Part shown: positions 1 to 64,000 of the stretch, piece by piece
How the letters are laid out: each line of letters begins with the position of its first letter
Position numbering within the stretch: the first letter of the stretch is position 1
Assembly (NCBI GenBank): GCA_965238175.1
Contig: CBDEGZ010000003.1
Coordinates: forward strand, 1,568,001 to 1,632,000
From: Gammaproteobacteria bacterium
GTDB taxonomy: Bacteria > Pseudomonadota > Gammaproteobacteria > CAJXQU01
Length of the DNA: 64,000 bases
Direction: 5' to 3'
Program-made: the position numbers and the translations under genes
Notes under the pieces: generated by a model
What the model saw: the letters and a program-made list of their open reading frames with translations, nothing else
Database searches by the model: none
What the model was told of the DNA's origin: nothing

Positions 1-1853
1 CTACGGCCCTCATCAATATCACCATCACTTTCTCGCATGGCTCGTAATTGATCTGCCTGAAAGATTTGTAAATGATCTATATCGTAAATTTTGCCACCAC
101 CTGCTAATGTTTGTTTATCTCGACCAGCTACGCGAAGGTTTGATGGTTGCTGTTGATCCAAATCATCTCGGCTGGTGACATCACGACTGATAATGAGACT
201 GAGGTTCCTCTGTTTTAAATAATTTTTTAACTCATTCACATCAACGTTTTCTTGCGCAAACATCTGTTGCTCCGCCGGGGCTAATGTAGATGAGAGCATT
301 GCCGGACGAGAGCGTACTCTAACTTCAACGGGTTGCCACTCCCATAACGGACCCGAATAACTAACCAGTTGATCAGGATCCCAATAACTAATTGTCTTAT
401 TTATTCCACCCGGAATAACAGCACTGCCTGCGGTTTGAGTGCCGTTGGAAGATACTATGTTTTTCAATTTAAATGCATATCGCGATTGAGGACTGGTACG
501 GCTCCCTTCATTACTATCTTTACGTGTTTCTGTGGTGTGCGCCGCAATCAAGGTACTGTCAGAAAGCGGTAAAGGATCACGATATAAACCAGAATGATTA
601 GTTGATGGACTATTGCTTATATCAGAAGTGTCTTTGTGGGTAATATAATGAACGATTATATCTTCAGCACTTGTCGTTGGAGGTGCGCTCAATCCAATTA
701 TTTGTCCTGCGGCGTGACTACGAAAAGTTGGGGCATCAATACCATAATAAAATCCATCAACTGTCGGGTGTTCTCTAACTTGTAACATGTTTCTAATTGA
801 ATTTGGATTTGTTCTTGGGATTTGCCCATAATATTCTCGGACGTTGGAATCATCGTTAAATGTTCTCGGTAAATAATCATGTAGTTCATGCCGACCGATA
901 TGGTTAAGCGTTTCAATATCTGTTCCATCTTCATTTATCATCCATGGAAAGAAATGATTAAAACGATGGCCTTCGAGATTAGGGAAATTACTTATTTGGA
1001 TGCTGGAATCTCGAGGTTCAGGAAACACCTCAGTTCTGTCATTAAAGAGAGGCGTTGCATTGGCAGCCTCGCTGCTGAAATTAAAAGTTCCGTGTTGCAG
1101 GGCTTGTCCTGATGCCGCTCTTCGCCTATCAGCATCAGCCATTTGATCTTGCTGTAAGTGATCCCATTGAGTGAAGATGACCCGTCCAAACCTGTCAATA
1201 ATGGGTGTAAAGTTCCCCGAAGGTGCGTGGTTGAGTAAGGTCAGAGCACCGTTAGCAGGATCAAGTTTCCACAACCCAGTATTGGTTGCTTCCATTTCAT
1301 ATTCATCGAGTTGTGGGTAAAGGTGTCGCTCCCCATTTCTTGATCTATCACTGGTGAAAATAATCTTATCATCTGTTCCGTAGATTGGACTGATGTTATT
1401 GAAATTAGTGGGTTGATTTGCAATTTTTTTAATTACAGGTGTGTCAGTTTTACCTAGGCCTGTCATTTCATACATTTGCCAGAAGAAAGTCTTAACTTGA
1501 TAACGTTCGGTTGGAGCACCGACGATCATACTAAAAATAATTTTGTTTCCATCCCAATGGACAGATGGATTACGAACTGCAATGGCATTTGCCCCCTGAA
1601 AACCTGTTGTGCCATAACCGGCAGCGGCGGTAAGATTTTTTAGAGTACCATCCTGATATTTGATCCATAAATCACCACCGCGACCAACCCGTCTCATGCT
1701 GGCTTTATGATTCCCAAAGGTAGAACCAATCGTTGTGAAGTCGGCAGGGATGGGTACTTGTGTTACAAAAACAATTGGATTTGTTTGTGCAAAAACGTGC
1801 GTGGTAATAAGTGTGAGAAATAGAAAAGTGAGGTTGATAGTAGATAATTTCAT
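1..1853 (-). CDS. Large secreted beta-propeller protein, hydrazine synthase alpha (HzsA)-related family; 3' end runs out of the window
   Basis: Absent from the ORF track because no stop falls in the window. Manual translation from ATG 1853 gives a signal peptide (MKLSTINLTFLFLTLITTHVFA), then FVTQVP, RNPSVHWDGNKIIFSM, IIFTSDR, GRVIFTQWDH, NEDGTDIETLNH and FQADQLR. The frame is consistent to position 3 (over 600 codons). Confidence 0.75.
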   Translation of the reverse strand, partial: MKLSTINLTFLFLTLITTHVFAQTNPIVFVTQVPIPADFTTIGSTFGNHKASMRRVGRGGDLWIKYQDGTLKNLTAAAGYGTTGFQGANAIAVRNPSVHWDGNKIIFSMIVGAPTERYQVKTFFWQMYEMTGLGKTDTPVIKKIANQPTNFNNISPIYGTDDKIIFTSDRSRNGERHLYPQLDEYEMEATNTGLWKLDPANGALTLLNHAPSGNFTPIIDRFGRVIFTQWDHLQQDQMADADRRRAASGQALQHGTFNFSSEAANATPLFNDRTEVFPEPRDSSIQISNFPNLEGHRFNHFFPWMINEDGTDIETLNHIGRHELHDYLPRTFNDDSNVREYYGQIPRTNPNSIRNMLQVREHPTVDGFYYGIDAPTFRSHAAGQIIGLSAPPTTSAEDIIVHYITHKDTSDISNSPSTNHSGLYRDPLPLSDSTLIAAHTTETRKDSNEGSRTSPQSRYAFKLKNIVSSNGTQTAGSAVIPGGINKTISYWDPDQLVSYSGPLWEWQPVEVRVRSRPAMLSSTLAPAEQQMFAQENVDVNELKNYLKQRNLSLIISRDVTSRDDLDQQQPSNLRVAGRDKQTLAGGGKIYDIDHLQIFQADQLRAMRESDGDIDEGR

Positions 1854-1957
1854 TATAGTTCCCTTATGTTTTTGTTATGTAATTTGCGCTATTGTTATGC
1901 GCTTAGTCATCCATGATTTTGTATGGTTCAGCCGTCAAAATGAGTAGTGCGTGATTC

Positions 1958-1973
1958 TGTGAACTGATTCACA
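1958..1973. promoter_or_regulatory. CRP/FNR-family binding site (CRP consensus)
   Basis: Perfect TGTGA-actgat-TCACA about 105 bp upstream of the 1853 start codon. Confidence 0.55.
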
Positions 1974-2067
1974 AGAGTATTTTTTAGGACGTTTTATTCG
2001 TTCTGGAAGAAAACCAGAAAGATTGTTTCAGGTATCCTACCTAAATATAACTATTCCATTATTTGGA

Positions 2068-2328
2068 ACCTGCTCAAAACAAAACCCACTCGTGACAGTT
2101 ATGTATCATGATGGCAATACGATCACCTTCTTCAAGATCATATTTTGTGAGGGAAGCTTGCCAGCGATTAACATCTTTTTCAGTTTGTTCCTAACGATAA
2201 ATAATCTAACTTTTTGATAATTGATTGAATTGCCGATAAGCAATTGTATTCGGTGTGAGTTGTTATTGTTGACAGAAAAACCCTTGAGGAGTTGAAGGGT
2301 TTGTAACTTGAATGATACTATTTTTCAT
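2068..2328 (-). pseudogene. 5' remnant of a long-chain acyl-CoA synthetase (AMP-binding)
   Basis: MKNSII...TPNTIAYRQF...*EQTEKDVNRWQASLTKYDLEEGDRIAIMIHNCHEWVLF carries three in-frame stops, then a frameshift and truncation. GDRIAIMxxNCxEWV is typical of these ligases. Confidence 0.7.
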
Positions 2329-2383
2329 TGTCGTTATTTAGTGTTTTTTTTTAATTTTCACCAGCCAGAATCGAGTTTTAAAT

Positions 2384-2584
2384 ATGATCCATAATTTTCT
2401 TCGAGATTTTTTAAGTAAAAATATTGAAACTGCAATTAAGATTGGACAATGTCATGGCAAACCAGTTGCACTTAAAATACTTGCTAGAGAAATAGATAAA
2501 GATGGCTATCAGTCTTTTGAATCTAAAAATAATGCCTGGCTTACGGATTGTATTTCAGTAAAATATTTAACTACTAATAATTAA
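2384..2584 (+). pseudogene. kptA: C-terminal fragment of RNA 2'-phosphotransferase (KptA/Tpt1)
   Basis: LSKNIETAIKIGQCHGKPVALKI...DGYQSFESKNNAWLTDCISVKYL matches the KptA C-terminus (LS.D.ETA..VG.RHGKP...F..S.NGVWLT). The N-terminal two-thirds is missing. Confidence 0.7.
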
Positions 2585-3114
2585 AAGTTTTTATGTCAAG
2601 AATGATGTCACAACTTTATTGCTTGAAAGAAGAGATCGTTGATCTATGCAACACGATCAGAGATAAATTAAGTTCGTCTCAATACTTTCTTCGAGAAAAA
2701 CCGTACGACTTATTTGATTTTAATCACTATCAAAAAAATCGTGAGTTTGATGTAATTCTATTTTCAAGCCGTGTTATTACTTTTTACACGATAATTTTAT
2801 TTGGGTGACCGCTCGGTTAGCGGAATTCAAGAGTCATCGTTTTCCTTTTCTGGTGATAACGAGGCGCTAATTGGAGATGCGAAAATCATTTCAAGAGTTT
2901 TGAAGAAAATAACCAAAGCGGGTGTTTTCATTAAAAACCCTGTTAGTGGTGCCGAGCAGTACTACAAGAAGTTTAGGTATTCTGAAGGTGCAGCGCAAAT
3001 GTTTCGTCAGGGTACCCCGCTTTTACCAATCGCTGGCCATTGTATCGGAAGAGTGCCTAACGAGAATGACTAAAATTAAACAAATGTTATTATTAGCAAC
3101 TTAAGGAAAATATC

Positions 3115-3537
3115 ATGCAACTTTGGACATCATGCGAAGGCACTGGTAGCTTTCCAGACAAAGCAAACCAGATATTCAATGGCTTCGAACAGAAGTTCAA
3201 TGATTATATTAACGAAAATAGCTATGGTAATGGATTGAAGGAATGGTCTGTCATATTTATTATCGCCGGTGGGCCGCTGGATCCAGGTTTTACTGAAAGA
3301 ACCATGGTAAAGAGAAGCTCACAGGATATGGACTTTCGTTTACGTGTAGATTTTGAGGCTTTTAAAAAAGGTAACACACAAAAGCGCACTTTTCTAATGC
3401 ATAATACTTTGCTTCGATCCCTAGATATTCTCGCAGCCAAGAAGGTCAAAGACTTCGACCTAGACAGCTTAAGAAAAGATTTTGAGGCTTGCGCAGACTT
3501 GAATGGTTGGAATGTCGAACCTGATAAAGCCGTCTGA
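3115..3537 (+). CDS. Imm44-like polymorphic-toxin immunity protein
   Basis: 140 aa with RBS AAGGAA. Motifs YGNGLKEWSVIFII, ERTMVKR..DFRLRVDFEAF and LLRSLDIL..KKVKDFD resemble the Imm44 family. Confidence 0.65.
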   Translation: MQLWTSCEGTGSFPDKANQIFNGFEQKFNDYINENSYGNGLKEWSVIFIIAGGPLDPGFTERTMVKRSSQDMDFRLRVDFEAFKKGNTQKRTFLMHNTLLRSLDILAAKKVKDFDLDSLRKDFEACADLNGWNVEPDKAV

Positions 3538-3583
3538 AATACTCTTTGGAGCAAGGTATAGATTTTAAGTAAGATACAACATA

Positions 3584-3970
3584 ATGAATAGATTGACCTT
3601 TAGAACGATGTTTGGTGGGCCCGATACACCTAACATCTACAGAGAAGAACTCAGATCCATCAAGAGAGGACTAGAGAAAGTAACGTTTGTATACGAGATT
3701 GATTTTAGCTTAACCTTTGGCGGCCAATTCATTAAAGTAACGAAGCCCTTAGGCTTGGATTCGCCGAGAATTTGGACTAACAAAGAAAAAGTCACCGGAA
3801 CAATTTTTATACCAAAAGCAGATACTACCAAACAAAGCGACCATGCCCAGTTTTTGAGAAAGATTATTTATGAAAGCCTTATCACTGTTTTCAAAAAAAT
3901 GGAAAAGAAGAAAATTATTAGCGATGCTGAAAGTGAAATAAAAAAGGTATCTTTCCTGGTAGAAAATTAA
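3584..3970 (+). CDS. Imm12-like immunity protein
   Basis: 128 aa with N-terminal FGGP, EIDFSLTFGG, TIFIP and C-terminal KKMEKKKI, resembling the Imm12 family. Confidence 0.55.
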   Translation: MNRLTFRTMFGGPDTPNIYREELRSIKRGLEKVTFVYEIDFSLTFGGQFIKVTKPLGLDSPRIWTNKEKVTGTIFIPKADTTKQSDHAQFLRKIIYESLITVFKKMEKKKIISDAESEIKKVSFLVEN

Positions 3971-4131
3971 CTTTTTTCTGTACAGACATCAAATCTACCA
4001 AGCCTGATTCACTAAAGGATACGCTTAGACTTTACCCTGCAGATAGATTTTTTTAGTATTGACTGGACAAAAAAGATCAGAGTGCAAAATTACTCAGGTA
4101 ATGAAGCCTGAAAAAATGTAAAAAACACTTT

Positions 4132-4557
4132 ATGAGATTGAGCACAATTGATAGCAAGCTTTCTACTATATTTCTAAATGTCTCCAACCTCAGTGAAGCT
4201 AAAGAATTATATGAGATAGTTTTTTGGCATTGCTATACTGTTCTGAATAAAAATATAAGACAGGAATTGGAAGAGGAGGCTGCTTTTTCTTGTTTGAAAT
4301 ATCAAAAACTACCATTATCCGATTTTCTGGATAAGCTTTGTGAGACGTTTGATAAGCGCTATTTTGAACTTGAAGAAAAGGGTGAGATTGAAGCTTCTGA
4401 TAAGTATTTTAAAAAAGCCAGAATAGCAGCTTCTGTTGCTCAGGCAAACAGAGCTGAAAACAATAAAGACTATGCCGAAGCAGCATATGAAGCGTTAATG
4501 ACAAGTAGTGATCCAAAGGCTCAAGCAGCGTCTATTGTTTTTTATCTGATTGCTTAG
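4132..4557 (+). CDS. Hypothetical protein, probable immunity protein
   Basis: 141 aa, helical. FDKRYFELEE...YFKKARIAAS...EAAYEA pattern; co-oriented within the immunity array. Confidence 0.55.
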   Translation: MRLSTIDSKLSTIFLNVSNLSEAKELYEIVFWHCYTVLNKNIRQELEEEAAFSCLKYQKLPLSDFLDKLCETFDKRYFELEEKGEIEASDKYFKKARIAASVAQANRAENNKDYAEAAYEALMTSSDPKAQAASIVFYLIA

Positions 4558-4650
4558 AGATAACATTCTCACCGCTACAGCAATCTTGTAAATTACTCCA
4601 ACAATTAAATTCATTTAAACACTAATAAGAGCACCACAATTCCTGAAACC

Positions 4651-5115
4651 ATGGAATTCAAGCTTATGTTTAATCGCCATATTGATAGACGGGTATTGCA
4701 TAATTTTCTATTGAAAGAAGGATTAGGTTCCATCGATGATTTTTATTCCCTTGAACAAGTAATAAATACTTTGCTTTGGCAATGTGAAGCTATTTTCGAT
4801 CTAGATATATTCTCTGATAGTAAACCTATTTATGAAACAGTGGAGGATATCTTTGAGAGCAATACATCTAACTGGAATATCATTGGTGTTAGATATTATG
4901 TTGCTTCCTTGCCTAAAGAATACCTAGCAATATTAATTGAATATATTCAAATTATCATTGAAAAATTCCAGCTGAAAATACTGTTTTTTGGTAATAAGGT
5001 AAGTTTAAAAACGTTAGCATTTGAGATTAATGAAGTAATCAATAGCATTGAAGAGGAATTCTTTGAAGTTGGTTCTGAGGAGTTATTGGCGCACATTGAG
5101 ATGAGCTACAAGTAA
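4651..5115 (+). CDS. Acidic hypothetical protein, probable immunity protein
   Basis: 154-aa acidic ORF in an AT-rich, co-oriented array. Confidence 0.5.
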   Translation: MEFKLMFNRHIDRRVLHNFLLKEGLGSIDDFYSLEQVINTLLWQCEAIFDLDIFSDSKPIYETVEDIFESNTSNWNIIGVRYYVASLPKEYLAILIEYIQIIIEKFQLKILFFGNKVSLKTLAFEINEVINSIEEEFFEVGSEELLAHIEMSYK

Positions 5116-5605
5116 AATCTCGTATTTTTCAGAAAACAAGGTAACCCCTACGGCAGCAGAAGTTTATTCCGCTATAATGAAAAAGGCGAATGTAGAAAAA
5201 AATAAACAGATAGGGACTGAAACAGCCGTTAGTGCACCAATCCCTTCTAAATATACAAATAATAAACATTAGAACTAGAAGAGCTACAATAATTACCTCG
5301 GGTAAGTACCCTGTAGAGAGGAGGATTTCTCGAACTTAGCACTAAAAGTAATCCAATGATTACCGCTCCAGTAATATTTATCATGAATATATATTGCTAA
5401 GGTTATTATAAATAACAGACTTGTGTAAAGTATCGTAAAAAATTTCATAGAATAAACTTAATGAGTAAATTTAATTATTATTACAAAATGGGATGACATC
5501 AAGAATATAACAGGATTAATTATATTTTTGAGTAAAAGGGGGCGAAGCCTGAGGGATCCCCACAAAACCCGATCCAATCGGGATCAACGGTGGCTAAGGA
5601 GTCAA

Positions 5606-5856
5606 GGGTATGTGACTGATACCTGTATCTGGTTTGACCCAGTGGGCGTTACGGCGTTTATGTCTTCAAAGTAAAAGGAGAATGCTACGTCGGTAAAGGT
5701 GAACGGGCCAGAATGGAGGCGTCAAAGAGAGCAAGCCGAGATTGGCTAAATGTCAAACTTGATGGCCAGAAAATTTTTAACAATGCAACAAATACTCAAA
5801 AAATGGCGGCTGACGCTACAGCGGCTAGAATAAAGTCATCGTTTGGGACCTGTTGA
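5606..5856 (+). pseudogene. Orphan Rhs C-terminal tip with GIY-YIG-like toxin motif, frameshifted
   Basis: GYVTDTCIWFDPVG (Rhs-type YVxD..W.DPxG junction) at 5606-5647. Another frame then reads YGVYVFKVKGECYVGKGERARMEASKR... to TGA 5854-5856. Confidence 0.6.
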
Positions 5857-5875
5857 ATGTTAGGTAGAGACAGAT

Positions 5876-6391
5876 ATGGAAATTGATATTGGAAAGTATG
5901 GCAAATTAGATGTAATTGAAGACTTATCGAATGATAATTTTAAGTTTAGTGGAGATGCAGAGGTAGATACGGAGTTCTCAAAGAATCTCGAAATATTGGT
6001 TTTCACTAATAATTGTTCCGCCTAATTTATTGAATATATTCAAACCGCTTTCCATAAACTGGATGATCTAATCGCAATTTCAATCAAGGCATTAGATGAA
6101 GATCAAAATTCCATTTTTGAAGAATATATAAGCGACTGGGTTGCATTTCTCGAGAATGAAACCAACTTGCAGGAATTTGTTCCAGAAATGATTCCGGGCG
6201 AAAAGAAGATTGAACAGTATTTACGGGACGAAACTCGATTAAATTTGGGAATAATCTCCACTAACGAAGGGGGTGAATTTAGGTTTAATTTAGACTTTCT
6301 GTTAGGTGATCATCCAGTTTTTTTCGACAACTTGCTTACGGTAGCATTTGATGAAAACTTAGATTTTTTGGAAATGCACACTGATGGATAG
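5876..6391 (+). pseudogene. Putative cognate immunity gene (DUF2004-like C-terminus) with one premature stop
   Basis: ATG 5876 is in frame with ORF 6167-6391, separated by a single TAA at 6023-6025. Acidic; ends in DNLLTVAFDENLDFLEMHTDG. Confidence 0.6.
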
Positions 6392-6727
6392 CACGCTAGT
6401 CAAACTTAGAACCTCCGAGCCAAAATCAGGCGATGAGCGACTTTCGTACCTTGACCGTTTCAACAGGAGAACATAGAGTCAGGCCTTACATTTGACACAG
6501 AATAGAGTGCATAGAAGCTGGAGAGAATGTCAATTGCAAGGCCTTGTACCTGACCTGAGGGACTTTTGACCTTGAGGAAAAGGTTAGAGACAGGTTTTGG
6601 TTCCATCAGAATCAAACAGGCTTTAGAGGTGCTCCATGATCCTGAGTAATAGAGCTCAATACCGTCATAATAACAGAAAAGATAAGGGTAATTATTTTCC
6701 AAAGTGAGTTTTTTCAGGAGCAATTAA

Positions 6728-7564
6728 ATGCACTACACTAATATCTTTTTCCGTTTCTTTTCAGCAAAAGTTTTGGTTTTATTCCTGATTACATGTGCAC
6801 AAGCCGAACCGAACCGCATCTCGTTAGAGATTGAACTCCCCAATAGAACTAGCGACCTTAGGGGTATTTTGCCCCACGGAACTGATGATTTTTCTATTAT
6901 TTCTGAAACGAAAACTATCAACATCGCCCCAGATGGGAAGGAATCACTTTTAACCGATCAAGGAGAAAGATATAAGCCTTGCGACACTCATAATATTACA
7001 GCTAATGACAATGGTGTTGTGAATATTACTCAAAGCAATGGAGAATCAATACTCTATAACTTAATGGACGTGCTTCCCAAAAATATTGAATATTATTCAG
7101 ACAGAGTAAGTATTTCATGCAACCTTCAATATCTATTTTATTATGATGATTACGGCGATGGTTTAATCGTCGTAGATATCGTGAACAATGATTTGCTAGG
7201 CAGTCCGCTGTGGTTGTCTGGACAAAACCTGTCTGTTGTTGATCCCACAGGAAGATACGCACTCCTAGTTTCTACATCTCTCAGTGAATATCTTTTGTGG
7301 GAGTTTCCCAATAAATTAGTGAGTAGAATTTCCGTTAAGCTTGAGTTAGATGTTCCTAGGTTTTCAGGGGATGGAAGTGTCTTTACGATTCGACGGTATA
7401 ACGATAATCAAGAAGGTAATATTGTTGAAGTATACTTGTCTTCTAGCGGTGTGTATTTAGAAAGCTTTGCTTTGAATTTTCACGCAATATCAAACAGCGG
7501 AAACTACTTGTTAGGTGTTGACGAGGATGAGAGCACCTTAAAGGTATATAGAATTACGCATTAA
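6728..7564 (+). CDS. Exported hypothetical protein, beta-propeller-like
   Basis: 278 aa, RBS AGGAG, signal peptide ending AQA, repeated turns such as APDGK, DPTGRY, FSGDGS and SNSGNY. Confidence 0.65.
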   Translation: MHYTNIFFRFFSAKVLVLFLITCAQAEPNRISLEIELPNRTSDLRGILPHGTDDFSIISETKTINIAPDGKESLLTDQGERYKPCDTHNITANDNGVVNITQSNGESILYNLMDVLPKNIEYYSDRVSISCNLQYLFYYDDYGDGLIVVDIVNNDLLGSPLWLSGQNLSVVDPTGRYALLVSTSLSEYLLWEFPNKLVSRISVKLELDVPRFSGDGSVFTIRRYNDNQEGNIVEVYLSSSGVYLESFALNFHAISNSGNYLLGVDEDESTLKVYRITH

Positions 7565-7789
7565 ATTTTTAGCTGCCTGCTGAGAGATAATGATAGATGC
7601 TGGACTTTGAGAGGCCAAAGGTTTTTATGAGATGACTGATCTTTTCTCTGTCAGCTCGGTACTGTTTCAGCTCCTTTGCTTCATTCGCTTACGCTTGCCT
7701 AGGTGGACGCAATTTTAGGATCGTTCTGAAGCAGATTTGAAAGCAAGAACATGGAAAGCTCATATATGGTCTCCTCCCGTATTGCAAGA

Positions 7790-8008
7790 TAAAACATTCA
7801 GATAACAGGGACAGGATTGCTGTCATATATACGGCCTTCAATGAAGTTTTCAACTTCTGACCTGGATGTATTACGCGCCTATTTTCCTTATCAGGTTATC
7901 GGTATTAGTTACCCCTGAGCTCGACAGGTTTTCAATAGGCTGGTTTGACCTGTTATGCCATCTTTAGTTTTACCTTCGCAATTCGTTGAAATGATTTGTT
8001 CTCTCTAT
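7790..8008 (-). ncRNA. Predicted bridge/seek RNA of the IS1111 element (ends approximate)
   Basis: Contains guide-like segments matching both strands of the reconstructed empty target (7914-7921, 7891-7899) and the circle junction (7823-7830, 7865-7869), separated by small hairpins. Confidence 0.75.
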
Positions 8009-9022
8009 TTAGGCCGGTGAGTAGTCATCACCAGAAACCGTTATAGCCCAGGCCATTCTTGCCATTTTGTTGGCATACGCCACACACGCTCGATTATGCC
8101 CCCGCGTCTCAACTAAACGATTAATCCATTGACTCAGTTTATCGCCTTTCGTTTTGGCTCTTGATACCACGGCCTTCGCGCCTAGAATTAACAAACAACG
8201 AAGGTATTTATTGCCGCGTTTACTGATCCCCAGTAGCACCTCTTTACCACCACTACTGTACTGTCGTGGAACAAGTCCTAATGAGGCGGACACATCGCGC
8301 CCTTTGTGATAATGAGCGCCGTTTCCCACTTCATTAAAATACGCGCTCGAGACCATCGGCCCAAACCCTGGAATAGTTTGTAAGCGTTGGCAAATCGCAT
8401 TGTTTTTTGCCGATTGAATGATCAATTGGTCAAATGTCGCAATACAGGCATCAAGTGATTGCCATTGTTCCTTTAGCTGGCGCAGTATCCTTTTGAAAGT
8501 AACGGACAACCGTTCGTTCTCATCACTTAATAGCAACGGGATAGATTGACGTAGGGTATTTAGGCCGGGACGAAGGCTAATGCCATATTCTGCAACAAGC
8601 GCTCTCATTTGGTTACATAATGCGGTTCTTTGTCTGACCGCTAAGTCTCTTGCTTTATGTTGTGCCTGGTTGTCTTGTTGCTCAACTGATTTAATGCCCA
8701 CACTTTTTAAATGAGGTTGTTTCGCAGCAACGGCGATGGCCAAGGCATCGTTATAATCATTCTTATTGCCGATTAGAAATGCGTTAACATGCTGAGGTGG
8801 TAGTAATTTCACCTGATGTCCCTGTTGTTGTATCGCTCGGGCCCAATACTGTGACGTTGCACAAGATTCTATTGCGACTAAACAAGGAGGTTGAGATTGA
8901 AAAAAGGAGAGTACCTGCGCTCGCTTTAACATTTTCTTTTTGATTATACGCCCTTGTTGATTACAGCAGACAGCATGAAATACGTTTTTTGCTATGTCTA
9001 ACCCGATTGTTGTAGTCTTCAT
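8009..9022 (-). CDS. IS110 family recombinase/transposase
   Basis: IGLDIAK, IESC and KNDYNDA (DEDD RuvC-like domain) plus catalytic-serine motif YSSGGK. Probable start MKTTT at 9022 behind RBS AGAGGAG. Confidence 0.95.
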   Translation of the reverse strand: MKTTTIGLDIAKNVFHAVCCNQQGRIIKKKMLKRAQVLSFFQSQPPCLVAIESCATSQYWARAIQQQGHQVKLLPPQHVNAFLIGNKNDYNDALAIAVAAKQPHLKSVGIKSVEQQDNQAQHKARDLAVRQRTALCNQMRALVAEYGISLRPGLNTLRQSIPLLLSDENERLSVTFKRILRQLKEQWQSLDACIATFDQLIIQSAKNNAICQRLQTIPGFGPMVSSAYFNEVGNGAHYHKGRDVSASLGLVPRQYSSGGKEVLLGISKRGNKYLRCLLILGAKAVVSRAKTKGDKLSQWINRLVETRGHNRACVAYANKMARMAWAITVSGDDYSPA

Positions 9023-9165
9023 TTTGGTCTTCTCCTCTTTTGATTGTGTGTATGTCAGTTCAATCATGGCACCTAGATGCCGTTAGGGGGAGGAGACCAT
9101 CACATCAGGTTATGTTCGATCATAAGTCAGGGTAGTTTATAAACTTTTAGGTAATATATCGTGAT

Positions 9166-9966
9166 GTGTATACTAAAAGTAATTCTATGTGTTATTTCGT
9201 TTTATTATTTTTGATACTATTATCAACCTCAGGCTGTAGTTCGGAAAAGGTTCTGGAACAGCCTCAGGCCATAGTGTTTACAAAAACGGCAACTCTTGTT
9301 TCAGTGCAAGATGCACACGAGTTTACTGTTTCTGAAAATGATATAGCGCTCCGTGTCGAAGATAAAAATAATAGTGTCTATTTAATTCATAGTAATGGGT
9401 TTGTTACTCAGGCAGAGAGTCTGTCATATAGACGTTTACCCACCACCATACTGGTTCCAAAAGAAACGAGCTTTATTACAATAGATTGTACGCAAAAGGT
9501 TGATCAAAGTTATTATATAAATCCTGAAGTGAGTGAAGATTGTCAAATACATGCTACGGGCGGTGAAGAAATAACTTATGTAGGTGCCGGAGAATTATCT
9601 GAGTTATACTCACATAACTTCTGTTTTGAAGAAAAAAGATTTATCTGCGGGATTGATTCGTCTGTAGATATGTATGGCTTGCCGCGAACATTATTTGAAT
9701 TTAATGAAGTAGCTTTTTTTGCGCATTGGAATGATTTAAGCTTATCCTACGAAGGGTTCGATATTACGAATAAAATAGGTATTTTTCGCCAACCTTTTAT
9801 TGCCACAAAAAATACGCCCGCAGCTGTAATAACACATTATCAATATGTAGCTAAAAATAATTTAGAATATACAGACTTACAAGAAATCACAAAAATAAAT
9901 TCTGGATTATTAAATAAATGCAGACCAGAGACAGAGGTGAGAGTTAGTAGCTGGTGCAAATATTAG
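9166..9966 (+). CDS. Hypothetical lipoprotein
   Basis: 266 aa with hydrophobic leader and lipobox-like LSTSGC; start uncertain. Confidence 0.6.
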   Translation: MYTKSNSMCYFVLLFLILLSTSGCSSEKVLEQPQAIVFTKTATLVSVQDAHEFTVSENDIALRVEDKNNSVYLIHSNGFVTQAESLSYRRLPTTILVPKETSFITIDCTQKVDQSYYINPEVSEDCQIHATGGEEITYVGAGELSELYSHNFCFEEKRFICGIDSSVDMYGLPRTLFEFNEVAFFAHWNDLSLSYEGFDITNKIGIFRQPFIATKNTPAAVITHYQYVAKNNLEYTDLQEITKINSGLLNKCRPETEVRVSSWCKY

Positions 9967-10353
9967 TGTAATAATTTATTATAATTGTTTAGAGAATGGA
10001 TCATTAAACTTATATGTCACCAATACGTTAAATGATAAATATATTATAAGTATAAAAACACCTAATACAAATATCGTAACTGAAAGTTATTCCATAGAAG
10101 ACAATATCTTAATATTTAATTCAAACCAAGGAAGTGTGCATGAGCATATTCCTTACGCGATAAAAATAAATTTAGCTAAGAAAACTCACCCCCTTACTAT
10201 TACGTATAGAATATCAACAGATTAATTTCAAGACAGAAACGTACCGTTGAAAAATTTGGAGGGTTTATTCTCGATTTGTAGGCGATAGTCGACTGTGAGA
10301 TTAATCTTAAACTTATTTTTTATAAAGTGTCCTATTACTTTATTAAGTCAATG

Positions 10354-11004
10354 TCAGCGTAAATAATCCAAAGCCAACTTTGGATGCTTAATTGAACCAT
10401 CAGCCCCCCAGTCTTCTGGTTTGTCTTTTGACCCAAGATATCCAAATAATGCAACTAGGGATTGCATGCCCGCATTCCTGGCGGCTTGAATATCACGTTC
10501 AGCATCACCGATATAAAGACATTCATGTGGTGCAAGTTCAAGCAATGTTGCTGCATAGATCAGCGGTTCGGGATGTGGTTTTGAATGCGCTGTTGTGTCA
10601 CCACTTACAATACATTTGGTTCGTTGAGTTATTTTAAGTTTATCCATCAAGGGTAGAGTGAATCGTTCAGGTTTATTGGTGACAATTCCCCAAAGGATAT
10701 TATTCTGATCAAGATGATTGATCAGATCTTCTATGCCTTCAAAAAGTGTTGTCTGTTGGGCAATATTATTGCTGTAGTTTTCGAGCAGTTCTTTTTTTAA
10801 TTCGGCAAAACCTTCATTTTGCTCATTAAGATCAAATCCTAATTTGATCAATGCATTAGCACCATTGGATGTTTGTAGGCGGACTTCTTCCAAAGGCAAC
10901 TCAGTAAGTTTTTTATCCGTACGACATTTGTTTAGTGCAGCCGCTAAATCTGGTGCTGTGTCGGCAAAAGTGCCATCGAGATCAAATAGTACGGCTTTGA
11001 TCAT
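10354..11004 (-). CDS. gph: HAD-IA phosphatase (phosphoglycolate phosphatase / MupP-like)
   Basis: FDLDGT, VTNK, KPHPEP and IGDAERD motifs; conserved position downstream of ubiG. Confidence 0.85.
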   Translation of the reverse strand: MIKAVLFDLDGTFADTAPDLAAALNKCRTDKKLTELPLEEVRLQTSNGANALIKLGFDLNEQNEGFAELKKELLENYSNNIAQQTTLFEGIEDLINHLDQNNILWGIVTNKPERFTLPLMDKLKITQRTKCIVSGDTTAHSKPHPEPLIYAATLLELAPHECLYIGDAERDIQAARNAGMQSLVALFGYLGSKDKPEDWGADGSIKHPKLALDYLR

Positions 11005-11169
11005 GATTTTATTAGAAAGAAAGTTAAGATTATTAGTATGGAAATTAAGGAAGTTCCCTCAATAAAAGTACTTAAGGTACTGTTTTCTTCGACCATGTTT
11101 TTCGGTAAAATATGTTTAGTGAGTAAGTTACCTAAAGGTTGAAAAACTTCGATAATAATATCCACGAGT

Positions 11170-11874
11170 TTATTGTTTTTGAGCGCAGATCAAATAATTC
11201 ACTTTTAGATCTTCTGTTAGGGCAGCTTCACTATTGATCGGGTTGTATGACATTCCTGATAGATCTTCCAGATTGAGATCATGTTTTCTTAACCAATTAG
11301 CTATTTCTGCAGGTTGGATAAATTTTGCATAATCGTGGGTTCCTTTCGGCAAGAGAGACAATACATATTCAGCGCCTAAAACGGCGAACACATAGGCCTT
11401 CAATGTTCGGTTTAAGGTTGATAAGAAAATGTAACCATCTGTTTTGACCAATTTTTTGCATGCAACGATAATGCTTTCGGGGGAGGGTACGTGTTCGAGC
11501 AACTCCATACAGGTGACGACGTCAAATTGTTCGTAATTATCTGCTGCCAACGCTTCTGCCGTTGAATGTAAGTAATGTACTTTTGATCCGCTTTCCATTT
11601 GCTGCAGGCGGGCAACTTGCAAAGCTTCTTCACTGGCATCAATAGCGGTGACGATTGCGCCTTTGCTATCCATGCTTTCCGCTAAAATTCCACCACCACA
11701 GCCAATATCCGCAACAGTTTTAAGCTTAAGTTCTCCTGAACGATTTTCGATATACTCAAGTCGTACAGGGTTAATATGGTGTAGGGTTTTTAGATCGCCT
11801 TTTGGATCCCACCAGTTTGATGCCATCAAGCTAAATTTGTTGATTTCGTGAGGGTCGATATTTGGATTATTCAT
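11170..11874 (-). CDS. ubiG: Ubiquinone biosynthesis O-methyltransferase
   Basis: WWDPKG..LHHINPVRL, DIGCGGG, CMELLEHVP and LPKGTHDY motifs. Confidence 0.96.
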   Translation of the reverse strand: MNNPNIDPHEINKFSLMASNWWDPKGDLKTLHHINPVRLEYIENRSGELKLKTVADIGCGGGILAESMDSKGAIVTAIDASEEALQVARLQQMESGSKVHYLHSTAEALAADNYEQFDVVTCMELLEHVPSPESIIVACKKLVKTDGYIFLSTLNRTLKAYVFAVLGAEYVLSLLPKGTHDYAKFIQPAEIANWLRKHDLNLEDLSGMSYNPINSEAALTEDLKVNYLICAQKQ

Positions 11875-12599
11875 TCGCTCATTATATCAACAATCGAGAC
11901 GGTTATATTATCCGTACCTCCATCGTTAAGTGCTAATTTGATCAATTGTTGTACTGCTTCTTGAGGATCATAATTATTTAATGTTTCTTCAATAACAGAA
12001 TGGGAAACATGCTTATCAAGACCGTCAGAACTGAGTAAAAAACGATCCCTCTCGTTTAGCTCACTAGTTCCGGTCTCAAGTTGTAGATCACCATGAGTAC
12101 CAATACAACGAGTAAGCACATTCGCTGAGGAATGCCGACTTGCCTCATCACGTGACAGCATTCCAAGATCGACATAAACTTCGGCTTGAGAATGATCACG
12201 AGTAAGTTGGGTAAGTTCTTGATCTCTTAGCTGGTATAATCGACTGTCGCCAGCCCAAATGAAGTGACACTCGTCATCTACAATATGCATAACAATAACC
12301 GTACTGCCATTAATACGATTATTCTCATTGCCCACTTCAATTAATCTGTTATTTGTTTTATAAAGTGATAGCTTTATTTTTTCTATTGATTCATTTGTTG
12401 ATTCTGATGGGTTTTCTAATGAGAGTTCATTCACAGATTCAATAATAAATTGACTGGCAAAATCGCCTGCGTCGTGGCCGCCCATTCCATCGGCTATTAC
12501 CCATAGATTGGCTTCTGGTTTATCAAGAAAGGCGTCTTCATTATGTTTGCGTACGTATCCAACGTGTGTTGCCGAACATGATGCACTGATAAAGCTCAT
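11871..12599 (-). CDS. PP2C-family Ser/Thr protein phosphatase
   Basis: RKHNED, ADGMGGH, GDSRLY, SDGL and GGTDN motifs. Confidence 0.93.
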   Translation of the reverse strand: MSFISASCSATHVGYVRKHNEDAFLDKPEANLWVIADGMGGHDAGDFASQFIIESVNELSLENPSESTNESIEKIKLSLYKTNNRLIEVGNENNRINGSTVIVMHIVDDECHFIWAGDSRLYQLRDQELTQLTRDHSQAEVYVDLGMLSRDEASRHSSANVLTRCIGTHGDLQLETGTSELNERDRFLLSSDGLDKHVSHSVIEETLNNYDPQEAVQQLIKLALNDGGTDNITVSIVDIMSE

Positions 12600-12615
12600 T
12601 TTTAATGTAGGAAAC

Positions 12616-13536
12616 TTATTCGCGGGTTATCTGGAAATGCAGAACATGCTCGGGATGTTCTTTGAAAGATTTACCAAAACTTATCTCACCCTCGGGCGGT
12701 AGAAGCATTTCGTCTCGGCGTAGAAATATCTCTCGACCTTTTTCATTTTTTATCCAAGTTCCATTGGTACTTAAGTCAATGATGAAAAGCTTTCCTCGAC
12801 GATTTTCTATCGTGAGATGTTGTCGCGAGGCTAATTCTTCTTCTAAGGCTATATCGCAATGCATACTTCTACCAACTGCGAATTGGTTTTGTTTGTCACG
12901 GAAGACATAACCTTGCTTATTGTATTGCATCATTAAGGTTGTTGGTATTTTATTTTTGCGAGCGGCACCAATTGTCATTTGAGTGAGATCTTTTTCGTCA
13001 TCAAATATTTCATAGATATCAATATCTTCAGATTTTCCTTTCATTTGAGTTCTATCAATGTGTCGACAATTTTCAAAAAGTCCTGTAGGTAATTGTTTTG
13101 CAGTTTCTCCTGAAGTTATAATTTGTCCTGGTTTTGAGAGGGAGACAAGTCGGGCGGCGATATTAACGGAATCACCAAAGACATCACCATTCTCCATAAT
13201 CGTAGGCCCGGAGTGTAGGCCAACCCGGATATCCAATCTTTTATGTAGTTCAACTTGAATAGACTCTTTTTGTATTTGACAGGCCGCTTTGACGGCATTC
13301 TCCACCGATTCAAACCGAATCATTAGTTCATCACCGATGGTTTTGACAATGATTCCACCACTACGTTCTGCAATTGTTTCAATTGATTGTAAACATTCGG
13401 AAACTCGTTCTTTAGCCTTTTGATCACCAAGCCTTTCGTACAGTTGAGTGCTGTTACAAATATCAGCAAATAACAGGGTTTGATTGGTGTTTTTTACTTT
13501 TGTGGTCACTTTGGAGGTCACTTGCATCGCTAGCAT
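12616..13536 (-). CDS. Class III adenylate cyclase with C-terminal FHA domain
   Basis: Cyclase motifs LFADI, KTIGD and DVFGDSVNIAAR; FHA motifs VGR, SRQH and DLSTNGT. Confidence 0.9.
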   Translation of the reverse strand: MLAMQVTSKVTTKVKNTNQTLLFADICNSTQLYERLGDQKAKERVSECLQSIETIAERSGGIIVKTIGDELMIRFESVENAVKAACQIQKESIQVELHKRLDIRVGLHSGPTIMENGDVFGDSVNIAARLVSLSKPGQIITSGETAKQLPTGLFENCRHIDRTQMKGKSEDIDIYEIFDDEKDLTQMTIGAARKNKIPTTLMMQYNKQGYVFRDKQNQFAVGRSMHCDIALEEELASRQHLTIENRRGKLFIIDLSTNGTWIKNEKGREIFLRRDEMLLPPEGEISFGKSFKEHPEHVLHFQITRE

Positions 13537-13695
13537 TAATAGAAAGGTGGTTATTATTTATAATGAGTAAAGTATGAAGGATACAGTGCTGCCATCATTA
13601 ACTATTTGCAACTTAAGTTAAATAATGTCACATCTTCACTCTGGATGACTGTTTACTGACAATTAAGGGAAAAGATAGGCTATTCTGTCAAGGTT

Positions 13696-14148
13696 ATGGA
13701 TAGGTCTATACGTCTAATATCTACACATTCTACTGGCTCTCAATTGATGCAGGGTACTTATGTGAGAACAGATAAGGGTTCGGCCAGTGTCACAACAATC
13801 AAACCGCCGACTGAGCATAATGCTGATAATACCGTCTCGAGAATACAACGCAGATCGCGTTGGCAGAACACTCCCGGTATTCGGGTCTCATTACAGAGTC
13901 TGGATACTGAACCACAGATTGAAGAATATAGAAGTCTTAAGTTTGACGGGCGCAGAAAAGCATCGACCAAGATAGTACCTGAAATGATCATCAATCCAGA
14001 TAAATTTAATAAAGGTCAATTTGCAGAAGGGAGCTTCCGTACGGTAAACCCTAGATCTAAAATGGTATTGGATGATTTTATCCAACAAATGGGCGGTGCT
14101 GCACAACCGGCTGATCAGAATGGCAGCCTTGTTAATACTTCAGTTTAG
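13696..14148 (+). CDS. Hypothetical protein
   Basis: 150-aa ORF filling the gap between flanking genes; no recognised motif. Confidence 0.55.
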   Translation: MDRSIRLISTHSTGSQLMQGTYVRTDKGSASVTTIKPPTEHNADNTVSRIQRRSRWQNTPGIRVSLQSLDTEPQIEEYRSLKFDGRRKASTKIVPEMIINPDKFNKGQFAEGSFRTVNPRSKMVLDDFIQQMGGAAQPADQNGSLVNTSV

Positions 14149-14177
14149 ATTTTTGTCTTAAGTTAATAATTTAAGAA

Positions 14178-14678
14178 CTAGGGTTTTTTACCCATTTTTG
14201 GCGCTTCGCCATATTTTTCAATATAGTCATCTGCCAGTTGCTGAGCTGCAGCGAGTTGCTCATCGCTAAGCTTTTCGCGTGTGGGATCTAAAGCAAGTTT
14301 TGATTTTTTATGACCTAAATGTGTCGCTACTTTGTACCAGGCGTATGCTGCTTCGTAGTCTTGCGGGACACCTTTACCTTCGGCATACAATTTACCAAGT
14401 CTATATTGCGCTTCCTTAACGCCTTGTTTTGATGCTTTTAAATACCACTGAGCTGCTTCTTTATCGTCTTGTTCGACGCCTTGGCCTTTTGAGAACATAA
14501 CTCCAAGATAATACTGCGCGTATGGATGGTTACTGTTTTGAGCTAATGGCATCATTGTTTGCCAGGCTTTTTCATGGTCACCATTTGCATAGGCGAAGAC
14601 ACCGTCATTGAAATCTGCATGCGCCGCTGATGAGAGCGTGAGAACTAAAATGGTGATTAGGGATGGTTTTCTGAACAT
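14178..14678 (-). CDS. Exported Sel1-like repeat protein
   Basis: Signal peptide and repeats AQYYLGVMFSKGQGVEQD and AQYRLGKLYAEGKGVPQD. Confidence 0.9.
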   Translation of the reverse strand: MFRKPSLITILVLTLSSAAHADFNDGVFAYANGDHEKAWQTMMPLAQNSNHPYAQYYLGVMFSKGQGVEQDDKEAAQWYLKASKQGVKEAQYRLGKLYAEGKGVPQDYEAAYAWYKVATHLGHKKSKLALDPTREKLSDEQLAAAQQLADDYIEKYGEAPKMGKKP

Positions 14679-14775
14679 TAATCCTTTCCTGTTGAGTGGT
14701 TGTGCATATTATTGTTATATATAGGTGAATGTTAAGTGAACGGGTGAAGTTTACCCCAATCAGGCAGAGGATTAT

Positions 14776-15762
14776 ATGGAAAAATTTCGGGTATTTCGAA
14801 TCTATAAAAACGATCAACAAATTGTTGGTCGTATTGAAGAATCAACCTTAGATGAGTTGTCAGTTGGCGAAGTTGTGATCAAATCTGAATATTCAAGTGT
14901 CAATTATAAGGATGCTTTAGCAGCAACAGGAGCCGGAAAGATTATTTCCAAGTTCCCATTAATCGGCGGTATTGATGTATCTGGAGTGGTCGAAAGTTCT
15001 CAAGATGATCGGTTTAAAGCGGGAGATAAGGTGTTGGTCACAGGCTATGAAATGGGTATGTCACATGACGGTGGCTATGCTGAATATGTACGTGTGCCGG
15101 CAGAATGGGTGATCCCGTTACCTTCTACTTTAACCACGAGAGAAGCGATGATCATGGGTACCGCCGGCTTCACTGCGGCACTCTGTATTGCTCGAATGGA
15201 ACAGAATGGACAAAATCCTGCACAGGGTCCGATTTTGATCACAGGTGCTTCCGGTGGTGTCGGCTGTATGGCAATCGATATGTTTTCTTCTAAGGGTTAT
15301 GACGTTACTGCGCTTACTGGCAAAATGGGTGAAGTGGATTACCTACGTAATCTTGGGGCGAAAGAAGTTCTTGATCGAAATGATCTCACATTTTCTGAAA
15401 GACCTTTAGAAAGATCATTATGGGCTGGCGCCGTGGATAATGTTGGTGGCGATATACTCAGTTGGATAACTAAAACGGTTCAACCCTGGGGGAATATTGC
15501 CTCTGTTGGGCTTGCGGCCAATACTCAATTGGAAACCACAGTACTTCCATTTATTTTAAGAGGTGTTAGCTTGCTCGGTATTACTTCTGCAGGTTGTCCA
15601 ACAGATTTACGTCATAAAATCTGGAGCCGTATTGGCACAGATCTTCGCCCACAACATTTTGATCAAATAGCACTTCAAGAAGTGGTTTTAGAAGAGCTGG
15701 ATGATGTGTTCCGTGCAATGCTTAAAGGTGAAACAAAAGGGCGAACTATTGTTCGTTTGTAA
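14776..15762 (+). CDS. acuI: Acrylyl-CoA reductase / YhdH-family quinone oxidoreductase
   Basis: YSSVNYKDALA, GTAGFTA, TGASGGVG and PFILRGV motifs. Confidence 0.85.
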   Translation: MEKFRVFRIYKNDQQIVGRIEESTLDELSVGEVVIKSEYSSVNYKDALAATGAGKIISKFPLIGGIDVSGVVESSQDDRFKAGDKVLVTGYEMGMSHDGGYAEYVRVPAEWVIPLPSTLTTREAMIMGTAGFTAALCIARMEQNGQNPAQGPILITGASGGVGCMAIDMFSSKGYDVTALTGKMGEVDYLRNLGAKEVLDRNDLTFSERPLERSLWAGAVDNVGGDILSWITKTVQPWGNIASVGLAANTQLETTVLPFILRGVSLLGITSAGCPTDLRHKIWSRIGTDLRPQHFDQIALQEVVLEELDDVFRAMLKGETKGRTIVRL

Positions 15763-15766
15763 TGAA

Positions 15767-15916
15767 ATACCTAAACAACTTGGAAATAGAGTTTTCAGCG
15801 AAGCCGATAGCTTCACCCAAAGGGCGCGTCCAAGCCGCTACGCCACAGCGTTAGTGTTCTTGAAAAGGGAACAACCTTTCTCGGCGTACACTGCATTTTC
15901 AAGTAGTTTGGGTATA
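15767..15916. repeat. ERIC-like MITE, copy 1
   Basis: Terminal inverted repeats ATACCTAAACAACTTGGAAAT and ATTTTCAAGTAGTTTGGGTAT (18/21 complementary). Internal segment is similar to copy 3. Confidence 0.7.
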
Positions 15917-15954
15917 TAATCGCCCGCTTTTAACGACTAACCACTTACGAATCT

Positions 15955-17364
15955 ATGTCATCAGCAAAGACTTTATACGACAAATTATGGGATGCGCACG
16001 TTGTTCGCGAGAACGGTGATGGTACTTCACTTATTTATATCGATCGTCATTTGATCCACGAAGTGACGTCACCCCAAGCTTTTGAAGGCTTAAAACTGGC
16101 GGATCGAAAACCATGGCGCATTGATGCTAACTTAGCTGTTTCTGATCATAATGTGCCGACAACCGATCGATCTCAGCCTATTGAAGATCCGGTTTCAAAG
16201 TTACAGTTAGATACTCTGGATGAAAATTGTTCTGAATGGGAAATCACACAGTTTGATATTAATGATCCACGGCAAGGTATTGTTCATGTTATTGGGCCAG
16301 AGCAGGGTGCTTCTCTACCGGGAATGACCATTGTCTGTGGTGACTCGCATACTTCTACTCATGGTGGTCTTGGAGCATTAGCATTTGGGATAGGCACATC
16401 GGAAGTCGAACATACACTGGCAACACAATGTTTAGTGTTACAAAAATCTAAAAATATGTTGATCCAAGTTGATGGACATGTTGGTAAAGGCATAACAGCC
16501 AAAGATATTATCCTTGCGATTATTGGTCAGATTGGAACGGCGGGTGGCACTGGATATGCTGTGGAGTTCGCGGGTTCAGCTATTGAAGATCTGTCGATGG
16601 AAGGCCGCATGACTTTGTGTAATATGGCGATTGAAGCGGGTGCAAGATCAGGTTTCGTTGCTGTTGATGATAAAACGATCGAATTTGTAAAAGACAGGCC
16701 TTATTCACCTAAGGGAAAAATGTGGGATCAAGCCGTTGAATATTGGAGAACATTGCATACTGATGAAGGTGCAAGTTTCGATAAGGTTGTAACACTAAAT
16801 TGTGAACAGATAGAACCTCAAGTCACTTGGGGAACATCACCAGAAATGGTTGTTTCTATTACGGAAACTATTCCTGATCCGACGCAAGAATCTGATCCTG
16901 TAAAAGCAGAGGGTATGACAAATGCTTTAGCCTATATGGATCTGAAAGTGGGTACGCCTATTTCCGAGGTAAAAATTAATCGTGTCTTTATTGGTTCCTG
17001 CACAAATTCACGTATTGAAGACATGCGAGCGGCAGCAGAAATAGCTAAAACTGGCAGAGTTGCTAGTAGTGTTACGGAAGCCATCGTAGTTCCAGGCTCA
17101 GGTCTTGTGAAAAGACAGGCTGAAGAAGAAGGTCTTGATCAGATATTCATTGATGCTGGTTTTGAGTGGCGTGAACCTGGTTGTTCAATGTGCCTAGGAA
17201 TGAATCCTGATCAACTTAAATCAGGTGAACACTGCGCATCAACTTCAAACCGTAATTTTGAAGGGCGACAAGGACCTGGCGGCAGGACACATCTGGTCAG
17301 TCCAGCGATGGCAGCCGCCGCCGCAATTGCAGGTCACTTTGTAGATGTTCGGGAGGTAAATTAA
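15955..17364 (+). CDS. leuC: 3-isopropylmalate dehydratase large subunit
   Basis: [22 protein letters not shown] and CSMCLGMN motifs. Confidence 0.98.
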
Positions 17365-18005
17365 TGGAAGCTTTTACAACACTAAAAGGATTAGTAGTAT
17401 CGTTGGATCGGCCCAATGTAGATACGGATGCGATCATTCCTAAACAATTCTTGAAATCGATCAAACGAAGTGGTTTCGGCCCTAATCTTTTTGATGAGTG
17501 GCGTTATCTTGATCAGGGACAACCTGGACAAGATTGTAGTAATAGACCTTTGAATCCTGATTTTGTACTCAATCAGGACAGATACCAGGGTGCTCAGATT
17601 ATGTTGGGCAGAGATAATTTTGGCTGTGGATCGTCTCGTGAACACGCACCGTGGGCTTTTTATGATTATGGGATAAGCTGCATTATTGCCCCAAGCTTTG
17701 CGGATATTTTTCACAGCAACTCCTTTAAAAATGGTATCTTATTAGTAAAACTTGATTCAGAAACTATCGATCAATTATTCACAGAAGTTGAGATGATGTC
17801 TGGATATGAATTGGATGTGGATCTCGCATCACAAACGATCAAAACTCCGAGTGGTGAAGAGATTAAATTTGATGTTGATGGTTCCCTAAAACATCGGCTT
17901 TTGAATGGACTTGATGATATTGGTATTACCTTACAGCATGCCGATGAGATCAAAGCTTATGAGCAAAATAGAAACCAGCTAACGCCTTGGTTATTTAACG
18001 CGTAG
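17364..18005 (+). CDS. leuD: 3-isopropylmalate dehydratase small subunit
   Basis: [13 protein letters not shown] and [11 protein letters not shown] motifs. Confidence 0.98.
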
Positions 18006-19275
18006 ATTCATCTTCTGCTTTTTTAAAAAGCGGTAATCGATAGATCGTATTGATTGCGCCTGCAATGGCAACAAAAGCCAAAATTTTGATAACACCAACG
18101 GTAGAAAGCCCCCATTCACAGACTAAGACAGTCATTATCAGGAAGAAAAGCATCACAGTTGTTTGTATAAAGTTATAACCGGCTAAAACAATTCCCAGCT
18201 CACGTTCTTTTGCATGCAGCTGGATAAATGCGTTTAGCGGTACTATGAATAAACCTCCAAAAAAGCCAACTGAAAAAAAGTTAATGGCATGTGCTTCTGG
18301 TGAACTTAGAAAAGGAATAATTGCAATCGTTATCGCAATTCCAATTGATCCAATCAATACTAGCCCAGTTGCATTGTGATTCTCCGCATATTTGCCGGAG
18401 GTAATCGATCCAAACATTATTCCTATACCAGTACAGGCCATCATGCCCTGGATAATGATCGTATTCAGCATTTCCATCGTTTCTTTCGCAAATGCAGGAA
18501 AAGAGGCAAGCATTACCTGACAGATTGCCCAGAAGATAGACAAGCCAATAATTGATGTCCAAATGACTTTGTGATGAAAAACAAGACTGAGGTTTGTTTT
18601 TAGATAACCACCTCGTTTGTAGCGATCAAAATCAAAATGTAATTCTTCATAAACCTTCTTTTTTTGCGGAAGACGAAAAGTAAGTGCAAATTCGATGAGA
18701 GCACCAAGGATCAATGCCCAGCCGACCGGCGCGACTATTTTGATCAATTCTGATTTGTCTTGATAAGTCACACCTTTAAGCAGACTTTCAAATATGATCG
18801 AAAAGATGAATGTTCCAGATAATATCGCGATAATCGTTACTGCCTGAACAAGACCATTCGCAGATGATAGATATTTTTTGCCAACCAACTCACGAATAAA
18901 GCCGAATTTTGCTGGTGAATAAATCGCGCTTTGTACCGCCAGCAAGAATGTCATACTGAATGCTGCCCAAAAGTAGCCGAGGTAATAAAACAGGGTAATC
19001 AAGCAGGTTAAACAAACTGCAATAAAGGCACTGATTCTAATGACATTATTCTTCGGGTATTTATCAGCTAGAAATCCAGCAGGTGTGAACAGAAGAATGA
19101 AGGGTAATAAAATCAGCGCATTAACAATAGCAGTTAAGATTACTTGCTCTTGCCCATCATATGTTTTGAAAACGGTATTTTGGATAATGATCTTGTGGCC
19201 CAAATCAACAAAAGCGTTGAGAAAAACGACCAGTACATAGGGAAGAAATCCGATGATTTTAAACAGTTTGAGCAT
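17995..19275 (-). CDS. MFS transporter, lysophospholipid flippase LplT / Aas N-terminal-domain-like
   Basis: About 12 hydrophobic segments; [23 protein letters not shown] and QSAIYSPAK motifs. Probable start MLKLFK. Confidence 0.75.
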
Positions 19276-19441
19276 ATCGAGATCCTTTGTAATGTTTTGC
19301 TTGGAAGAAATGCACAAACAACGCTATATATAGGTTTATTTCTCTGAGTCTATTTTTAAAGTTTGTTAATTTGGTGTCTTTAGTAATGAAATGAAGATAG
19401 ACGCTCCAGAGTTTAGCAATAAATGGGGTAGAATCCACCTT

Positions 19442-19729
19442 ATGAACTCACAAACAGACAAACTGGATCAAATATCCTGTTGGATCTACAGAAGTAATAG
19501 AAAAGAAGAGATGTACCTTTACCTTAGTAACAAAGATGATTTAGAAGAGGTGCCTGACGATCTACAGAAAAGACTTGGGGAACTGGATTTTGTTATGCAG
19601 TTGGAATTGTCTGAGCAACGTCAGTTAGCCAGAGCAGATGTCTCTGAGGTAATGAAAGCACTCTGTGACGAAGGGTATTATCTGCAAATGCCACCAAAAT
19701 TAATTCCTGATCTGCACTTTGGTGATTAA
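19442..19729 (+). CDS. ycgL: YcgL domain protein
   Basis: CWIYRS.RKEEMYLYL and GYYLQMPP motifs. Confidence 0.88.
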   Translation: MNSQTDKLDQISCWIYRSNRKEEMYLYLSNKDDLEEVPDDLQKRLGELDFVMQLELSEQRQLARADVSEVMKALCDEGYYLQMPPKLIPDLHFGD

Positions 19730-20612
19730 TAAGCTTTCAAATTTGATCGAGCAGTTTTTAGACACGGCCTGGTCTGAACAAGGTTTGAGTGATAACACAC
19801 TAAGTTCATATCGATCAGATCTGACATTTTTTGCGAAATGGCTTATTAGCAATGATAAGCAGGTCAAAGAAGTCGGTTGGCAGGATTTGTTGAGTTTCCT
19901 AGATCATTTTGAAAAGGCCTCTCCGCGTAGTCGCGCACGTCGTTTGACCAGCTTGCGACGATTTTATCGATTTTTGATCCGTGAAGAATTGGTAGAAGAT
20001 GATCCTACCCGTCGACTTAAAACTCCTAGAGCAGGGCGCAGCCTTCCTAAAACTTTATCAGAAGATGAGGTTGAGGCTTTATTAACAGCTCCAAATATAG
20101 AAAAAACTTTAGGTTTACGTGATAAAGCTATGATTGAATTGCTTTATGCGACGGGATTACGTGTGTCAGAATTAGTTAATCTGACCATGCAAGAGATTAA
20201 TTTAAACCAAGGTGTTGTACGAATTACCGGTAAGGGCGATAAGGAAAGAATCGTTCCAGTAGGTGAGGAAGCTGTTCATTGGTTGGAAAGTTATCTGGAA
20301 GAAGCACGTTCTGATTTACTCAAAGGTCAAGTTTCGGATGCCTTATTCCCAGCTCGGCAGGGAAAGCCAATTGGCCGACATGCGTTCTGGCACCGAATTA
20401 AGCAACATACGACAACTGCAGGCATTGATAAATCGATATCACCTCATACATTACGACATGCTTTTGCCACGCATTTACTAAATCATGGTGCAGATCTAAG
20501 AGTGGTTCAAATGCTTTTAGGTCATCGAGATATTTCAACAACACAGATCTACACACACGTTGCACAAGCAAGATTACAAAATTTACACGCAGCCCATCAT
20601 CCAAGAGCATAA
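19719..20612 (+). CDS. xerD: Site-specific tyrosine recombinase XerD
   Basis: LYATGLRVSELV, HTLRHAFATHLLNHGADLR and TTQIYTHV motifs. Confidence 0.96.
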   Translation: MVINKLSNLIEQFLDTAWSEQGLSDNTLSSYRSDLTFFAKWLISNDKQVKEVGWQDLLSFLDHFEKASPRSRARRLTSLRRFYRFLIREELVEDDPTRRLKTPRAGRSLPKTLSEDEVEALLTAPNIEKTLGLRDKAMIELLYATGLRVSELVNLTMQEINLNQGVVRITGKGDKERIVPVGEEAVHWLESYLEEARSDLLKGQVSDALFPARQGKPIGRHAFWHRIKQHTTTAGIDKSISPHTLRHAFATHLLNHGADLRVVQMLLGHRDISTTQIYTHVAQARLQNLHAAHHPRA

Positions 20613-20620
20613 TTGCTTTG

Positions 20621-20649
20621 TTGCAACCTGTCTCGTGCTAACATAGAAT
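20621..20649 (+). promoter_or_regulatory. Sigma-70 promoter of the rpsF operon
   Basis: TTGCAA-17 bp-TAGAAT followed by a GC-rich discriminator. Confidence 0.6.
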
Positions 20650-20660
20650 ACGCCGTTTTT

Positions 20661-20716
20661 AACCCTTGCCTCACCGAAAATTAAAGCGGGAGGCTATAAA
20701 CCGAGAGGGAATATAG
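20661..20716 (+). promoter_or_regulatory. S6:S18 autoregulatory leader RNA
   Basis: CCCTTGCCTC...GGGAGGC stem with ACCG before the RBS, as in the gammaproteobacterial rpsF leader. Confidence 0.65.
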
Positions 20717-21460
20717 TTGAGACACTACGAAGTCGTTTTTCTGGTCCACCCTGATCAGAGCGAGCAGGTTCCTGCCATGCTTGACCGTTACCGAACAATT
20801 ATTGAAGTCGATGGTGGTCAAATTCACCGCCTTGAAGACTGGGGCCGTCGTTTGTTAGCATACCCAATCAATAAGGTTCACAAAGCCCATTACGTTATGA
20901 TCAATATAGAGTGTGATCAAAAAGCACTCGATGAATTGAACAGTGCTTTTCGTTTTAATGATGCGGTTATCCGTAATTTAGTTATGAAACGCGATAGTGC
21001 GGTTACTGATCCTTCATTCTTGGCCAAGAGCAAGGAAGAAGAGGACGAACGTGCTTCAAAAGAAGCTGCAATTGCCAGAGCTAAAGAGGCTGAAGCAGTT
21101 GCTAAAGCTGAAGCCGCCACCGCAGCTAAAGCCGCAGCGGATGCTCAAGAAGATCCTACTGCTGAAGAGGCTGTCGCTGTTAGTACAGATGCAGAAGCAC
21201 CTGCTGCAGAAACTTCAACTAAAAAGGAAACTTCAACTAAAGAACCTAGTGATGCTGAGGTTATATCAACAGAAGATCACGAACTGAATTACGTACTCAA
21301 GAAGTATGGTAAACGCCAGACTGCTGCTAATCGCAAGAAATTTGTAACGTTACTTGATGAGTGCAAGGCTGATGCAGATTATGCACCACATCTTCGTGAA
21401 CAATTTTATCGCTATATCGAAGACAAAAAAGCCTTCGATATTATGGAAGATCTAGGTTAG
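20717..21460 (+). CDS. rpsF: 30S ribosomal protein S6 with long C-terminal extension
   Basis: [18 protein letters not shown]...EDWGRR.LAYPINK..KAHY. TTG start; 247 aa. Confidence 0.96.
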
Positions 21461-21477
21461 ATCAGAGGAGAAGTAAT

Positions 21478-21705
21478 ATGGCACGTTATTTTCGACGCAA
21501 ACGTTTTTGCAAATTCACCGCTGAAGGTTATACCGAGATCGACTATAAAGATCTAAACACGTTGAAGGCATATATTTCCGAAACAGGAAAGATTATGCCA
21601 AGTCGTGTTTCCGGAACTAAAGCTGGTTATCAGCGACAACTAAAAACAGCGATCAAGCGAGCACGTTTTCTTGCATTGGTTCCATATTGTGACTCTCACG
21701 AGTAA
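21478..21705 (+). CDS. rpsR: 30S ribosomal protein S18
   Basis: [13 protein letters not shown]...IDYKD...AIKRAR. Confidence 0.98.
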
Positions 21706-21727
21706 AGATTAAGCAGGTAGAAAACAC

Positions 21728-22633
21728 ATGAAAGCATTGGCCACGTATATTCTACGAGGTCCAATACAGGCGGCGGGTGTTATTGGCTTATTTGCCAGTA
21801 TCGGTTGGATTTTTCCACCATTGCTTATCATCAGTTGCGCTGCATTAGCATTGGTTGTGCTTAAGCAGGAAGCGAAAACTGGATTTTTAGTGATGTGTGG
21901 CGCAGTTGTATTTTGTGCTTTCATTTCTCAGATTGGATTTGGATCTTTACTGCTCGCTTTATATACAGTCATCGTACTGTGGCTGCCGATCTTACTGTTA
22001 GCCAATGTACTACGGCTGACACAATCGCAATCAAGTGCATTGGTGGCAATGATGATAGCGTCATTGATGTTTGCACTAAGCATTCGTTTTTTTAGTGGTA
22101 ATATTGAAGGGTTTTGGCAACAGAGCTTGACTCAAAATGTTAATGAAATTCCTTTGCTCGCAAATGCGGAGAATCAGTCAGAAATAATCAACGCACTTTC
22201 TGTCATTATGAATGGTTTTGTCGCAGCAATGCTAGGAATTATGCTAATGGTGAGTTTACTTGTTGCCAGATGGTGGCAAGCTATACTTTTTAATCCCGAT
22301 GGGTTTGGAGAGGAATTTCGCAAGATACAGTTGCCTGTTTTGATCACTACGCCTCTGCTTGTATGTATGCTTTTAGTAGCATTGGTTGAAGTTTCGATAC
22401 CACCTTATGGGTTCTTGCTTGATGTACTGGTGATCGGTTGTGCAATATTAATGTTTCATGGTTTAGCCGTTATACATTTTTTTGTGCACAAAAAGAGATT
22501 AGCAAAAGGTTGGCTGGTCGGGGTTTATATATTTTTTGTCTTAGCGGCCGTCTATGTTTTTAGTTTGCTGACAATGTTGGCGGTAACAGATAGCTACTCA
22601 GACTTTCGTAAGTTACGTACCAAGGCTGTTTAA
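21728..22633 (+). CDS. DUF2232/YybS-type membrane protein
   Basis: Polytopic; ARWWQAILFNPDGFGEEF motif; conserved position between rpsR and rplI. Confidence 0.85.
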   Translation: MKALATYILRGPIQAAGVIGLFASIGWIFPPLLIISCAALALVVLKQEAKTGFLVMCGAVVFCAFISQIGFGSLLLALYTVIVLWLPILLLANVLRLTQSQSSALVAMMIASLMFALSIRFFSGNIEGFWQQSLTQNVNEIPLLANAENQSEIINALSVIMNGFVAAMLGIMLMVSLLVARWWQAILFNPDGFGEEFRKIQLPVLITTPLLVCMLLVALVEVSIPPYGFLLDVLVIGCAILMFHGLAVIHFFVHKKRLAKGWLVGVYIFFVLAAVYVFSLLTMLAVTDSYSDFRKLRTKAV

Positions 22634-22677
22634 AGGATATTTTAAGATTAAAAAGAATTGAGTGAGGAAATAATACG

Positions 22678-23130
22678 ATGGAAGTTATATTGCTAGAAAA
22701 GGTGAATAAACTAGGCGATCTTGGTGACAAGGTTAGGGTGAAGTCTGGTTATGGTCGAAACTTTTTGATCCCACAGGAAAAAGCAGTTCCTGCAACCGCT
22801 AAACATCTTGAAGAGTTTGAAGCTAGACGTTCTGAACTTGAAAAGGCAGAAAAAGAAACTCTCTCAAAAGCACAGTCACGAGAAAAAGCATTATCAGAAT
22901 TAACCGTGACCATTACTCGTAATGCCGGTGCGGAAGGCAAATTGTTTGGTTCCGTTACAAGTGCCGATATTGCAGCGGCTGCAACAGAAGCAGGCGTTGA
23001 GCTTGAGAAACGTGAAGTCCGATTACCAGAAGGGCCTATTCATGAGATTGGTGAGTTTGATATTGATCTGCATTTGCATTCTGACGTTAACACCACAGTT
23101 AAGGTAAATGTTGTCGCAGAAGAAGGTTAA
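22678..23130 (+). CDS. rplI: 50S ribosomal protein L9
   Basis: [12 protein letters not shown] and GKLFGSV motifs. Confidence 0.98.
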
Positions 23131-23215
23131 AAAAAAGTTATTCAAAAGTATTTGTCATTATAACTTTTGATCTACTCTTCATTATTTTCACCTTGTAACG
23201 AGGTATAATCTCCAG

Positions 23216-24613
23216 ATGAATGAACCCTATCCAATGGATATGGGATCTGGAGAGCCGATCCAGGCCCTCAAGATCCCACCGCACTCTATCGACGCCGAGC
23301 AATCATTGCTCGGTGGTCTGATGCTTGATGAAAATGTCTGGAGTGAAGTTTCAGACAAGGTTTTAGAAGCCGATTTTTATCGTTCTGAACATCGCCTAAT
23401 CTTTCAAGCCGTACAAGCATTAGCAGCCAAAGATACACCTGCTGATGTGGTAACCGTGTCTGAGTGGCTAGATAACAATAATAGTCTGGAAAAAGCAGGT
23501 GGGCTCGCCTACATTGCGTCTTTGGCCGAAAATACGCCAACAGCTGCAAATGCGATTGCATATGCAGCTATCGTCCGAGAACGTTCGATTTTACGACAGC
23601 TTATTCAAACCGGAACTTCAATTGCGGGAAGTGGCTTTAATACCGAAGGACGTTCAACCAAAGAATTACTTGATGATGCAGAAAAACAAGTTTATGCCAT
23701 TGCTGAGCAACAAACACGTGGAAAAGGATTTCGACCGCTTAATGAATTATTAGCGAGTGCGATTGAGCGGATTGAAACACTCTATGAATCTCAAGACCCA
23801 ATAACAGGCATCTCTACCGGGTTTAGTGGTTTTGATGAGATGACTTCCGGCTTACAAGAATCTGATCTTGTTATTGTTGCGGGCCGACCTTCGATGGGTA
23901 AAACCTCATTTGCGATGAATATCGCTGAATCTGCGGCCATTAAAGACGGCGCGGCTGTTGCTGTTTTTAGTATGGAAATGCCGGGTGAGCAACTCGCGAT
24001 GCGACTTTTGTCTTCTCTTGGAAGAATTGATGCGCATCGTATGAGAACGGGTAAGCTAACGGATGAAGATTGGCCACGTTTAACCTCGGCAATTTCAATC
24101 ATGCAAGATGCCAAATTCTACATTGATGATACGCCTGCTCTGTCGCCTAATGAAATTCGCGCACGTTGTCGACGGATCTCTCGTCAAGAAGAAAAACTCG
24201 GTCTGATTGTGATCGATTATCTGCAGCTTATGCAAGTGCCAGGCTCGAGTGAAAATCGAACCACTGAGATCTCCGAAATTTCCCGATCATTAAAAGCGCT
24301 TGCGAAGGAGTTAAGCGTACCGGTGGTTGCGCTTTCTCAGCTGAATCGAAGTTTGGAACAACGACCCAACAAGCGACCCGTGATGTCAGATCTACGCGAA
24401 TCTGGAGCGATTGAGCAAGATGCGGATGTCATCGTCTTCATCTATCGTGATGAAGTTTACAATGAAGATAGCCCCGACAAAGGAACCGCTGAAATCATAA
24501 TCAGTAAGCAGCGTAATGGTCCAATTGGGACGACGCGATTAAGCTTCCTCGGCGAATATACACGCTTTGAAAATTATATTTCTGATCCCTACGGTGGTGG
24601 AGATTTTGGATGA
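23216..24613 (+). CDS. dnaB: Replicative DNA helicase
   Basis: PPHSIDAEQ, GRPSMGKT, DYLQLM and DLRESGAIEQDAD motifs; no intein. Confidence 0.98.
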   Translation: MNEPYPMDMGSGEPIQALKIPPHSIDAEQSLLGGLMLDENVWSEVSDKVLEADFYRSEHRLIFQAVQALAAKDTPADVVTVSEWLDNNNSLEKAGGLAYIASLAENTPTAANAIAYAAIVRERSILRQLIQTGTSIAGSGFNTEGRSTKELLDDAEKQVYAIAEQQTRGKGFRPLNELLASAIERIETLYESQDPITGISTGFSGFDEMTSGLQESDLVIVAGRPSMGKTSFAMNIAESAAIKDGAAVAVFSMEMPGEQLAMRLLSSLGRIDAHRMRTGKLTDEDWPRLTSAISIMQDAKFYIDDTPALSPNEIRARCRRISRQEEKLGLIVIDYLQLMQVPGSSENRTTEISEISRSLKALAKELSVPVVALSQLNRSLEQRPNKRPVMSDLRESGAIEQDADVIVFIYRDEVYNEDSPDKGTAEIIISKQRNGPIGTTRLSFLGEYTRFENYISDPYGGGDFG

Positions 24614-25680
24614 CGCGTCCCGCTCGTGTTGTCATTGATCTAAACGCCTTCCGGTCAAACCTACAAACCACTAGAAAATATGCGCCAGATCAAAAAGTCA
24701 TGGCGATAATCAAAGCCGATGCTTATGGTCATGGTTTGGAACGCGTCGCAAATCAGCTTGGTGATGCAGATGCTTTTGGTGTCGCCTGTCTCGAAGAAGC
24801 TATTCGATTACGTACTGCTGGATTCACAAAACCGATCATCTTGTTGGAAGGATTTTTCTCTGCTGAAGAATTAGATCAGCTTTCAGAACTTAATTTGCAA
24901 ACTGTTATTCACCAGAATAATCAACTCGAATTGATCGAAAAACTTCCTGCCGATAAAGCAATTAATGTCTGGCTCAAAATTGATACCGGAATGCATCGCT
25001 TAGGATTTGATCTGGATCTTGTTTCTTCCGTTTTTAGCCGATTAAAAAAAGCAAAAGGTGCTGATCAAATAAAGTTAATGACGCACTTTGCTTCTAGCCA
25101 GCCAGACTCGATGGAATCTCAATTAGCTAATTTTTTTAAGGTTGTGTCTGATCTAGAAGGCGAGCATTGTCTGGCAAATTCGGGCGCCATTATAGAATGG
25201 TCCGCAGCTCATGGTGATTGGATCCGCCCCGGTTTGATGCTTTATGGTGTTTCACCATTTGTTGACCAAACTGGAGTAGAACTTGGTTTAAAACCCGTCA
25301 TGTCACTACATTCAGAATTGATCTCAGTGAAGCAGGCTAAAAAGGGCGAAAAAGTCGGCTATGGTGGAACATGGGAATGCCCTGAAGATATGCCGATTGG
25401 TGTTATTGCCATGGGTTATGGCGATGGCTACCCACGTCATGCACGTTCTGGGACACCGATGTTGATCAATAATCAAACCGCTGGACTCATCGGGCGACCA
25501 TCAATGGATATGCTGACCGTCGATTTGCGTCAATGTCCCGATGCAAAGATTGGTGATCCCGTGATACTTTGGGGTGAAGACTTGCCTGTCGAAGAGATTG
25601 CTCGTTGTGCTGAGACAATTCCTTATGAATTACTTTGTGGTATGCGTATGCGCGCCCGATTTGTTGAGATAAATGGCTAA
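24610..25680 (+). CDS. alr: Alanine racemase
   Basis: IKADAYGHG, DTGMHRLG and GYGDGYPR motifs. Confidence 0.97.
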   Translation: MTRPARVVIDLNAFRSNLQTTRKYAPDQKVMAIIKADAYGHGLERVANQLGDADAFGVACLEEAIRLRTAGFTKPIILLEGFFSAEELDQLSELNLQTVIHQNNQLELIEKLPADKAINVWLKIDTGMHRLGFDLDLVSSVFSRLKKAKGADQIKLMTHFASSQPDSMESQLANFFKVVSDLEGEHCLANSGAIIEWSAAHGDWIRPGLMLYGVSPFVDQTGVELGLKPVMSLHSELISVKQAKKGEKVGYGGTWECPEDMPIGVIAMGYGDGYPRHARSGTPMLINNQTAGLIGRPSMDMLTVDLRQCPDAKIGDPVILWGEDLPVEEIARCAETIPYELLCGMRMRARFVEING

Positions 25681-27040
25681 ACAAAAAAAACAATATGAAT
25701 GTCAGTCTTGCGGTGCGGTTAGTCCAAAATGGGCAGGGCAGTGCGGCGATTGTGGTGAATGGAATAGCCTGACAGAATCGATCATCGTTCAAGCGACGGC
25801 GACAAATGATCGTATTGGAAATTACAGCGGCAGTGCACCGGCGATCTGCAATCTTGATGAGGCCGACTTAACCGAGGAAATCCGCTATACCACCCATATT
25901 GAAGAATTAGATCGTGCCATGGGAGGCGGGTTAGTTACAGGATCGGTGATTCTGATCGGCGGTGATCCGGGTATCGGCAAATCCACATTATTACTGCAAC
26001 TGCTTGCTGCAATCTCTAAAGATCAGATGAAAACGCTTTATGTCAGCGGTGAAGAATCTGCCCGACAAGTGGCAATGCGCGGCAAACGACTAGTGCTGGA
26101 TCTGACCGATTTGCGCCTTCTTACAGAAACCAATGTCGAACGGATCCTGACTACCGCACAGAAGGAAATGCCTAAAGTGATGGTGATCGATTCAATACAA
26201 ACGATCCATACAGAACAACTCTCATCAGCGCCAGGTAATGTTGCTCAAGTTAGAGAAAGCGCCGCCAAGATTGTGCGTTTTGCAAAACAAACCGGAACGA
26301 CTATTTTACTGGTTGGTCATGTCACAAAAGACGGTGCACTTGCAGGCCCTCGTGTGTTGGAGCATATGGTTGATACCGTGCTCTATTTTGAAGGTGATAG
26401 CGGCAGTCGTTTCCGCTTAATTCGGGCGATCAAAAACCGTTTCGGTGCAGTCAATGAACTGGGTGTTTTTGCCATGACCGATACTGGTTTAAAAGGCGTA
26501 AATAATCCCTCGGCTATCTTTTTATCCCGACGTGAAGACGAAGCCTCAGGTAGCGTGGTGATGGTGACGAGAGAAGGCACACGTCCGTTAATGGTTGAAG
26601 TTCAGGCCTTAGTTGATGAATCAAAAGCAGGTAATCCAAGGCGTGTCGCAGTAGGGATGGATCAAAATCGACTTGGAATGTTGCTGGCCGTATTGCATCG
26701 ACATGCCGGGATAGCCACTTATGATCAAGATGTGTTTATTAATATCGTAGGTGGCGTTCGGATCACAGAAACCGGTGCTGATCTGGCTGTTATACTGGCG
26801 ATTTTATCAAGCTTAAGGAATCAACCTTTGCCAACAGATTTGATCGTCTTTGGTGAAGTCGGTTTAACCGGCGAACTACGCCCAGTCCAAAATGGTCAGG
26901 AAAGACTTAACGAGGCACAAAAGCATGGCTTTAAACAAGCAATAGTTCCGAAAGCGAATCTTCCAAAGCAAAAAATAAAAGGGATCGAAATAAAAGGGGC
27001 GGCTACTTTAGATGCGGCGCTTGGTTTTTTGAGGGGTTAG
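25673..27040 (+). CDS. radA: DNA repair protein RadA/Sms
   Basis: C4 zinc finger, GDPGIGKST and KNRFG motifs. Confidence 0.98.
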   Translation: MAKQKKQYECQSCGAVSPKWAGQCGDCGEWNSLTESIIVQATATNDRIGNYSGSAPAICNLDEADLTEEIRYTTHIEELDRAMGGGLVTGSVILIGGDPGIGKSTLLLQLLAAISKDQMKTLYVSGEESARQVAMRGKRLVLDLTDLRLLTETNVERILTTAQKEMPKVMVIDSIQTIHTEQLSSAPGNVAQVRESAAKIVRFAKQTGTTILLVGHVTKDGALAGPRVLEHMVDTVLYFEGDSGSRFRLIRAIKNRFGAVNELGVFAMTDTGLKGVNNPSAIFLSRREDEASGSVVMVTREGTRPLMVEVQALVDESKAGNPRRVAVGMDQNRLGMLLAVLHRHAGIATYDQDVFINIVGGVRITETGADLAVILAILSSLRNQPLPTDLIVFGEVGLTGELRPVQNGQERLNEAQKHGFKQAIVPKANLPKQKIKGIEIKGAATLDAALGFLRG

Positions 27041-27383
27041 TCTTAATAGTAGTTCAATAAGAATGTAGCTAGTTGTCCCAATGAATGCTCGCCATAACCA
27101 CGGGTTTTATCGTTCAAAATAATTCCACCAAGATTAACTATATATTTCTCAAAAACTATCTCCTTAGCAGATTGATTATTTTGGTTTTACTTCGGAAGCT
27201 TCCATCTTTAAAAATACACAGATTTCCTGAACGTCAAAATACATAGGAAATTGTAAAGTTTGTTTAACTGTCTATCATCGCCCCTAGATATGGGAGAGGA
27301 TAAGTGAAAGTACTAAAAATAGTCTAGAGCATTGTACGAAGGGTGCTATCAATCAAACTGAAACAAAATCTAAGGAAGTTAAA

Positions 27384-27842
27384 ATGTATAGAAAACTAGT
27401 GTTAATTACTTTTGTGTCATTTTTATTCACAGGTTGTGCCTCAGTCCCTATGGAAAGTACTGATAGAACCGATACTGTAAAGGAGTTTAATTCACCTTCA
27501 GACAAAAGTGCAGGGTTGTATATCTACCGATCAGGCGGTTTCGGAGGATCCTTAAAAAAGGATATCTGGATTGACGGAGAATGCCTTGGTGAAACGGCTC
27601 CTAACGTTTTCTTCTATGAAGAAGTTCAAGGTGACGGAGAACATAAACTCTCTACAGAATCTGAATTTTCACCTAATGATTTGGTGATTAAAACAGAAAG
27701 TGGTAAGAATTACTTCGTTAAGCAATATATTAAATTCGGTTTGTTTGTTGGAGGTGCAGGTCTAGAACAGGTTGACGAAGAAGAGGGTAAAAAGGCCGTA
27801 GAGAAATTGAAGCTAGCTAAAAAAGGTAACTGTAGTAAATAA
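27384..27842 (+). CDS. DUF2846 family lipoprotein
   Basis: Lipobox FTGC; LYIYR...STESEFSPN...KQYIK.G.FVGGA. Confidence 0.8.
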   Translation: MYRKLVLITFVSFLFTGCASVPMESTDRTDTVKEFNSPSDKSAGLYIYRSGGFGGSLKKDIWIDGECLGETAPNVFFYEEVQGDGEHKLSTESEFSPNDLVIKTESGKNYFVKQYIKFGLFVGGAGLEQVDEEEGKKAVEKLKLAKKGNCSK

Positions 27843-28053
27843 TATGAGGGGCTGTTTTAAAATATATAGTCTCGATGTTCAATATATGTCGCAAAGACAT
27901 ACAATAATTTTTTGACCTTGCTGCATCCTTTATTCAGTATTGTTGGCTTACGCGAGAATAAGCCTACCTAGTCGCCCCTTAATAAACCAGAATTACTCCG
28001 AAGATGATTTGCAGGAATGCATATTTCACTTTTATCTCCATTACTTTTATGCC

Positions 28054-28193
28054 TAACATCTATTCTATGGAATCATTCCAAAATATATCTCGATAAGTGA
28101 CAGTAATTGTCACAACTATTAAGTAATGTGAATAGCTATATTGAGCCGATAATGACCTTCAAGACTGCACTAAAAAGGGTCGGTTTTGGTGCA
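28054..28193 (-). repeat. 140-bp attI-like unit, copy A
   Basis: 116/140 identical, ungapped, to 29325-29464. On the minus strand it ends in core site GTTAGGC. Confidence 0.8.
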
Positions 28194-28250
28194 CTGAATT
28201 TAAGGCGGCTTACGAGAAAAAGCAGAGACTTTTAACGGTTGAGCCACCTG

Positions 28251-28688
28251 TTAACTGTTTGCATCTACTTTAGCCCTGAACGACACAGGAAAACCATTAA
28301 ACTGTACGCCATTTTGATAAAGAAACATCATTCCATAGACTGCGCTTGCCGACTTTCCTGATCCGGAAAGCTTCCAGCCAGATAGAACCAATTTGTATCT
28401 GATGCCAAATTCACCATCGTGATATTCAATAAGAACAATATCGTCAAGAATTTTCATATTCTCTGGCTTGGAATAAACAGCGATAACCTTACCATCTTTG
28501 GATTTGCGGGAAAATTTCGTGGAGTTATCTTGTGAGATAACTAACTTTTGTTTTTCACCTTTCACCACCACATAGCTCGACACCCAATCTCCAATCAATC
28601 CATTAGGCACAATTGGGCGAGTGGTACTTTTTTCAGCTATAACTGAAAAAGAAACCATCAATATAAGTAATATTCGAATCATGGTCAT
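28251..28688 (-). CDS. Gene-cassette-encoded exported hypothetical protein
   Basis: Signal peptide. Bounded by GTTAACTG upstream and complementary CAGTTAAC overlapping the stop codon. Confidence 0.75.
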   Translation of the reverse strand: MTMIRILLILMVSFSVIAEKSTTRPIVPNGLIGDWVSSYVVVKGEKQKLVISQDNSTKFSRKSKDGKVIAVYSKPENMKILDDIVLIEYHDGEFGIRYKLVLSGWKLSGSGKSASAVYGMMFLYQNGVQFNGFPVSFRAKVDANS

Positions 28689-28690
28689 AC

Positions 28691-28760
28691 AGTTAACGTC
28701 GCAATAAAAGGCGCGCGCCTTTTGCGCGTCCAGCCCACGCCTTTTATTGCTTTGTTATGA
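28691..28760 (-). other. attC recombination site (70 bp)
   Basis: Minus strand reads TCATAAC-aaa-GCAATAAAAGGCG...CGCCTTTTATTGC-gac-GTTAACT: inverse core, 13-bp inverted arms and core, between two co-oriented ORFs. Confidence 0.85.
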
Positions 28761-28769
28761 GTTTTAAAT

Positions 28770-29306
28770 TCAAACATTTCTACCAAACCAATTTAGGCTT
28801 TTAGTGTATGGTGAAAAATTGGTTTCATAGACATCTGTATATATTACTGTACAGCTTAATTCCTTTAACCATACCCTGCATAAATCACGGGCTTCTGAAA
28901 AATTTGAATCATCTTTAGCTTCTGTAAGCTCCAATAATGGAATAAAGTCACCCGGCATAATTGAGCGGTTATTTAAATCAGTTGCAAAGTGCGTCCATGG
29001 TCTATTCTCTGGCAGTTTCCTCATCCACTTAACTATATCGGACTTTGATTCAGCCCCTTTTGTTACTGTAAGGCTCTTGATAATAAGTGGGCCAGAGCCA
29101 CGGAGGCTATTTTCATAATCAGCAACTGTTATTTCTGGTATTGGTGAAACCGACAAAGTGTTGTTTTTTTTCTGATGCTTAAGGGAAGTGACGGAAACAT
29201 AAATAGAAATCGATGATGCTAACAATGCTAAAAAAGCAATAATCACCCTCATTGTTGCCGCCAAGGCACTAGCTACACTAGTATTTTCAATTAGAAATTC
29301 ATACAT
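28770..29306 (-). CDS. Gene-cassette-encoded hypothetical membrane-anchored protein
   Basis: N-terminal transmembrane segment. Bounded by GTTATGAG upstream and complementary CTCATAAC 8 bp after the stop; RBS TAAGGA. Confidence 0.75.
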   Translation of the reverse strand: MYEFLIENTSVASALAATMRVIIAFLALLASSISIYVSVTSLKHQKKNNTLSVSPIPEITVADYENSLRGSGPLIIKSLTVTKGAESKSDIVKWMRKLPENRPWTHFATDLNNRSIMPGDFIPLLELTEAKDDSNFSEARDLCRVWLKELSCTVIYTDVYETNFSPYTKSLNWFGRNV

Positions 29307-29324
29307 AATGATTCCTTAGACTCA

Positions 29325-29464
29325 TAACATCTATTATATGGAACCATTCCAGAATATACCTCGATGAATGACAATAATTGTCACAACTGCTAAGTAATGT
29401 GAATGGCTACATTAACCTGATAGAAGCCATCCAGACTGCACCAAAAGGGTTTGGTTTTGGTGCA
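29325..29464 (-). repeat. 140-bp attI-like unit, copy B
   Basis: Direct repeat of 28054-28193. Ends in GTTATGA directly ahead of the first cassette. Confidence 0.8.
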
Positions 29465-29554
29465 TCAATCCATAACTTTCTAAACCCTTGATTTTGTTAT
29501 AACTGGACTGCACTAAAAGCGTGGTGCAAAACTGATACATTAAATTTAATGTTG

Positions 29555-30298
29555 TTACCGTTGACTTAAAACTTCAATCAATAGCTTCTTAACCTGCTGC
29601 ATGCCTTTTTCAAGATGCTGTTCAATTTGTTTCATTGAGATCTCTTTTTCGCCGTTTCGCCCAGCTGCTGGGTTTACAATAACTGCACAAGTTGCGTAAG
29701 AAAGATCGAGTTCTCTTGCTAGCGCCGCTTCTGGCATGCCGGTCATTCCGACCATGTCACAACCGTCTTTTTCCATGCGATCAATTTCTGCGGCGGTTTC
29801 TAGTCGCGGGCCTTGTGTGGCGCCGTAGGTGCCACCATTTGAAATATCGATCTTTGCATGTTTTGCTGCTTTGATTATTTTTGATCTTAATTTTTCATTG
29901 TAGGGATGAGTAAAGTCAATATGTACGACTTCGCCTTTATCGCCATCATAAAAGGTATTTTGACGGCCAGCGGTATAGTCAATAATTTGATCAGGAATGG
30001 CCAGGCGGGAAGGTGTTAGTTCAGCAGTTATTCCACCAACGGCAGCAATGCTGATCACTTCGGAAATGCCGATTTCTTTTAATGCCCAGATATTTGCGCA
30101 ATAGTTGATCATGTGAGGTGGGATGGTATGACCCGCACCGTGTCTCGGCAAAAAAACGACTTCTTTACCCTTATGTTCACAAAAGGTGAGTGGTCCTGAA
30201 GGTTCTCCGAAAGGGGTGCGCATCACACGTCTTTTTAGGATATTAATCCCTTCGAGTTTGTTTAAGCCGGTACCGCCGATGATTGCTAGATCTGTCAT
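29555..30298 (-). CDS. mtaP: S-methyl-5'-thioinosine/thioadenosine phosphorylase
   Basis: IIGGTG, PRHG..H.IPPH, QGPRLETAAE and VGMTGMPEA motifs. Confidence 0.92.
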   Translation of the reverse strand: MTDLAIIGGTGLNKLEGINILKRRVMRTPFGEPSGPLTFCEHKGKEVVFLPRHGAGHTIPPHMINYCANIWALKEIGISEVISIAAVGGITAELTPSRLAIPDQIIDYTAGRQNTFYDGDKGEVVHIDFTHPYNEKLRSKIIKAAKHAKIDISNGGTYGATQGPRLETAAEIDRMEKDGCDMVGMTGMPEAALARELDLSYATCAVIVNPAAGRNGEKEISMKQIEQHLEKGMQQVKKLLIEVLSQR

Positions 30299-30587
30299 TT
30301 TATAGATTCTATTTTTAAGTAAGCTCTAGTTTAACGTTTTCAACGTTATTGTGTAGTTTACTGTTGATGGAAAAAGCTCAACCCATTGGAATATTTCTCT
30401 CATTTACTGAAAATTTAAAAATGGTGCTTAGTTTTTTTTTATTGTGGCCGATAGTAGTTCTATGACCTTCAGTTTTATAGGTTCAAAAATGATCAAAACA
30501 GTATGAAATCGCAGTACATTTGATCCTGAAACTGAATTTAATTCACAATTTTTATTTATAAACAGTTAGTTATGATCAGTATTTGGT

Positions 30588-30603
30588 TGGCACGACATAT
30601 GCA
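30588..30603 (+). promoter_or_regulatory. Sigma-54 (-24/-12) promoter
   Basis: TGGCACGacatATGCA (GG-N10-GC) upstream of the hydrolase, within an AT-rich intergenic region of about 380 bp. Confidence 0.6.
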
Positions 30604-30681
30604 ATTACTACTTTGATAATGAGTTGAAAAAACTTGTTGTCTCGATCTATAGGGATCTTTAGATTAGAAAGGAGGCATACA

Positions 30682-31830
30682 ATGGACTACAGAACGTCAG
30701 TCACACCTGCTAAGACATCACAATCGTGGATGTCTTGTCTCTCACTCGGCTTGCTACTTTTTCTACAAACCATTCCATCTCAAGCTGAAAATTTAGCCGG
30801 AAATTTATTTGATCCGCCCGGTAAAATGGTCGATGTCGGTGGCTATTCTTTACATTTAAATTGTGTGGGTCGTGGTTCGCCGACGGTGATTTTGGAAACA
30901 GGCTTAGGCGGGATGTCTGTAGAATGGTATTCAATTCAGCACCAACTTAAGCAGCATACAAAAATATGTGCTTATGATCGGGCCGGTTACGGCTGGAGCG
31001 AAACAAGTAGCCAACCAAGGACGACGGAAAATATCGTTCATGAATTACACACGCTTTTGCATGTTGCAAATATTCCAGGGCCTTATGTTTTAGTTGGTCA
31101 TTCTTTTGGTGGTTATACCGTCCAGCATTTTGCTAGTCTTTATCCACAAGAAACTGCTGGAGTTGTTTTGGTTGATGCATCTCATCCAGAGCAAGTCGAT
31201 CGTTTTAAAAAGATTGGTTTGATCGTTGCGCCAACCAGAAAGGTAACGCATATCAAATTTAACAAACCACGCCTTCCTGCACATTATCCAGTAGACATGC
31301 GATATATCGCGCTACAGCAAATGCAAGATAGTAATACGATGAATGCTATTGCTGAAGAATATATTCATTTCAAACAAAGTGCACAGCAGGTGGCCAACTC
31401 TATGTCATTAAAATCCACGCCGATGATCGTCTTAACAAGAGGTATTCCGGGGTGGCAACGTATACGGCATGGGCGAAAATTTGAGCAGCTCTGGCAAAAA
31501 TTACAATCTGAGCTGACCGATCTCAGTTCTAGATCTTCACATCTTGTGGCAAATAAAAGCGGTCATCATATTCATTTAGATCAACCCGATTTGACCGTTG
31601 CGACTATAAGCAGGTTGGTTGAATTAGCCCGCAATAAGCAACGTAGTAAATGGGTAGAAATAAATCATAGCAGTAATAAAAGTATTCGCTGGTTAGCTAT
31701 GAAAGATGTTAGATGGCAACGTGACAGGTTAAGAACACGTTTACATGAGTGGCCTGTTTTTGATCCGAATTCTCGTCAAAACAAACTGTCTGCCAGTGAG
31801 TTAATGGTAAGTAATTACAGTAAATTTTGA
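30682..31830 (+). CDS. Exported alpha/beta hydrolase
   Basis: GHSFGG nucleophile elbow, YDRAGYG and SGHHIH motifs; RBS AGGAGG before ATG 30682. Confidence 0.88.
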   Translation: MDYRTSVTPAKTSQSWMSCLSLGLLLFLQTIPSQAENLAGNLFDPPGKMVDVGGYSLHLNCVGRGSPTVILETGLGGMSVEWYSIQHQLKQHTKICAYDRAGYGWSETSSQPRTTENIVHELHTLLHVANIPGPYVLVGHSFGGYTVQHFASLYPQETAGVVLVDASHPEQVDRFKKIGLIVAPTRKVTHIKFNKPRLPAHYPVDMRYIALQQMQDSNTMNAIAEEYIHFKQSAQQVANSMSLKSTPMIVLTRGIPGWQRIRHGRKFEQLWQKLQSELTDLSSRSSHLVANKSGHHIHLDQPDLTVATISRLVELARNKQRSKWVEINHSSNKSIRWLAMKDVRWQRDRLRTRLHEWPVFDPNSRQNKLSASELMVSNYSKF

Positions 31831-31973
31831 TCAGGTAGCTATTGCTGAAAAATAGTTTGTGAAACATTAAGGTTTGTTATTAGTCGTTATTAATACTTCT
31901 TAATTGCATTAGAGGATAGATACGCTTTACTATTACTATGCAATACACATTAAAATAATAAAGAGGTAGTCAG

Positions 31974-32300
31974 ATGAAGTTCTTAACAATAGTGACAGTA
32001 GTAGGTTTCATGTTTATTTTATCCGCATGCAGTGGTGAAAACTCAGATACAAAAAAGAAAGTTGAAGAAGCGGCAATGAAAGCAAAAGAAGCCGTTACAG
32101 AGACGGCGGGTGAGGCGATGGATAAAGCTGGCGAAGCCATGACGAAAGCAAAAGAAGTTGTTTCTGACGCTACAGATGCTGTTTCTGACAAAACTGGAGA
32201 AATGGTTGAGAAGGTCAAAGAAACTACATCAATGGGCAATAATGAAACCAGTGAAGCACCATCATGGTCAGAGCTGGAAAACCAGGTAACAACTTTTTAA
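31974..32300 (+). CDS. Small Ala/Glu/Lys-rich lipoprotein
   Basis: Lipobox LSAC, RBS AGAGG and low-complexity helical repeats. Confidence 0.75.
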   Translation: MKFLTIVTVVGFMFILSACSGENSDTKKKVEEAAMKAKEAVTETAGEAMDKAGEAMTKAKEVVSDATDAVSDKTGEMVEKVKETTSMGNNETSEAPSWSELENQVTTF

Positions 32301-32316
32301 TTTAGTATGCAGATAT

Positions 32317-32353
32317 AAAACCTGATCAGTTTTTTCGAACTGGTCAGGTTTTT
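32317..32353. terminator. Bidirectional intrinsic terminator
   Basis: AAAACCTGATCAGTT...AACTGGTCAGGTTTTT between convergent genes. Confidence 0.8.
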
Positions 32354-32354
32354 A

Positions 32355-32900
32355 TTATTCTGGATATATTGCCGAGATACTGTCGAAATTTCTAAAATAA
32401 CCTTTGTAATCCATCCCATAACCAACAAGAAATTCATTCGCTGCGACTAGTCCTGTGAAATCAGCCTTCTGCAGACCGCCACGTTGAGGTAAGTCTTTTT
32501 CGACCAAGACGGCTGTTAAGATTTGATCAGCTCCTTCGGCCTGGCAAAAATCAATAATTGCTTCTAGCGTATGCCCTTGATCCAGAATATCATCAATAAT
32601 CAAAACAGTACGATTTTTTAGATCGATTTCTGGTTGTTTCAGCCAATGAAGATGCCCGCCTTTTGTTTCGCCTTGGTAGCGAGTTGCATGGATATAATCC
32701 AGCTCTAGTGGGAAATTTAGTTTTGGTAATAATAAACCTGTCGGCACAATGCCACCGATTACAGTACAGAGAAGGATCGGGTTGCTATCCATGAGTTGAG
32801 TATTAATTTGACCGGCCATTTTATCAATGGCGTTTTCTACTTCCTCTCTGGAAAAAAGCTGTTTGGCGTTTTGTTCTATTTTTTGAATTTTTTTGTTCAT
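32355..32900 (-). CDS. hpt: Hypoxanthine-guanine phosphoribosyltransferase
   Basis: LIIDDILDQGHTL PRPP motif, HATRY and GYGMDY. Confidence 0.9.
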   Translation of the reverse strand: MNKKIQKIEQNAKQLFSREEVENAIDKMAGQINTQLMDSNPILLCTVIGGIVPTGLLLPKLNFPLELDYIHATRYQGETKGGHLHWLKQPEIDLKNRTVLIIDDILDQGHTLEAIIDFCQAEGADQILTAVLVEKDLPQRGGLQKADFTGLVAANEFLVGYGMDYKGYFRNFDSISAIYPE

Positions 32901-33772
32901 GTTTCTAATTTATTTAGTTGTTGTTTTCCTACATAGTCACATGCAAATTGCCAGGCTGAGCGACCACTTCTTGAACCGTGTAACAATGCCCATTTTAACG
33001 CTTCTTTCTGCATTACTTTTTGATCAATTATATTAACGTTTAGTTTGCTTAACCAATAATCGACGATGGTCAGATAAGCATTCTGGTTGAAAGGGTGAAA
33101 TGCGAGCCACAAGCCAAACCGTTCTGAGAGAGAGATTTTTTCTTCTATCGCTTCACCATAATGGATTTCGGTTTCGATCAGTTCAGCATTTTGGTTATCT
33201 GTTGCGTATTCCGGTAGCAGATGCCGACGATTAGAGCTGGCATAAACAAGGATATTTTCGGGTGTACTGTTGATTGATCCATCAAGCACGACTTTTAGTG
33301 ATTTGTAACTAGTGTCTTCAGTTTCAAAGGATAAATCATCGCAAAAAATAATAAATTTTTCCTGGCGATCAAAAAGCTGCTCTGCAATATCAGGCAATTC
33401 TTCAAGGTGACGTTTTTCGACTTCGATCAAACGTAAGCCTTGATCAGAATATTGGTTGAGAATAGCTTTAATTAAAGAAGACTTGCCTGTTCCTCGTGGG
33501 CCCCAAAGTAGCGCATTGTTTGCTGGTAGGCCATTAATGAATTGCCGCGTATTTTGATCTAACTGCTGTTTCTGATTTTCGATACATTGCAGATCAGCAA
33601 GCTGAACAGTGGCAATTCGAGGTAACGGATGTAAATAACCTTTCTGTCCATTGTGCTTCCAACGAAAAGCAACATGCTTATCCCAGTTTGTTTCTGGTGT
33701 TGTCTGCGGGATTATTTGTTCTAATCGATCTAGTAATCGATCGACACGATCAAGAATTTCCTTTTCACTCAT
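32897..33772 (-). CDS. DUF815 family AAA+ ATPase
   Basis: GPRGTGKSS, FCDDLSFE, SNRRHL and RSGRSAWQF motifs. Confidence 0.9.
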   Translation of the reverse strand: MSEKEILDRVDRLLDRLEQIIPQTTPETNWDKHVAFRWKHNGQKGYLHPLPRIATVQLADLQCIENQKQQLDQNTRQFINGLPANNALLWGPRGTGKSSLIKAILNQYSDQGLRLIEVEKRHLEELPDIAEQLFDRQEKFIIFCDDLSFETEDTSYKSLKVVLDGSINSTPENILVYASSNRRHLLPEYATDNQNAELIETEIHYGEAIEEKISLSERFGLWLAFHPFNQNAYLTIVDYWLSKLNVNIIDQKVMQKEALKWALLHGSRSGRSAWQFACDYVGKQQLNKLET

Positions 33773-33796
33773 TTTATTTTCTTGGTGAAACTAATC

Positions 33797-35146
33797 TTAA
33801 TGGAACTTCAATCTTCTACGTGGCTTACGTATTATTCGATTTGCTATTGCATGTAATAAGGTTCCGATGTAGCCATGCAAGGAGACCTGATGCATTTTAT
33901 AAAGTGACTTATAGATAATGCGGGCGAGGATCCCCTCAAGCATCACGCTACCAGACCATCTGCCAAGCAAGTTACCCATTAGGTTGCCGACCGTTGTATA
34001 TGAACTCATATTTACCAGTGATCCAAAATCTACATACTTGTATTCTGGTAGTTCGCCACCGTTCAAGCGACGTTTCATTGTTTTAACTAACATTGAGGCT
34101 TGTTGATGAGCAGACTGTGCTCTTGGAGGAACAATTTCATCCGAGCCAGGTTCTATAGGACATTGAGCGCAATCACCAAAGGCAAAAATATTCACGTCGC
34201 GGGTTGATTGTAGTTTTGAGCTCACCACCAATTGGTTAATACGGTTGGTTTCCAGGCCATCAATATCCTTCAGGAAATCCGGAGCTTTAATACCTGCCGC
34301 CCAGACTTTGATCTCTGATGGAATAAATTGTCCTCCTTCAGTGAGGAAACCATCGGCGGTGGCTTCAACAATTCTTTCCCCGGTTCGAACATCTACATTG
34401 ATCTTATACAGTGCTTCTACAGTCGCTTCTGATAAACGATCAGGCAATGCTGGGAGTATCTTAGCGGCGGCCTCGATAAGAGAAATTTTCAAATCACGAT
34501 CTGGATCTATGTTGTATAAACCGTATGCGACCAGTTCCCGTGTTGATTCGTGCAGCTCTGCAGAAAGCTCAACGCCTGTTGCACCCGCACCCGCAATGGC
34601 AACATGCAATTGTCCTTCACGTAATGGTTTAGTGGAGGTTTGTGCGCTATAGCATTTCTTGAGTAGTAAAGAGTGAAATTTTTCGGCTTGTTCACGTGTA
34701 TCCAATGAAAAACAATGTTCAGCAACACCTTTGATGTCAAAGTCATTGGTTGTACTACCGACCGCGATGATAAGCGTGTCATAGCTGAAATTACGTCTTG
34801 GAATGAATTCCATTCCATCATCATCATCAATTGTCGGCGCCAGAGAAACTTCTTTTTTCTCACGATCAAGGCTATCCATGCGACCCAAACGAAAACTAAA
34901 GTGATTCCAGTTTGCTTGCGCTAAATATTCAAGATCATCGGCATGCGAATCCAAAGTCCCGGAAGCAATTTCATGTAGCAGAGGTTTCCAGACATGGGTT
35001 AAGGTACTGTCTATCAACATTACTTCGGCCTTTTTCTTTTTGCCAAATTTTTTACCTAACCTTGTCGCTAGTTCAATGCCACCGGCGCCACCACCGACAA
35101 CAACGATTCTATGAGTTGATGAAGTGTCTGAAGGGGCTGATGACAT
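33797..35146 (-). CDS. ndh: Type II NADH dehydrogenase
   Basis: GGGAGG, WKPLLHE, GAGATGVEL and PPRAQSAHQ motifs; probable start MSSAP. Confidence 0.93.
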   Translation of the reverse strand: MSSAPSDTSSTHRIVVVGGGAGGIELATRLGKKFGKKKKAEVMLIDSTLTHVWKPLLHEIASGTLDSHADDLEYLAQANWNHFSFRLGRMDSLDREKKEVSLAPTIDDDDGMEFIPRRNFSYDTLIIAVGSTTNDFDIKGVAEHCFSLDTREQAEKFHSLLLKKCYSAQTSTKPLREGQLHVAIAGAGATGVELSAELHESTRELVAYGLYNIDPDRDLKISLIEAAAKILPALPDRLSEATVEALYKINVDVRTGERIVEATADGFLTEGGQFIPSEIKVWAAGIKAPDFLKDIDGLETNRINQLVVSSKLQSTRDVNIFAFGDCAQCPIEPGSDEIVPPRAQSAHQQASMLVKTMKRRLNGGELPEYKYVDFGSLVNMSSYTTVGNLMGNLLGRWSGSVMLEGILARIIYKSLYKMHQVSLHGYIGTLLHAIANRIIRKPRRRLKFH

Positions 35147-35218
35147 ATTAAGGTTCTCTGACTTGGAAGGCTCTGTATAATAGCAGAATTGATCCATAAA
35201 TCACGAAGGAAACAATCT

Positions 35219-35509
35219 ATGAATAAACAAGAAACGACTGAACTTGAAGCGGCTGCATTTCGACAGTTAGTCGCACATTTTGAAGAACGAACAGATGTAC
35301 AGAATATTGATCTGATGAACTTGGCTGGGTTTTGCCGAAACTGTCTTTCAAAATGGTATCGAGTTGCTGCTGAGGAACGCGGCCATGAGATGGATTATGA
35401 ACAGGCAAGAGAAATTGTTTATGGCATGCCATACAGTGAATGGAAAGAGAAATATCAATTAGAAGTTAGTCCTGAACAATTAAAAGCCTTCAATGAATCG
35501 AAGAAGTGA
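35219..35509 (+). CDS. DUF1244 family protein
   Basis: ELEAAAFR, QNIDLMNLAGFCRNCL and YGMPY motifs. Confidence 0.9.
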   Translation: MNKQETTELEAAAFRQLVAHFEERTDVQNIDLMNLAGFCRNCLSKWYRVAAEERGHEMDYEQAREIVYGMPYSEWKEKYQLEVSPEQLKAFNESKK

Positions 35510-35585
35510 TCTAATAAGGAAACCATAAAGAAAGCTAAGTTTATTAAAGAGTGTTGGCCGTCGTTGAGCGGTTTATCTAAAAATA

Positions 35586-36956
35586 ATGAATATCAAAGTT
35601 ATCTCAATTTGTTTAATTTCATGTTTAACATCTTGTGCAGAATATCAAACTTATACACCATCACCGGTTGATACTGAGTATACAACGCGTCAGTACCGCA
35701 GGTTAGGTATTAATGCGCCGGAAATAAAAAATTGGCTACTTGAGAACAATGAAGCTGTAACGACATGGCCTAGGCAGAGTTGGAACGTTGAAAGCCTTAT
35801 TTTGATCGGAAATTATTTTAGTACCGATCTAGCGATTGCTAAGGCCGAAGTTGAAGTTGCAAAAGCAGCTGAAGTCACGGCGGGACAGAAACCAAATCCT
35901 GAAATAGAATTTTCTTCAGAGCGACATAGTGATCATCCTGATTCTGTTTCCCCCTGGACAATAGGATCTATTTTCAGTTGGATTTATGAGAGACCTGAAA
36001 AACGTCAAGCCCGGGTTGAACATGCTAGAGCGCTATCGGAGGTGGCACATTTAAAACAGTTTGAAATTAAGTGGGAAATTCGCGATACGATTACAGATCA
36101 TTATCTGGATGTGATGGCGGCTAATCGAAAAATAACAATGCTGTTTGAAGAAAAAAAGATTCTGCAAGAAGGCACGGAAGTATTAGATCAACGGCTTTCA
36201 CATGGACAGGCAAGTGATTTTGAGATCAGCAGTTCGCGACTTGAACTTCAGCGTTTGAGATTATTGATCAGTGAAACGGAAGCTGAGCAAACACGATCAA
36301 AAAGTAGGTTGGCTCTAGCCGTAGGGCTACCAGCTGACGCATTGAATGATGTTGATTTAGATGAAAGTCTCTATGCTCAATTACCCGACATAAACATTTA
36401 TGATCTTAATCTTGAAGTATTGCAAGCGCGTGCGCTGATCGAACGACCGGATATTCTGATCACTTTGTCTGACTATGTGGTAGCAGAGGCAGATTTGCAT
36501 CGTGAAATTGAAAACCAATATTCGGACATTACTTTCTCGCCCGGTTTTATGTTTGATCAACATGATAATGTTTGGGTATTAGGCAGTTCCTGGATGTTAC
36601 CTCTGAATGCTAAAAATGAAGGGCCGATTGCAGAGGCTGAGGCTCGACGGAAGGTCAGAGAGCAACAGGTGCTTGCTCATCAAGGTGAAATTTTAGGGCA
36701 GGTGCATGACGCACGGATCCGCTATAAAACAGCATTGAATATACTCAAAGAAGCTGACTCAATAATTACCGAGTTGACTGATAGGGGTAGAAAACTGCAA
36801 CGGCAATATGATTTGGGCTACAGCGATCGATTGTCAATTATAAGAAATCAGTTGGAAATTTTGATCGCAAAACGAGCTCGTTATCTTCTTGAACTCGCTG
36901 CTTGGAGAGAGCTAAATGGCCTTGAAGATTCGTTAATGTCAAAATTGATAAAGTAA
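35586..36956 (+). CDS. Outer membrane efflux protein, TolC/CzcC family
   Basis: Lipoprotein leader (LTSC), PNPE motif and helical OEP repeats; first gene of the RND operon. Confidence 0.85.
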   Translation: MNIKVISICLISCLTSCAEYQTYTPSPVDTEYTTRQYRRLGINAPEIKNWLLENNEAVTTWPRQSWNVESLILIGNYFSTDLAIAKAEVEVAKAAEVTAGQKPNPEIEFSSERHSDHPDSVSPWTIGSIFSWIYERPEKRQARVEHARALSEVAHLKQFEIKWEIRDTITDHYLDVMAANRKITMLFEEKKILQEGTEVLDQRLSHGQASDFEISSSRLELQRLRLLISETEAEQTRSKSRLALAVGLPADALNDVDLDESLYAQLPDINIYDLNLEVLQARALIERPDILITLSDYVVAEADLHREIENQYSDITFSPGFMFDQHDNVWVLGSSWMLPLNAKNEGPIAEAEARRKVREQQVLAHQGEILGQVHDARIRYKTALNILKEADSIITELTDRGRKLQRQYDLGYSDRLSIIRNQLEILIAKRARYLLELAAWRELNGLEDSLMSKLIK

Positions 36957-36965
36957 ATACAAAGC

Positions 36966-38105
36966 ATGAAAATAATAATAAAAATACTACTGCTACTAAT
37001 ATTGGGTGTGACGGTTTATTTGGGGGTTAGATTTTTTTCTGGCGAGCAAGGTTTTGTTGTCGCATTAGATGAATGGTTGGATCAATTTCAAGAACAGTCT
37101 TTAGAAGCAGGCGATGATAAGGGTGTTGACGAAACTGATGAAGAAAAGGGTGATGATGACGATATCCCTTCACGCGTCGAAATTTATGCAGGTCTACCTG
37201 CCGTTCGTCTCGCAGAAGAGGTGGTCACACGTAGTGGAATAAGAATAGATTCACTAAAAAGCGCAAATTATTCACATGAAAGGCAGGCTACTGGACGCGT
37301 TATTGATTTCCAATCTTTGTTACAAAAACAAGCAGAATTCAACCAGGCGAAATCTGAGCTTTCAATTGCACAAGAAAGTCTGAATGCAACAGTAAAAGTC
37401 TATGAGCGTCTACGATTATTAAATAAAGAACGCGCTAATGTGTCGCTTAGACAAGTCGAAGAAGCACGACTGCCATTATTAGAGGGTAAAGCAAAAGTAG
37501 CAGCTATCAAGCTGAGAATTCAAACGTTGCAAACAGAAACTGTCCACGAGTGGGGAGGAATATTAGCAAGTTGGGCGCTAGCACCTGATGACGAAAATGT
37601 AGGTTATTTTGATCGGCTACTACAAAATGAGGACAGATTAATCTTGGTGACCTTACCATCAGGAACAGTTTTATCTAATGGCAAACCCCTGATTTATGTC
37701 AATTCAACTTCCGAGCGTTCAACCGCTCTAATAGCACGTTTGATATCGACGGCAGCCTACACAGATCCACTTATTCAAGGCGAGACTTATTACTTTCGTA
37801 CTACTGCAAAAAACATGCGGATCAATATGCGGCTGAATGTTTGGATTGTTTCACCCGATGAGATCGAAACTGGCTTTACCATTCCTTTAGCTGCGATTGT
37901 TTGGTATGCAGGACAACCGTGGGTCTATGTAAAAGTGACGGGTGATTTGTATTCACGTAGACCAGTTTCACATTATCGTGAAACAGATCAAGGTTGGTTT
38001 ATTAGTGGCATATTTGATCTGAATGATAGAATTGTTGTTCAAGGTGGTCAACTTTTGCTATCTGAGGAATTACGCTGGCAAATCCCTGATGAGGATGATG
38101 ATTAA
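36966..38105 (+). CDS. Efflux periplasmic adaptor (membrane fusion protein)
   Basis: N-terminal anchor, coiled coil, and C-terminal IP..AIVW.AGQPWVY and VVQGGQLLLSEE. Confidence 0.8.
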   Translation: MKIIIKILLLLILGVTVYLGVRFFSGEQGFVVALDEWLDQFQEQSLEAGDDKGVDETDEEKGDDDDIPSRVEIYAGLPAVRLAEEVVTRSGIRIDSLKSANYSHERQATGRVIDFQSLLQKQAEFNQAKSELSIAQESLNATVKVYERLRLLNKERANVSLRQVEEARLPLLEGKAKVAAIKLRIQTLQTETVHEWGGILASWALAPDDENVGYFDRLLQNEDRLILVTLPSGTVLSNGKPLIYVNSTSERSTALIARLISTAAYTDPLIQGETYYFRTTAKNMRINMRLNVWIVSPDEIETGFTIPLAAIVWYAGQPWVYVKVTGDLYSRRPVSHYRETDQGWFISGIFDLNDRIVVQGGQLLLSEELRWQIPDEDDD

Positions 38106-38110
38106 AAACC

Positions 38111-41100
38111 ATGCTATCAATTCTCGTTCGTTTTTCCGTTCGTTACTACGGTATTGTCATCGCTTTGACAATATTACTTTTGGTTTACGGAGTTTATCGT
38201 CTGTCTAATGCCGGCTTAGATATTTTCCCGGAATTTTCACCTAAACAAGTCATTATCCAAACTGAGTCGGCGGGCTATTCGACTGAACAAGTCGAAATTT
38301 TGGTTACGCAACCGATAGAGAACGTACTCAGCGGACTGATCGGTTTGAAATATCTTAGATCAGAATCGATACAAGGTTTGTCTATTGTTACTGCAACATT
38401 TGAAGAAGATACGGATATTTATTTAAACCGGCAAATGGTTAGCGAGCGGCTGTCCAGTGTTGGCGCATCTTTACCTGAAGGCATCGGTACGCCAGTCCCG
38501 GTTCCACTGGCCTCATCATCAGCGACTGTTCTCACAATCGGTGTGCGTTCTGATTCACTCAATATGATGGATTTACGCAGTATTGTTGATTGGACAATTG
38601 TGCCGCAAATTTTGAGTGTTAATGGGGTTGCGGACGTTAATGTGTTTGGGGGTGAAATCAAACAGTTACAAATTCAAATTTTGCCTGAGAAGTTGAAGCA
38701 ATATGGCCTAGGGATACAAGATGTTGTTGAAGCTGCAACTCAGTCAACGGCTATTAAAGGCGCAGGTTTTATTGAGAATGATAATCAACGATTTACTATT
38801 CAAACCAGTAGCGATTCTGCCAGAGTCGAAGATATCGCGAAAGTCGTTGTAAAACGTGAGAATGGTTTTTCGATCACATTATCTGATGTGGCAAATGTAC
38901 TTATAGCGCCGGAACCACGTATTGGTGCGGCGGCGATTATGGGTAAACCTGCTATCGTTATGATGATTATAGGTCAGTTCGGCGCAAACACCTTAAATGT
39001 TTCAAATGCAGTTGAAGCTGTTTTGGAAGATCTGAATCTGGTATTAGGTCAACAGGATGTAACGTTTTATTCACATTTGTTTCGACCTTCAGATTATATC
39101 GAACGCTCATTAGATAATATTGTCGAGCATCTTTTGATCGGTGGCGCTTTTGTTTTGATCGTCTTGTTTATCTTTCTATTCAATATTCGTACGGCGTTTA
39201 TTTCAGCCCTTGCTATCCCATTATCCTTAATCAGTGCAGCTTTAGTTCTGCTCGAAAGTGGTGTGAACCTCAACATTATGGTGCTTGGTGGGCTTGCAAT
39301 TGCATTAGGCGAGGTGGTCGATGATGCCATTATTGATACTGAGAATATCTTTCGTCGATTAAGAGAGAATAAATTTGCAACGGTTCCCAAACCAATAGCA
39401 GATATTGTTTACGAAGCCTCGATGGAAGTTCGTGGTTCTGTTGTTTACGCAAGCTTTATAGTCGCACTGGTTTTTGTACCATTGCTGACATTGGGTGGTG
39501 TAGCGGGGCGTTTGTTTTCGCCATTAGGCGTGTCTTATATTTTGGCCATTTTGACTTCATTGTTGGTTGCGCTGACGGTTACACCAGCGCTTTGCTATTT
39601 ACTACTAGGTAACAGCAAATTACCTGATCGAGATCCACCTTTGATCCGATTGATCCATCCAGTATACGATGGGTTTTTGAGATTGACGACCAGACTACCG
39701 ACATTGACTATTGGTATAGCTCTACTGGTATGTGTCGCCGGAATAGCGATCATTCCTAGTCTTGGATCGCGTTTCTTACCTGAGCTACGAGAAGGACATT
39801 ACATTGTTCATACGACTGCCATGCCCGGCACTTCGTTAGAACAGGCAATTAAAGCAGGTAACCGGCTTACTGAAGCTTTTCTGGAAATCCCAGGCGTTAG
39901 ATCTGTTTCTCAATGGGCTGGCAGGGCAGAGCGATCTGCAGACACATATGGAAGTCATTACAGTGAATTTGAAGTCGATCTAGAACCTCTTTCAGGAAAA
40001 GAACAACAAAGCGTAATTGATGGTTTGCGTGAAGTACTAAAAGAATTTCCTGGGCTGTTGTTTGAGGCCAATACGTTTTTGATCGAGCGAGTTGATGAAA
40101 CAATTTCTGGGTACACTTCACCGATTGTCATCAATCTCTATGGGACTGAATTAGGATTTCTTGATCAAAAAGCGCAAGCGGTTATGGAGATTATCCGTAC
40201 GATTGAGGGTGCCACTGATGTACAAATGCGTTCACCTCATGGCACACCGGTTTTACAAGTAAAACTGAAACATGATCGGTTGAGTGATCTTGGTATACGT
40301 CCGGTTGAGGTGATGGATGCGATACAAATTGCGTATGAGGGGAGAGTCGTTGGCAAGAGTTATCAAGGAAATCAAATTATAGATGTTAGTGTTTATATAG
40401 ACACCAGTTTGCGGCAAAAACCAGAAGATCTAAGAAAATTACCACTTAAGACAGCTGAAGGTGCGATTTTTCCTCTCTCTGAAGTTGCGACTATTTTACA
40501 GACTGATGGACGCTACAACATACTGCATCAAGGTGCTCAACGGATCCAGACGGTGACTTGTAATGTCCACGATCGAGATTTCGACAGTTTTATGGATGAG
40601 TTAAAATCACGAGTTCTAACAGAAATTGAATTTGAAGCTGGGGCTTATCCGGAGTTTACTGGGGCAGCCATAGAACAAGCCAAGGCAAGAGAAGATCTAA
40701 TTCTACATTCTCTAGTTGCTGGTATTGGTGTTCTCATTTTGATTTATATGGCTGTCGGACGATTTCGTGATGTTGTCATTATGCTGCTGAACCTACCCTT
40801 CTCACTGGTCGGAGGAGTTGTTGCAGTACTGTTAACTGGCGCAACATTATCAGTAGGTTCAGTTGTTGGTTTTGTCACCTTATTTGGAATAACTGTAAGA
40901 AACTCGATCATGTTGGTCTCTCATTACCGACATCTTGTCGAAGTTGAGGGCAGGGAATGGAATATCGAGACATTAATACAAGGTGCAAAAGAAAGGCTTC
41001 CCTCGATTTTGATGACAGCACTCGTCACGGCATTAGCGATGCTTCCCATCGCAATTGATAGTGACAATCCCGGTCGTGAAATAATGGGTCCGATGGCAGC

Positions 41101-41200
41101 TATTATTATCGGAGGAATGGCTTCCTCAACAATTCTTAATTTGCTGATACTGCCTAGTATAATATTCCATTTTGGGCGTTTTAAATCTCAATATCTGTGA
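38111..41200 (+). CDS. RND permease, CusA/CzcA heavy-metal efflux family
   Basis: 1029 aa; LDIFPEF, GEVVDDAII and ERLPSILMTAL motifs. Confidence 0.92.
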   Translation: MLSILVRFSVRYYGIVIALTILLLVYGVYRLSNAGLDIFPEFSPKQVIIQTESAGYSTEQVEILVTQPIENVLSGLIGLKYLRSESIQGLSIVTATFEEDTDIYLNRQMVSERLSSVGASLPEGIGTPVPVPLASSSATVLTIGVRSDSLNMMDLRSIVDWTIVPQILSVNGVADVNVFGGEIKQLQIQILPEKLKQYGLGIQDVVEAATQSTAIKGAGFIENDNQRFTIQTSSDSARVEDIAKVVVKRENGFSITLSDVANVLIAPEPRIGAAAIMGKPAIVMMIIGQFGANTLNVSNAVEAVLEDLNLVLGQQDVTFYSHLFRPSDYIERSLDNIVEHLLIGGAFVLIVLFIFLFNIRTAFISALAIPLSLISAALVLLESGVNLNIMVLGGLAIALGEVVDDAIIDTENIFRRLRENKFATVPKPIADIVYEASMEVRGSVVYASFIVALVFVPLLTLGGVAGRLFSPLGVSYILAILTSLLVALTVTPALCYLLLGNSKLPDRDPPLIRLIHPVYDGFLRLTTRLPTLTIGIALLVCVAGIAIIPSLGSRFLPELREGHYIVHTTAMPGTSLEQAIKAGNRLTEAFLEIPGVRSVSQWAGRAERSADTYGSHYSEFEVDLEPLSGKEQQSVIDGLREVLKEFPGLLFEANTFLIERVDETISGYTSPIVINLYGTELGFLDQKAQAVMEIIRTIEGATDVQMRSPHGTPVLQVKLKHDRLSDLGIRPVEVMDAIQIAYEGRVVGKSYQGNQIIDVSVYIDTSLRQKPEDLRKLPLKTAEGAIFPLSEVATILQTDGRYNILHQGAQRIQTVTCNVHDRDFDSFMDELKSRVLTEIEFEAGAYPEFTGAAIEQAKAREDLILHSLVAGIGVLILIYMAVGRFRDVVIMLLNLPFSLVGGVVAVLLTGATLSVGSVVGFVTLFGITVRNSIMLVSHYRHLVEVEGREWNIETLIQGAKERLPSILMTALVTALAMLPIAIDSDNPGREIMGPMAAIIIGGMASSTILNLLILPSIIFHFGRFKSQYL

Positions 41201-41225
41201 TCTCTTTCAGATATAAAATTAGATA

Positions 41226-43496
41226 TTACGCGTTTTCAGATTCAGTAATGTCGATATCGATGACTAATTCATCGTCTTTTGCAGAGATGTGAACAGTTCC
41301 GCCATTTTCTAGCTTACCGAACAGTAATTCTTCAGCTAAAGGTTTTCTGATCTTGTCCTGGATCAGTCTTGCCATTGGGCGTGCACCCATGAGTTGATCA
41401 TGTCCATTGACTGCTAGCCATTGTCTAGCCTCATCATCTACATGTAGGTTGACGTTTTTATTATCAAGCTGTGTTTCAAGATCAACCAGAAATTTGTCCA
41501 CAACATGAATAATTGTCGATGGATCGAGTGGATCAAAATGCACGATTGAATCGAGACGATTTCTGAATTCGGGGGTAAAGATACGTTTGATATCTTCCAT
41601 AGAATCACTGGATTTGACCTGATTTGTGAAACCGATAGGAGAACGGTTTAGTTTGTCTGCGCCTGCATTGGTAGTCATTATAATAATCACATTACGAAAA
41701 TCAGATTTGCGACCATTGGTATCCGTTAAATTGCCATGATCCATGACTTGTAGCAATAAATTGAAAACGTCAGGATGTGCTTTTTCAATTTCATCCAGTA
41801 ACAATACGGCATGGGGTTGTTTGTTGATGGCCTCCGTTAGTAAACCACCTTGATCAAATCCTACATAGCCCGGAGGCGCACCGATTAGTCTTGAAACTGT
41901 GTGTCGTTCCATATATTCAGACATATCAAACCGGAGTAGATCAATTCCCATGATTTGGGAAAGTTGTTTACTGACTTCTGTCTTACCAACACCGGTTGGC
42001 CCGGCAAATAGGAAAGAACCAATTGGACGATCTTCGCGGCCGAGGCCTGAACGAGACATTTTGATCGCAGCTGATAATGTACCGATTGCTTTGTCTTGTC
42101 CAAAGACAACCATTTTCAGATCGCGTTCCAGATTCTTTAAAGTAGTTTTATCTGATGATGAAACTGTTTTTGAAGGAATTCGCGCAATCTTGGCGATCAT
42201 TTTTTCAATATCGACGACATCAATAACTTTTTTACGATCTTTTTCTGCCACCAAGCGTTGGCTTGCACCTGTTTCGTCAATAATATCGATAGCTTTGTCT
42301 GGCAAATGTCGATCATTAATATAGCGTACGGTAAGTTCTGCTGAAGCTTTTAGAGCTTTATTGGTATATTTAATCTCATGATGTTCTTCAAAACGTGATT
42401 TTAAACCTTTGAGTATCTCGTAAGTTTCATCTATAGAAGGTTCGTTTACATCAATTTTTTGGAAGCGGCGTGCAAGTGCGCGATCTTTCTCGAAGATTCC
42501 GCGATATTCCTGGTAAGTAGTCGAGCCAAGACATTTCATTTCACCTGAAGCAAGCATCGGTTTGATCAAGTTAGAGGCATCCATGACGCCGCCAGAGGCT
42601 GCTCCAGCACCAATAATAGTATGGATTTCATCAATAAATAAAACGGAGCCCGGTGTTTTCTTCAATTGAGAAAGAACGTTTTTCAAACGTTTCTCAAAAT
42701 CACCACGATATTTTGTTCCTGCGAGTAATGCACCTAGATCAAGTGAAAAGATAACGCATTCATTTAGTATTTCAGGAACTTCTTTATCAACAATCCGTTT
42801 AGCAAGTCCCTCAGCAATGGCGGTTTTACCTACGCCAGCTTCACCTACCAGTAAAGGGTTGTTTTTACGTCGGCGACAGAGAATTTGCACGGTTCTTTCG
42901 ACTTCGTGATTACGACCAATTAGTGGATCAATTTTGCCCTGACGAGCTTGTTCATTTAGATCTGTAGTGTAATTGCTTAGTGGATTATCATTTTGTTCAG
43001 GAGTCGTCTGATTTTCTTCAATTGAAGGAATTGGATCCTCAGTTTCAAGCGGCAATTCTTTAGGGTCCTTAGTGACGCCATGTGAGATAAAATTGACGAC
43101 ATCAAGACGAGTAATATTCTGCTTGTTGAGTAAATAGACAGCTCTGGACTCTCTTTCCCCAAAAATAGCGATCAAAACATTGGCGCCAGAGACTTCTTTT
43201 TTACCAGATGATTGGACGTGAAAAACAGCTCGTTGCAGTACTCGTTGGAAACCTAATGTTGGTTGAGTTTCTCGATCATCTCCTTCAGAAAGTAGAACGG
43301 CATTTTCTTTAACCAAACTATCAAGACTATCTCTAAGTTCATCTATTTTCGCACCACATGAACGTAACACATTTGATGCAGATGGGTTATCAATTAAAGT
43401 GAGTAGTAGGTGTTCAACGGTCATGAACTCATGTCGTTGCTCTCGAGCTTCTTTGAATGCGAGATTTAGTGTGGTTTCTAACTCTTTGTTTAACAC
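41226..43496 (-). CDS. clpA: ATP-dependent Clp protease ATPase subunit
   Basis: HEFMTVEHLL and two Walker A motifs (GEAGVGKT, GPTGVGKT). Confidence 0.98.
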   Translation of the reverse strand: MLNKELETTLNLAFKEAREQRHEFMTVEHLLLTLIDNPSASNVLRSCGAKIDELRDSLDSLVKENAVLLSEGDDRETQPTLGFQRVLQRAVFHVQSSGKKEVSGANVLIAIFGERESRAVYLLNKQNITRLDVVNFISHGVTKDPKELPLETEDPIPSIEENQTTPEQNDNPLSNYTTDLNEQARQGKIDPLIGRNHEVERTVQILCRRRKNNPLLVGEAGVGKTAIAEGLAKRIVDKEVPEILNECVIFSLDLGALLAGTKYRGDFEKRLKNVLSQLKKTPGSVLFIDEIHTIIGAGAASGGVMDASNLIKPMLASGEMKCLGSTTYQEYRGIFEKDRALARRFQKIDVNEPSIDETYEILKGLKSRFEEHHEIKYTNKALKASAELTVRYINDRHLPDKAIDIIDETGASQRLVAEKDRKKVIDVVDIEKMIAKIARIPSKTVSSSDKTTLKNLERDLKMVVFGQDKAIGTLSAAIKMSRSGLGREDRPIGSFLFAGPTGVGKTEVSKQLSQIMGIDLLRFDMSEYMERHTVSRLIGAPPGYVGFDQGGLLTEAINKQPHAVLLLDEIEKAHPDVFNLLLQVMDHGNLTDTNGRKSDFRNVIIIMTTNAGADKLNRSPIGFTNQVKSSDSMEDIKRIFTPEFRNRLDSIVHFDPLDPSTIIHVVDKFLVDLETQLDNKNVNLHVDDEARQWLAVNGHDQLMGARPMARLIQDKIRKPLAEELLFGKLENGGTVHISAKDDELVIDIDITESENA

Positions 43497-43605
43497 TTAT
43501 GTGTGACTCCATCATTGTGTACTGGCAAAACTTCCTTATACACAGAAGTAACGGCCGGTATGTGATTTTCCTTAAATCTTATAATCACCTTATATGCGAC
43601 AGGAT

Positions 43606-43926
43606 TCAAGCTTTTTCTGTAGTACATAGTAGTGGATGCTGATGTTCACGTGAATATTGGTTAACTTGATTGACTTTCGTCTCCGCAATTTCATAAGAAA
43701 ACGTGCCACATACCCCTTTTCCCTGAGTATGGATCTCTACCATGATCTGAGTCGCGGATTGTCTGTTCTTTGAGAAGAAACGTTCTAAAATTTGCACAAC
43801 AAAGTCCATAGGTGTGAAGTCATCGTTTATTAGTAATACCTTGTAATTAGGTGGCTCTTTGAGTTCCGGTTCAGCTTCTTGAATTTCAACATCACCATCT
43901 AAATCTTGTTCAAATTTATCAGACAT
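43606..43926 (-). CDS. clpS: Clp protease adaptor
   Basis: [10 protein letters not shown] and HPLLC motifs. Confidence 0.97.
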
Positions 43927-44044
43927 AACTTTAGATTACATACCAAATGCTTATATAAATTAAGTGAAAATAATATTTGTATTAGGAGCAAATTACCACA
44001 GGGTCAAGATCATTATAAATTGAACTAATAGTTAAATCACTGAT

Positions 44045-44182
44045 CAGAACCATCTAGTGGCTTGTTGAGCATGCTCGTTCTATTGTTTTTGATAAGGCGA
44101 AAAAGAGGGCTTTTAATCTCCTTGCGGTGCCCATTTCATTTAGATAGTCATCTATGAGCCTTGAAGCTACAGGGTTTATAAC
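44045..44182 (-). pseudogene. Internal remnant of a tyrosine recombinase/resolvase
   Basis: INPVASRLIDDYLNEMG, then after a frameshift HRKEIKSPLFRLIKNNRTSMLNKPLD; resembles the segment between boxes I and II of plasmid-type integrases. Confidence 0.55.
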
Positions 44183-44221
44183 CAACAGTGTGAAAAGTTA
44201 CTCTAAGCTTGCCATCCAACT

Positions 44222-44644
44222 TCAATGTTCTATGGATTTTGTCCAGTCATCCAGGCTTAAATGATGCTTCAAATTATAAAATGCCTTGTCATTGGTGATT
44301 AATAAAGCGCCCACAGCAACAGAATGGGCTGCAATCAACATATCCATTGTGCCGAGGGGCTTGCCTTCATTTTCACAGGTTGTTCTTAATTGTGCATAGG
44401 TTTTCGCTGTATCAGAATCCCAGGGCAGGATTTCCACCCTTAACAAGAACTCTTTAACAGCAATAGGAAGATGCTTAGCTTCAGGTTTTCTGGCGACGCC
44501 TCGAAGCAACTCGGCTTCTGTTATCACGGAGATGCAGACATGGGCCATAGATACCTTGAGCAGATGCTCTCTTATAATTACCGGTTCACCTTTGATGATG
44601 TAACTGGCAGTATTGGTGTCAAGCATATAACGTTGATTTTCCAT
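44222..44644 (-). CDS. vapC: VapC PIN-domain toxin
   Basis: YMLDTN, TEAEL, MDMLIAAH and LITND motifs. Confidence 0.93.
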   Translation of the reverse strand: MENQRYMLDTNTASYIIKGEPVIIREHLLKVSMAHVCISVITEAELLRGVARKPEAKHLPIAVKEFLLRVEILPWDSDTAKTYAQLRTTCENEGKPLGTMDMLIAAHSVAVGALLITNDKAFYNLKHHLSLDDWTKSIEH

Positions 44645-44886
44645 TAGAACAGATCTTGATTCTTTGGAATTTCATTATCTCGCTCGGCCATGAAATCTTC
44701 TGGTATCTTGGTGGTTTCTGTCATGATGAAATAATCATCCCAGGAGCCTGGTTTCCTGGAGATGATTACATCACCCGTTTCTGGATCTTTACGAATATAA
44801 ACCTCGTCACAATCGAACCGATAGTTAACAGGTAGCCGAACAGCTTGGCTACGGCCATTCATAAATAACTTTGCTGTGCGTCTCAT
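44644..44886 (-). CDS. vapB: VapB/VagC AbrB-type antitoxin
   Basis: AKLFMNGRSQAVRLP; 1-bp overlap with vapC. Confidence 0.93.
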   Translation of the reverse strand: MRRTAKLFMNGRSQAVRLPVNYRFDCDEVYIRKDPETGDVIISRKPGSWDDYFIMTETTKIPEDFMAERDNEIPKNQDLF

Positions 44887-44971
44887 TAGTATCTCGCCTC
44901 ACATATGATATACCATAGTATATACTAAGATAAATAATATATCAAGATATATTAACTATGTCATGTTGGAG

Positions 44972-45149
44972 TATCCCCGTAATACTTGGAAATGCGTGTT
45001 TTAGACAACTTCAGGGATGGCGTCGTGCTAACGGCCCTTTACATGTGTAGGCAACGCTGCCGTGGATGAAAAGGGTGTGTAACGTGTATGGAAGTACAAA
45101 TACCGTGAGCGCATGGATGCGCAAGAGCAGTCTAAATATCACGGATATA
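44972..45149. repeat. ERIC-like MITE, copy 2 (degenerate)
   Basis: Ends TATCCCCGTAATACTTGGAAATGC and GCAGTCTAAATATCACGGATATA. Confidence 0.55.
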
Positions 45150-45303
45150 TACCTTAAATAGTAGACGTCAGGCCATGTACCTGAATTATGTTAGAGTTAA
45201 GATTGTAATCTATAAGGTAAGAGCATTTTATATTCCCTTAATAATCTCAGTCAGTAATTTTTCATCCATCAATGATCTTGCCCTCGAAACTACCGCCTGC
45301 TAT

Positions 45304-45332
45304 TTGACATGTGTCGTGTCGACAAGTATGGT
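45304..45332 (+). promoter_or_regulatory. Candidate sigma-70 promoter of aceA
   Basis: TTGACA-17 bp-TATGGT. Confidence 0.5.
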
Positions 45333-45506
45333 TTAGCGCCCGAATCTTGGGTGGTCAAAATAGAACAAAATATTTTTGGCCATAATAATATAAAGGAATC
45401 ATAATGTTGTAAGCGAATGGATCGTGCTTGCAATTTTCTGTCTTGAATTTGTTAATCATTAGGGCAGTCGCTATTTGTTAAATATAATTAAAATTGTGTA
45501 GAGGAA

Positions 45507-46835
45507 ATGAGAGTTATGGGATCAAGAGAAGACCAAATAAAGGCATTAGAAAAAGATTGGGCTGAAAACCCACGATGGGCTAATGTAAAACGTGACTACA
45601 GTGCTGAAGATGTAGTTCGTCTTCGTGGTAGTGTTCAACCTGAGCACACACTTGCGCGTAACGGTGCTGAAAAATTATGGAGCCTGGTTAATGGAGACTC
45701 AAAGAAAGGTTATGTAAATGCTTTTGGTGCGATTACTGCTGGTCAAGCTATGCAACAAGCTAAAGCGGGCCTGGAAGCGGTCTATCTGTCTGGTTGGCAG
45801 GTTGCAGCTGACGGTAACACTTCTGAAACAATGTACCCAGATCAATCATTGTATGCATATGATTCAGTTCCAACGATGGTTCGTAGAATCAACAATACAT
45901 TTCAACGTGCTGATGAAATCCAATGGAAAAACATTGCAGATGGCAAAGTGTCAGAAGAAGAAGCTATCGATTTTTTTCTGCCGATTGTTGCAGATGCAGA
46001 AGCTGGTTTCGGTGGTGTTCTAAATGCTTACGAATTAATGAAGAATATGATTTCAAGTGGTGCTGCTGCTGCTCACTTTGAAGATCAATTAGCTGCTGTG
46101 AAGAAATGTGGTCACATGGGTGGGAAAGTATTGGTTCCAACTCAAGAAGCTGTTCAAAAACTAGGTGCTGCACGTTTAGCTGCTGACGTTATGGGTGTTC
46201 CTTCGGTTATTTTGGCTCGTACAGATGCTGAAGCTGCAAACTTAATCACAAGTGATTTTGACGAAAATGATAAGCCTTTCATCACAGGTGAACGTACACC
46301 TGAAGGTTTTTACCGAGTTAAAAATGGTTTAGAGCAAGCCATTAGTCGTGGTGTAGCTTACGCACCTTATGCTGATTTAGTTTGGTGTGAAACAGGTGTG
46401 CCTGATATCGGGTTTGCACGTGAATTCGCAGAAGCTGTTCAAGCCGCTGTTCCTGGTCAGTTGATGTCTTACAATTGTTCTCCGTCTTTCAATTGGAAAA
46501 AGAATTTGAATGATTCACAAATTGCGAGTTTCCAAGAAGACTTGTCTGCTTTGGGTTACAAATTCCAATTCATTACTTTGGCTGGTATTCACTTGAACTG
46601 GTACCGTACTTTTGACTTCGCACATAACTATGCACAAGGCGAAGGCATGAAGCATTATACAGAAATGGTTCAAGAGCCAGAATTTGAATCACGTGAGCGT
46701 GGTTATACATTCGTATCACATCAACAAGAAGTAGGTGCGGGTTATTTCGATGATGTAACCACTGTTATTCAAGGTGGCGCATCTTCAGTAACAGCATTGA
46801 CTGGTTCTACAGAAGAAGCCCAGTTTGATAAATAA
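45507..46835 (+). CDS. aceA: Isocitrate lyase
   Basis: [19 protein letters not shown] and YNCSPSFNW motifs; alternative start at 45516. Confidence 0.98.
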
Positions 46836-46880
46836 TATCGAGCAATAGTTATTTATTGACTTGTTTTTGATTAAAATAGG

Positions 46881-46916
46881 AAAACGGGACTCAATGAATG
46901 AGTCCCGTTTTTTTTT
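46881..46916. terminator. Bidirectional intrinsic terminator
   Basis: AAAACGGGACTCA-atgaa-TGAGTCCCG followed by a T tract. Confidence 0.88.
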
Positions 46917-46925
46917 GCGTGTGAT

Positions 46926-47183
46926 TTACTTAACAATTACTAAATCACGATTTACTTCAATTGTTTTCTCACCAATACCTTTCACAAGCACCAAATCATC
47001 AACAGATTTGAATGCACCATGATCATTGCGATAAGCCACGATTGCAGCGGCTTTCGCCTCACCAACACCTTTCATTGTGACGGCGATAGTTGCCGCATCA
47101 GCAATGTTGATATCGATTTGATCTGCTGCAAAGGTAAGTGATGATAGAGTTAGTAATAGAACAGCAATAAACTGTTTAAGCAT
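46926..47183 (-). CDS. comEA: ComEA family helix-hairpin-helix DNA-binding protein
   Basis: Signal peptide; KGVGEAKA..IVAYR and VKGIGEKT motifs. Confidence 0.9.
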   Translation of the reverse strand: MLKQFIAVLLLTLSSLTFAADQIDINIADAATIAVTMKGVGEAKAAAIVAYRNDHGAFKSVDDLVLVKGIGEKTIEVNRDLVIVK

Positions 47184-47416
47184 GTGAAACCTCCATGTAT
47201 ATATTTAAAGTTATTATTTATAGTCGATTATTGACACTTAGGCCAAAAATAGCGACGTATTCAGGCTACAGCAGCTGATAGTCTGAAATCAATTTTGATC
47301 AGAAAGATGTATCAATTCATTGCAGTTGGACTATACAAAGATATGTCACTACTTTACAAATGACGGCTATCAAACAAGTTGATTTGTGTTTAGTCTAGCC
47401 GCACTTAAAAACTATT

Positions 47417-47815
47417 TTGATAGAAATGATATTACGACCGATTAATCAAACAACTTACCAGATACTGACAATAGCTTGGTTAGCGGTGATTGCCATTTTT
47501 TCAAGTATTCCTAATCTAAAAACCAGTGCGGTAATTCCCCAGTCTGACAAATACCTGCATATTATCGTTTTTGCTGTTCTTGCTTATTTGTTGGCAGGAT
47601 CGGCCGGTAAGTTTATTAAGAAATATAATGTCGTGTTTCCAATCTTATTGATCACTACACTAGCAGTCTTATTTGGTTTTCTAGATGAATGGCATCAATC
47701 CACTGTTGTTGGCCGTGTATCAAGTGGCTGGGATATATTGGCTGATGGAGTAGGTGGCTTAATTGGAGTGATCGCCTATTTGTTTATTCATAAAACGGAA
47801 ACAGATTTTGGTTAA
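47417..47815 (+). CDS. VanZ family membrane protein
   Basis: SDKYLH, DEWHQ..V.GR and DILAD motifs. Confidence 0.85.
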   Translation: MIEMILRPINQTTYQILTIAWLAVIAIFSSIPNLKTSAVIPQSDKYLHIIVFAVLAYLLAGSAGKFIKKYNVVFPILLITTLAVLFGFLDEWHQSTVVGRVSSGWDILADGVGGLIGVIAYLFIHKTETDFG

Positions 47816-47820
47816 TATTA

Positions 47821-48004
47821 TATACCCGGACGATTGCATGGCAGGAGGTAGAATGCTGTCTGGAACAAGCATCGAGGGCGAGTCCAAGCGTCTACGCAAT
47901 GGCGTTAGCGCATGAAAATGGAACCACCACTCTCGGCGTACGCTGCCTTGCTGTGTAGACGCTTGGACTCGCTGAAATCTGCAATTCCAAGTAGCACGGG
48001 TATA
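47821..48004. repeat. ERIC-like MITE, copy 3
   Basis: TATACCCG...CTGCAATTCCAAGTAGCACGGGTATA, with internal inverted repeat GCGAGTCCAAGCGTCTAC / GTAGACGCTTGGACTCGC. Confidence 0.75.
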
Positions 48005-48044
48005 TAGATTTGCGGATTAAATTGAGTTTCTTAGAGGAAAGAAA

Positions 48045-49353
48045 ATGAATGTAGTGATGATAGGATCTGGGTATGTTGGTCTGGTTTCGGGGACATGTTT
48101 TGCAGAGTTCGGTGTAAATGTCACCTGTGTCGATGTCGATGAAAATAAGATCGCTCGTCTAGAAGAAGGCGAAATTCCAATTTATGAGCCTGGTTTAAGT
48201 GACTTGGTGAAGAAAAATGTCGAAGATGGTCGCTTACATTTTTCAACGGAACTTAAAGATAATGTAGGTAATGCTGATCTAATATTTATTGCTGTTGGTA
48301 CACCGACACGCCGTGGAGATGGTCATGCAGATCTAAAATATGTCTACAGTGCGGCTGAAGATATCGCAAAGTATCTGCAGGGTTACACTGTCATAGTCGA
48401 TAAATCTACGGTTCCTGTGGGCACTGCAAGGAATGTTGAACGCGTTATTCGTGCAACAAATCCTGAAGCAGACTTTGACGTAGCATCGAATCCGGAATTT
48501 TTACGCGAAGGTGCGGCAATTTCAGATTTTATGCGACCTGACCGAGTGGTAATTGGTGTTGAAAGTGATCGTGCAGAAGCATTATTAAGAGAACTTTACC
48601 GCCCGATCAATTTGATTGAAGCTCCTATCATGAAGACTGATCTAGAAAGTGCAGAATTGATCAAATACGCATCAAACGCGTTTCTTGCCACCAAGATTAG
48701 TTTTATCAATGAAATGTCGATGCTCTGTGAAGCGATTGGGGCAGATGTTCATGCCGTCGCAAAAGGGATGGGGTTAGATGGGCGAATTGGTAGAAAAATT
48801 TTTACATGCAGGGCCTGGCTATGGCGGATCATGTTTTCCAAAGGATACCCAAGCTCTTGTAAGAATTGCTCAAGAACATGGCGTTTCTTCACGTATAGTT
48901 GAAACTGTTATCGAAGTTAATGCTGCTCAAAAAGCGAGAATGATCAAAAAAATAAGAACTGCATTAGGCGGTAATGAAGCAGGAAAAACAATTGCAGTGT
49001 TTGGTCTTACATTCAAACCTGAAACAGATGACATGCGTGATTCACCTGCGCTTTCTATTCTGCCAACATTAATCGAAAAGGGTGCCATGATAAAAGCTCA
49101 TGATCCAAAAGGGATCGAAGAAGCAAAGCATCTACTGCCCAAACAAGTCATATACTGTGAAGAACCGATGGATGCAATCAAAGGTGCTGATGCAATTGTC
49201 CTAATGACAGAATGGAATGTATATCGTGGATTGAATCTTGAGAAATTACGAGAACAAATGAAGGGCAATGTATTCGTTGATCTGAGAAATGTATACGAAG
49301 CAGAACAGATGAAAAAAGCAGGGTTTGATTACCATTGTGTTGGGCGAGCATAA
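48045..49353 (+). pseudogene. ugd: UDP-glucose 6-dehydrogenase split by a +1 frameshift (or sequencing error)
   Basis: GSGYVG...SNPEFLREG in ORF 48045-48902 and GYGGSCFPKD in ORF 48778-49353. One extra base in the A5T5 run at 48794-48803. Confidence 0.88.
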
Positions 49354-49548
49354 GTCCAACTTTTTCATGAACCAATTCATATCGATGAGTTAATTATCAA
49401 TCCGTAACATCACAAGCCTATACACCAATATAACCAGCAAGTACTCTAGATAGAGTTAGGGGAGATGTGTTTTTAAGTATTGTAGATGCTATCAAAAATC
49501 CTCAGTTTTGTGAGTGGAATCATCTTGTTGAAGGAAAAGGAACAATCA

Positions 49549-49740
49549 TTGAATAAACTGATTGATCTCTACTACTCGTCCAAACTTCATGAAAATTGCT
49601 TTCAATTATATGTGAATTAAAAAAACATACGGAGTCGTTTCGTTATAAGCTTGTTTATACAGGCTAACATTACGGTGTAATTAATGAGTGCTGTTTTTTT
49701 GAAGAATTAGAAATACCAAAACTTGATTTATGGGATGGAT
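49549..49740 (+). pseudogene. wecB: 5' remnant of UDP-GlcNAc 2-epimerase
   Basis: Broken frames give TRPNFMKIA, KLVYTG*HY and FFEELEIPK.D, the WecB N-terminal signatures RPNFMK and TGQHY. Confidence 0.7.
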
Positions 49741-49806
49741 ACCCTTTGTTATATAAAGTGTCATAGTATTTTTTGATGAAAGATATAGTTTATTTGAAGG
49801 AACTAA

Positions 49807-51390
49807 ATGATGAGTAAAAAGAAACTAATAGGTAACCTTATTACGTTAGCGATTATTTCAACATGCTTATTTTGCGAAAAGACAATGGCCCTGACATATT
49901 ATGTATCCTGTGATACTGGTGATAATGGTAATGGTGGGTTGTCTGAAATAGATGCATGGCGATCGCCAGAAGCATTAACAAAGAATTATTTTATTGATGG
50001 TGATGAGATATTATTCAAACGAGGATGTAAGTGGGAAAATGTTTCGATAAAAATCAAAAAATCTTTGATTTTTGATTCTTATGGAGACGAAAAATCGTTG
50101 CCTGAGTTGAGTGCTGGTCGTTATATAAAGACTTGGCAAAAAAATAATCAAACAAAAATTTATTATACAACGCTTCAGATGGAGCAGGATGTGCCGGCTA
50201 GTAAAGACATATATATTGTTTATGATGAAATCAATAATACTTTTTATACAAAGGCTGGTTCGATAAGTGAATTAAATAAACCTGGAACATTTTATTATGA
50301 TATAGATAATCTCCTGATATATGTTTACCCAAATGAGAACTTAAATGTAAAGAGCGATCTGATGGTATCTAGCAAGCATACGATTTTTGAAATACAACAA
50401 AATAGTATTGAACATTTATCAATAAAAAATCTACATCTATCATTTGCAAACCTATATGCTATTGGATTTTTTTATCAAAGTTCAGGTACGAAAAACGGTA
50501 GTTTGGATATTGAAAATAATTATTTCTTTGGAAACGCGTATCAAGCTCTACATGTTGCAGGAACGAATTCATTTATTGATATTGAATTTTCTAATAACAC
50601 AATTACTGCGAATGGAAATGAGGCGGTTTATATAGGTTTCATAAAAGGAAACATAGAGGGAGTTATTGTTCATAATCAATTAAGAATTGTGGGAAATACC
50701 ATTGGTGGTAATGATTATGGATGGCGATCATTGGGTAATCAATCAGCAGCTAACGGAGATGGTCTAGATATTAAACGAGGAGTTAATTCAGTTGTCATAG
50801 AAAATAATACTATCTCTGATATTCAGGGAAATCATGGAATACTTACGCAATCCTCAAATGCAATTATTCGAGCAAATAATATTACTAATGTAAGAATGGA
50901 GCGTGCAGATTTTGAGACTAGTATTAGTGGAATTATAGTCGATGCTTATGATAAATATGGAACTACTATTGTTACTAATAACTCCATTAATCTAGAACAG
51001 GCAAATGGTATAGTTATTAGAGGGCACGCGCAATTAAAACCGAAAACAATTATCTTTGGAAATGATATTACTGTGAGTGGTAGTTATTTTCCAATTGCAT
51101 TTACATCTCAAAATATTACCAATACAAATATTACTAACAATATTATAAAAGGAGGTAAAGCAAGTGTGCTAATTATGCGGGCTTGTTGTACACCCTCGGA
51201 AGTTACGATCCAGGATAATCAGATACGAAATGTCAAGCAAATAATCATTTCTAAACAGGAAAAATTATCAGGAATTAAGTTTGATACTAACGTTATCTGT
51301 ATCAAAAATGCTTATAAGCCTGAAGAAGTTCACAATCGAGCATTAGAAAAACAATTTGCACAGCGCAATGTTGTTACTGAGTGCTATTAA
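49807..51390 (+). CDS. Secreted right-handed parallel beta-helix protein
   Basis: Signal peptide, TYYVS..TGD, GDEILFKRG and many I.NN.I repeats. Confidence 0.8.
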   Translation: MMSKKKLIGNLITLAIISTCLFCEKTMALTYYVSCDTGDNGNGGLSEIDAWRSPEALTKNYFIDGDEILFKRGCKWENVSIKIKKSLIFDSYGDEKSLPELSAGRYIKTWQKNNQTKIYYTTLQMEQDVPASKDIYIVYDEINNTFYTKAGSISELNKPGTFYYDIDNLLIYVYPNENLNVKSDLMVSSKHTIFEIQQNSIEHLSIKNLHLSFANLYAIGFFYQSSGTKNGSLDIENNYFFGNAYQALHVAGTNSFIDIEFSNNTITANGNEAVYIGFIKGNIEGVIVHNQLRIVGNTIGGNDYGWRSLGNQSAANGDGLDIKRGVNSVVIENNTISDIQGNHGILTQSSNAIIRANNITNVRMERADFETSISGIIVDAYDKYGTTIVTNNSINLEQANGIVIRGHAQLKPKTIIFGNDITVSGSYFPIAFTSQNITNTNITNNIIKGGKASVLIMRACCTPSEVTIQDNQIRNVKQIIISKQEKLSGIKFDTNVICIKNAYKPEEVHNRALEKQFAQRNVVTECY

Positions 51391-51411
51391 ATATTTTGGA
51401 TTAATTGATTT

Positions 51412-53259
51412 ATGTGTGGCATTGCTGGAATTTATAATTATCATTATGCGTCTTGTGAAGTAGACAGAGAAGAGCTACTCAAAATACGTGATCATATGCA
51501 AGCTAGAGGGCCTGACGGTTTTGGGGAGTGGTTTTCAGAAGATAGGCATATCGCATTTGGACATCGAAGATTGTCTATTATTGATCTTCATAAACGTGCG
51601 GCCCAGCCGATGGTCAATGAAGATAGTAATTGTATCGTTACGTTTAACGGTGAAATTTATAATTATCAAGAATTAAGAAAGAAACTTGAAACAAAAGGTT
51701 ATAGGTTTAAGACAACCTCTGATACCGAAGTTTTGTTACACCTCTATACTGAGATGGGGGTGGATATGTTAAATGAATTGCGAGGCATGTTTGCCTTTGG
51801 CATCTGGGACAATAAAAAGAAACAATTATTTCTTGCAAGAGACCCTTATGGTATCAAACCGTTTTATTATGCTGATGATGGGTGGACTTTTCGGTTTGCT
51901 AGCCAGGTAAAAGCCATACTAGCAGGTGGAAAAGTATCGAGAACATCAGAACCTGCTGGGCAAGTCGGTTTTTATCTTTTTGGAAATATACCAGAACCCT
52001 ATACCTCGTGGCAGGAGATACGCGCGTTAGAATCTGGTACATATATGATCATCGATCAAGCGGGTATAAAAAAACAGCACAAGTATTTCAGCTTGTCGAG
52101 TGTTTACAAGGAAGCAGAAATTTTGGACGCACAGTTTGAAAAAATGGAGTGTGAACAAAACATCAGAAAATTATTTCTTGACTCTGTTCACCATCACATT
52201 GTATCAGATACCAAAGTTGGAGCCTTTTTATCTGCAGGCATTGATTCTGGAGCATTGGTAGCTTTGATGAAAGATGCAGGTTTGGATGAGGTTGAAACAT
52301 TAACCCTTGCTTTTTCAGAGCAACAAGGTACTCATGATGATGAGTCTTTACTAGCCGAACAAGTCGCGCAACGCTATAAAACAAAACATACAACACGTTT
52401 AATCACTCAAGGCGAGTTTGATGAAGACTTACCCAAAATTATAAACGCGATGGATCAACCTAGTATTGATGGAATTAACACCTGGTTTATAAGCAAAGCT
52501 GCTAAGGAGCAAGGTCTCAAGGTTGCTATTTCAGGAGTAGGTGGTGATGAGTTACTTGGCGGTTATTCAACTTTTAGCGATGTTCAGAAGATTATGAAAT
52601 ATAGTAGAGTGCCATCAAAGATACCATTTTCTGATCAGTTATTCCGACTTTTTTCCACAAAATTACTTTCACAAAAAACTTCATCTAATCCCAAACTCCC
52701 AGGTCTACTCAAATATGGTCGGAATCTTGCGAGTGCTTATTATTTAAAGAGAGGATTATTCTTACCATGGGAACTGGAAAATGTTCTTGATCGTGAAACT
52801 GTTTATGAAGGCTTGCGCCGATTACAACCAGAAAAAGTCGTTGCATCAGAGTTGCAATCAGGTGTTAAAGATTATCGCAGTAAAGTATCTATACTAGAAT
52901 CTACAATCTACATGAAGAATCAACTTTTGCGTGATACGGATTGGGCTAGTATGGCGCATTCTCTTGAAATTCGTACCCCTTTAGTTGATTCATATTTACT
53001 ACAGAAAATAGTACCTTATTTACTTAGTCAAGAGAAACATAATCACAAAATATCTTTGGCGAATAGCCCAACCTTACCGTTACCTGACACTGTTACAAAT
53101 AGAGAAAAAACAGGGTTTAGTATTCCAGTTGCAAACTGGTTGCAAACTAATGCTTCAACCCAACAATGGAAAGCAGTTTCAACATTAACTCAACCACGCT
53201 GTCCATGGGCTAGACGATGGGCATATTCAATAGCGATTCAGCATTTTTGTCCGCCATGA
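51412..53259 (+). CDS. asnB: Asparagine synthase-like glutamine amidotransferase (polysaccharide-associated)
   Basis: MCGIAG, RGPD, HRRLSIIDL, LSAGIDS and SGVGGDE motifs. Confidence 0.92.
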   Translation: MCGIAGIYNYHYASCEVDREELLKIRDHMQARGPDGFGEWFSEDRHIAFGHRRLSIIDLHKRAAQPMVNEDSNCIVTFNGEIYNYQELRKKLETKGYRFKTTSDTEVLLHLYTEMGVDMLNELRGMFAFGIWDNKKKQLFLARDPYGIKPFYYADDGWTFRFASQVKAILAGGKVSRTSEPAGQVGFYLFGNIPEPYTSWQEIRALESGTYMIIDQAGIKKQHKYFSLSSVYKEAEILDAQFEKMECEQNIRKLFLDSVHHHIVSDTKVGAFLSAGIDSGALVALMKDAGLDEVETLTLAFSEQQGTHDDESLLAEQVAQRYKTKHTTRLITQGEFDEDLPKIINAMDQPSIDGINTWFISKAAKEQGLKVAISGVGGDELLGGYSTFSDVQKIMKYSRVPSKIPFSDQLFRLFSTKLLSQKTSSNPKLPGLLKYGRNLASAYYLKRGLFLPWELENVLDRETVYEGLRRLQPEKVVASELQSGVKDYRSKVSILESTIYMKNQLLRDTDWASMAHSLEIRTPLVDSYLLQKIVPYLLSQEKHNHKISLANSPTLPLPDTVTNREKTGFSIPVANWLQTNASTQQWKAVSTLTQPRCPWARRWAYSIAIQHFCPP

Positions 53260-54359
53260 AAAAGGAAATAAGAATTTTAGCACTTGTGACAGATGCATTT
53301 GGTGGAGATGGAGGGATTTCACAATACAATCGTGATTTATTAACGGCTGTGTCATCACTAGATGTAGTAAAGGAAGTGATTGTGTTGCCGAGGTTGGGTT
53401 TACCTGATCAACCAGTACCTACAAAGATTAAAAACCTACCCGCTACTTTCAATCGACTTTTTTATACGTTTAAATCACTCAAGCTGATACTCAGTGAAGG
53501 TCCATTTGATGTGATATTTTGTGGTCACTTAGCGCATGCGTCATTAGCAGCAGTCTTATCAAAATTGACAAAAACACCAATTTGGTTGCAATTGCATGGG
53601 ATAGAGGCATGGACTTGTCCCTCACGATTATATCGTTGGGGAGTTGAACAGTCTGATTTGGTGACAGTAGTTAGTCGATATACAAAATTTCGATTTTCTA
53701 ATTGGGTTAACTTGTCGCCGGAAAAGATTAGAGTGTTGTCTAATACAGTATCAGAAATTTATATGCCAGGTGAAAAATCTGAAACCTTGATCAAGAAATA
53801 TGATCTTCACGACAAAAAGGTTCTTTTAACTGTTTCAAGAATTTCAAAAGCAGATAGATACAAAGGACATGACCGCGTCATCTCAGCATTAGCAAAAATC
53901 AAAAATAACATTCCGAATATAATTTATCTAATAGCAGGTTTGGGAGATTCTATGGATGACCTTAAGGCACTGGCGAAGAGTAAAGGAGTTGAACAAATCG
54001 TTAAATTCGTAGGTAGAGTTGATAACGAGGAGTTACCTGACTTATATCGTACAGTTGATGTCTTTGTTATGCCAAGCACAAATGAAGGGTTTGGGATCGT
54101 TTTCTTGGAAGCGATGCGATCTGGAATCACAACCGTGAGTGGTAATGTAGATGGCAGTGTTGATCCATTACAAGATGGTGACGCAGGTTACACCGTTTCT
54201 GGCACTAATGAAGATGTCCTAGTAGAAACAATCAAAGCAGCATTGAACTCTCCTATAGATGGCACACCTTATGCTCAAAAGTTTAGTATAAGAGCATTTT
54301 CAGAACATGCTAACCGGTTATTAATACAATTGATCAATCAACCTTCTAGTAACCAATAG
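53256..54359 (+). CDS. Glycosyltransferase family 4
   Basis: YKGHD and EGFGIVFLEA motifs; start overlaps the asnB stop (ATGA). Confidence 0.92.
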   Translation: MKKEIRILALVTDAFGGDGGISQYNRDLLTAVSSLDVVKEVIVLPRLGLPDQPVPTKIKNLPATFNRLFYTFKSLKLILSEGPFDVIFCGHLAHASLAAVLSKLTKTPIWLQLHGIEAWTCPSRLYRWGVEQSDLVTVVSRYTKFRFSNWVNLSPEKIRVLSNTVSEIYMPGEKSETLIKKYDLHDKKVLLTVSRISKADRYKGHDRVISALAKIKNNIPNIIYLIAGLGDSMDDLKALAKSKGVEQIVKFVGRVDNEELPDLYRTVDVFVMPSTNEGFGIVFLEAMRSGITTVSGNVDGSVDPLQDGDAGYTVSGTNEDVLVETIKAALNSPIDGTPYAQKFSIRAFSEHANRLLIQLINQPSSNQ

Positions 54360-54369
54360 AGCGAAAATT

Positions 54370-55917
54370 ATGTTATTTATTTATTTGTTTTCAATAATTG
54401 TCCCACTTAGTTTAGTCCTTATTGGTTTTCCTCAGGCGCGAGACTGGTTGCTTGATCATTGGCAACTCGAAGAATATAGCCATGTCATTTTATTACCCGC
54501 AGTAGGGGTTTATCTTCTATTACAAAATAGCGAAAAGTTTTCGATAGATAAAAAGATAAACCGTTCAATTGGTTTTTATATTATTATCGTTTCAATATTT
54601 ATCTTGCTCCTTTCACACTATGGGCAAATGATCAGCTTTTACGGTTATGCATTGTTATTATTGTGTTACGGCACTTATATCAGTGTGTTGGGTTGGGATT
54701 CTTTCAAGAAGAACTGGCCAGCAATGGTTATTTTGTTTTTTGCAGTGCCATTCCCATCAATTTTATTCAATAGTATCTCCACACAATTACAATTAATGTC
54801 CTCATCAATCGGCTCGTCTATTATTAGAGCATCTGGGATCAGTGTTTATCAGAATGGCAATATTATCGATTTGGGTACGATACAACTGGAAGTTGTCGAA
54901 GCCTGCGCGGGTTTACGATATCTATTTCCGTTAATGACGGTTGGCTTCATTGTCGCTGTATTTTACAAAGCATCACTGACCAGAAAGTGGATAATATTTT
55001 TATCTAGTATTCCGATCACGATCATCATTAACAGCCTTCGAATTGCCATGATCGCCATACTTCTGGAATATGCAAATATCGATACGACGACAGGTTTTAT
55101 TCACGATTTTGAAGGTTGGATCATGTTTATGCTGGCAATGGCCATATTGTTATTTCTTGCATCATTTATGACATGGTTTTCCGGTCAAAAACGAGGTTGG
55201 CGTGATGTTATTGAAATAGAACCGCTCGATTTATCGAAAAGTAGGTTAATCAAGTTATTTACACTGACGCCTAATGTTTCAATTCCTCTAATTGCATTAA
55301 CAGTACTATTTACTATGCTGTTAATCACATCACCTTTTTTACCAGAACGGAAAATAATACAACCAGACCGAGAGTTATTTTCAACCTTTCCTACAGCACT
55401 AGGAACTTGGGAAGGAAGGCATTTGGAAATGGAGGAAATTTATAAAAATGCCTTACCGTGGAATGACTATCTCTGGATGGACTTTACCAATCCTCAGGGA
55501 GCACATATCAGTCTTTTCATACCATATTTTGATTCACTATATAAAGATTCATATGCACATAACCCAAGTGTATGCCTACCGGGGAATGGTTGGACGATTG
55601 AGAATGATCAGGAACTCATTATTAAAAATTCGCAAAATGGTGCAGAGATGAAAGTTAACCGACTTGAAACAAAAGTAGGTGGGAAGAACAACCTAGTTTA
55701 TTACTGGTTTCAACATTATGGTTCTAGTCTAGCCGATCAGAAATTGGTCAAACCGGTTCTACTTTGGAATTCAATTACAAAAGGTAGAGCAGATGGCGCA
55801 CTGGTCAGACTAATTCTCGATCTTGATAAGCTACCAAGTAATGTGAGTCCAGAAGATTTGATCAAAGATATGATTGATCAAATCAATATTGTATTACCTA
55901 ACTATGTGCCGGACTAA
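54370..55917 (+). CDS. xrtD: Exosortase fused to an EpsI domain (XrtD-like)
   Basis: EYSH, VVEACAGLRYLFPL, NSLRI and HDFEGW (C/R/H triad); EpsI motifs HNPSVCLPGNGW, YYWF and GRADGALVR. Confidence 0.82.
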   Translation: MLFIYLFSIIVPLSLVLIGFPQARDWLLDHWQLEEYSHVILLPAVGVYLLLQNSEKFSIDKKINRSIGFYIIIVSIFILLLSHYGQMISFYGYALLLLCYGTYISVLGWDSFKKNWPAMVILFFAVPFPSILFNSISTQLQLMSSSIGSSIIRASGISVYQNGNIIDLGTIQLEVVEACAGLRYLFPLMTVGFIVAVFYKASLTRKWIIFLSSIPITIIINSLRIAMIAILLEYANIDTTTGFIHDFEGWIMFMLAMAILLFLASFMTWFSGQKRGWRDVIEIEPLDLSKSRLIKLFTLTPNVSIPLIALTVLFTMLLITSPFLPERKIIQPDRELFSTFPTALGTWEGRHLEMEEIYKNALPWNDYLWMDFTNPQGAHISLFIPYFDSLYKDSYAHNPSVCLPGNGWTIENDQELIIKNSQNGAEMKVNRLETKVGGKNNLVYYWFQHYGSSLADQKLVKPVLLWNSITKGRADGALVRLILDLDKLPSNVSPEDLIKDMIDQINIVLPNYVPD

Positions 55918-55984
55918 AAATATCTCGTTGATCAATATTGTCAAACATTTTTCATAAATCGATGAAAGTCACTCACCATTATCT

Positions 55985-57274
55985 ATGAGTATTGTAAGCA
56001 TAAAGAAAGGAATTTATATTACAGGATTAACACAGCTCTTAACTGCGGTAGGACAACTAGTTGGAATAAGAATACTAACAGAAATATTACCACCAGGTAT
56101 TTTTGGAAAACTAGCATTATTATTAGGTGTTGTAGCACTAGGAATGTCATTACTAATGAATCCAACTATGCAGGCGTTACTCCGATATTTCCCTGCCTAT
56201 TATGAACAAAAGCCATATCTTTTAAAATGTGTAATATTTAATAGGATAAAAAAAACACTCTTAATTTCATTACCATTCATTTTGCCACTAGTATTTCTTG
56301 GTATTACAAAAGAATGGTTTGAATATAAGGAAGTTATTTTGTTGTTGGTTTTGATGCTTGTTGATGGAATGAAATCCTATCAAACGACAATGCTTAACGC
56401 AGAAATGAAGCATCGATTGTATGGATATTGGCAAGCTAGTGAAGCATGGGCAAGACCCATTGTTGCATATATCGCAGTAACGTTTTTTAGTGTAAATATT
56501 TCAACGGTATTGTTGGCTTATATTTTTATTTCATTATTGTTGTATTTTGTTTTTTATAAAAACTTAGCTAAGAATGTGCAAAAAAAAATCAGCCAAACAG
56601 AATATGTGGAACTCTTTGAAAAATTTCGAAGTTATAGTAAACCACTCATACCATTAGCAATAATAGGTTGGATTTCAGGTATGGCTGATCGTTATATGAT
56701 AGGTGGGTTTTTATCTTTAAAAGATGTCGGTATGTATGCTGCCATTTACGCATTGGCAAGTCGACCTATGTTGATGCTTTCTAGTATTCCAGAAATATCA
56801 ATTAGACCTTTGTATTATGCGGCAGTGAGTTCTCATGATACAAAACTTGCGAATAAATACTTGTTTGTATGGTTTTTAATTGTAGCTTTTTTTGCCATCG
56901 TTCTGATTCTATTTTTACTATATTTTCACGAGCTTATCGCGAAATTATTGTTGGCGAGCGAGTTTAGAGAAGCTTCTTATTTGATGCCTTGGATTGGATT
57001 AGGGTATGGCATGCTAGCACTATCACATATTACAACAAGAGTCTGTTATGCATATGATGCAACATGGTCCGTATTTCTAATCGAGTTATCGGGCGCTATG
57101 TTGGTTTTGTTGGTAGGCATGCCTTTGGTTTATAGTTTTGGTCTGCTTGGGGCAGCAATCTCTATACCTATTTATTTTGGATTGCAGTTATTAATTTCTA
57201 CATACATTGCGTTTAAATTAATACATAAAGCTAAGGCTGATTTCACAGATAATCAAGTTACGATAGGAAGGTAA
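55985..57274 (+). CDS. Wzx-type polysaccharide flippase
   Basis: Polytopic, about 12 transmembrane segments; ADRYMIG..L...VGMYAA.Y motif. Confidence 0.85.
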   Translation: MSIVSIKKGIYITGLTQLLTAVGQLVGIRILTEILPPGIFGKLALLLGVVALGMSLLMNPTMQALLRYFPAYYEQKPYLLKCVIFNRIKKTLLISLPFILPLVFLGITKEWFEYKEVILLLVLMLVDGMKSYQTTMLNAEMKHRLYGYWQASEAWARPIVAYIAVTFFSVNISTVLLAYIFISLLLYFVFYKNLAKNVQKKISQTEYVELFEKFRSYSKPLIPLAIIGWISGMADRYMIGGFLSLKDVGMYAAIYALASRPMLMLSSIPEISIRPLYYAAVSSHDTKLANKYLFVWFLIVAFFAIVLILFLLYFHELIAKLLLASEFREASYLMPWIGLGYGMLALSHITTRVCYAYDATWSVFLIELSGAMLVLLVGMPLVYSFGLLGAAISIPIYFGLQLLISTYIAFKLIHKAKADFTDNQVTIGR

Positions 57275-57279
57275 GGTTA

Positions 57280-57619
57280 TGAATGAAATTAAGGCGGTGG
57301 TGAACTATTGTATTTATCTATAGGCTAATCATGGACATGACTTTCCGAAAGTGAATGATACTTTGGTTTATAAAGCTGACCCGTAGGGCGAGTTATCTTG
57401 CATGCGCCTAAACTGACACTATGGAATGCTAAGCACCAATATAATGATTTCAACTCTAACGATCTTTTTAGATTATTACGTGTTACCGGTTTTTATCAGC
57501 TTCAATCTAGAGTGTTAACCCATGTGCCATGCGGCATACTCTTATCATCTCTGTGCGCAATCTATTTGGCACGTCATAAGAGGCTGTTTGATGCTGCGGA
57601 ATTTTATAGAAACAGGTGA
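57280..57619 (+). pseudogene. Degraded gene remnant, possibly a SAM methyltransferase
   Basis: ATG 5 bp after wzx is followed by broken frames ending ...HAPK...DLFRLLRVTGF; fills the gap inside the operon. Confidence 0.35.
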
Positions 57620-57667
57620 TAAAGGTAGTGGTACTTTTACAAGAGTATTTTTTATTATTGGAATTAA

Positions 57668-58714
57668 ATGCAATTGATGAAGATTTTTTATATTGGGCAA
57701 TTATCAGAAGGATCGACCAGTTTGGAAAGGATGAAAACCCTTCAGCAGCTAGGTCATAAAACTATACCTTTTGATATTTTACCTTTTGCCCGAAAAAAGT
57801 TTTGGCTAAATCAGTCTATTGCTTCAAGATTCAATTTTGGTTCCATTCTAACTGAGTTAAATTCTTCATTGATCAAAGAGGTGCAAGCTCTAGATGGTAT
57901 TACACATGTTTGGGTGGATAAGGGGACATGGATCTATCCAGAAACCTTGAGGTATCTAAAGGAAAAAACTAAGGCATTATTATTCCACTACACACCAGAT
58001 CCGCAGTTTTTTTTCCATCGTTCAAAACATTTTATAGATTCAGTACCTATTTATGATGTGCTTATCACCACCAAAGAATGGGAGCTTGATTCTTATAAAG
58101 CAAGCGGTGCAGAGGATGTTATTTTGACGTACCAAGGCTATGATAATAGGTTTTCCCCTATTATTCCGACTACGGAAATAATAGATAAATACGCTTCTGA
58201 TGTATGTTTTATTGGTCACCCAGAACGACATTATTCGGATAGATTTAGTAGCTTTGCTAATACAGAAATTAACCTCCGTGTTTGGGGGCGAAGGTGGAAT
58301 AGGTATACTTTCTTTAAAAAAGATATAAGACCATATATATCAGGCGAAGGACTTTGGGGTAATGCTTATTTAGATGCTATTTCGTGTGCAAAAATTGGAT
58401 TGGGCTTGTTAAGTAAATGGATCCCGGAAACATCTACCACACGCACTTTTGAAATACCTGCTATGGGAATATTCTTGCTTGCTGAACGAACATCTATACA
58501 TCAGCAGCTATTTGAAGAAAGCAAGGAGGCCGAATTCTTCAGTTCTGATGAAGAAATGTTGGAAAAAATTCAGTTTTACTTAGCAAATGAAAATGCACGC
58601 AAAAAAATTGCAAGAGCAGGCCGGGTACGATGTGAACAAAGTGGATACTCAAGCTCAGTATTATTAGGTAAAGTCATAGAAAAATTAATGCTTAATAAGG
58701 TTTCTAAAAAATGA
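57668..58714 (+). CDS. CgeB-like glycosyltransferase
   Basis: DVCFIGH, RTFEIPAMG.FLLAERT and RKKIARAG motifs. Confidence 0.85.
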   Translation: MQLMKIFYIGQLSEGSTSLERMKTLQQLGHKTIPFDILPFARKKFWLNQSIASRFNFGSILTELNSSLIKEVQALDGITHVWVDKGTWIYPETLRYLKEKTKALLFHYTPDPQFFFHRSKHFIDSVPIYDVLITTKEWELDSYKASGAEDVILTYQGYDNRFSPIIPTTEIIDKYASDVCFIGHPERHYSDRFSSFANTEINLRVWGRRWNRYTFFKKDIRPYISGEGLWGNAYLDAISCAKIGLGLLSKWIPETSTTRTFEIPAMGIFLLAERTSIHQQLFEESKEAEFFSSDEEMLEKIQFYLANENARKKIARAGRVRCEQSGYSSSVLLGKVIEKLMLNKVSKK

Positions 58715-58739
58715 GTACTTATTACATAACAGATAAAAA

Positions 58740-60221
58740 ATGTCTATGAAACAAACAAAGAATATAAGTGTTACGTCACTTCCTCTTAATTATTTGGGAG
58801 GCTACATTTTATTTTGCACTTTGTTGGTTGCAATTCAGATCTTGTGGAGTATTTCTAACCTGGGTGATATAAGAACTCTGAATACTTTCATACCAATCTG
58901 CTTGGTAATCTCTAGTTTATTTGTTATCTGGAAAATTATTAGGTTTGATCCATTTGCTATATGGAACCCTTTGATTTGGTTCTTTTTGGCCTGCTGTGTG
59001 TACTACGGATTAGGTCAGCTTATTCATATTTTTGGTACCGTGGATAGTGTACGACGTGTCAACACCTTATACTTTGTTGATCAGTCTGGGTTAGCTAGAA
59101 CAAATTTACTAAATACAGTAGGTGTTTTGGTAACCACTTTCACTTATTTTCTAATAGTTTCGTTTTTAAAAAGTATTAAAAAACATTCGGCAAATTTAGA
59201 AAAAGATATGGAAGTAGAGCGCTATGGTATAAAGGAAGCTAGGTTTTCAATAATTTTATTTCTATCTATTGGCCTTCCGATTAAATATATATATCAGCTC
59301 CCTTATGACCTCGGCCTTATTAACTGGGTGTTACCAGGCGCTGTTAAATACCTCGGTACTTTTACCGGTTTATCTATCATTCCTTTATATTGGTTGAATA
59401 AGAAACGGGGAGGTATTTATAGACCAATGTTAATAGCTCTAATTTGTGCTGAGTTAATAATAGGCTTTATTGGTTTGGCAAAGCTTCATGTGATAATGAT
59501 ACTAATATTTTTTGTATTGGCGAAACAGTTATATAAACCAAGTTTTAAAAGTTTAGTATTTTCCGGATTGTTTATAGCACTCTTTTATGCTTTGGTATTA
59601 TCACCTTTTGTAAATTTTACAAGAGTACATCTTCAAAAGGTCACCGCAACTAGTATAGGGAGTGTGGTACAATCAAGCGAAGCCTTTAAAAAACGTGGAT
59701 GGTCAGTAAAAGATGGAGCCTTCCCTAAGGCGCAACTTTGGTGGACTAGATTGGCGTATTCCTCATCAACACTTTTTGCCATGCATCAGTATGACAAGGG
59801 GCACCCTGGTAGTACGTTTGCATTAGCACCATACGTCTTTATCCCAAGATTTATTTACCCAGAAAAGCCTATTATGACTTCAGGGCTTGATTTTACTTAT
59901 CTGATAATGCGTAGTAAGCAGACAAGATCACTCACAGGTCTTGGTATATATGGAGAAGGTTACTGGAATATGGGCTGGCTGGGTGTGTTTATAACTGGAG
60001 TAGTGGCTGGGGTGCTCTTTGCCATATATGCAATAGTGTGTGGGCTTGTTGTATCAAAGTACAACTTTCTTTATCTGCCCATTGCGATTGCCGGAATAAC
60101 AATGGGTTTTCGTATTGATGACTGGTTTATCCCTGCTTATCTGGGGACAAGCATACAACTCTTTGTCATCTATTCATTTATACGATTCATAATTAGGCCT
60201 ATGTTCAAACTGAGAATGTAG
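58740..60221 (+). CDS. Polytopic membrane protein, probable Wzy polymerase
   Basis: More than 10 transmembrane segments; FIPRFIYPEKP and GEGYWNMGWLGV motifs. Confidence 0.7.
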   Translation: MSMKQTKNISVTSLPLNYLGGYILFCTLLVAIQILWSISNLGDIRTLNTFIPICLVISSLFVIWKIIRFDPFAIWNPLIWFFLACCVYYGLGQLIHIFGTVDSVRRVNTLYFVDQSGLARTNLLNTVGVLVTTFTYFLIVSFLKSIKKHSANLEKDMEVERYGIKEARFSIILFLSIGLPIKYIYQLPYDLGLINWVLPGAVKYLGTFTGLSIIPLYWLNKKRGGIYRPMLIALICAELIIGFIGLAKLHVIMILIFFVLAKQLYKPSFKSLVFSGLFIALFYALVLSPFVNFTRVHLQKVTATSIGSVVQSSEAFKKRGWSVKDGAFPKAQLWWTRLAYSSSTLFAMHQYDKGHPGSTFALAPYVFIPRFIYPEKPIMTSGLDFTYLIMRSKQTRSLTGLGIYGEGYWNMGWLGVFITGVVAGVLFAIYAIVCGLVVSKYNFLYLPIAIAGITMGFRIDDWFIPAYLGTSIQLFVIYSFIRFIIRPMFKLRM

Positions 60222-60924
60222 GCCTGAATTGTCTTTTATCTAATTATCTATCACTGATAGGAATATTAATAAGAATGATTGCTCAACAATACATCGATAA
60301 ATTTTATCCGAATGAACAATTCAATGGGACATTGATTTTTTATAAATGGATCAGGGAATATACTCATAACAAAACCAGAATGCTAAATCTGGGAGCGGGC
60401 CCTGCCTCCAAAGAGAAAGTACGGTCGTTTAAAGGTGAGGTTGAGTGTGTTATCGGTGTGGACATTGATGATGAAGTGCTCGGTAATGAAGACTTGGATG
60501 AGTCATATCTAATTGAAAACGATCGCTTGCCATTTGAAGATAGTTCATTTGATGTTGTGATAAGTGATTACGTTCTTGAGCATGTTGAGAAACCAGAGCA
60601 ATTTTTATCGGAAGTTTATAGAGTTCTACGTCCAGAAGGCCATTTTTTATTCAGAACACCAAACAAATATCATTACGTTGCATTAATAGCAAAACTAACT
60701 CCACATTGGTTTCATTTGTTGGTTGCAAATCGTACTCGCGGCTTAGCAGAAGATTCACATGATCCATACCCAACTTTTTATCGAATAAATTCAAAAAAAG
60801 AAATAAATAAATTAAGTTATGAGTTTGGGTTTAGTCAATCTGAACTCAAAATGATTGAATGTGAACCTGCTACATTTTAACGGATACATTAAATAGGCGA
60901 CAATATGCCTTTAGGAGTATCCAA

Positions 60925-61236
60925 ATGACCAGCAACAGAAAACCATACAAAACCTATACCCGAGAATTCAAACTAGAAGCGTTACGCTTGATGGAGCAAT
61001 CAGATAAACCGTCATCTGAGATTGCCGCTGAACTTGGTATACGGCGTAATCAGCTCTATAAATGGAAAGAACAACTGACCGACAAAGGTGATACTGCATT
61101 CCCAGAACAACGTGGAAGGCCTAAGAAAGAAGCACAAAGTGAACTCACCACCTTACGCCAAGATAATGCACGGCTGAAGGAGGAAGTTGAGATATTAAAA
61201 AAGGCCGCGGTGTACTTTGCAGGCGAACTCAAGTGA
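60925..61236 (+). CDS. IS3 transposase OrfA
   Basis: YTREFKLEA helix-turn-helix and EILKKAAVYFA. A_AAA_AAG -1 slip site at 61197-61203 with SD-like AAGGAGG upstream. Confidence 0.93.
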   Translation: MTSNRKPYKTYTREFKLEALRLMEQSDKPSSEIAAELGIRRNQLYKWKEQLTDKGDTAFPEQRGRPKKEAQSELTTLRQDNARLKEEVEILKKAAVYFAGELK

Positions 61237-62093
61237 AGTACGCCTTTATTAAAATACAACGTCGCCATCACTCTGTGTCGTTATTATGTCGCACCCTGAC
61301 TGTCTCAGTCAGTGGTTATTATGATTGGTTAGACAGGCCTCAAAGTAAGACACACTCAACGAATCAACGGTTACTGACGAAAATAAGATGTTTTCATCAA
61401 GCTAGTTTTAAGCGTTATGGTTCACCTCGGATACATCGAGACCTACTCGATTCAGGTGAAAAAGTAAGTCGACCGCGTGTTGCACGTTTGATGAAGACTG
61501 CTGGCATTCAATCGAAGATGGCCAAACGGTTTGTGATTACAACCAATTCAAAAAATACCACAGCACCTGCACCCGATAGGCTCAAACGTGAATTTCGTGT
61601 CAATGAAACAAATAAAGCCTGGGTAGCTGACACGACCTTTATTCGTACTCGGCAAGGTTGGTTATATTTGGCTACCATGATGGACTTGTATTCACGGCAA
61701 ATTATTGGCTGGGCGATGTCTGAGCGTAATGACACCAAGCTAGTCACTGATGCGTTAACGATGTCGCTGTCACGCAGAGACAAGGCAAAAGATGTGATTG
61801 TCCATTCCGACCAAGGCAGCACTTATGCCTCGGGTGATTATCGAAAGCTCATTAAAGATAATGGCTTCCTTTGTAGTATGAGCCGAAAAGGTGAATGCCA
61901 TGATAATGCGGTCGCTGAAAGTTTCTTCGGCAGCCTCAAAACAGAGTTGGTTGATGATGAGGATTATCGAACACGTAGCGATGCCAAACAAAGCCTATTT
62001 CACTATATTGAAGTGTTTTATAATCGAAGACGGAGGCATTCTTATTTAGGCTATGTTAGCCCTGTAGAATTTGAGCGGGCAAATGCCCCTTAG
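61233..62093 (+). CDS. IS3 transposase OrfB (DDE)
   Basis: YGSPRI, WVADTT, HSDQGS and DNAVAESFF motifs. Confidence 0.95.
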   Translation: MKYAFIKIQRRHHSVSLLCRTLTVSVSGYYDWLDRPQSKTHSTNQRLLTKIRCFHQASFKRYGSPRIHRDLLDSGEKVSRPRVARLMKTAGIQSKMAKRFVITTNSKNTTAPAPDRLKREFRVNETNKAWVADTTFIRTRQGWLYLATMMDLYSRQIIGWAMSERNDTKLVTDALTMSLSRRDKAKDVIVHSDQGSTYASGDYRKLIKDNGFLCSMSRKGECHDNAVAESFFGSLKTELVDDEDYRTRSDAKQSLFHYIEVFYNRRRRHSYLGYVSPVEFERANAP

Positions 62094-62294
62094 TTATTTG
62101 CTCCGTTAAAGTGTTGCAACCTCAATGTGACCCTTCATATTTAACATTCTCTAAATTGACTTTTCTTCTAGGAGTCCTGTACGAGAGAACTGTCAATAGG
62201 TTTTCATTATTATCAGGAGTAAGAGCAAATATATTTGGAAGATTAACTAAATAATTTATATGTTATTAAATAGCTATCCCAACTCTAGATATTG

Positions 62295-62500
62295 ATGACA
62301 AAAATAATAAGTACAATTCATACCAAACCGTCAATTTCCAATGAAGCGAGCCTACTTATTCAGTTGTTCAATTATGTGAAACAGCAATAAAAATTGGGGT
62401 GAAGGTCAATGACTCGTACTATTTGAGTGTCTATGGGATGGTTGTGTTTACAAATATGTTTTTGTCGTTATTCCAGAAAAAAACCAGACTCAACAAAATT
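62295..62500 (+). pseudogene. 5' remnant of a GT4 glycosyltransferase
   Basis: IHTKPSISNEAS, then after a frameshift PTYSVVQLCE; resembles GT4 N-termini (H..PSIS.EASGP.YSV..LCE). 3' end approximate. Confidence 0.5.
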
Positions 62501-62517
62501 TTCATGTGTCGACATAG

Positions 62518-62552
62518 TATGAGTATAGAAATATGAGTATAGAAATATGAGT
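62518..62552. repeat. 14-bp tandem repeat (2.5 copies)
   Basis: TATGAGTATAGAAA twice, then TATGAGT. Confidence 0.85.
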
Positions 62553-62583
62553 TATATAGATTTAAAGCAATTGGGGATGTAAT

Positions 62584-63750
62584 TTGAAAATTAGTTTGAT
62601 TATACCCTCTTTTTATCCTGCTACAGCTTATGGTGGTCCAATATTCTCCAGTTTGCATGCGTGTGAATCTTTAGCTGAGCTTGGTGATAATGAAGTGTGT
62701 GTTTCAACAACAAATGCCAATATGACGTCAAAGCTTGATGTTAAAAAAAACATATGGATTAGGTTTAAACATAATTTTTTTGTGAAGTACTATGACGAAA
62801 CTTTCGTAGATAAAGTCTCCTTATCATTATTTTTATACGTCTGGAAAGATATAAGGAATGCTGACGTAATACATATACAAGGTATCTTTAGTACACCGAC
62901 ACCAATTTCACTTATATATTCAAAAATTTTTCGTAAACCTGTTTTATTGTCACCAAGAGGCTCCTTTTGTATGTGGGGATTGGATCAGGGAAGTAAATTT
63001 AAATCATTATGGATGCGCTTTTTAATACAACCATTCAGTAAATATATTTTTTGGCATGCTACAAGTGAATATGAGAAAAGAGATATTCTTAATCAATTTC
63101 CTAAGGCTAAAGTGTTCGTTGTTACCAATGGTATAAATCTAAAATCATACTCAAAGATCAATTATCTTGAAAAATCCGTATACGTAAAAAAATATGCAGG
63201 TGAAAATATATTGCCTACTAAGATTATCGTATCAATGGGTAGAATTCATAAAGTAAAAGGCTTCGATATCCTGGTCGAATCTTTCGCGGGAATATTGTCC
63301 CTTCATGCAAATGCCTTATTGTTCATAGCGGGTAAAGATGTTGGTGAACAAATGAAAATTGAACAATTAATTACAGATAATGGGTTGGAAAATAAAGTAT
63401 TCTTTGTTGGCGAATTATCTGGGCAGGACAAAATAGATTTTTTAGCGAATGCGGACCTATTTGCACTACCATCACATACTGAAAACTTTGGGAATGTTTA
63501 CTTGGAAAGTTTAGCATCAGGTACACCTATAGTAGCGAGTACTGGTACACCGTGGTCAAATGTTGAAAACGCTGATTGTGGTAAATGGGTAGAAAATACT
63601 GTTGAAAAAACAAGTAAAGCAATTTTAGAAATGTTAGAACAGGATAGAAAGAAAATGAGAGTAACTTCTAAGAAATTTTCCGAACAATATGATTGGCAAA
63701 ATATTGCTGTTCAATTTAGGAATGTTTTTGGAAAGATGATAAAAAAATAA
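62584..63750 (+). CDS. Glycosyltransferase family 4
   Basis: PATAYGGP, GRIHKVKG and ENFGNVYLES motifs; TTG start. Confidence 0.92.
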   Translation: MKISLIIPSFYPATAYGGPIFSSLHACESLAELGDNEVCVSTTNANMTSKLDVKKNIWIRFKHNFFVKYYDETFVDKVSLSLFLYVWKDIRNADVIHIQGIFSTPTPISLIYSKIFRKPVLLSPRGSFCMWGLDQGSKFKSLWMRFLIQPFSKYIFWHATSEYEKRDILNQFPKAKVFVVTNGINLKSYSKINYLEKSVYVKKYAGENILPTKIIVSMGRIHKVKGFDILVESFAGILSLHANALLFIAGKDVGEQMKIEQLITDNGLENKVFFVGELSGQDKIDFLANADLFALPSHTENFGNVYLESLASGTPIVASTGTPWSNVENADCGKWVENTVEKTSKAILEMLEQDRKKMRVTSKKFSEQYDWQNIAVQFRNVFGKMIKK

Positions 63751-63777
63751 CTTTAATATTGATTGATGGGAAGGGAA

Positions 63778-64000
63778 ATGTCAAACCATAATGAGTTCGT
63801 TAACCCTAAGCTGCCAATAACAGCCATTATCATGACCTATAATGAGGAAAGAAACCTAAGAGTATGTATAGAGTCAATTAAAGATTATGTGGATGATATC
63901 ATTATTGTAGATTCTGTCTCTAACGATGCGACAAGAGAGATTGCTGAGGAGTTCACAAAGAAATTTTATCAAAATAAATTTATTAATCAGGCTAAACAAT
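63778..64000 (+). CDS. Glycosyltransferase family 2, partial (runs out of the window)
   Basis: ITAIIMTYNEERNLRVCIESI...IIIVDSVSNDAT. Confidence 0.85.
   Translation, partial: MSNHNEFVNPKLPITAIIMTYNEERNLRVCIESIKDYVDDIIIVDSVSNDATREIAEEFTKKFYQNKFINQAKQ

Follow-up and report, generated by a model that had tools for sequence, protein, structure and literature searches.

Predicted guide RNA and landing sites of a 25-copy IS1111-family insertion sequence

Introduction

Among insertion sequences with RNA-guided recombinases, IS621 has the core dinucleotide CT. IS4321 and IS5075, two members of the IS1111 family that Partridge and Hall reportedly described in 2003, are said to have another mobile element's terminal inverted repeats as their target. 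The guide RNA of the family was treated in two papers published in 2024. Siddiquee et al. (2024) examined the 3' non-coding region of IS1111-family elements and found that its RNA co-purifies with the transposase; individual sections of that paper report that the match to the top strand lies 5' of the match to the bottom strand (section 9), that ISEc11 has a 13-bp target (section 10), and that a junction promoter co-transcribes the transposase mRNA and a long RNA (section 14) (PMC11187229). Durrant et al. (2024), in the part of their work that concerns this family, predicted that 93.0% of IS1111 elements have a bridge RNA in their right end (PMC11208160).

Here, we analyze an insertion sequence in a stretch of 64,000 nucleotides (the window, from whose first letter all positions are counted unless a contig is named). 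We consider it very probable that this is an active-looking IS1111-family element, the landing site of which is chosen by an RNA from its own 3' non-coding region. The analysis covers the anatomy of the element, its copy number, the sites it prefers, and how structure and guides covary; from the published biochemistry of the family we infer that such an RNA is produced, is bound by the transposase and guides recombination.

Results

Element boundaries and transposase

The original prediction had placed an IS1111 element between the flanks AAAGC-TCA (7755–7762) and TCA-GGTTATG (9105–9114). Both flanks are found as described, and the element proved to be real, with an open reading frame carrying PF01548 and PF02371, a 13-bp subterminal inverted repeat, and 25 genomic copies. 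The minus-strand segment 7763–9105 is an IS1111-family insertion sequence of 1343 bp that may be described as intact, and its parts are as follows.

7763–9105, minus strand: IS1111-family element, flanking core copies excluded (from the 25 copies and an sTIR-anchored comparison with 48 relatives)
7761–7762, minus strand: core dinucleotide at the right-end junction, CA on the plus strand and TG on the transposase strand; the same dinucleotide stands at both junctions
9106–9107, minus strand: core dinucleotide at the left-end junction, CA on the plus strand
9088–9100, minus strand: left-end subterminal inverted repeat, GGGAGGAGACCAT on the plus strand, kept in relatives
7766–7778, minus strand: right-end subterminal inverted repeat, ATGGTCTCCTCCC on the plus strand, pairing with 9088–9100
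8009–9022, minus strand: transposase gene, 337 aa from Met 9022 (from Pfam domains; relatives align from residue 1–2 of that start)

Comparison of the copies within the genome gives 7760 and 9112 as the limits of identity. In relatives from other genomes, the left end begins with ATG immediately after a YG dinucleotide in 48/48 cases, and the right end stops at ...CCATATA in 48/48, with YG as the next dinucleotide in 44/48. Since these 48 relatives place the ends further in than copy identity does, the element proper is taken as 7763–9105 and the core as TG. The original prediction of a core of up to 3 nt was thus a fair upper bound, while a core of 3 nt itself is ruled out: the relatives share only YG between their two junctions, and the first core base differs between the junctions in 7/48 of them. 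That a third base is shared in this genome is coincidental, target and left end happening to agree there, and the sequence common to both junctions is only the 2-nt core. GGTTA was likewise rejected as element sequence; it is present in unoccupied sites and therefore belongs to the target, and it reads GGTTT at one copy and is replaced by unrelated bases in relatives.

The features of the ends are those of the IS1111 family. The subterminal inverted repeats are perfect over 13 bp and are set in from the tips by 3 nt at the right end and by 5 nt at the left, within the family pattern of 7–17 bp with short terminal extensions. The non-coding region downstream of the transposase gene measures 246 nt, versus 83 nt upstream of Met 9022, so that a long non-coding region lies 3' of the gene and the right end exceeds the left. 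Insertion is orientation- and sequence-specific and proceeds without target duplication, all 25 copies having the same orientation relative to TCAGGTT.

The single long ORF on the minus strand extends over 8009–9067, of which the longer start at 9067 is probably not used. The protein combines a DEDD (RuvC-like) N-terminal domain (PF01548, DEDD_Tnp_IS110, E 3.6e-16) with the C-terminal domain PF02371 (Transposase_20, E 6.4e-20), as is typical of the family, and in an alignment of 36 elements residues D9, E52, D89 and D92 are invariant or conserved in all but one. The segment GLVPRQYSSG fits the IS1111 motif GL-P----S(t)G, and the length of 337 aa falls within the 330–350 aa that are given together with this motif in section 6 of PMC11187229. 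The C-terminal domain aligns with the IS621 transposase structure 8wt6 (E 2.3e-4), with the Ser-Gly pair in register.

Copies in the genome

The host assembly comprises 3.35 Mb, the chromosome having 40% G+C, and 25 places in it match the element at ~100% identity; of these, 24 are complete copies, and the start of contig C3 truncates the remaining one. Sequencing run X1 covers the inside of the IS at a depth of 139, versus ~12 in the flanks. No contig from four sequencing runs (X1, X5, X6 and X7) spans an empty site; runs X5 and X7 contributed no contig, and run X6 gave only short pieces of one contig with 90–95% likeness to the stretch. Among the recorded runs that contain the stretch, none is listed as RNA. 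As for an orthologous empty site, 0/20 related genomes match the window flanks; G003, the only one to give matches at all, contributed fragments of a related IS. A megablast search of the plasmid collection with the element returned no match.

The copies are not all independent. Two groups of 3 copies and one of 2 have identical left flanks, and one trio adjoins a second insertion sequence. This is an IS481-like element (57 copies, 1228 bp, 5-bp duplications), and its apparent point of insertion is the tip of the IS1111 element. The other half-junction of this insertion reads ...CCCGAGT-TCATA-TGTAG... and is located at C3:3332122. With the IS481-like element in the tip, the three right flanks concerned would not be original target, and the identical left flanks beyond this trio, in groups of 3 and 2, leave ~18 right-side junctions as independent.

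One could ask whether the copies are relics of a past spread, with an RNA or a transposase that no longer functions. The circle junction, in which the element ends are joined, was not found in the assembly, and a perfect target site 9 bp from one copy stands unoccupied, as would be expected of relics. On the other hand, the 24 complete copies differ from one another by a total of only 2 internal single-base changes, the reading frame is uninterrupted and its product keeps the conserved catalytic residues, and each helix of the predicted RNA is intact in the window copy. We regard this explanation as very unlikely, and favor an element that still has the appearance of activity.

Landing sites

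The two halves of the site occupied by the window copy are given below.

7755–7760, no strand assigned: right half of the target, AAAGCT on the plus strand and AGCTTT on the transposase strand; bases 1–4 match the guide
9108–9112, no strand assigned: left half of the target, GGTTA on the plus strand and TAACC on the transposase strand

At the junction upstream of the transposase, TCAGGTT is present in 25/25 copies (24 with GGTTA and 1 with GGTTT), while the sequence beyond it differs at every copy, giving 25 contexts. The flanks on the opposite side mostly end in ...TCTTATCCCGAGT. The element usually lands in the terminal inverted repeat of a MITE-like repeat of ~215 bp, CCCGAGTTCAGGTTA, which is one base off the guide, having T where the guide has C. 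Joined sites that are unoccupied, TCTTATCCCGAGTTCAGGTTA, occur twice in exact form and several more times with 1–3 changes, and represent the ~24-bp terminal inverted repeats of the same MITE-like repeat (for example C3:2509894–2510108). At least 5/9 full-length copies of this repeat end exactly at a junction of the IS1111 element, and other repeats have the same end. Insertions are also found outside the MITE-like repeat where TCAGGTTA occurs together with a partial right half; the window copy is one of these, and lies in the off-consensus, non-repeat intergenic site AAAGCT-CA-GGTTA.

From the guides, the predicted target is the 13-mer CGAGCTCAGGTTA, that is, CGAGCT-CA-GGTTA on the window strand and TAACC-TG-AGCTCG on the transposase strand. 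The original prediction had named AGCTCAGGTTAT, the last T of which stands at a position that is matched in only 7/36 relatives; what the RNA reads is CGAGCTCAGGTTA.

We reconstructed the empty sites of 24 copies and compared them with the 13-mer: 9 differ by one mismatch, 8 by two, 5 by three, 1 by four and 1 by five, with no perfect match. Taken with the invariant TCAGGTT, the 17/24 sites within two mismatches bear out the expectation that other copies, with identical guides, sit in similar sites. The match is unevenly distributed over the target. The eight bases of TCAGGTTA are matched at 24, 24, 24, 24, 24, 24, 24 and 23 of the 24 sites, and the five bases of CGAGC at 14, 17, 22, 16 and 3. 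The chromosome contains a single perfect 13-mer, the unoccupied one already mentioned, close to the copy at C3:393960, and three unoccupied sites with one mismatch; from base composition, 0.06 perfect sites would be expected, and 2.7 if up to one mismatch is allowed.

Structure of the predicted guide RNA

The region from the stop codon to the right end of the element, 246 nt long, was aligned with its counterparts in 35 relatives (49–78% protein identity), drawn from Halioglobus, Colwellia, Shewanella, Paraglaciecola, and many uncultured Gammaproteobacteria and Desulfuromonadales. The alignment consists of a strongly conserved framework broken by short hypervariable blocks, and the consensus fold contains the following elements.

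7782–7981, minus strand: structured bridge/seek RNA region (RNAalifold consensus, 36 sequences)
7971–7981 with 7782–7791, minus strand: outer stem, followed by two short stems; it encloses the target arm and the donor arm
7933–7940 with 7877–7884, minus strand: closing stem of the target arm (RNAalifold consensus)
7916–7924, minus strand: 5' guide block of the target loop, UCGAGCUCA, complementary to the top strand of LT-1, the core and RT1–RT6 (alignment columns 152–160)
7901–7913, minus strand: distal hairpin of the target loop, GGUA-ACUAA-UACC, with compensatory changes in 4/4 pairs
7892–7899, minus strand: 3' guide block of the target loop, AUAACCUG, identical to the top strand of LT-5 to LT-1 and the core (columns 179–186)
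7864–7870, minus strand: 5' block of the donor loop, UACAUCC, in which ACAUC is complementary to the core G and left-end bases 1–4 (ATGT)
7824–7830, minus strand: 3' block of the donor loop, AUAUAUG, identical to the last five right-end bases and the core

The first A of AUAACCUG is probably framework, and the internal loop of the donor arm surrounds a GGUC/GGCC stem and a hairpin. All of the strings on which the original prediction was built are located where it had put them: in the target loop, AGCTCAGG is the reverse complement of 7914–7921 and ATAACCTGA that of 7891–7899, with the GGTA/TACC hairpin at 7901–7913 between them, and in the donor loop, ACATC is the reverse complement of 7865–7869 and ATATATGA that of 7823–7830.

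The two-loop fold, also part of that prediction, is common to the 36 sequences. The RNAalifold consensus comprises 45 pairs, 24 of which show compensatory changes, and 96.4% of cells are paired on this consensus, compared with 34–40% when the partners are slid by 1–3 columns. None of 500 shuffles matches the observed pairing values, although such shuffle controls overstate significance, the sequences being related by common ancestry; the slid-partner control, and the mismatched-flank control used below, are less affected. In the donor arm, 7/9 pairs of helices 8 and 9 have compensatory changes, and the arm is as conserved as the target arm. G-U pairs are frequent (for example 33/36 at columns 95/307) and fit the transposase strand only. 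Folded as a single sequence, the region (251 nt) reaches -61.3 kcal/mol (z = -2.82), with 1/200 shuffles folding as well, and the result agrees with the consensus; all structural helices are intact in the window copy. The region thus has a conserved secondary structure with covariation, as bridge RNAs and seekRNAs do. No family in Rfam 15 matches the non-coding region at E values up to 10.

Covariation of guides and flanks

For each relative, we compared the flanks outside the subterminal repeats with its own RNA and with the RNAs of other elements over 17 positions. When placement was free, own pairs scored a mean of 14.0/17 versus 11.1 for mismatched pairs, and scores of at least 14 were reached by 31/43 own pairs versus 10/1664 mismatched ones. 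At fixed alignment columns the separation is wider, with means of 13.5/17 for own pairs and 6.3 for 1174 mismatched pairs, and scores of at least 13 in 29/36 and 1/1174, respectively; of the seven own pairs below 13, four look like one-column alignment slips. The window element scores 14/17 against its own flanks by both procedures, and the originally noted match of the guides to the insertion site thus exceeds chance.

The limits of the match can be read from the individual positions. The 3' block equals LT-5 to LT-1 and the core in 28–36 of 36 relatives per position, versus 7/36 at LT-6, and for the 5' block, complementarity to LT-1, the core and RT1–RT6 is seen in 24–35 of 36, versus 8/36 at RT7. 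Because the match drops at LT-6 and RT7, the reading code is 5 + 2 + 6 = 13 bp. Two blocks within one loop hence match the target on opposite strands, with an overlap at the core, which is the arrangement known from bridge RNAs and seekRNAs. The same relation is evident in the same-genus genome G003, where a right end 84% identical to that of the window element has the 5' block CCGAAUUCA next to the flank TGAATTCGG, a match of 9/9, and where the left-end flank ends in TTAACC.

These comparisons also bear on whether the site might be selected by protein–DNA recognition of the repeat end, the matches in the non-coding region being due to chance or to captured target DNA. The preferred site does form part of a longer conserved repeat end of 21–24 bp that a protein could read. 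However, in relatives whose flanks are entirely different, the blocks at these two places in the structure differ to match, which is what the contrast between own and mismatched pairs reflects; in addition, the element has inserted outside the repeat where TCAGGTTA and a partial right half occur, and reprogramming has been demonstrated experimentally in the family (PMC11187229, section 10). We find this alternative extremely improbable, and take selection of the site by the RNA as our working model.

Match of the donor loop to the element ends

The second loop matches the joined element ends, as the original prediction had it, with a 5' block that is short (5 nt). Two positions in the alignment are informative. 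Left-end base 4, the sole variable position near the tip (T, n=9; A, n=27), is complementary to RNA column 210 in 36/36 relatives (9 T:A and 27 A:U). In the 3' block, the core position reads U in 14/15 relatives with TG junctions and C in 19/19 with CG junctions, and so follows the junction core in 33/34 cases.

The main rival to our model is that only the target loop acts as a guide, in the form of a short seekRNA, while the transposase binds the ends through the long subterminal repeats and the donor matches are a scaffold or a by-product. An 82-nt seekRNA with target matches only was sufficient for movement of ISEc11, in a study that gives the mode of end binding as unknown (PMC11187229, sections 10 and 14), and the 5' donor block of the window element pairs over only 5 contiguous bases; on these two grounds an unused donor loop is retained as the main rival. 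Furthermore, the clade shows almost no variation at the ends, which leaves few changes against which to test the donor loop. Against this stand the changes that do exist, at base 4 and at the core, both of which are mirrored by the RNA, and the donor arm itself, in which conservation and covariation equal those of the target arm. On balance we judge a donor loop without a function in recognition to be unlikely, and retain a two-loop guide as the preferred reading.

A recurrent mismatch between guide and target

In all 25 copies, right-target base 2 is read by a C of the guide, and this C is matched at only 3/24 sites. Among the 21 sites with an original right flank, base 2 is T in 16, C in 3, A in 1 and G in 1, and the relatives L033 and L037 carry the U that would fit the commonest site. 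It is conceivable, though rather doubtful, that the guide is deliberately or tolerably imperfect. In that case, either (i) the position of right-target base 2 is not discriminated in this clade, or (ii) an A-C mismatch beside the core permits insertion and hinders the RNA-guided reverse reaction, so that near-cognate sites would gather copies and perfect sites would lose them. A single change separates the guide GAGCUCA from each of two classes of genomic repeat ends, GAGTTCA and GATCTCA, and if imperfect this guide would be a “generalist” between the guides of L033/L037 and that of L032. A handshake guide, in which the position would read the donor, was rejected as a poor fit: the guide has AG where the left end starts with AT, and in 33/36 relatives this position agrees with the element's own target.

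Discussion

Based on these observations, we propose the following mechanism. An RNA from approximately 7981–7782 (minus strand) would fold into an outer stem around two arms with one internal loop each. In the target loop, UCGAGCUCA would pair with the top strand of the core and the right target half, and AUAACCUG with the left target half and the core on the bottom strand; in the donor loop, the same kind of recognition by ACAUC and AUAUAUG would apply to the element ends as they are joined in the excised circle. The DEDD/Ser transposase would then exchange strands at the TG common to donor and target, and exchange at a shared dinucleotide would leave no target duplication. The preferred site in this genome is the terminal inverted repeat of the MITE-like repeat, and the window copy is one of several near-cognate insertions. 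We infer that this copy is, as originally predicted, an intact RNA-guided recombinase.

Gene and RNA would be transcribed mainly from a promoter formed when the ends are joined (TTGCAA, 17 nt, TATGAT). The joined-end TATGAT consists of the right-end TA, the core TG and the left-end AT, and TTGCAA, read by eye, is conserved and lies in the outer stem. The arrangement agrees with the junction promoter that Siddiquee et al. invoke (section 14). A simple scan of the minus strand inside the integrated copy found no sigma-70-like promoter; this fits expression from a junction promoter and is not counted as evidence.

The locus offers a natural, well-documented example of the RNA-guided recombinases that are under development for genome editing, with 25 copies that share one set of guides and provide graded natural on- and off-target sites. 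The clade of at least 36 relatives allows a reading code of 5 + 2 + 6 bp to be derived from sequence alone, and lends in-silico support to the idea that an IS1111-type RNA reads the donor ends, a point that the pertinent sections of PMC11187229 leave open. For the annotation of the genome, the element accounts for a 25-copy repeat and for its preference for the ends of another repeat, and it probably explains part of the rearrangement history of the genome.

The closest described systems are ISEc11, ISPa11, ISKpn4 and ISPst6 with their seekRNAs. As documented in the sections of PMC11187229 cited here, the likeness extends to a DEDD transposase of ~340 aa with GL-P----S(t)G, subterminal repeats and a long 3' non-coding region, to a block complementary to the top strand 5' of the block for the bottom strand, with overlapping matches and a target of ~13 bp, and to relatives that have been naturally redirected through changes in the two blocks. 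Unlike these elements, the window element has another sequence and another target, the end of a MITE-like repeat.

With the bridge RNA of IS621, an element of the IS110 group, as far as it is described in the cited part of PMC11208160, the predicted RNA shares target and donor loops with a guide for each strand, and the two systems have a shared dinucleotide core and a C-terminal Ser-Gly in common. The differences are that the RNA of the window element lies 3' of the gene, whereas that of IS621 lies 5', that the order of the strand matches is reversed, that the subterminal repeats measure 13 bp rather than 2–3 bp, and that the protein alignment is limited to the C-terminal domain (E 2.3e-4). 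The core, moreover, is TG rather than CT.

IS4321 and IS5075 reportedly resemble the window element in having the terminal inverted repeat of another mobile element as a specific target; the window element differs in that it targets the ~24-bp ends of a non-autonomous repeat of ~215 bp and other repeats with that end. Since the mechanism was published in 2024, and the targeting of mobile-element repeats is known in the family, the locus reveals no new mechanism, and is best viewed as an ordinary, well-preserved member of the IS1111 family.

Repeats bearing the landing site

The usual landing site of the IS1111-family element is the terminal inverted repeat of a MITE-like repeat of about 215 bp. 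These terminal inverted repeats are about 24 bp long (TAACCTRAAYTCGGGATAAGAA, chromosome contig C3), and the host genome carries nine full-length copies of the repeat at 82–100% identity, including:

C3:2509894-2510108, example copy
C3:123565-123775, further copy
C3:1788508-1788711, further copy
C3:2300474-2300678, further copy

At least three further repeat families in this genome end in the same motif.

Partial and diverged copies

Remnants of diverged relatives of the element, at 79–91% identity, lie at three chromosomal loci:

C3:2357906-2358291, remnant L026, running on into the start of a transposase
C3:1154711-1154798, remnant L027
C3:2897423-2897503, remnant L028

Each begins with a left end, which follows TAACCTG or TAATCTG. 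Separately, a perfect-looking palindrome of 77 bp (C3:1393269-1393345) is formed by two IS left ends of about 45 nt each, arranged head to head, with TAACC-TG on both sides.

Association with an IS481-like element

A second insertion sequence, assigned to its family by eye from the ORF, is present in 57 full-length copies and encodes a 344-aa protein:

C3:1331162-1332389, IS481-like element (L111), 1228 bp

Its copies show 5-bp target duplications, for example TTAAT and TAAAG. Three of them lie directly against the IS1111-family element at its right-end tip, with a corresponding half-junction at C3:3332122, and the IS1111-family copy at C3:589230 is located about 50 nt within the left end of an IS481-like element.

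Assembly state and rearrangement

Contig C3 starts within an IS1111-family copy (C3:1-1326), and the 27 nt missing from this copy were not found at the other end of the contig, so the assembly is left open at the IS repeat. Clusters of copies with identical flanks, in groups of three, three and two, suggest IS-mediated duplications or rearrangements. Of the two small additional contigs, C2 comprises 8,481 bp at 43.9% G+C. The other, C1 (10,967 bp, 55.8% G+C), differs strongly in base composition from the chromosome at 40%, and is thus possibly either a plasmid or DNA that does not belong to this genome.

Target choice in relatives

Two relatives of the element, L031 from a Halioglobus MAG and L032 from a Colwellia MAG, are 77% identical to each other and target nearly the same repeat end in opposite orientations (GATC-TG-AGGTTA versus TAACC-TG-AGATCG, respectively), an apparent case of natural re-aiming in which the orientation of insertion has been flipped.

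Follow-up and report, generated by a model that had tools for sequence, protein, structure and literature searches.

In the window studied here (the whole 64,000-nucleotide stretch of genome G000 that was analysed), two housekeeping genes flank a short series of captured gene cassettes, at whose head is a duplicated attI-like platform with no adjacent integrase. The series is a local relic in two sister species rather than a mobile element. On balance, it is probable that this is a mini cassette array on an attI-like platform that lacks an integrase, which would have been loaded in trans in the past, and that the platform is derived from what was once an intI-attI spacer, its integron having lost intI. 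The locus extends kinds of arrangement that are already known, the CALIN/SALIN and the ΔattI cassettes, and is a variant of them.

The 2.5 kb block is an insertion between two convergent genes, radA (25673..27040, plus strand, identified by Pfam) and an MTAP-like gene of the purine/methylthioadenosine phosphorylase family (29555..30298, minus strand; Pfam PNP_UDP_1, E 6.9e-41), the latter being conserved in all six of the other genus genomes. The two genes are less than 30 nt apart in the genus relatives G006 and G001, which means that the repeated unit described below is not native to the radA/MTAP spacer. Within the same species-specific insertion, on the opposite strand to the cassettes, is a DUF2846 gene (27384..27842, plus strand; Pfam DUF2846, E 1.6e-22). 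It is not at the corresponding locus of the sister species G002 and, like the cassette genes ORF178 and ORF145, is present in none of the six other genus genomes. Among the ORFs of at least 100 aa in the window, XerD (19719-20612) is the only tyrosine recombinase and there is no intI, as had been stated in the preliminary description. The locus is therefore not a complete integron, in which intI would be beside attI and the array. Only about 90 nt separate the MTAP-like gene from the first unit, leaving no room for an intI remnant between them, and this counts against an origin from an integron platform.

The array is read on the minus strand. Unit B (29328..29464) is at its head and consists of a hairpin, two palindromes, and an AT-rich spacer, with the crossover G at 29328. 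The platform recurs as unit A (28057..28193, minus strand), recognized by its alignment to unit B and terminating in G|TTAGGC (28051-28057). The two had been described as 116/140 identical without gaps, and in gap-free alignments they are 81% identical over 154 nt (28040-28193 against 29311-29464) and 83% identical over 140 nt. Identity is seen at 113 of the 137 positions that run from the start of the hairpin to the crossover G, and then at 7 of the following 12. That the similarity stops just after the GTTA core is borne out, also by a three-way alignment with the G002 copy, in which it is lost after GTTA(T/G)G. All three of the internal palindromes reported are found in both units: TGGAATG(G/A)TTCCA (29339-29351 in unit B, 28068-28080 in unit A), the TGACA type (TGACAATTATTGTCA at 29369-29383 in unit B, where it is TGACA-N5-TGTCA, and GTGACAATTACTGTCAC at 28097-28113 in unit A), and the TGCACC..GGTGCA hairpin (29437-29464 in unit B, 28166-28193 in unit A).

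A third, short copy of the hairpin (TGCACCACGCTTTTAGTGCA, 29509..29528, minus strand), found with a regular expression and also present in G002, had previously been missed; the same expression has three matches in the whole genome, every one of them in this locus. Between this short copy and unit B is a TTATAAC..(17 nt)..GTTATGG skeleton (29470..29502, minus strand) with a weak score in the attC model (9.4 bits, E 0.28), which is possibly a collapsed recombination site. It is not conserved, since G002 has ATAGC..TTGTGG at this position. Three other identities for the unit or locus were rejected. The unit is not a giant attC, as its fold consists of three local hairpins apart from one another, in which neither R''/R' nor L''/L' are paired, and it scores at most 6.2 bits in the attC model. 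Nor is it a known structured RNA, with no Rfam matches at E <= 1 in 27000-30500. A dif/IMEX reading was also set aside, given a skew maximum at 2.11 Mb and a best dif-like site, C3:2116004, some 520 kb from the locus.

Cassette 1 (28697..29327, minus strand) starts with TTATGAG and carries ORF178 (28770-29306, minus strand), read as an ORF with one N-terminal hydrophobic stretch and belonging to no known family, followed by an attC that ends in G|TTAACTG. Its ends, GTTATGAG at 29321-29328 and the R'' box CTCATAAC at 28754-28761, are perfectly complementary 8-mers. An attC was recognized by its R''/R' boxes (RYYYAAC / GTTRRRY), a paired L''/L' stem, and a single imperfect hairpin, and was scored with a covariance model built from 13 attC sites of this genome's own integron array. 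The attC of cassette 1 (28691-28760, minus strand) scores 22.9 bits with this resident-array model (E 0.004 in 120 kb), or 23 bits (E 1e-4) with the model filters off. Its single-stranded fold is canonical (-20.9 kcal/mol, z -5.2, with none of 200 shuffles as good) and one attC of the resident array matches it at 84% identity across 61 nt. The complementary ends and 70-bp attC that had been noted are thus confirmed by sequence, by model score, and by fold, and cassette 1 has the features by which an integron gene cassette is known, an attC and first bases (TTRRRY) complementary to its own R''. These results support junctions of IntI type, with the attC of cassette 1 belonging to the resident-array family.

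Cassette 2 (28198..28696, minus strand; delimited by sequence and fold) starts with TTAACTG and carries ORF145 (28251-28688, minus strand), an ORF whose N-terminus is signal-peptide-like by eye. Its ends (GTTAACTG at 28690-28697 and the R'' box CAGTTAAC at 28250-28257) are again perfectly complementary 8-mers, in agreement with the preliminary description, which had however reported the rest of the attC as missing. This attC is degraded rather than lost: R'' and an 8-bp stem persist and R' alone is degenerate (CTTAAAT), with 4.7 bits in the attC model and a stem fold of -7.5 kcal/mol that 6 of 200 shuffles equal. The proteins of the cassettes have nothing above noise in Pfam, NCBIfam, or PADLOC, and in the atlas ORF178 has hypothetical proteins of Pseudomonadota as neighbours. 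Near unit A, a 16-codon hydrophobic ORF with a GTG start behind GGAG can be read from the sequence, as reported, at 27979..28029 (minus strand); to call it decayed is an interpretation.

Sister species G002 has one orthologous unit in the same chromosomal place, with different ORFs starting from the same G|TT. Each copy of the unit is followed by a different sequence at the GTT, a point that had been put forward as a check: ORF178 after unit B, the 16-codon ORF after unit A, and an unrelated 92-aa ORF in G002. The split at G|TT between a constant platform and variable cassettes, which marks an attI boundary, is therefore seen here, with the two units and the G002 copy diverging after GTTA(T/G)G. 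A terminal hairpin fragment of the G002 array is 97% identical over 31 nt to the hairpin of unit A, which makes the second copy older than the split between G000 and G002. No attC at the G002 locus passes the attC model.

Elsewhere in this genome there is a resident integron, 579 kb away, with an intI at C3:2175053-2175916 (TIGR02249, 396.5 bits against a cut-off of 265, the only one over the cut-off) and an array with 28 or more matches to attC. An intI is present in six of the seven genus genomes, this one included, and was not found in G002, which is 98% complete. The reading of the resident intI passes from one frame to another near codon 50, an apparent frameshift which, together with the lack of an intI in G002, suggests that the cassette system is probably idle today. 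This may be a real frameshift or an assembly indel; a second split gene in the window (48045-49353) is a warning of indel errors. The closest IntI, with 70% identity to the resident one, is that of G070.

A comparison of the unit with the attI beside any intI elsewhere had been called for. A resemblance is seen for its last ~25 nt, which are like the attI regions of the resident integron and G070, and not for the hairpin and TGACA palindrome, which have no counterpart in any attI examined. When the region from the MTAP-like gene to the crossover is compared with the resident intI-attI spacer, the best local alignment falls exactly on the tail of the unit with a score of 30, against a null of 19.4 +/- 2.8, a score that 3 of 500 shuffles reached. 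Of 25 intI-upstream regions scored, the top two were those of the resident integron (30) and G070 (24), both aligned on unit positions 127-150. The arrangement GGAA-N3-TTCC followed by GTTA within 6-14 nt occurs six times genome-wide, including the two units and the resident attI, and among these six sites the spacer is common to these three. The whole spacers, 239 nt in G000 and 231 nt in G002, have z-scores of 2.5 and 2.9 against the intI-attI spacer of G070 (equalled by 4 and 2 of 300 shuffles), and their global alignments to the resident spacer are not significant (z 1.3 and 0.7). In a genome-wide short-word BLAST with the resident 43-mer, unit B is tied first among the non-self matches, at E 0.59. 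The likeness to attI is thus short and statistically modest, as judged by these sequence comparisons.

The attI sites of G001, G005, G006, and G157 have, by eye, a 5-bp-arm palindrome 8-14 nt upstream of a GTTAKG-type site. In the two copies of the G070 integron, divergence begins past a second GTT, which lies 31 nt further on and behind a GTTAT..ATAAC palindrome; the tail of the unit thus resembles a segment other than the proven crossover of that attI family. The clade of G070 is a family of two genomes only, and G166 (66% IntI identity) ends 125 nt past intI, leaving its attI out of view. Further points against an attI platform are that there is one model-passing attC here and none at G002, and that the resident intI is split and none was found in G002. 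At the genome's other attC clusters (2.017, 1.289, 0.706, and 2.359 Mb), the head resembles neither the unit nor attI, and the absence of such heads there counts against this reading as well.

If the locus is nonetheless a platform loaded in trans, unit B would be the ~137-nt platform heading the array, and its last ~25 nt (TGGAA-N3-TTCCA, AT-rich spacer, and G|TT) would be an attI-type site of the resident attI sequence family. An integrase encoded elsewhere in the genome would have put folded attC cassettes in at the G|TT of unit B, giving the order of platform, newest cassette (ORF178), and older cassette (ORF145). Unit A would then be a second platform copy downstream of cassette 2, which could have come about as a ΔattI-type 3' site or else through tandem duplication before the G000/G002 split, and the ancestry of the platform would most likely be the intI-attI spacer of an integron since stripped of its intI. 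The anatomy of the locus, the cassette ends, the attC, the insertion, and the different cargo in the sister species are directly established, whereas that IntI binds the unit, that loading was in trans, and that the platform had this origin are what we infer. A more elaborate version, in which a docking platform uncoupled from its integrase has kept one site since before the species split, exchanging cassettes via the distant integrase, with the hairpin and operator-like palindrome as an insulated expression module and the tandem copies making a readily excised segment, is conceivable but rather doubtful.

It is fairly unlikely, though worth weighing, that the cassettes entered by off-target insertion of the attG type, so that the unit would be unrelated DNA (for example the terminator-promoter module of an earlier insertion), the cassettes would have gone in at one of its GTT sites, and the likeness to attI would be accidental. 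According to the available text of Loot et al. (bioRxiv 10.1101/2022.09.11.507474), IntI1-3 accept sites with no consensus beyond 5'-GWT-3', some hotspots being used at near attI frequency, and integrase-less single attC sites are common, with 3400 SALINs against 2961 CALINs. The single model-passing attC at this locus, the weakness of the attI likeness genome-wide, and the difference between the aligned attI segment and the proven G070 crossover are consistent with such an event. However, that the same G received two or three insertions in succession in two species points to a preferred site, the regions that best match the tail among the 25 scored upstream of intI are those of the resident integron and its closest relative, and the layout of palindrome, spacer, and GTTA has a low base rate, being found at 70 of the 2527 GTTAKG sites in the genome (2.8%; 5-bp-arm palindrome 8-14 nt upstream). 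That the unit is itself foreign to the radA/MTAP spacer also stands against this explanation.

Local tandem duplication of a 150-nt intergenic or regulatory segment, with a coincidental terminal GTTA and with ORF178 and its attC as the only integron-derived part, is distinctly unlikely. It would fit with the restriction of the unit to one locus, and with a GCTT(T/A)TTCTCG..TAAGCC sequence that is found both just before unit A (28207-28223) and after the short ORF, in a weak hairpin (AGGCTTATTCTCGCGTAAGCC, 27945..27965, minus strand) whose fold does not surpass that of shuffled sequence (33 of 200 as good), the pair being a possible trace of tandem duplication. Unit B also contains a weak σ70-like site, TTCACA-18-AATTAT (29403-29374), though the region has no excess of promoter-like sites (3 found, 6.1 +/- 2.7 expected). 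As evidence to the contrary, three copies stop at the same G|TTA, including the G002 ortholog with its other cargo, cassette 1 starts exactly at G|TTA with the complement of its own R'', and the tail of the unit resembles an attI region.

The original proposal of a repeated, mobile, self-spreading landing pad, an element of a kind distinct from CALINs, is most improbable and already near refutation: two full copies and a short hairpin copy are present in the locus, (G/C)TTA within ~10 nt before each unit could give each of them crossover-like bounds, and platform duplication does occur in these bacteria, with two whole intI-attI platform copies in each of G005, G006, and G070, but the unit occurs only here, which is what had been named in advance as telling against it. 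A BLAST search of its own genome returned 16 matches at E <= 10, of which the significant ones are the two units only; it is in one of six other genus genomes (G002, at the same chromosomal site) and, by BLAST, in none of 54 further genomes of the class. An exact-pattern scan of 185,579 species genomes, a kind of scan that misses diverged copies, found the G002 contig and one Bacillota contig, taken as chance. In the metagenomes, the exact hairpin pattern had no matches and the exact tail pattern matched one AT-rich contig without the unit, and no unit was found by BLAST in plasmids and phages. Among the contigs of four coded runs, one run has the complete stretch and may be its source, and the other three have nothing but fragments of conserved genes.

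CALINs and SALINs are, respectively, clusters of attC and single attC sites without an integron integrase, as defined in the available text of Cury et al. (2016, PMC4889954) and of Loot et al. (bioRxiv 10.1101/2022.09.11.507474), and 95% of CALINs are given there as having no nearby intI pseudogene (PMC4889954). The present locus is alike in having attC cassettes, no intI within reach, and an integron elsewhere in the genome. It is unlike them in keeping a conserved attI-like platform before the first cassette, ending at the crossover G, and this is the sole difference behind the earlier claim that it is distinct from a CALIN. Having a single attC that passes the model and a second that is degraded, the locus does not reach the two attC without intI of a CALIN and is formally a SALIN. 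These survey definitions, as far as the available text sets them out, leave attI out because it is unknown for most integrons.

Nor is the duplication new, since class 1 and 2 integrons with a cassette flanked at each end by an attI-type site are on record in the available part of PMC12901181. There, Gonzales Machuca et al. (2026, citing Partridge et al.) describe attI1-ΔaacA4-attI1 and a 244-nt ΔattI2, in which part of attI serves as 3' recombination site in place of a full attC, most such cassettes keeping 14-18 nt of attI. In the same study, more than 97% excision was recorded for the attI-ORF-attI architecture. Cassette 2 is similar in that its R'' and a stem persist, with a complete second platform copy after it. 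Unit A is where a ΔattI-type 3' site would be, and would merit that label only if the unit is an attI. The published examples are in complete, mobile, intI-bearing integrons in the text available, whereas this locus is chromosomal, with no integrase and no resistance genes.

The sedentary chromosomal attI sites of the genus and of G070/G157 likewise have a short palindrome, ~10 nt of AT-rich spacer, and G|TTAT(G), and the copies of these platforms are identical up to the crossover and different after it. They differ in having an adjacent intI, and the tail of the unit aligns upstream of the proven G070-type crossover. With the attG sites, as characterized in the available text of Loot et al., the locus shares cassette insertion outside an integron at G|WT and possible expression from nearby promoters; those sites are native genome sequence unlike att, whereas the unit is itself inserted and attI-like.

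The element is restricted to one small lineage, in which the enzyme is seemingly inactive or absent and the attI assignment is made on a short likeness. Integron surveys score intI and attC and omit attI, and loading by a distant integrase would here involve an enzyme encoded hundreds of kilobases from the platform. A conserved attI-like platform that lacks an integrase and bears different cargo in two species would show that certain orphan arrays retain a functional entry site and that several arrays may be served in trans by a single integrase, and it would extend the ΔattI and attI-flanked architecture of clinical class 1 and 2 integrons to environmental chromosomes.

The cassettes at this locus are real integron cassettes. 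Read on the minus strand from the MTAP-like phosphorylase gene (29555–30298), a short hairpin (29509–29528) is followed by the first attI-like platform copy, unit B, which spans 29464 to 29328, the latter being the crossover G. Then come cassette 1, with ORF178 (28770–29306) and its attC (28691–28760), and cassette 2, with ORF145 (28251–28688), an R'' box (28250–28257) and an attC in degraded form. Unit A (28193 to 28057, with GTTAGGC after it), a 16-codon ORF (27979–28029) and a weak hairpin (27945–27965) complete the minus-strand features; a DUF2846 gene (27384–27842) and radA (25673–27040) are on the opposite, plus strand. Cassette 1 has GTTATGAG at its start and CTCATAAC at its end, cassette 2 GTTAACTG and CAGTTAAC.

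A covariance model was made by aligning 13 attC sites picked by fold criteria from the array of the integron resident in the same genome; their consensus shows R''/R' and L''/L' pairing, with compensatory changes in 7 of 12 pairs. Run on 120 kb in all (the window, the corresponding locus of the sister species G002, as well as 40 kb from the resident region), it gave 30 matches at E ≤ 10, 28 of which are the resident array, including the 13 training sites. The attC of cassette 1 scores 22.9 bits (E 0.004), or 23 bits (E 1e-4) with the filters off; a weak match at 54020–54072 (15 bits, E 0.44) is taken as chance. The cassette 1 site folds canonically, with TAAC/GTTA, a 3-nt spacer and a 13-bp stem (−20.9 kcal/mol, z −5.2), and over 61 nt it shares 84% identity with one attC of the resident array. 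The attC of cassette 2, described preliminarily as lacking all but its R'' end, is indeed incomplete, yet degraded rather than absent, as an 8-bp stem survives with CTTAAAT at the R' position. ORF178 and ORF145 have no family by Pfam, NCBIfam or PADLOC, and neither was found in the six other genomes of the genus.

Units A and B align without gaps at 81% identity over 154 nt and 83% over 140 nt, and both contain the three palindromes named in the preliminary description. From the hairpin to the G they are identical at 113 of 137 positions, falling to 7 of 12 in the next 12 nt, after which there is no similarity. That each copy should be followed by different sequence at the GTT is borne out: units A and B and the copy in G002 all diverge at the same G|TT.

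The block between radA and the MTAP-like gene is an insertion. The two genes are tail to tail, with a gap of less than 30 nt, in G006 and G001 of the same genus, and about 900 nt of different sequence separates them in G005; no radA match was found within the stretch fetched beside the MTAP-like gene in G003 and G004. The DUF2846 gene is within the same species-specific insertion and is found in none of the six other genus genomes; no attC was detected beside it.

By BLAST of 61 genomes (the one under study, six of the genus and 54 of the class), the unit is present only here and in G002, in the same chromosomal place, directly 3' of the MTAP-like gene. There, the same GTTATG of one full unit leads into two unrelated ORFs (92 and 111 aa), and after these come CTCATAAC and a hairpin fragment that over 31 nt matches the unit A hairpin at 97% identity. 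Since G002 holds both a full unit and this fragment, the two platform copies are older than the split of the two species, and they now enclose different cargo in each. The model accepts no attC at the G002 locus; two good attC sites are on another contig, and no intI was found in this assembly (98% complete).

A search for further copies in the genome under study gave 16 matches at E ≤ 10, the two units alone being significant, and the hairpin motif occurs three times in this genome, always at this locus. Among 185,579 species, with one representative genome each, the exact tail pattern was found in the G002 contig and in one Bacillota contig, the latter taken as chance. Of two patterns searched in metagenomes, the first had no matches and the second one unrelated AT-rich contig; the unit was not found in plasmids or phages. 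In these searches the unit is thus confined to one locus in two species, and the proposal that it is repeated and mobile fails on the refuting condition that the preliminary description itself set.

The resident intI is 579 kb away (C3:2175053–2175916 of the chromosome contig; TIGR02249, 396.5 bits against a cut-off of 265). Its integron is outside the window, in the stretch L034 (C3:2157000–2176999), with intI at L034 17969–18917 on the plus strand and, adjoining it on the minus strand, an array with at least 28 attC-model matches across about 17.5 kb. The intI reads in two frames, meeting at a T5 run close to codon 50; the cause may be a genuine frameshift or an indel in the assembly. Bearing on trust in this frameshift, the UDP-glucose 6-dehydrogenase in the window is also split, by a frameshift or assembly indel, into overlapping plus-strand ORFs at 48045–48902 and 48778–49353 (profile positions 4–251 and 248–431 of 439). 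When IntI was compared with 401 genomes of the class, 149 matched at E ≤ 1e-40; identity is 70% to G070, of another family, 66% to G166, 61% to G157 and only 50% to the genus mate G001, which suggests that the integron platform was acquired horizontally.

Further attC-model matches in this genome, off the integron, are an 11-kb cluster without intI (C3:2017024–2028160, plus strand) and single sites at 1289369–1289440 (plus) and 706418–706486 (minus); no heads like the unit or attI are present at these. The resident integron and the large orphan cluster both lie no more than about 100 kb from the terminus. Two whole intI-attI platform copies, near-identical up to the crossover and with different first cassettes, are present in each of G006 (L038/L041), G005 (L040/L042; a TAA stop in both intI copies) and G070 (L048/L079). 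Some IS110-family transposases target attC sites; one is encoded at 8009–9067 (minus; NF033542, 302.6 bits), 19 kb from the locus and with no link seen. The window also has a VapC-family toxin ORF (44222–44644, minus), a VPLPA-CTERM exosortase XrtD inside a polysaccharide gene cluster (54370–55917, plus) and an IS3-family transposase (61233–62093, plus).

The tail of the unit is probably an integrase site of the attI family of the resident integron and G070. One point in favour is that units A and B and the G002 copy part at one and the same G|TT. When the 250 nt between the MTAP-like gene and the crossover were aligned locally with the resident intI-attI spacer, the best alignment paired TTCCATATAATAGATGTTATG with TTCCTTATAATAATGTTATG; its score of 30 (null 19.4 ± 2.8) was reached in 3 of 500 shuffles. 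When 25 intI-upstream regions were scored against the unit, one of them a non-match (L058 from the unpublished genome G045), the resident integron was top (30), followed by G070 (24), the carrier of the closest IntI, both aligning on unit positions 127–150; the GTTAT of the unit tail is inside the best alignment for five of the 25. GGAA-N3-TTCC followed by GTTA within 6–14 nt occurs six times in the chromosome, three of these being units A and B plus the resident attI, which have the spacer after GGAA-N3-TTCC in common. A palindrome with 5-bp arms is 8–14 nt upstream of 70 of 2527 GTTAKG sites (2.8%), and by eye the palindrome-spacer-GTTA layout is also at the attI of G001, G005, G006 and G157. 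Over its whole length the spacer here also aligns, weakly, to that of G070 (z 2.5, and 2.9 for the G002 spacer; the resident spacer against G070 has 5.4).

Against this, a genome-wide search puts the tail no higher than tied first among non-self matches (E 0.59), and globally aligned, the resident spacer does not reach significance (z 1.3 and 0.7). The two G070 platforms are near-identical as far as ...ATAACAGGCTGTTAGG, diverging only there, and by eye the R'' of the first resident cassette fits this second site too; the proven crossover of this attI family is therefore 31 nt beyond the unit-like segment. It is behind a GTTAT..ATAAC palindrome, which the unit does not have. This near-perfect 27–31-nt palindrome, immediately upstream of the crossover and with a GGA..TCC palindrome at its centre, is at L034 17733–17790 in the resident attI and at about L048 2640–2690 in G070, and is in effect a small hairpin built into attI. 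No counterpart of the unit's hairpin or TGACA-N5-TGTCA palindrome was found in attI; as a guess, the former may insulate and the latter may be operator-like.

Two readings would fit the second copy equally. Cassettes in which part of attI stands in for attC are described from class 1 and 2 integrons, among them attI1-ΔaacA4-attI1 and a 244-nt ΔattI2, and IntI1 recombines such sites (PMC12901181); the succession of cassette 2 and unit A has the same architecture. Equally, platform and cargo may have undergone an old tandem duplication, in keeping with the 17–19-nt motif GCTT(T/A)TTCTCG..TAAGCC, found both ahead of unit A and beyond the short ORF, and with the short hairpin that precedes unit B, possibly a remnant of a third copy. 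The only candidate for loading the cassettes here is the resident intI. As neither species shows an intact intI, the array is probably inactive at present, so that an attI-cassette-attI arrangement, of a kind excised at over 97% (PMC12901181), could survive.

The main rival to an attI-like platform is off-target insertion at a genomic G|WT, the attG sites described in bioRxiv 10.1101/2022.09.11.507474, which would account for a lone cassette without any attI, but is a poorer account of one G used repeatedly in two species and of why the likeness should be to the cognate attI in particular. The dif-like site lies at 2.116 Mb (best at C3:2116004, 2 mismatches to the consensus), at the GC-skew maximum (2.11 Mb), which excludes a Xer/dif element.

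No Rfam family matches the locus. It is not a complete integron, as intI is not adjacent, nor a strict CALIN, as a single attC passes; in its working it resembles an integron's entry end, though without the neighbouring integrase gene. The best classification is a SALIN-like orphan array in which an attI-like platform would have been kept, plus a ΔattI-like second copy, and it is thus a variant of these known kinds.
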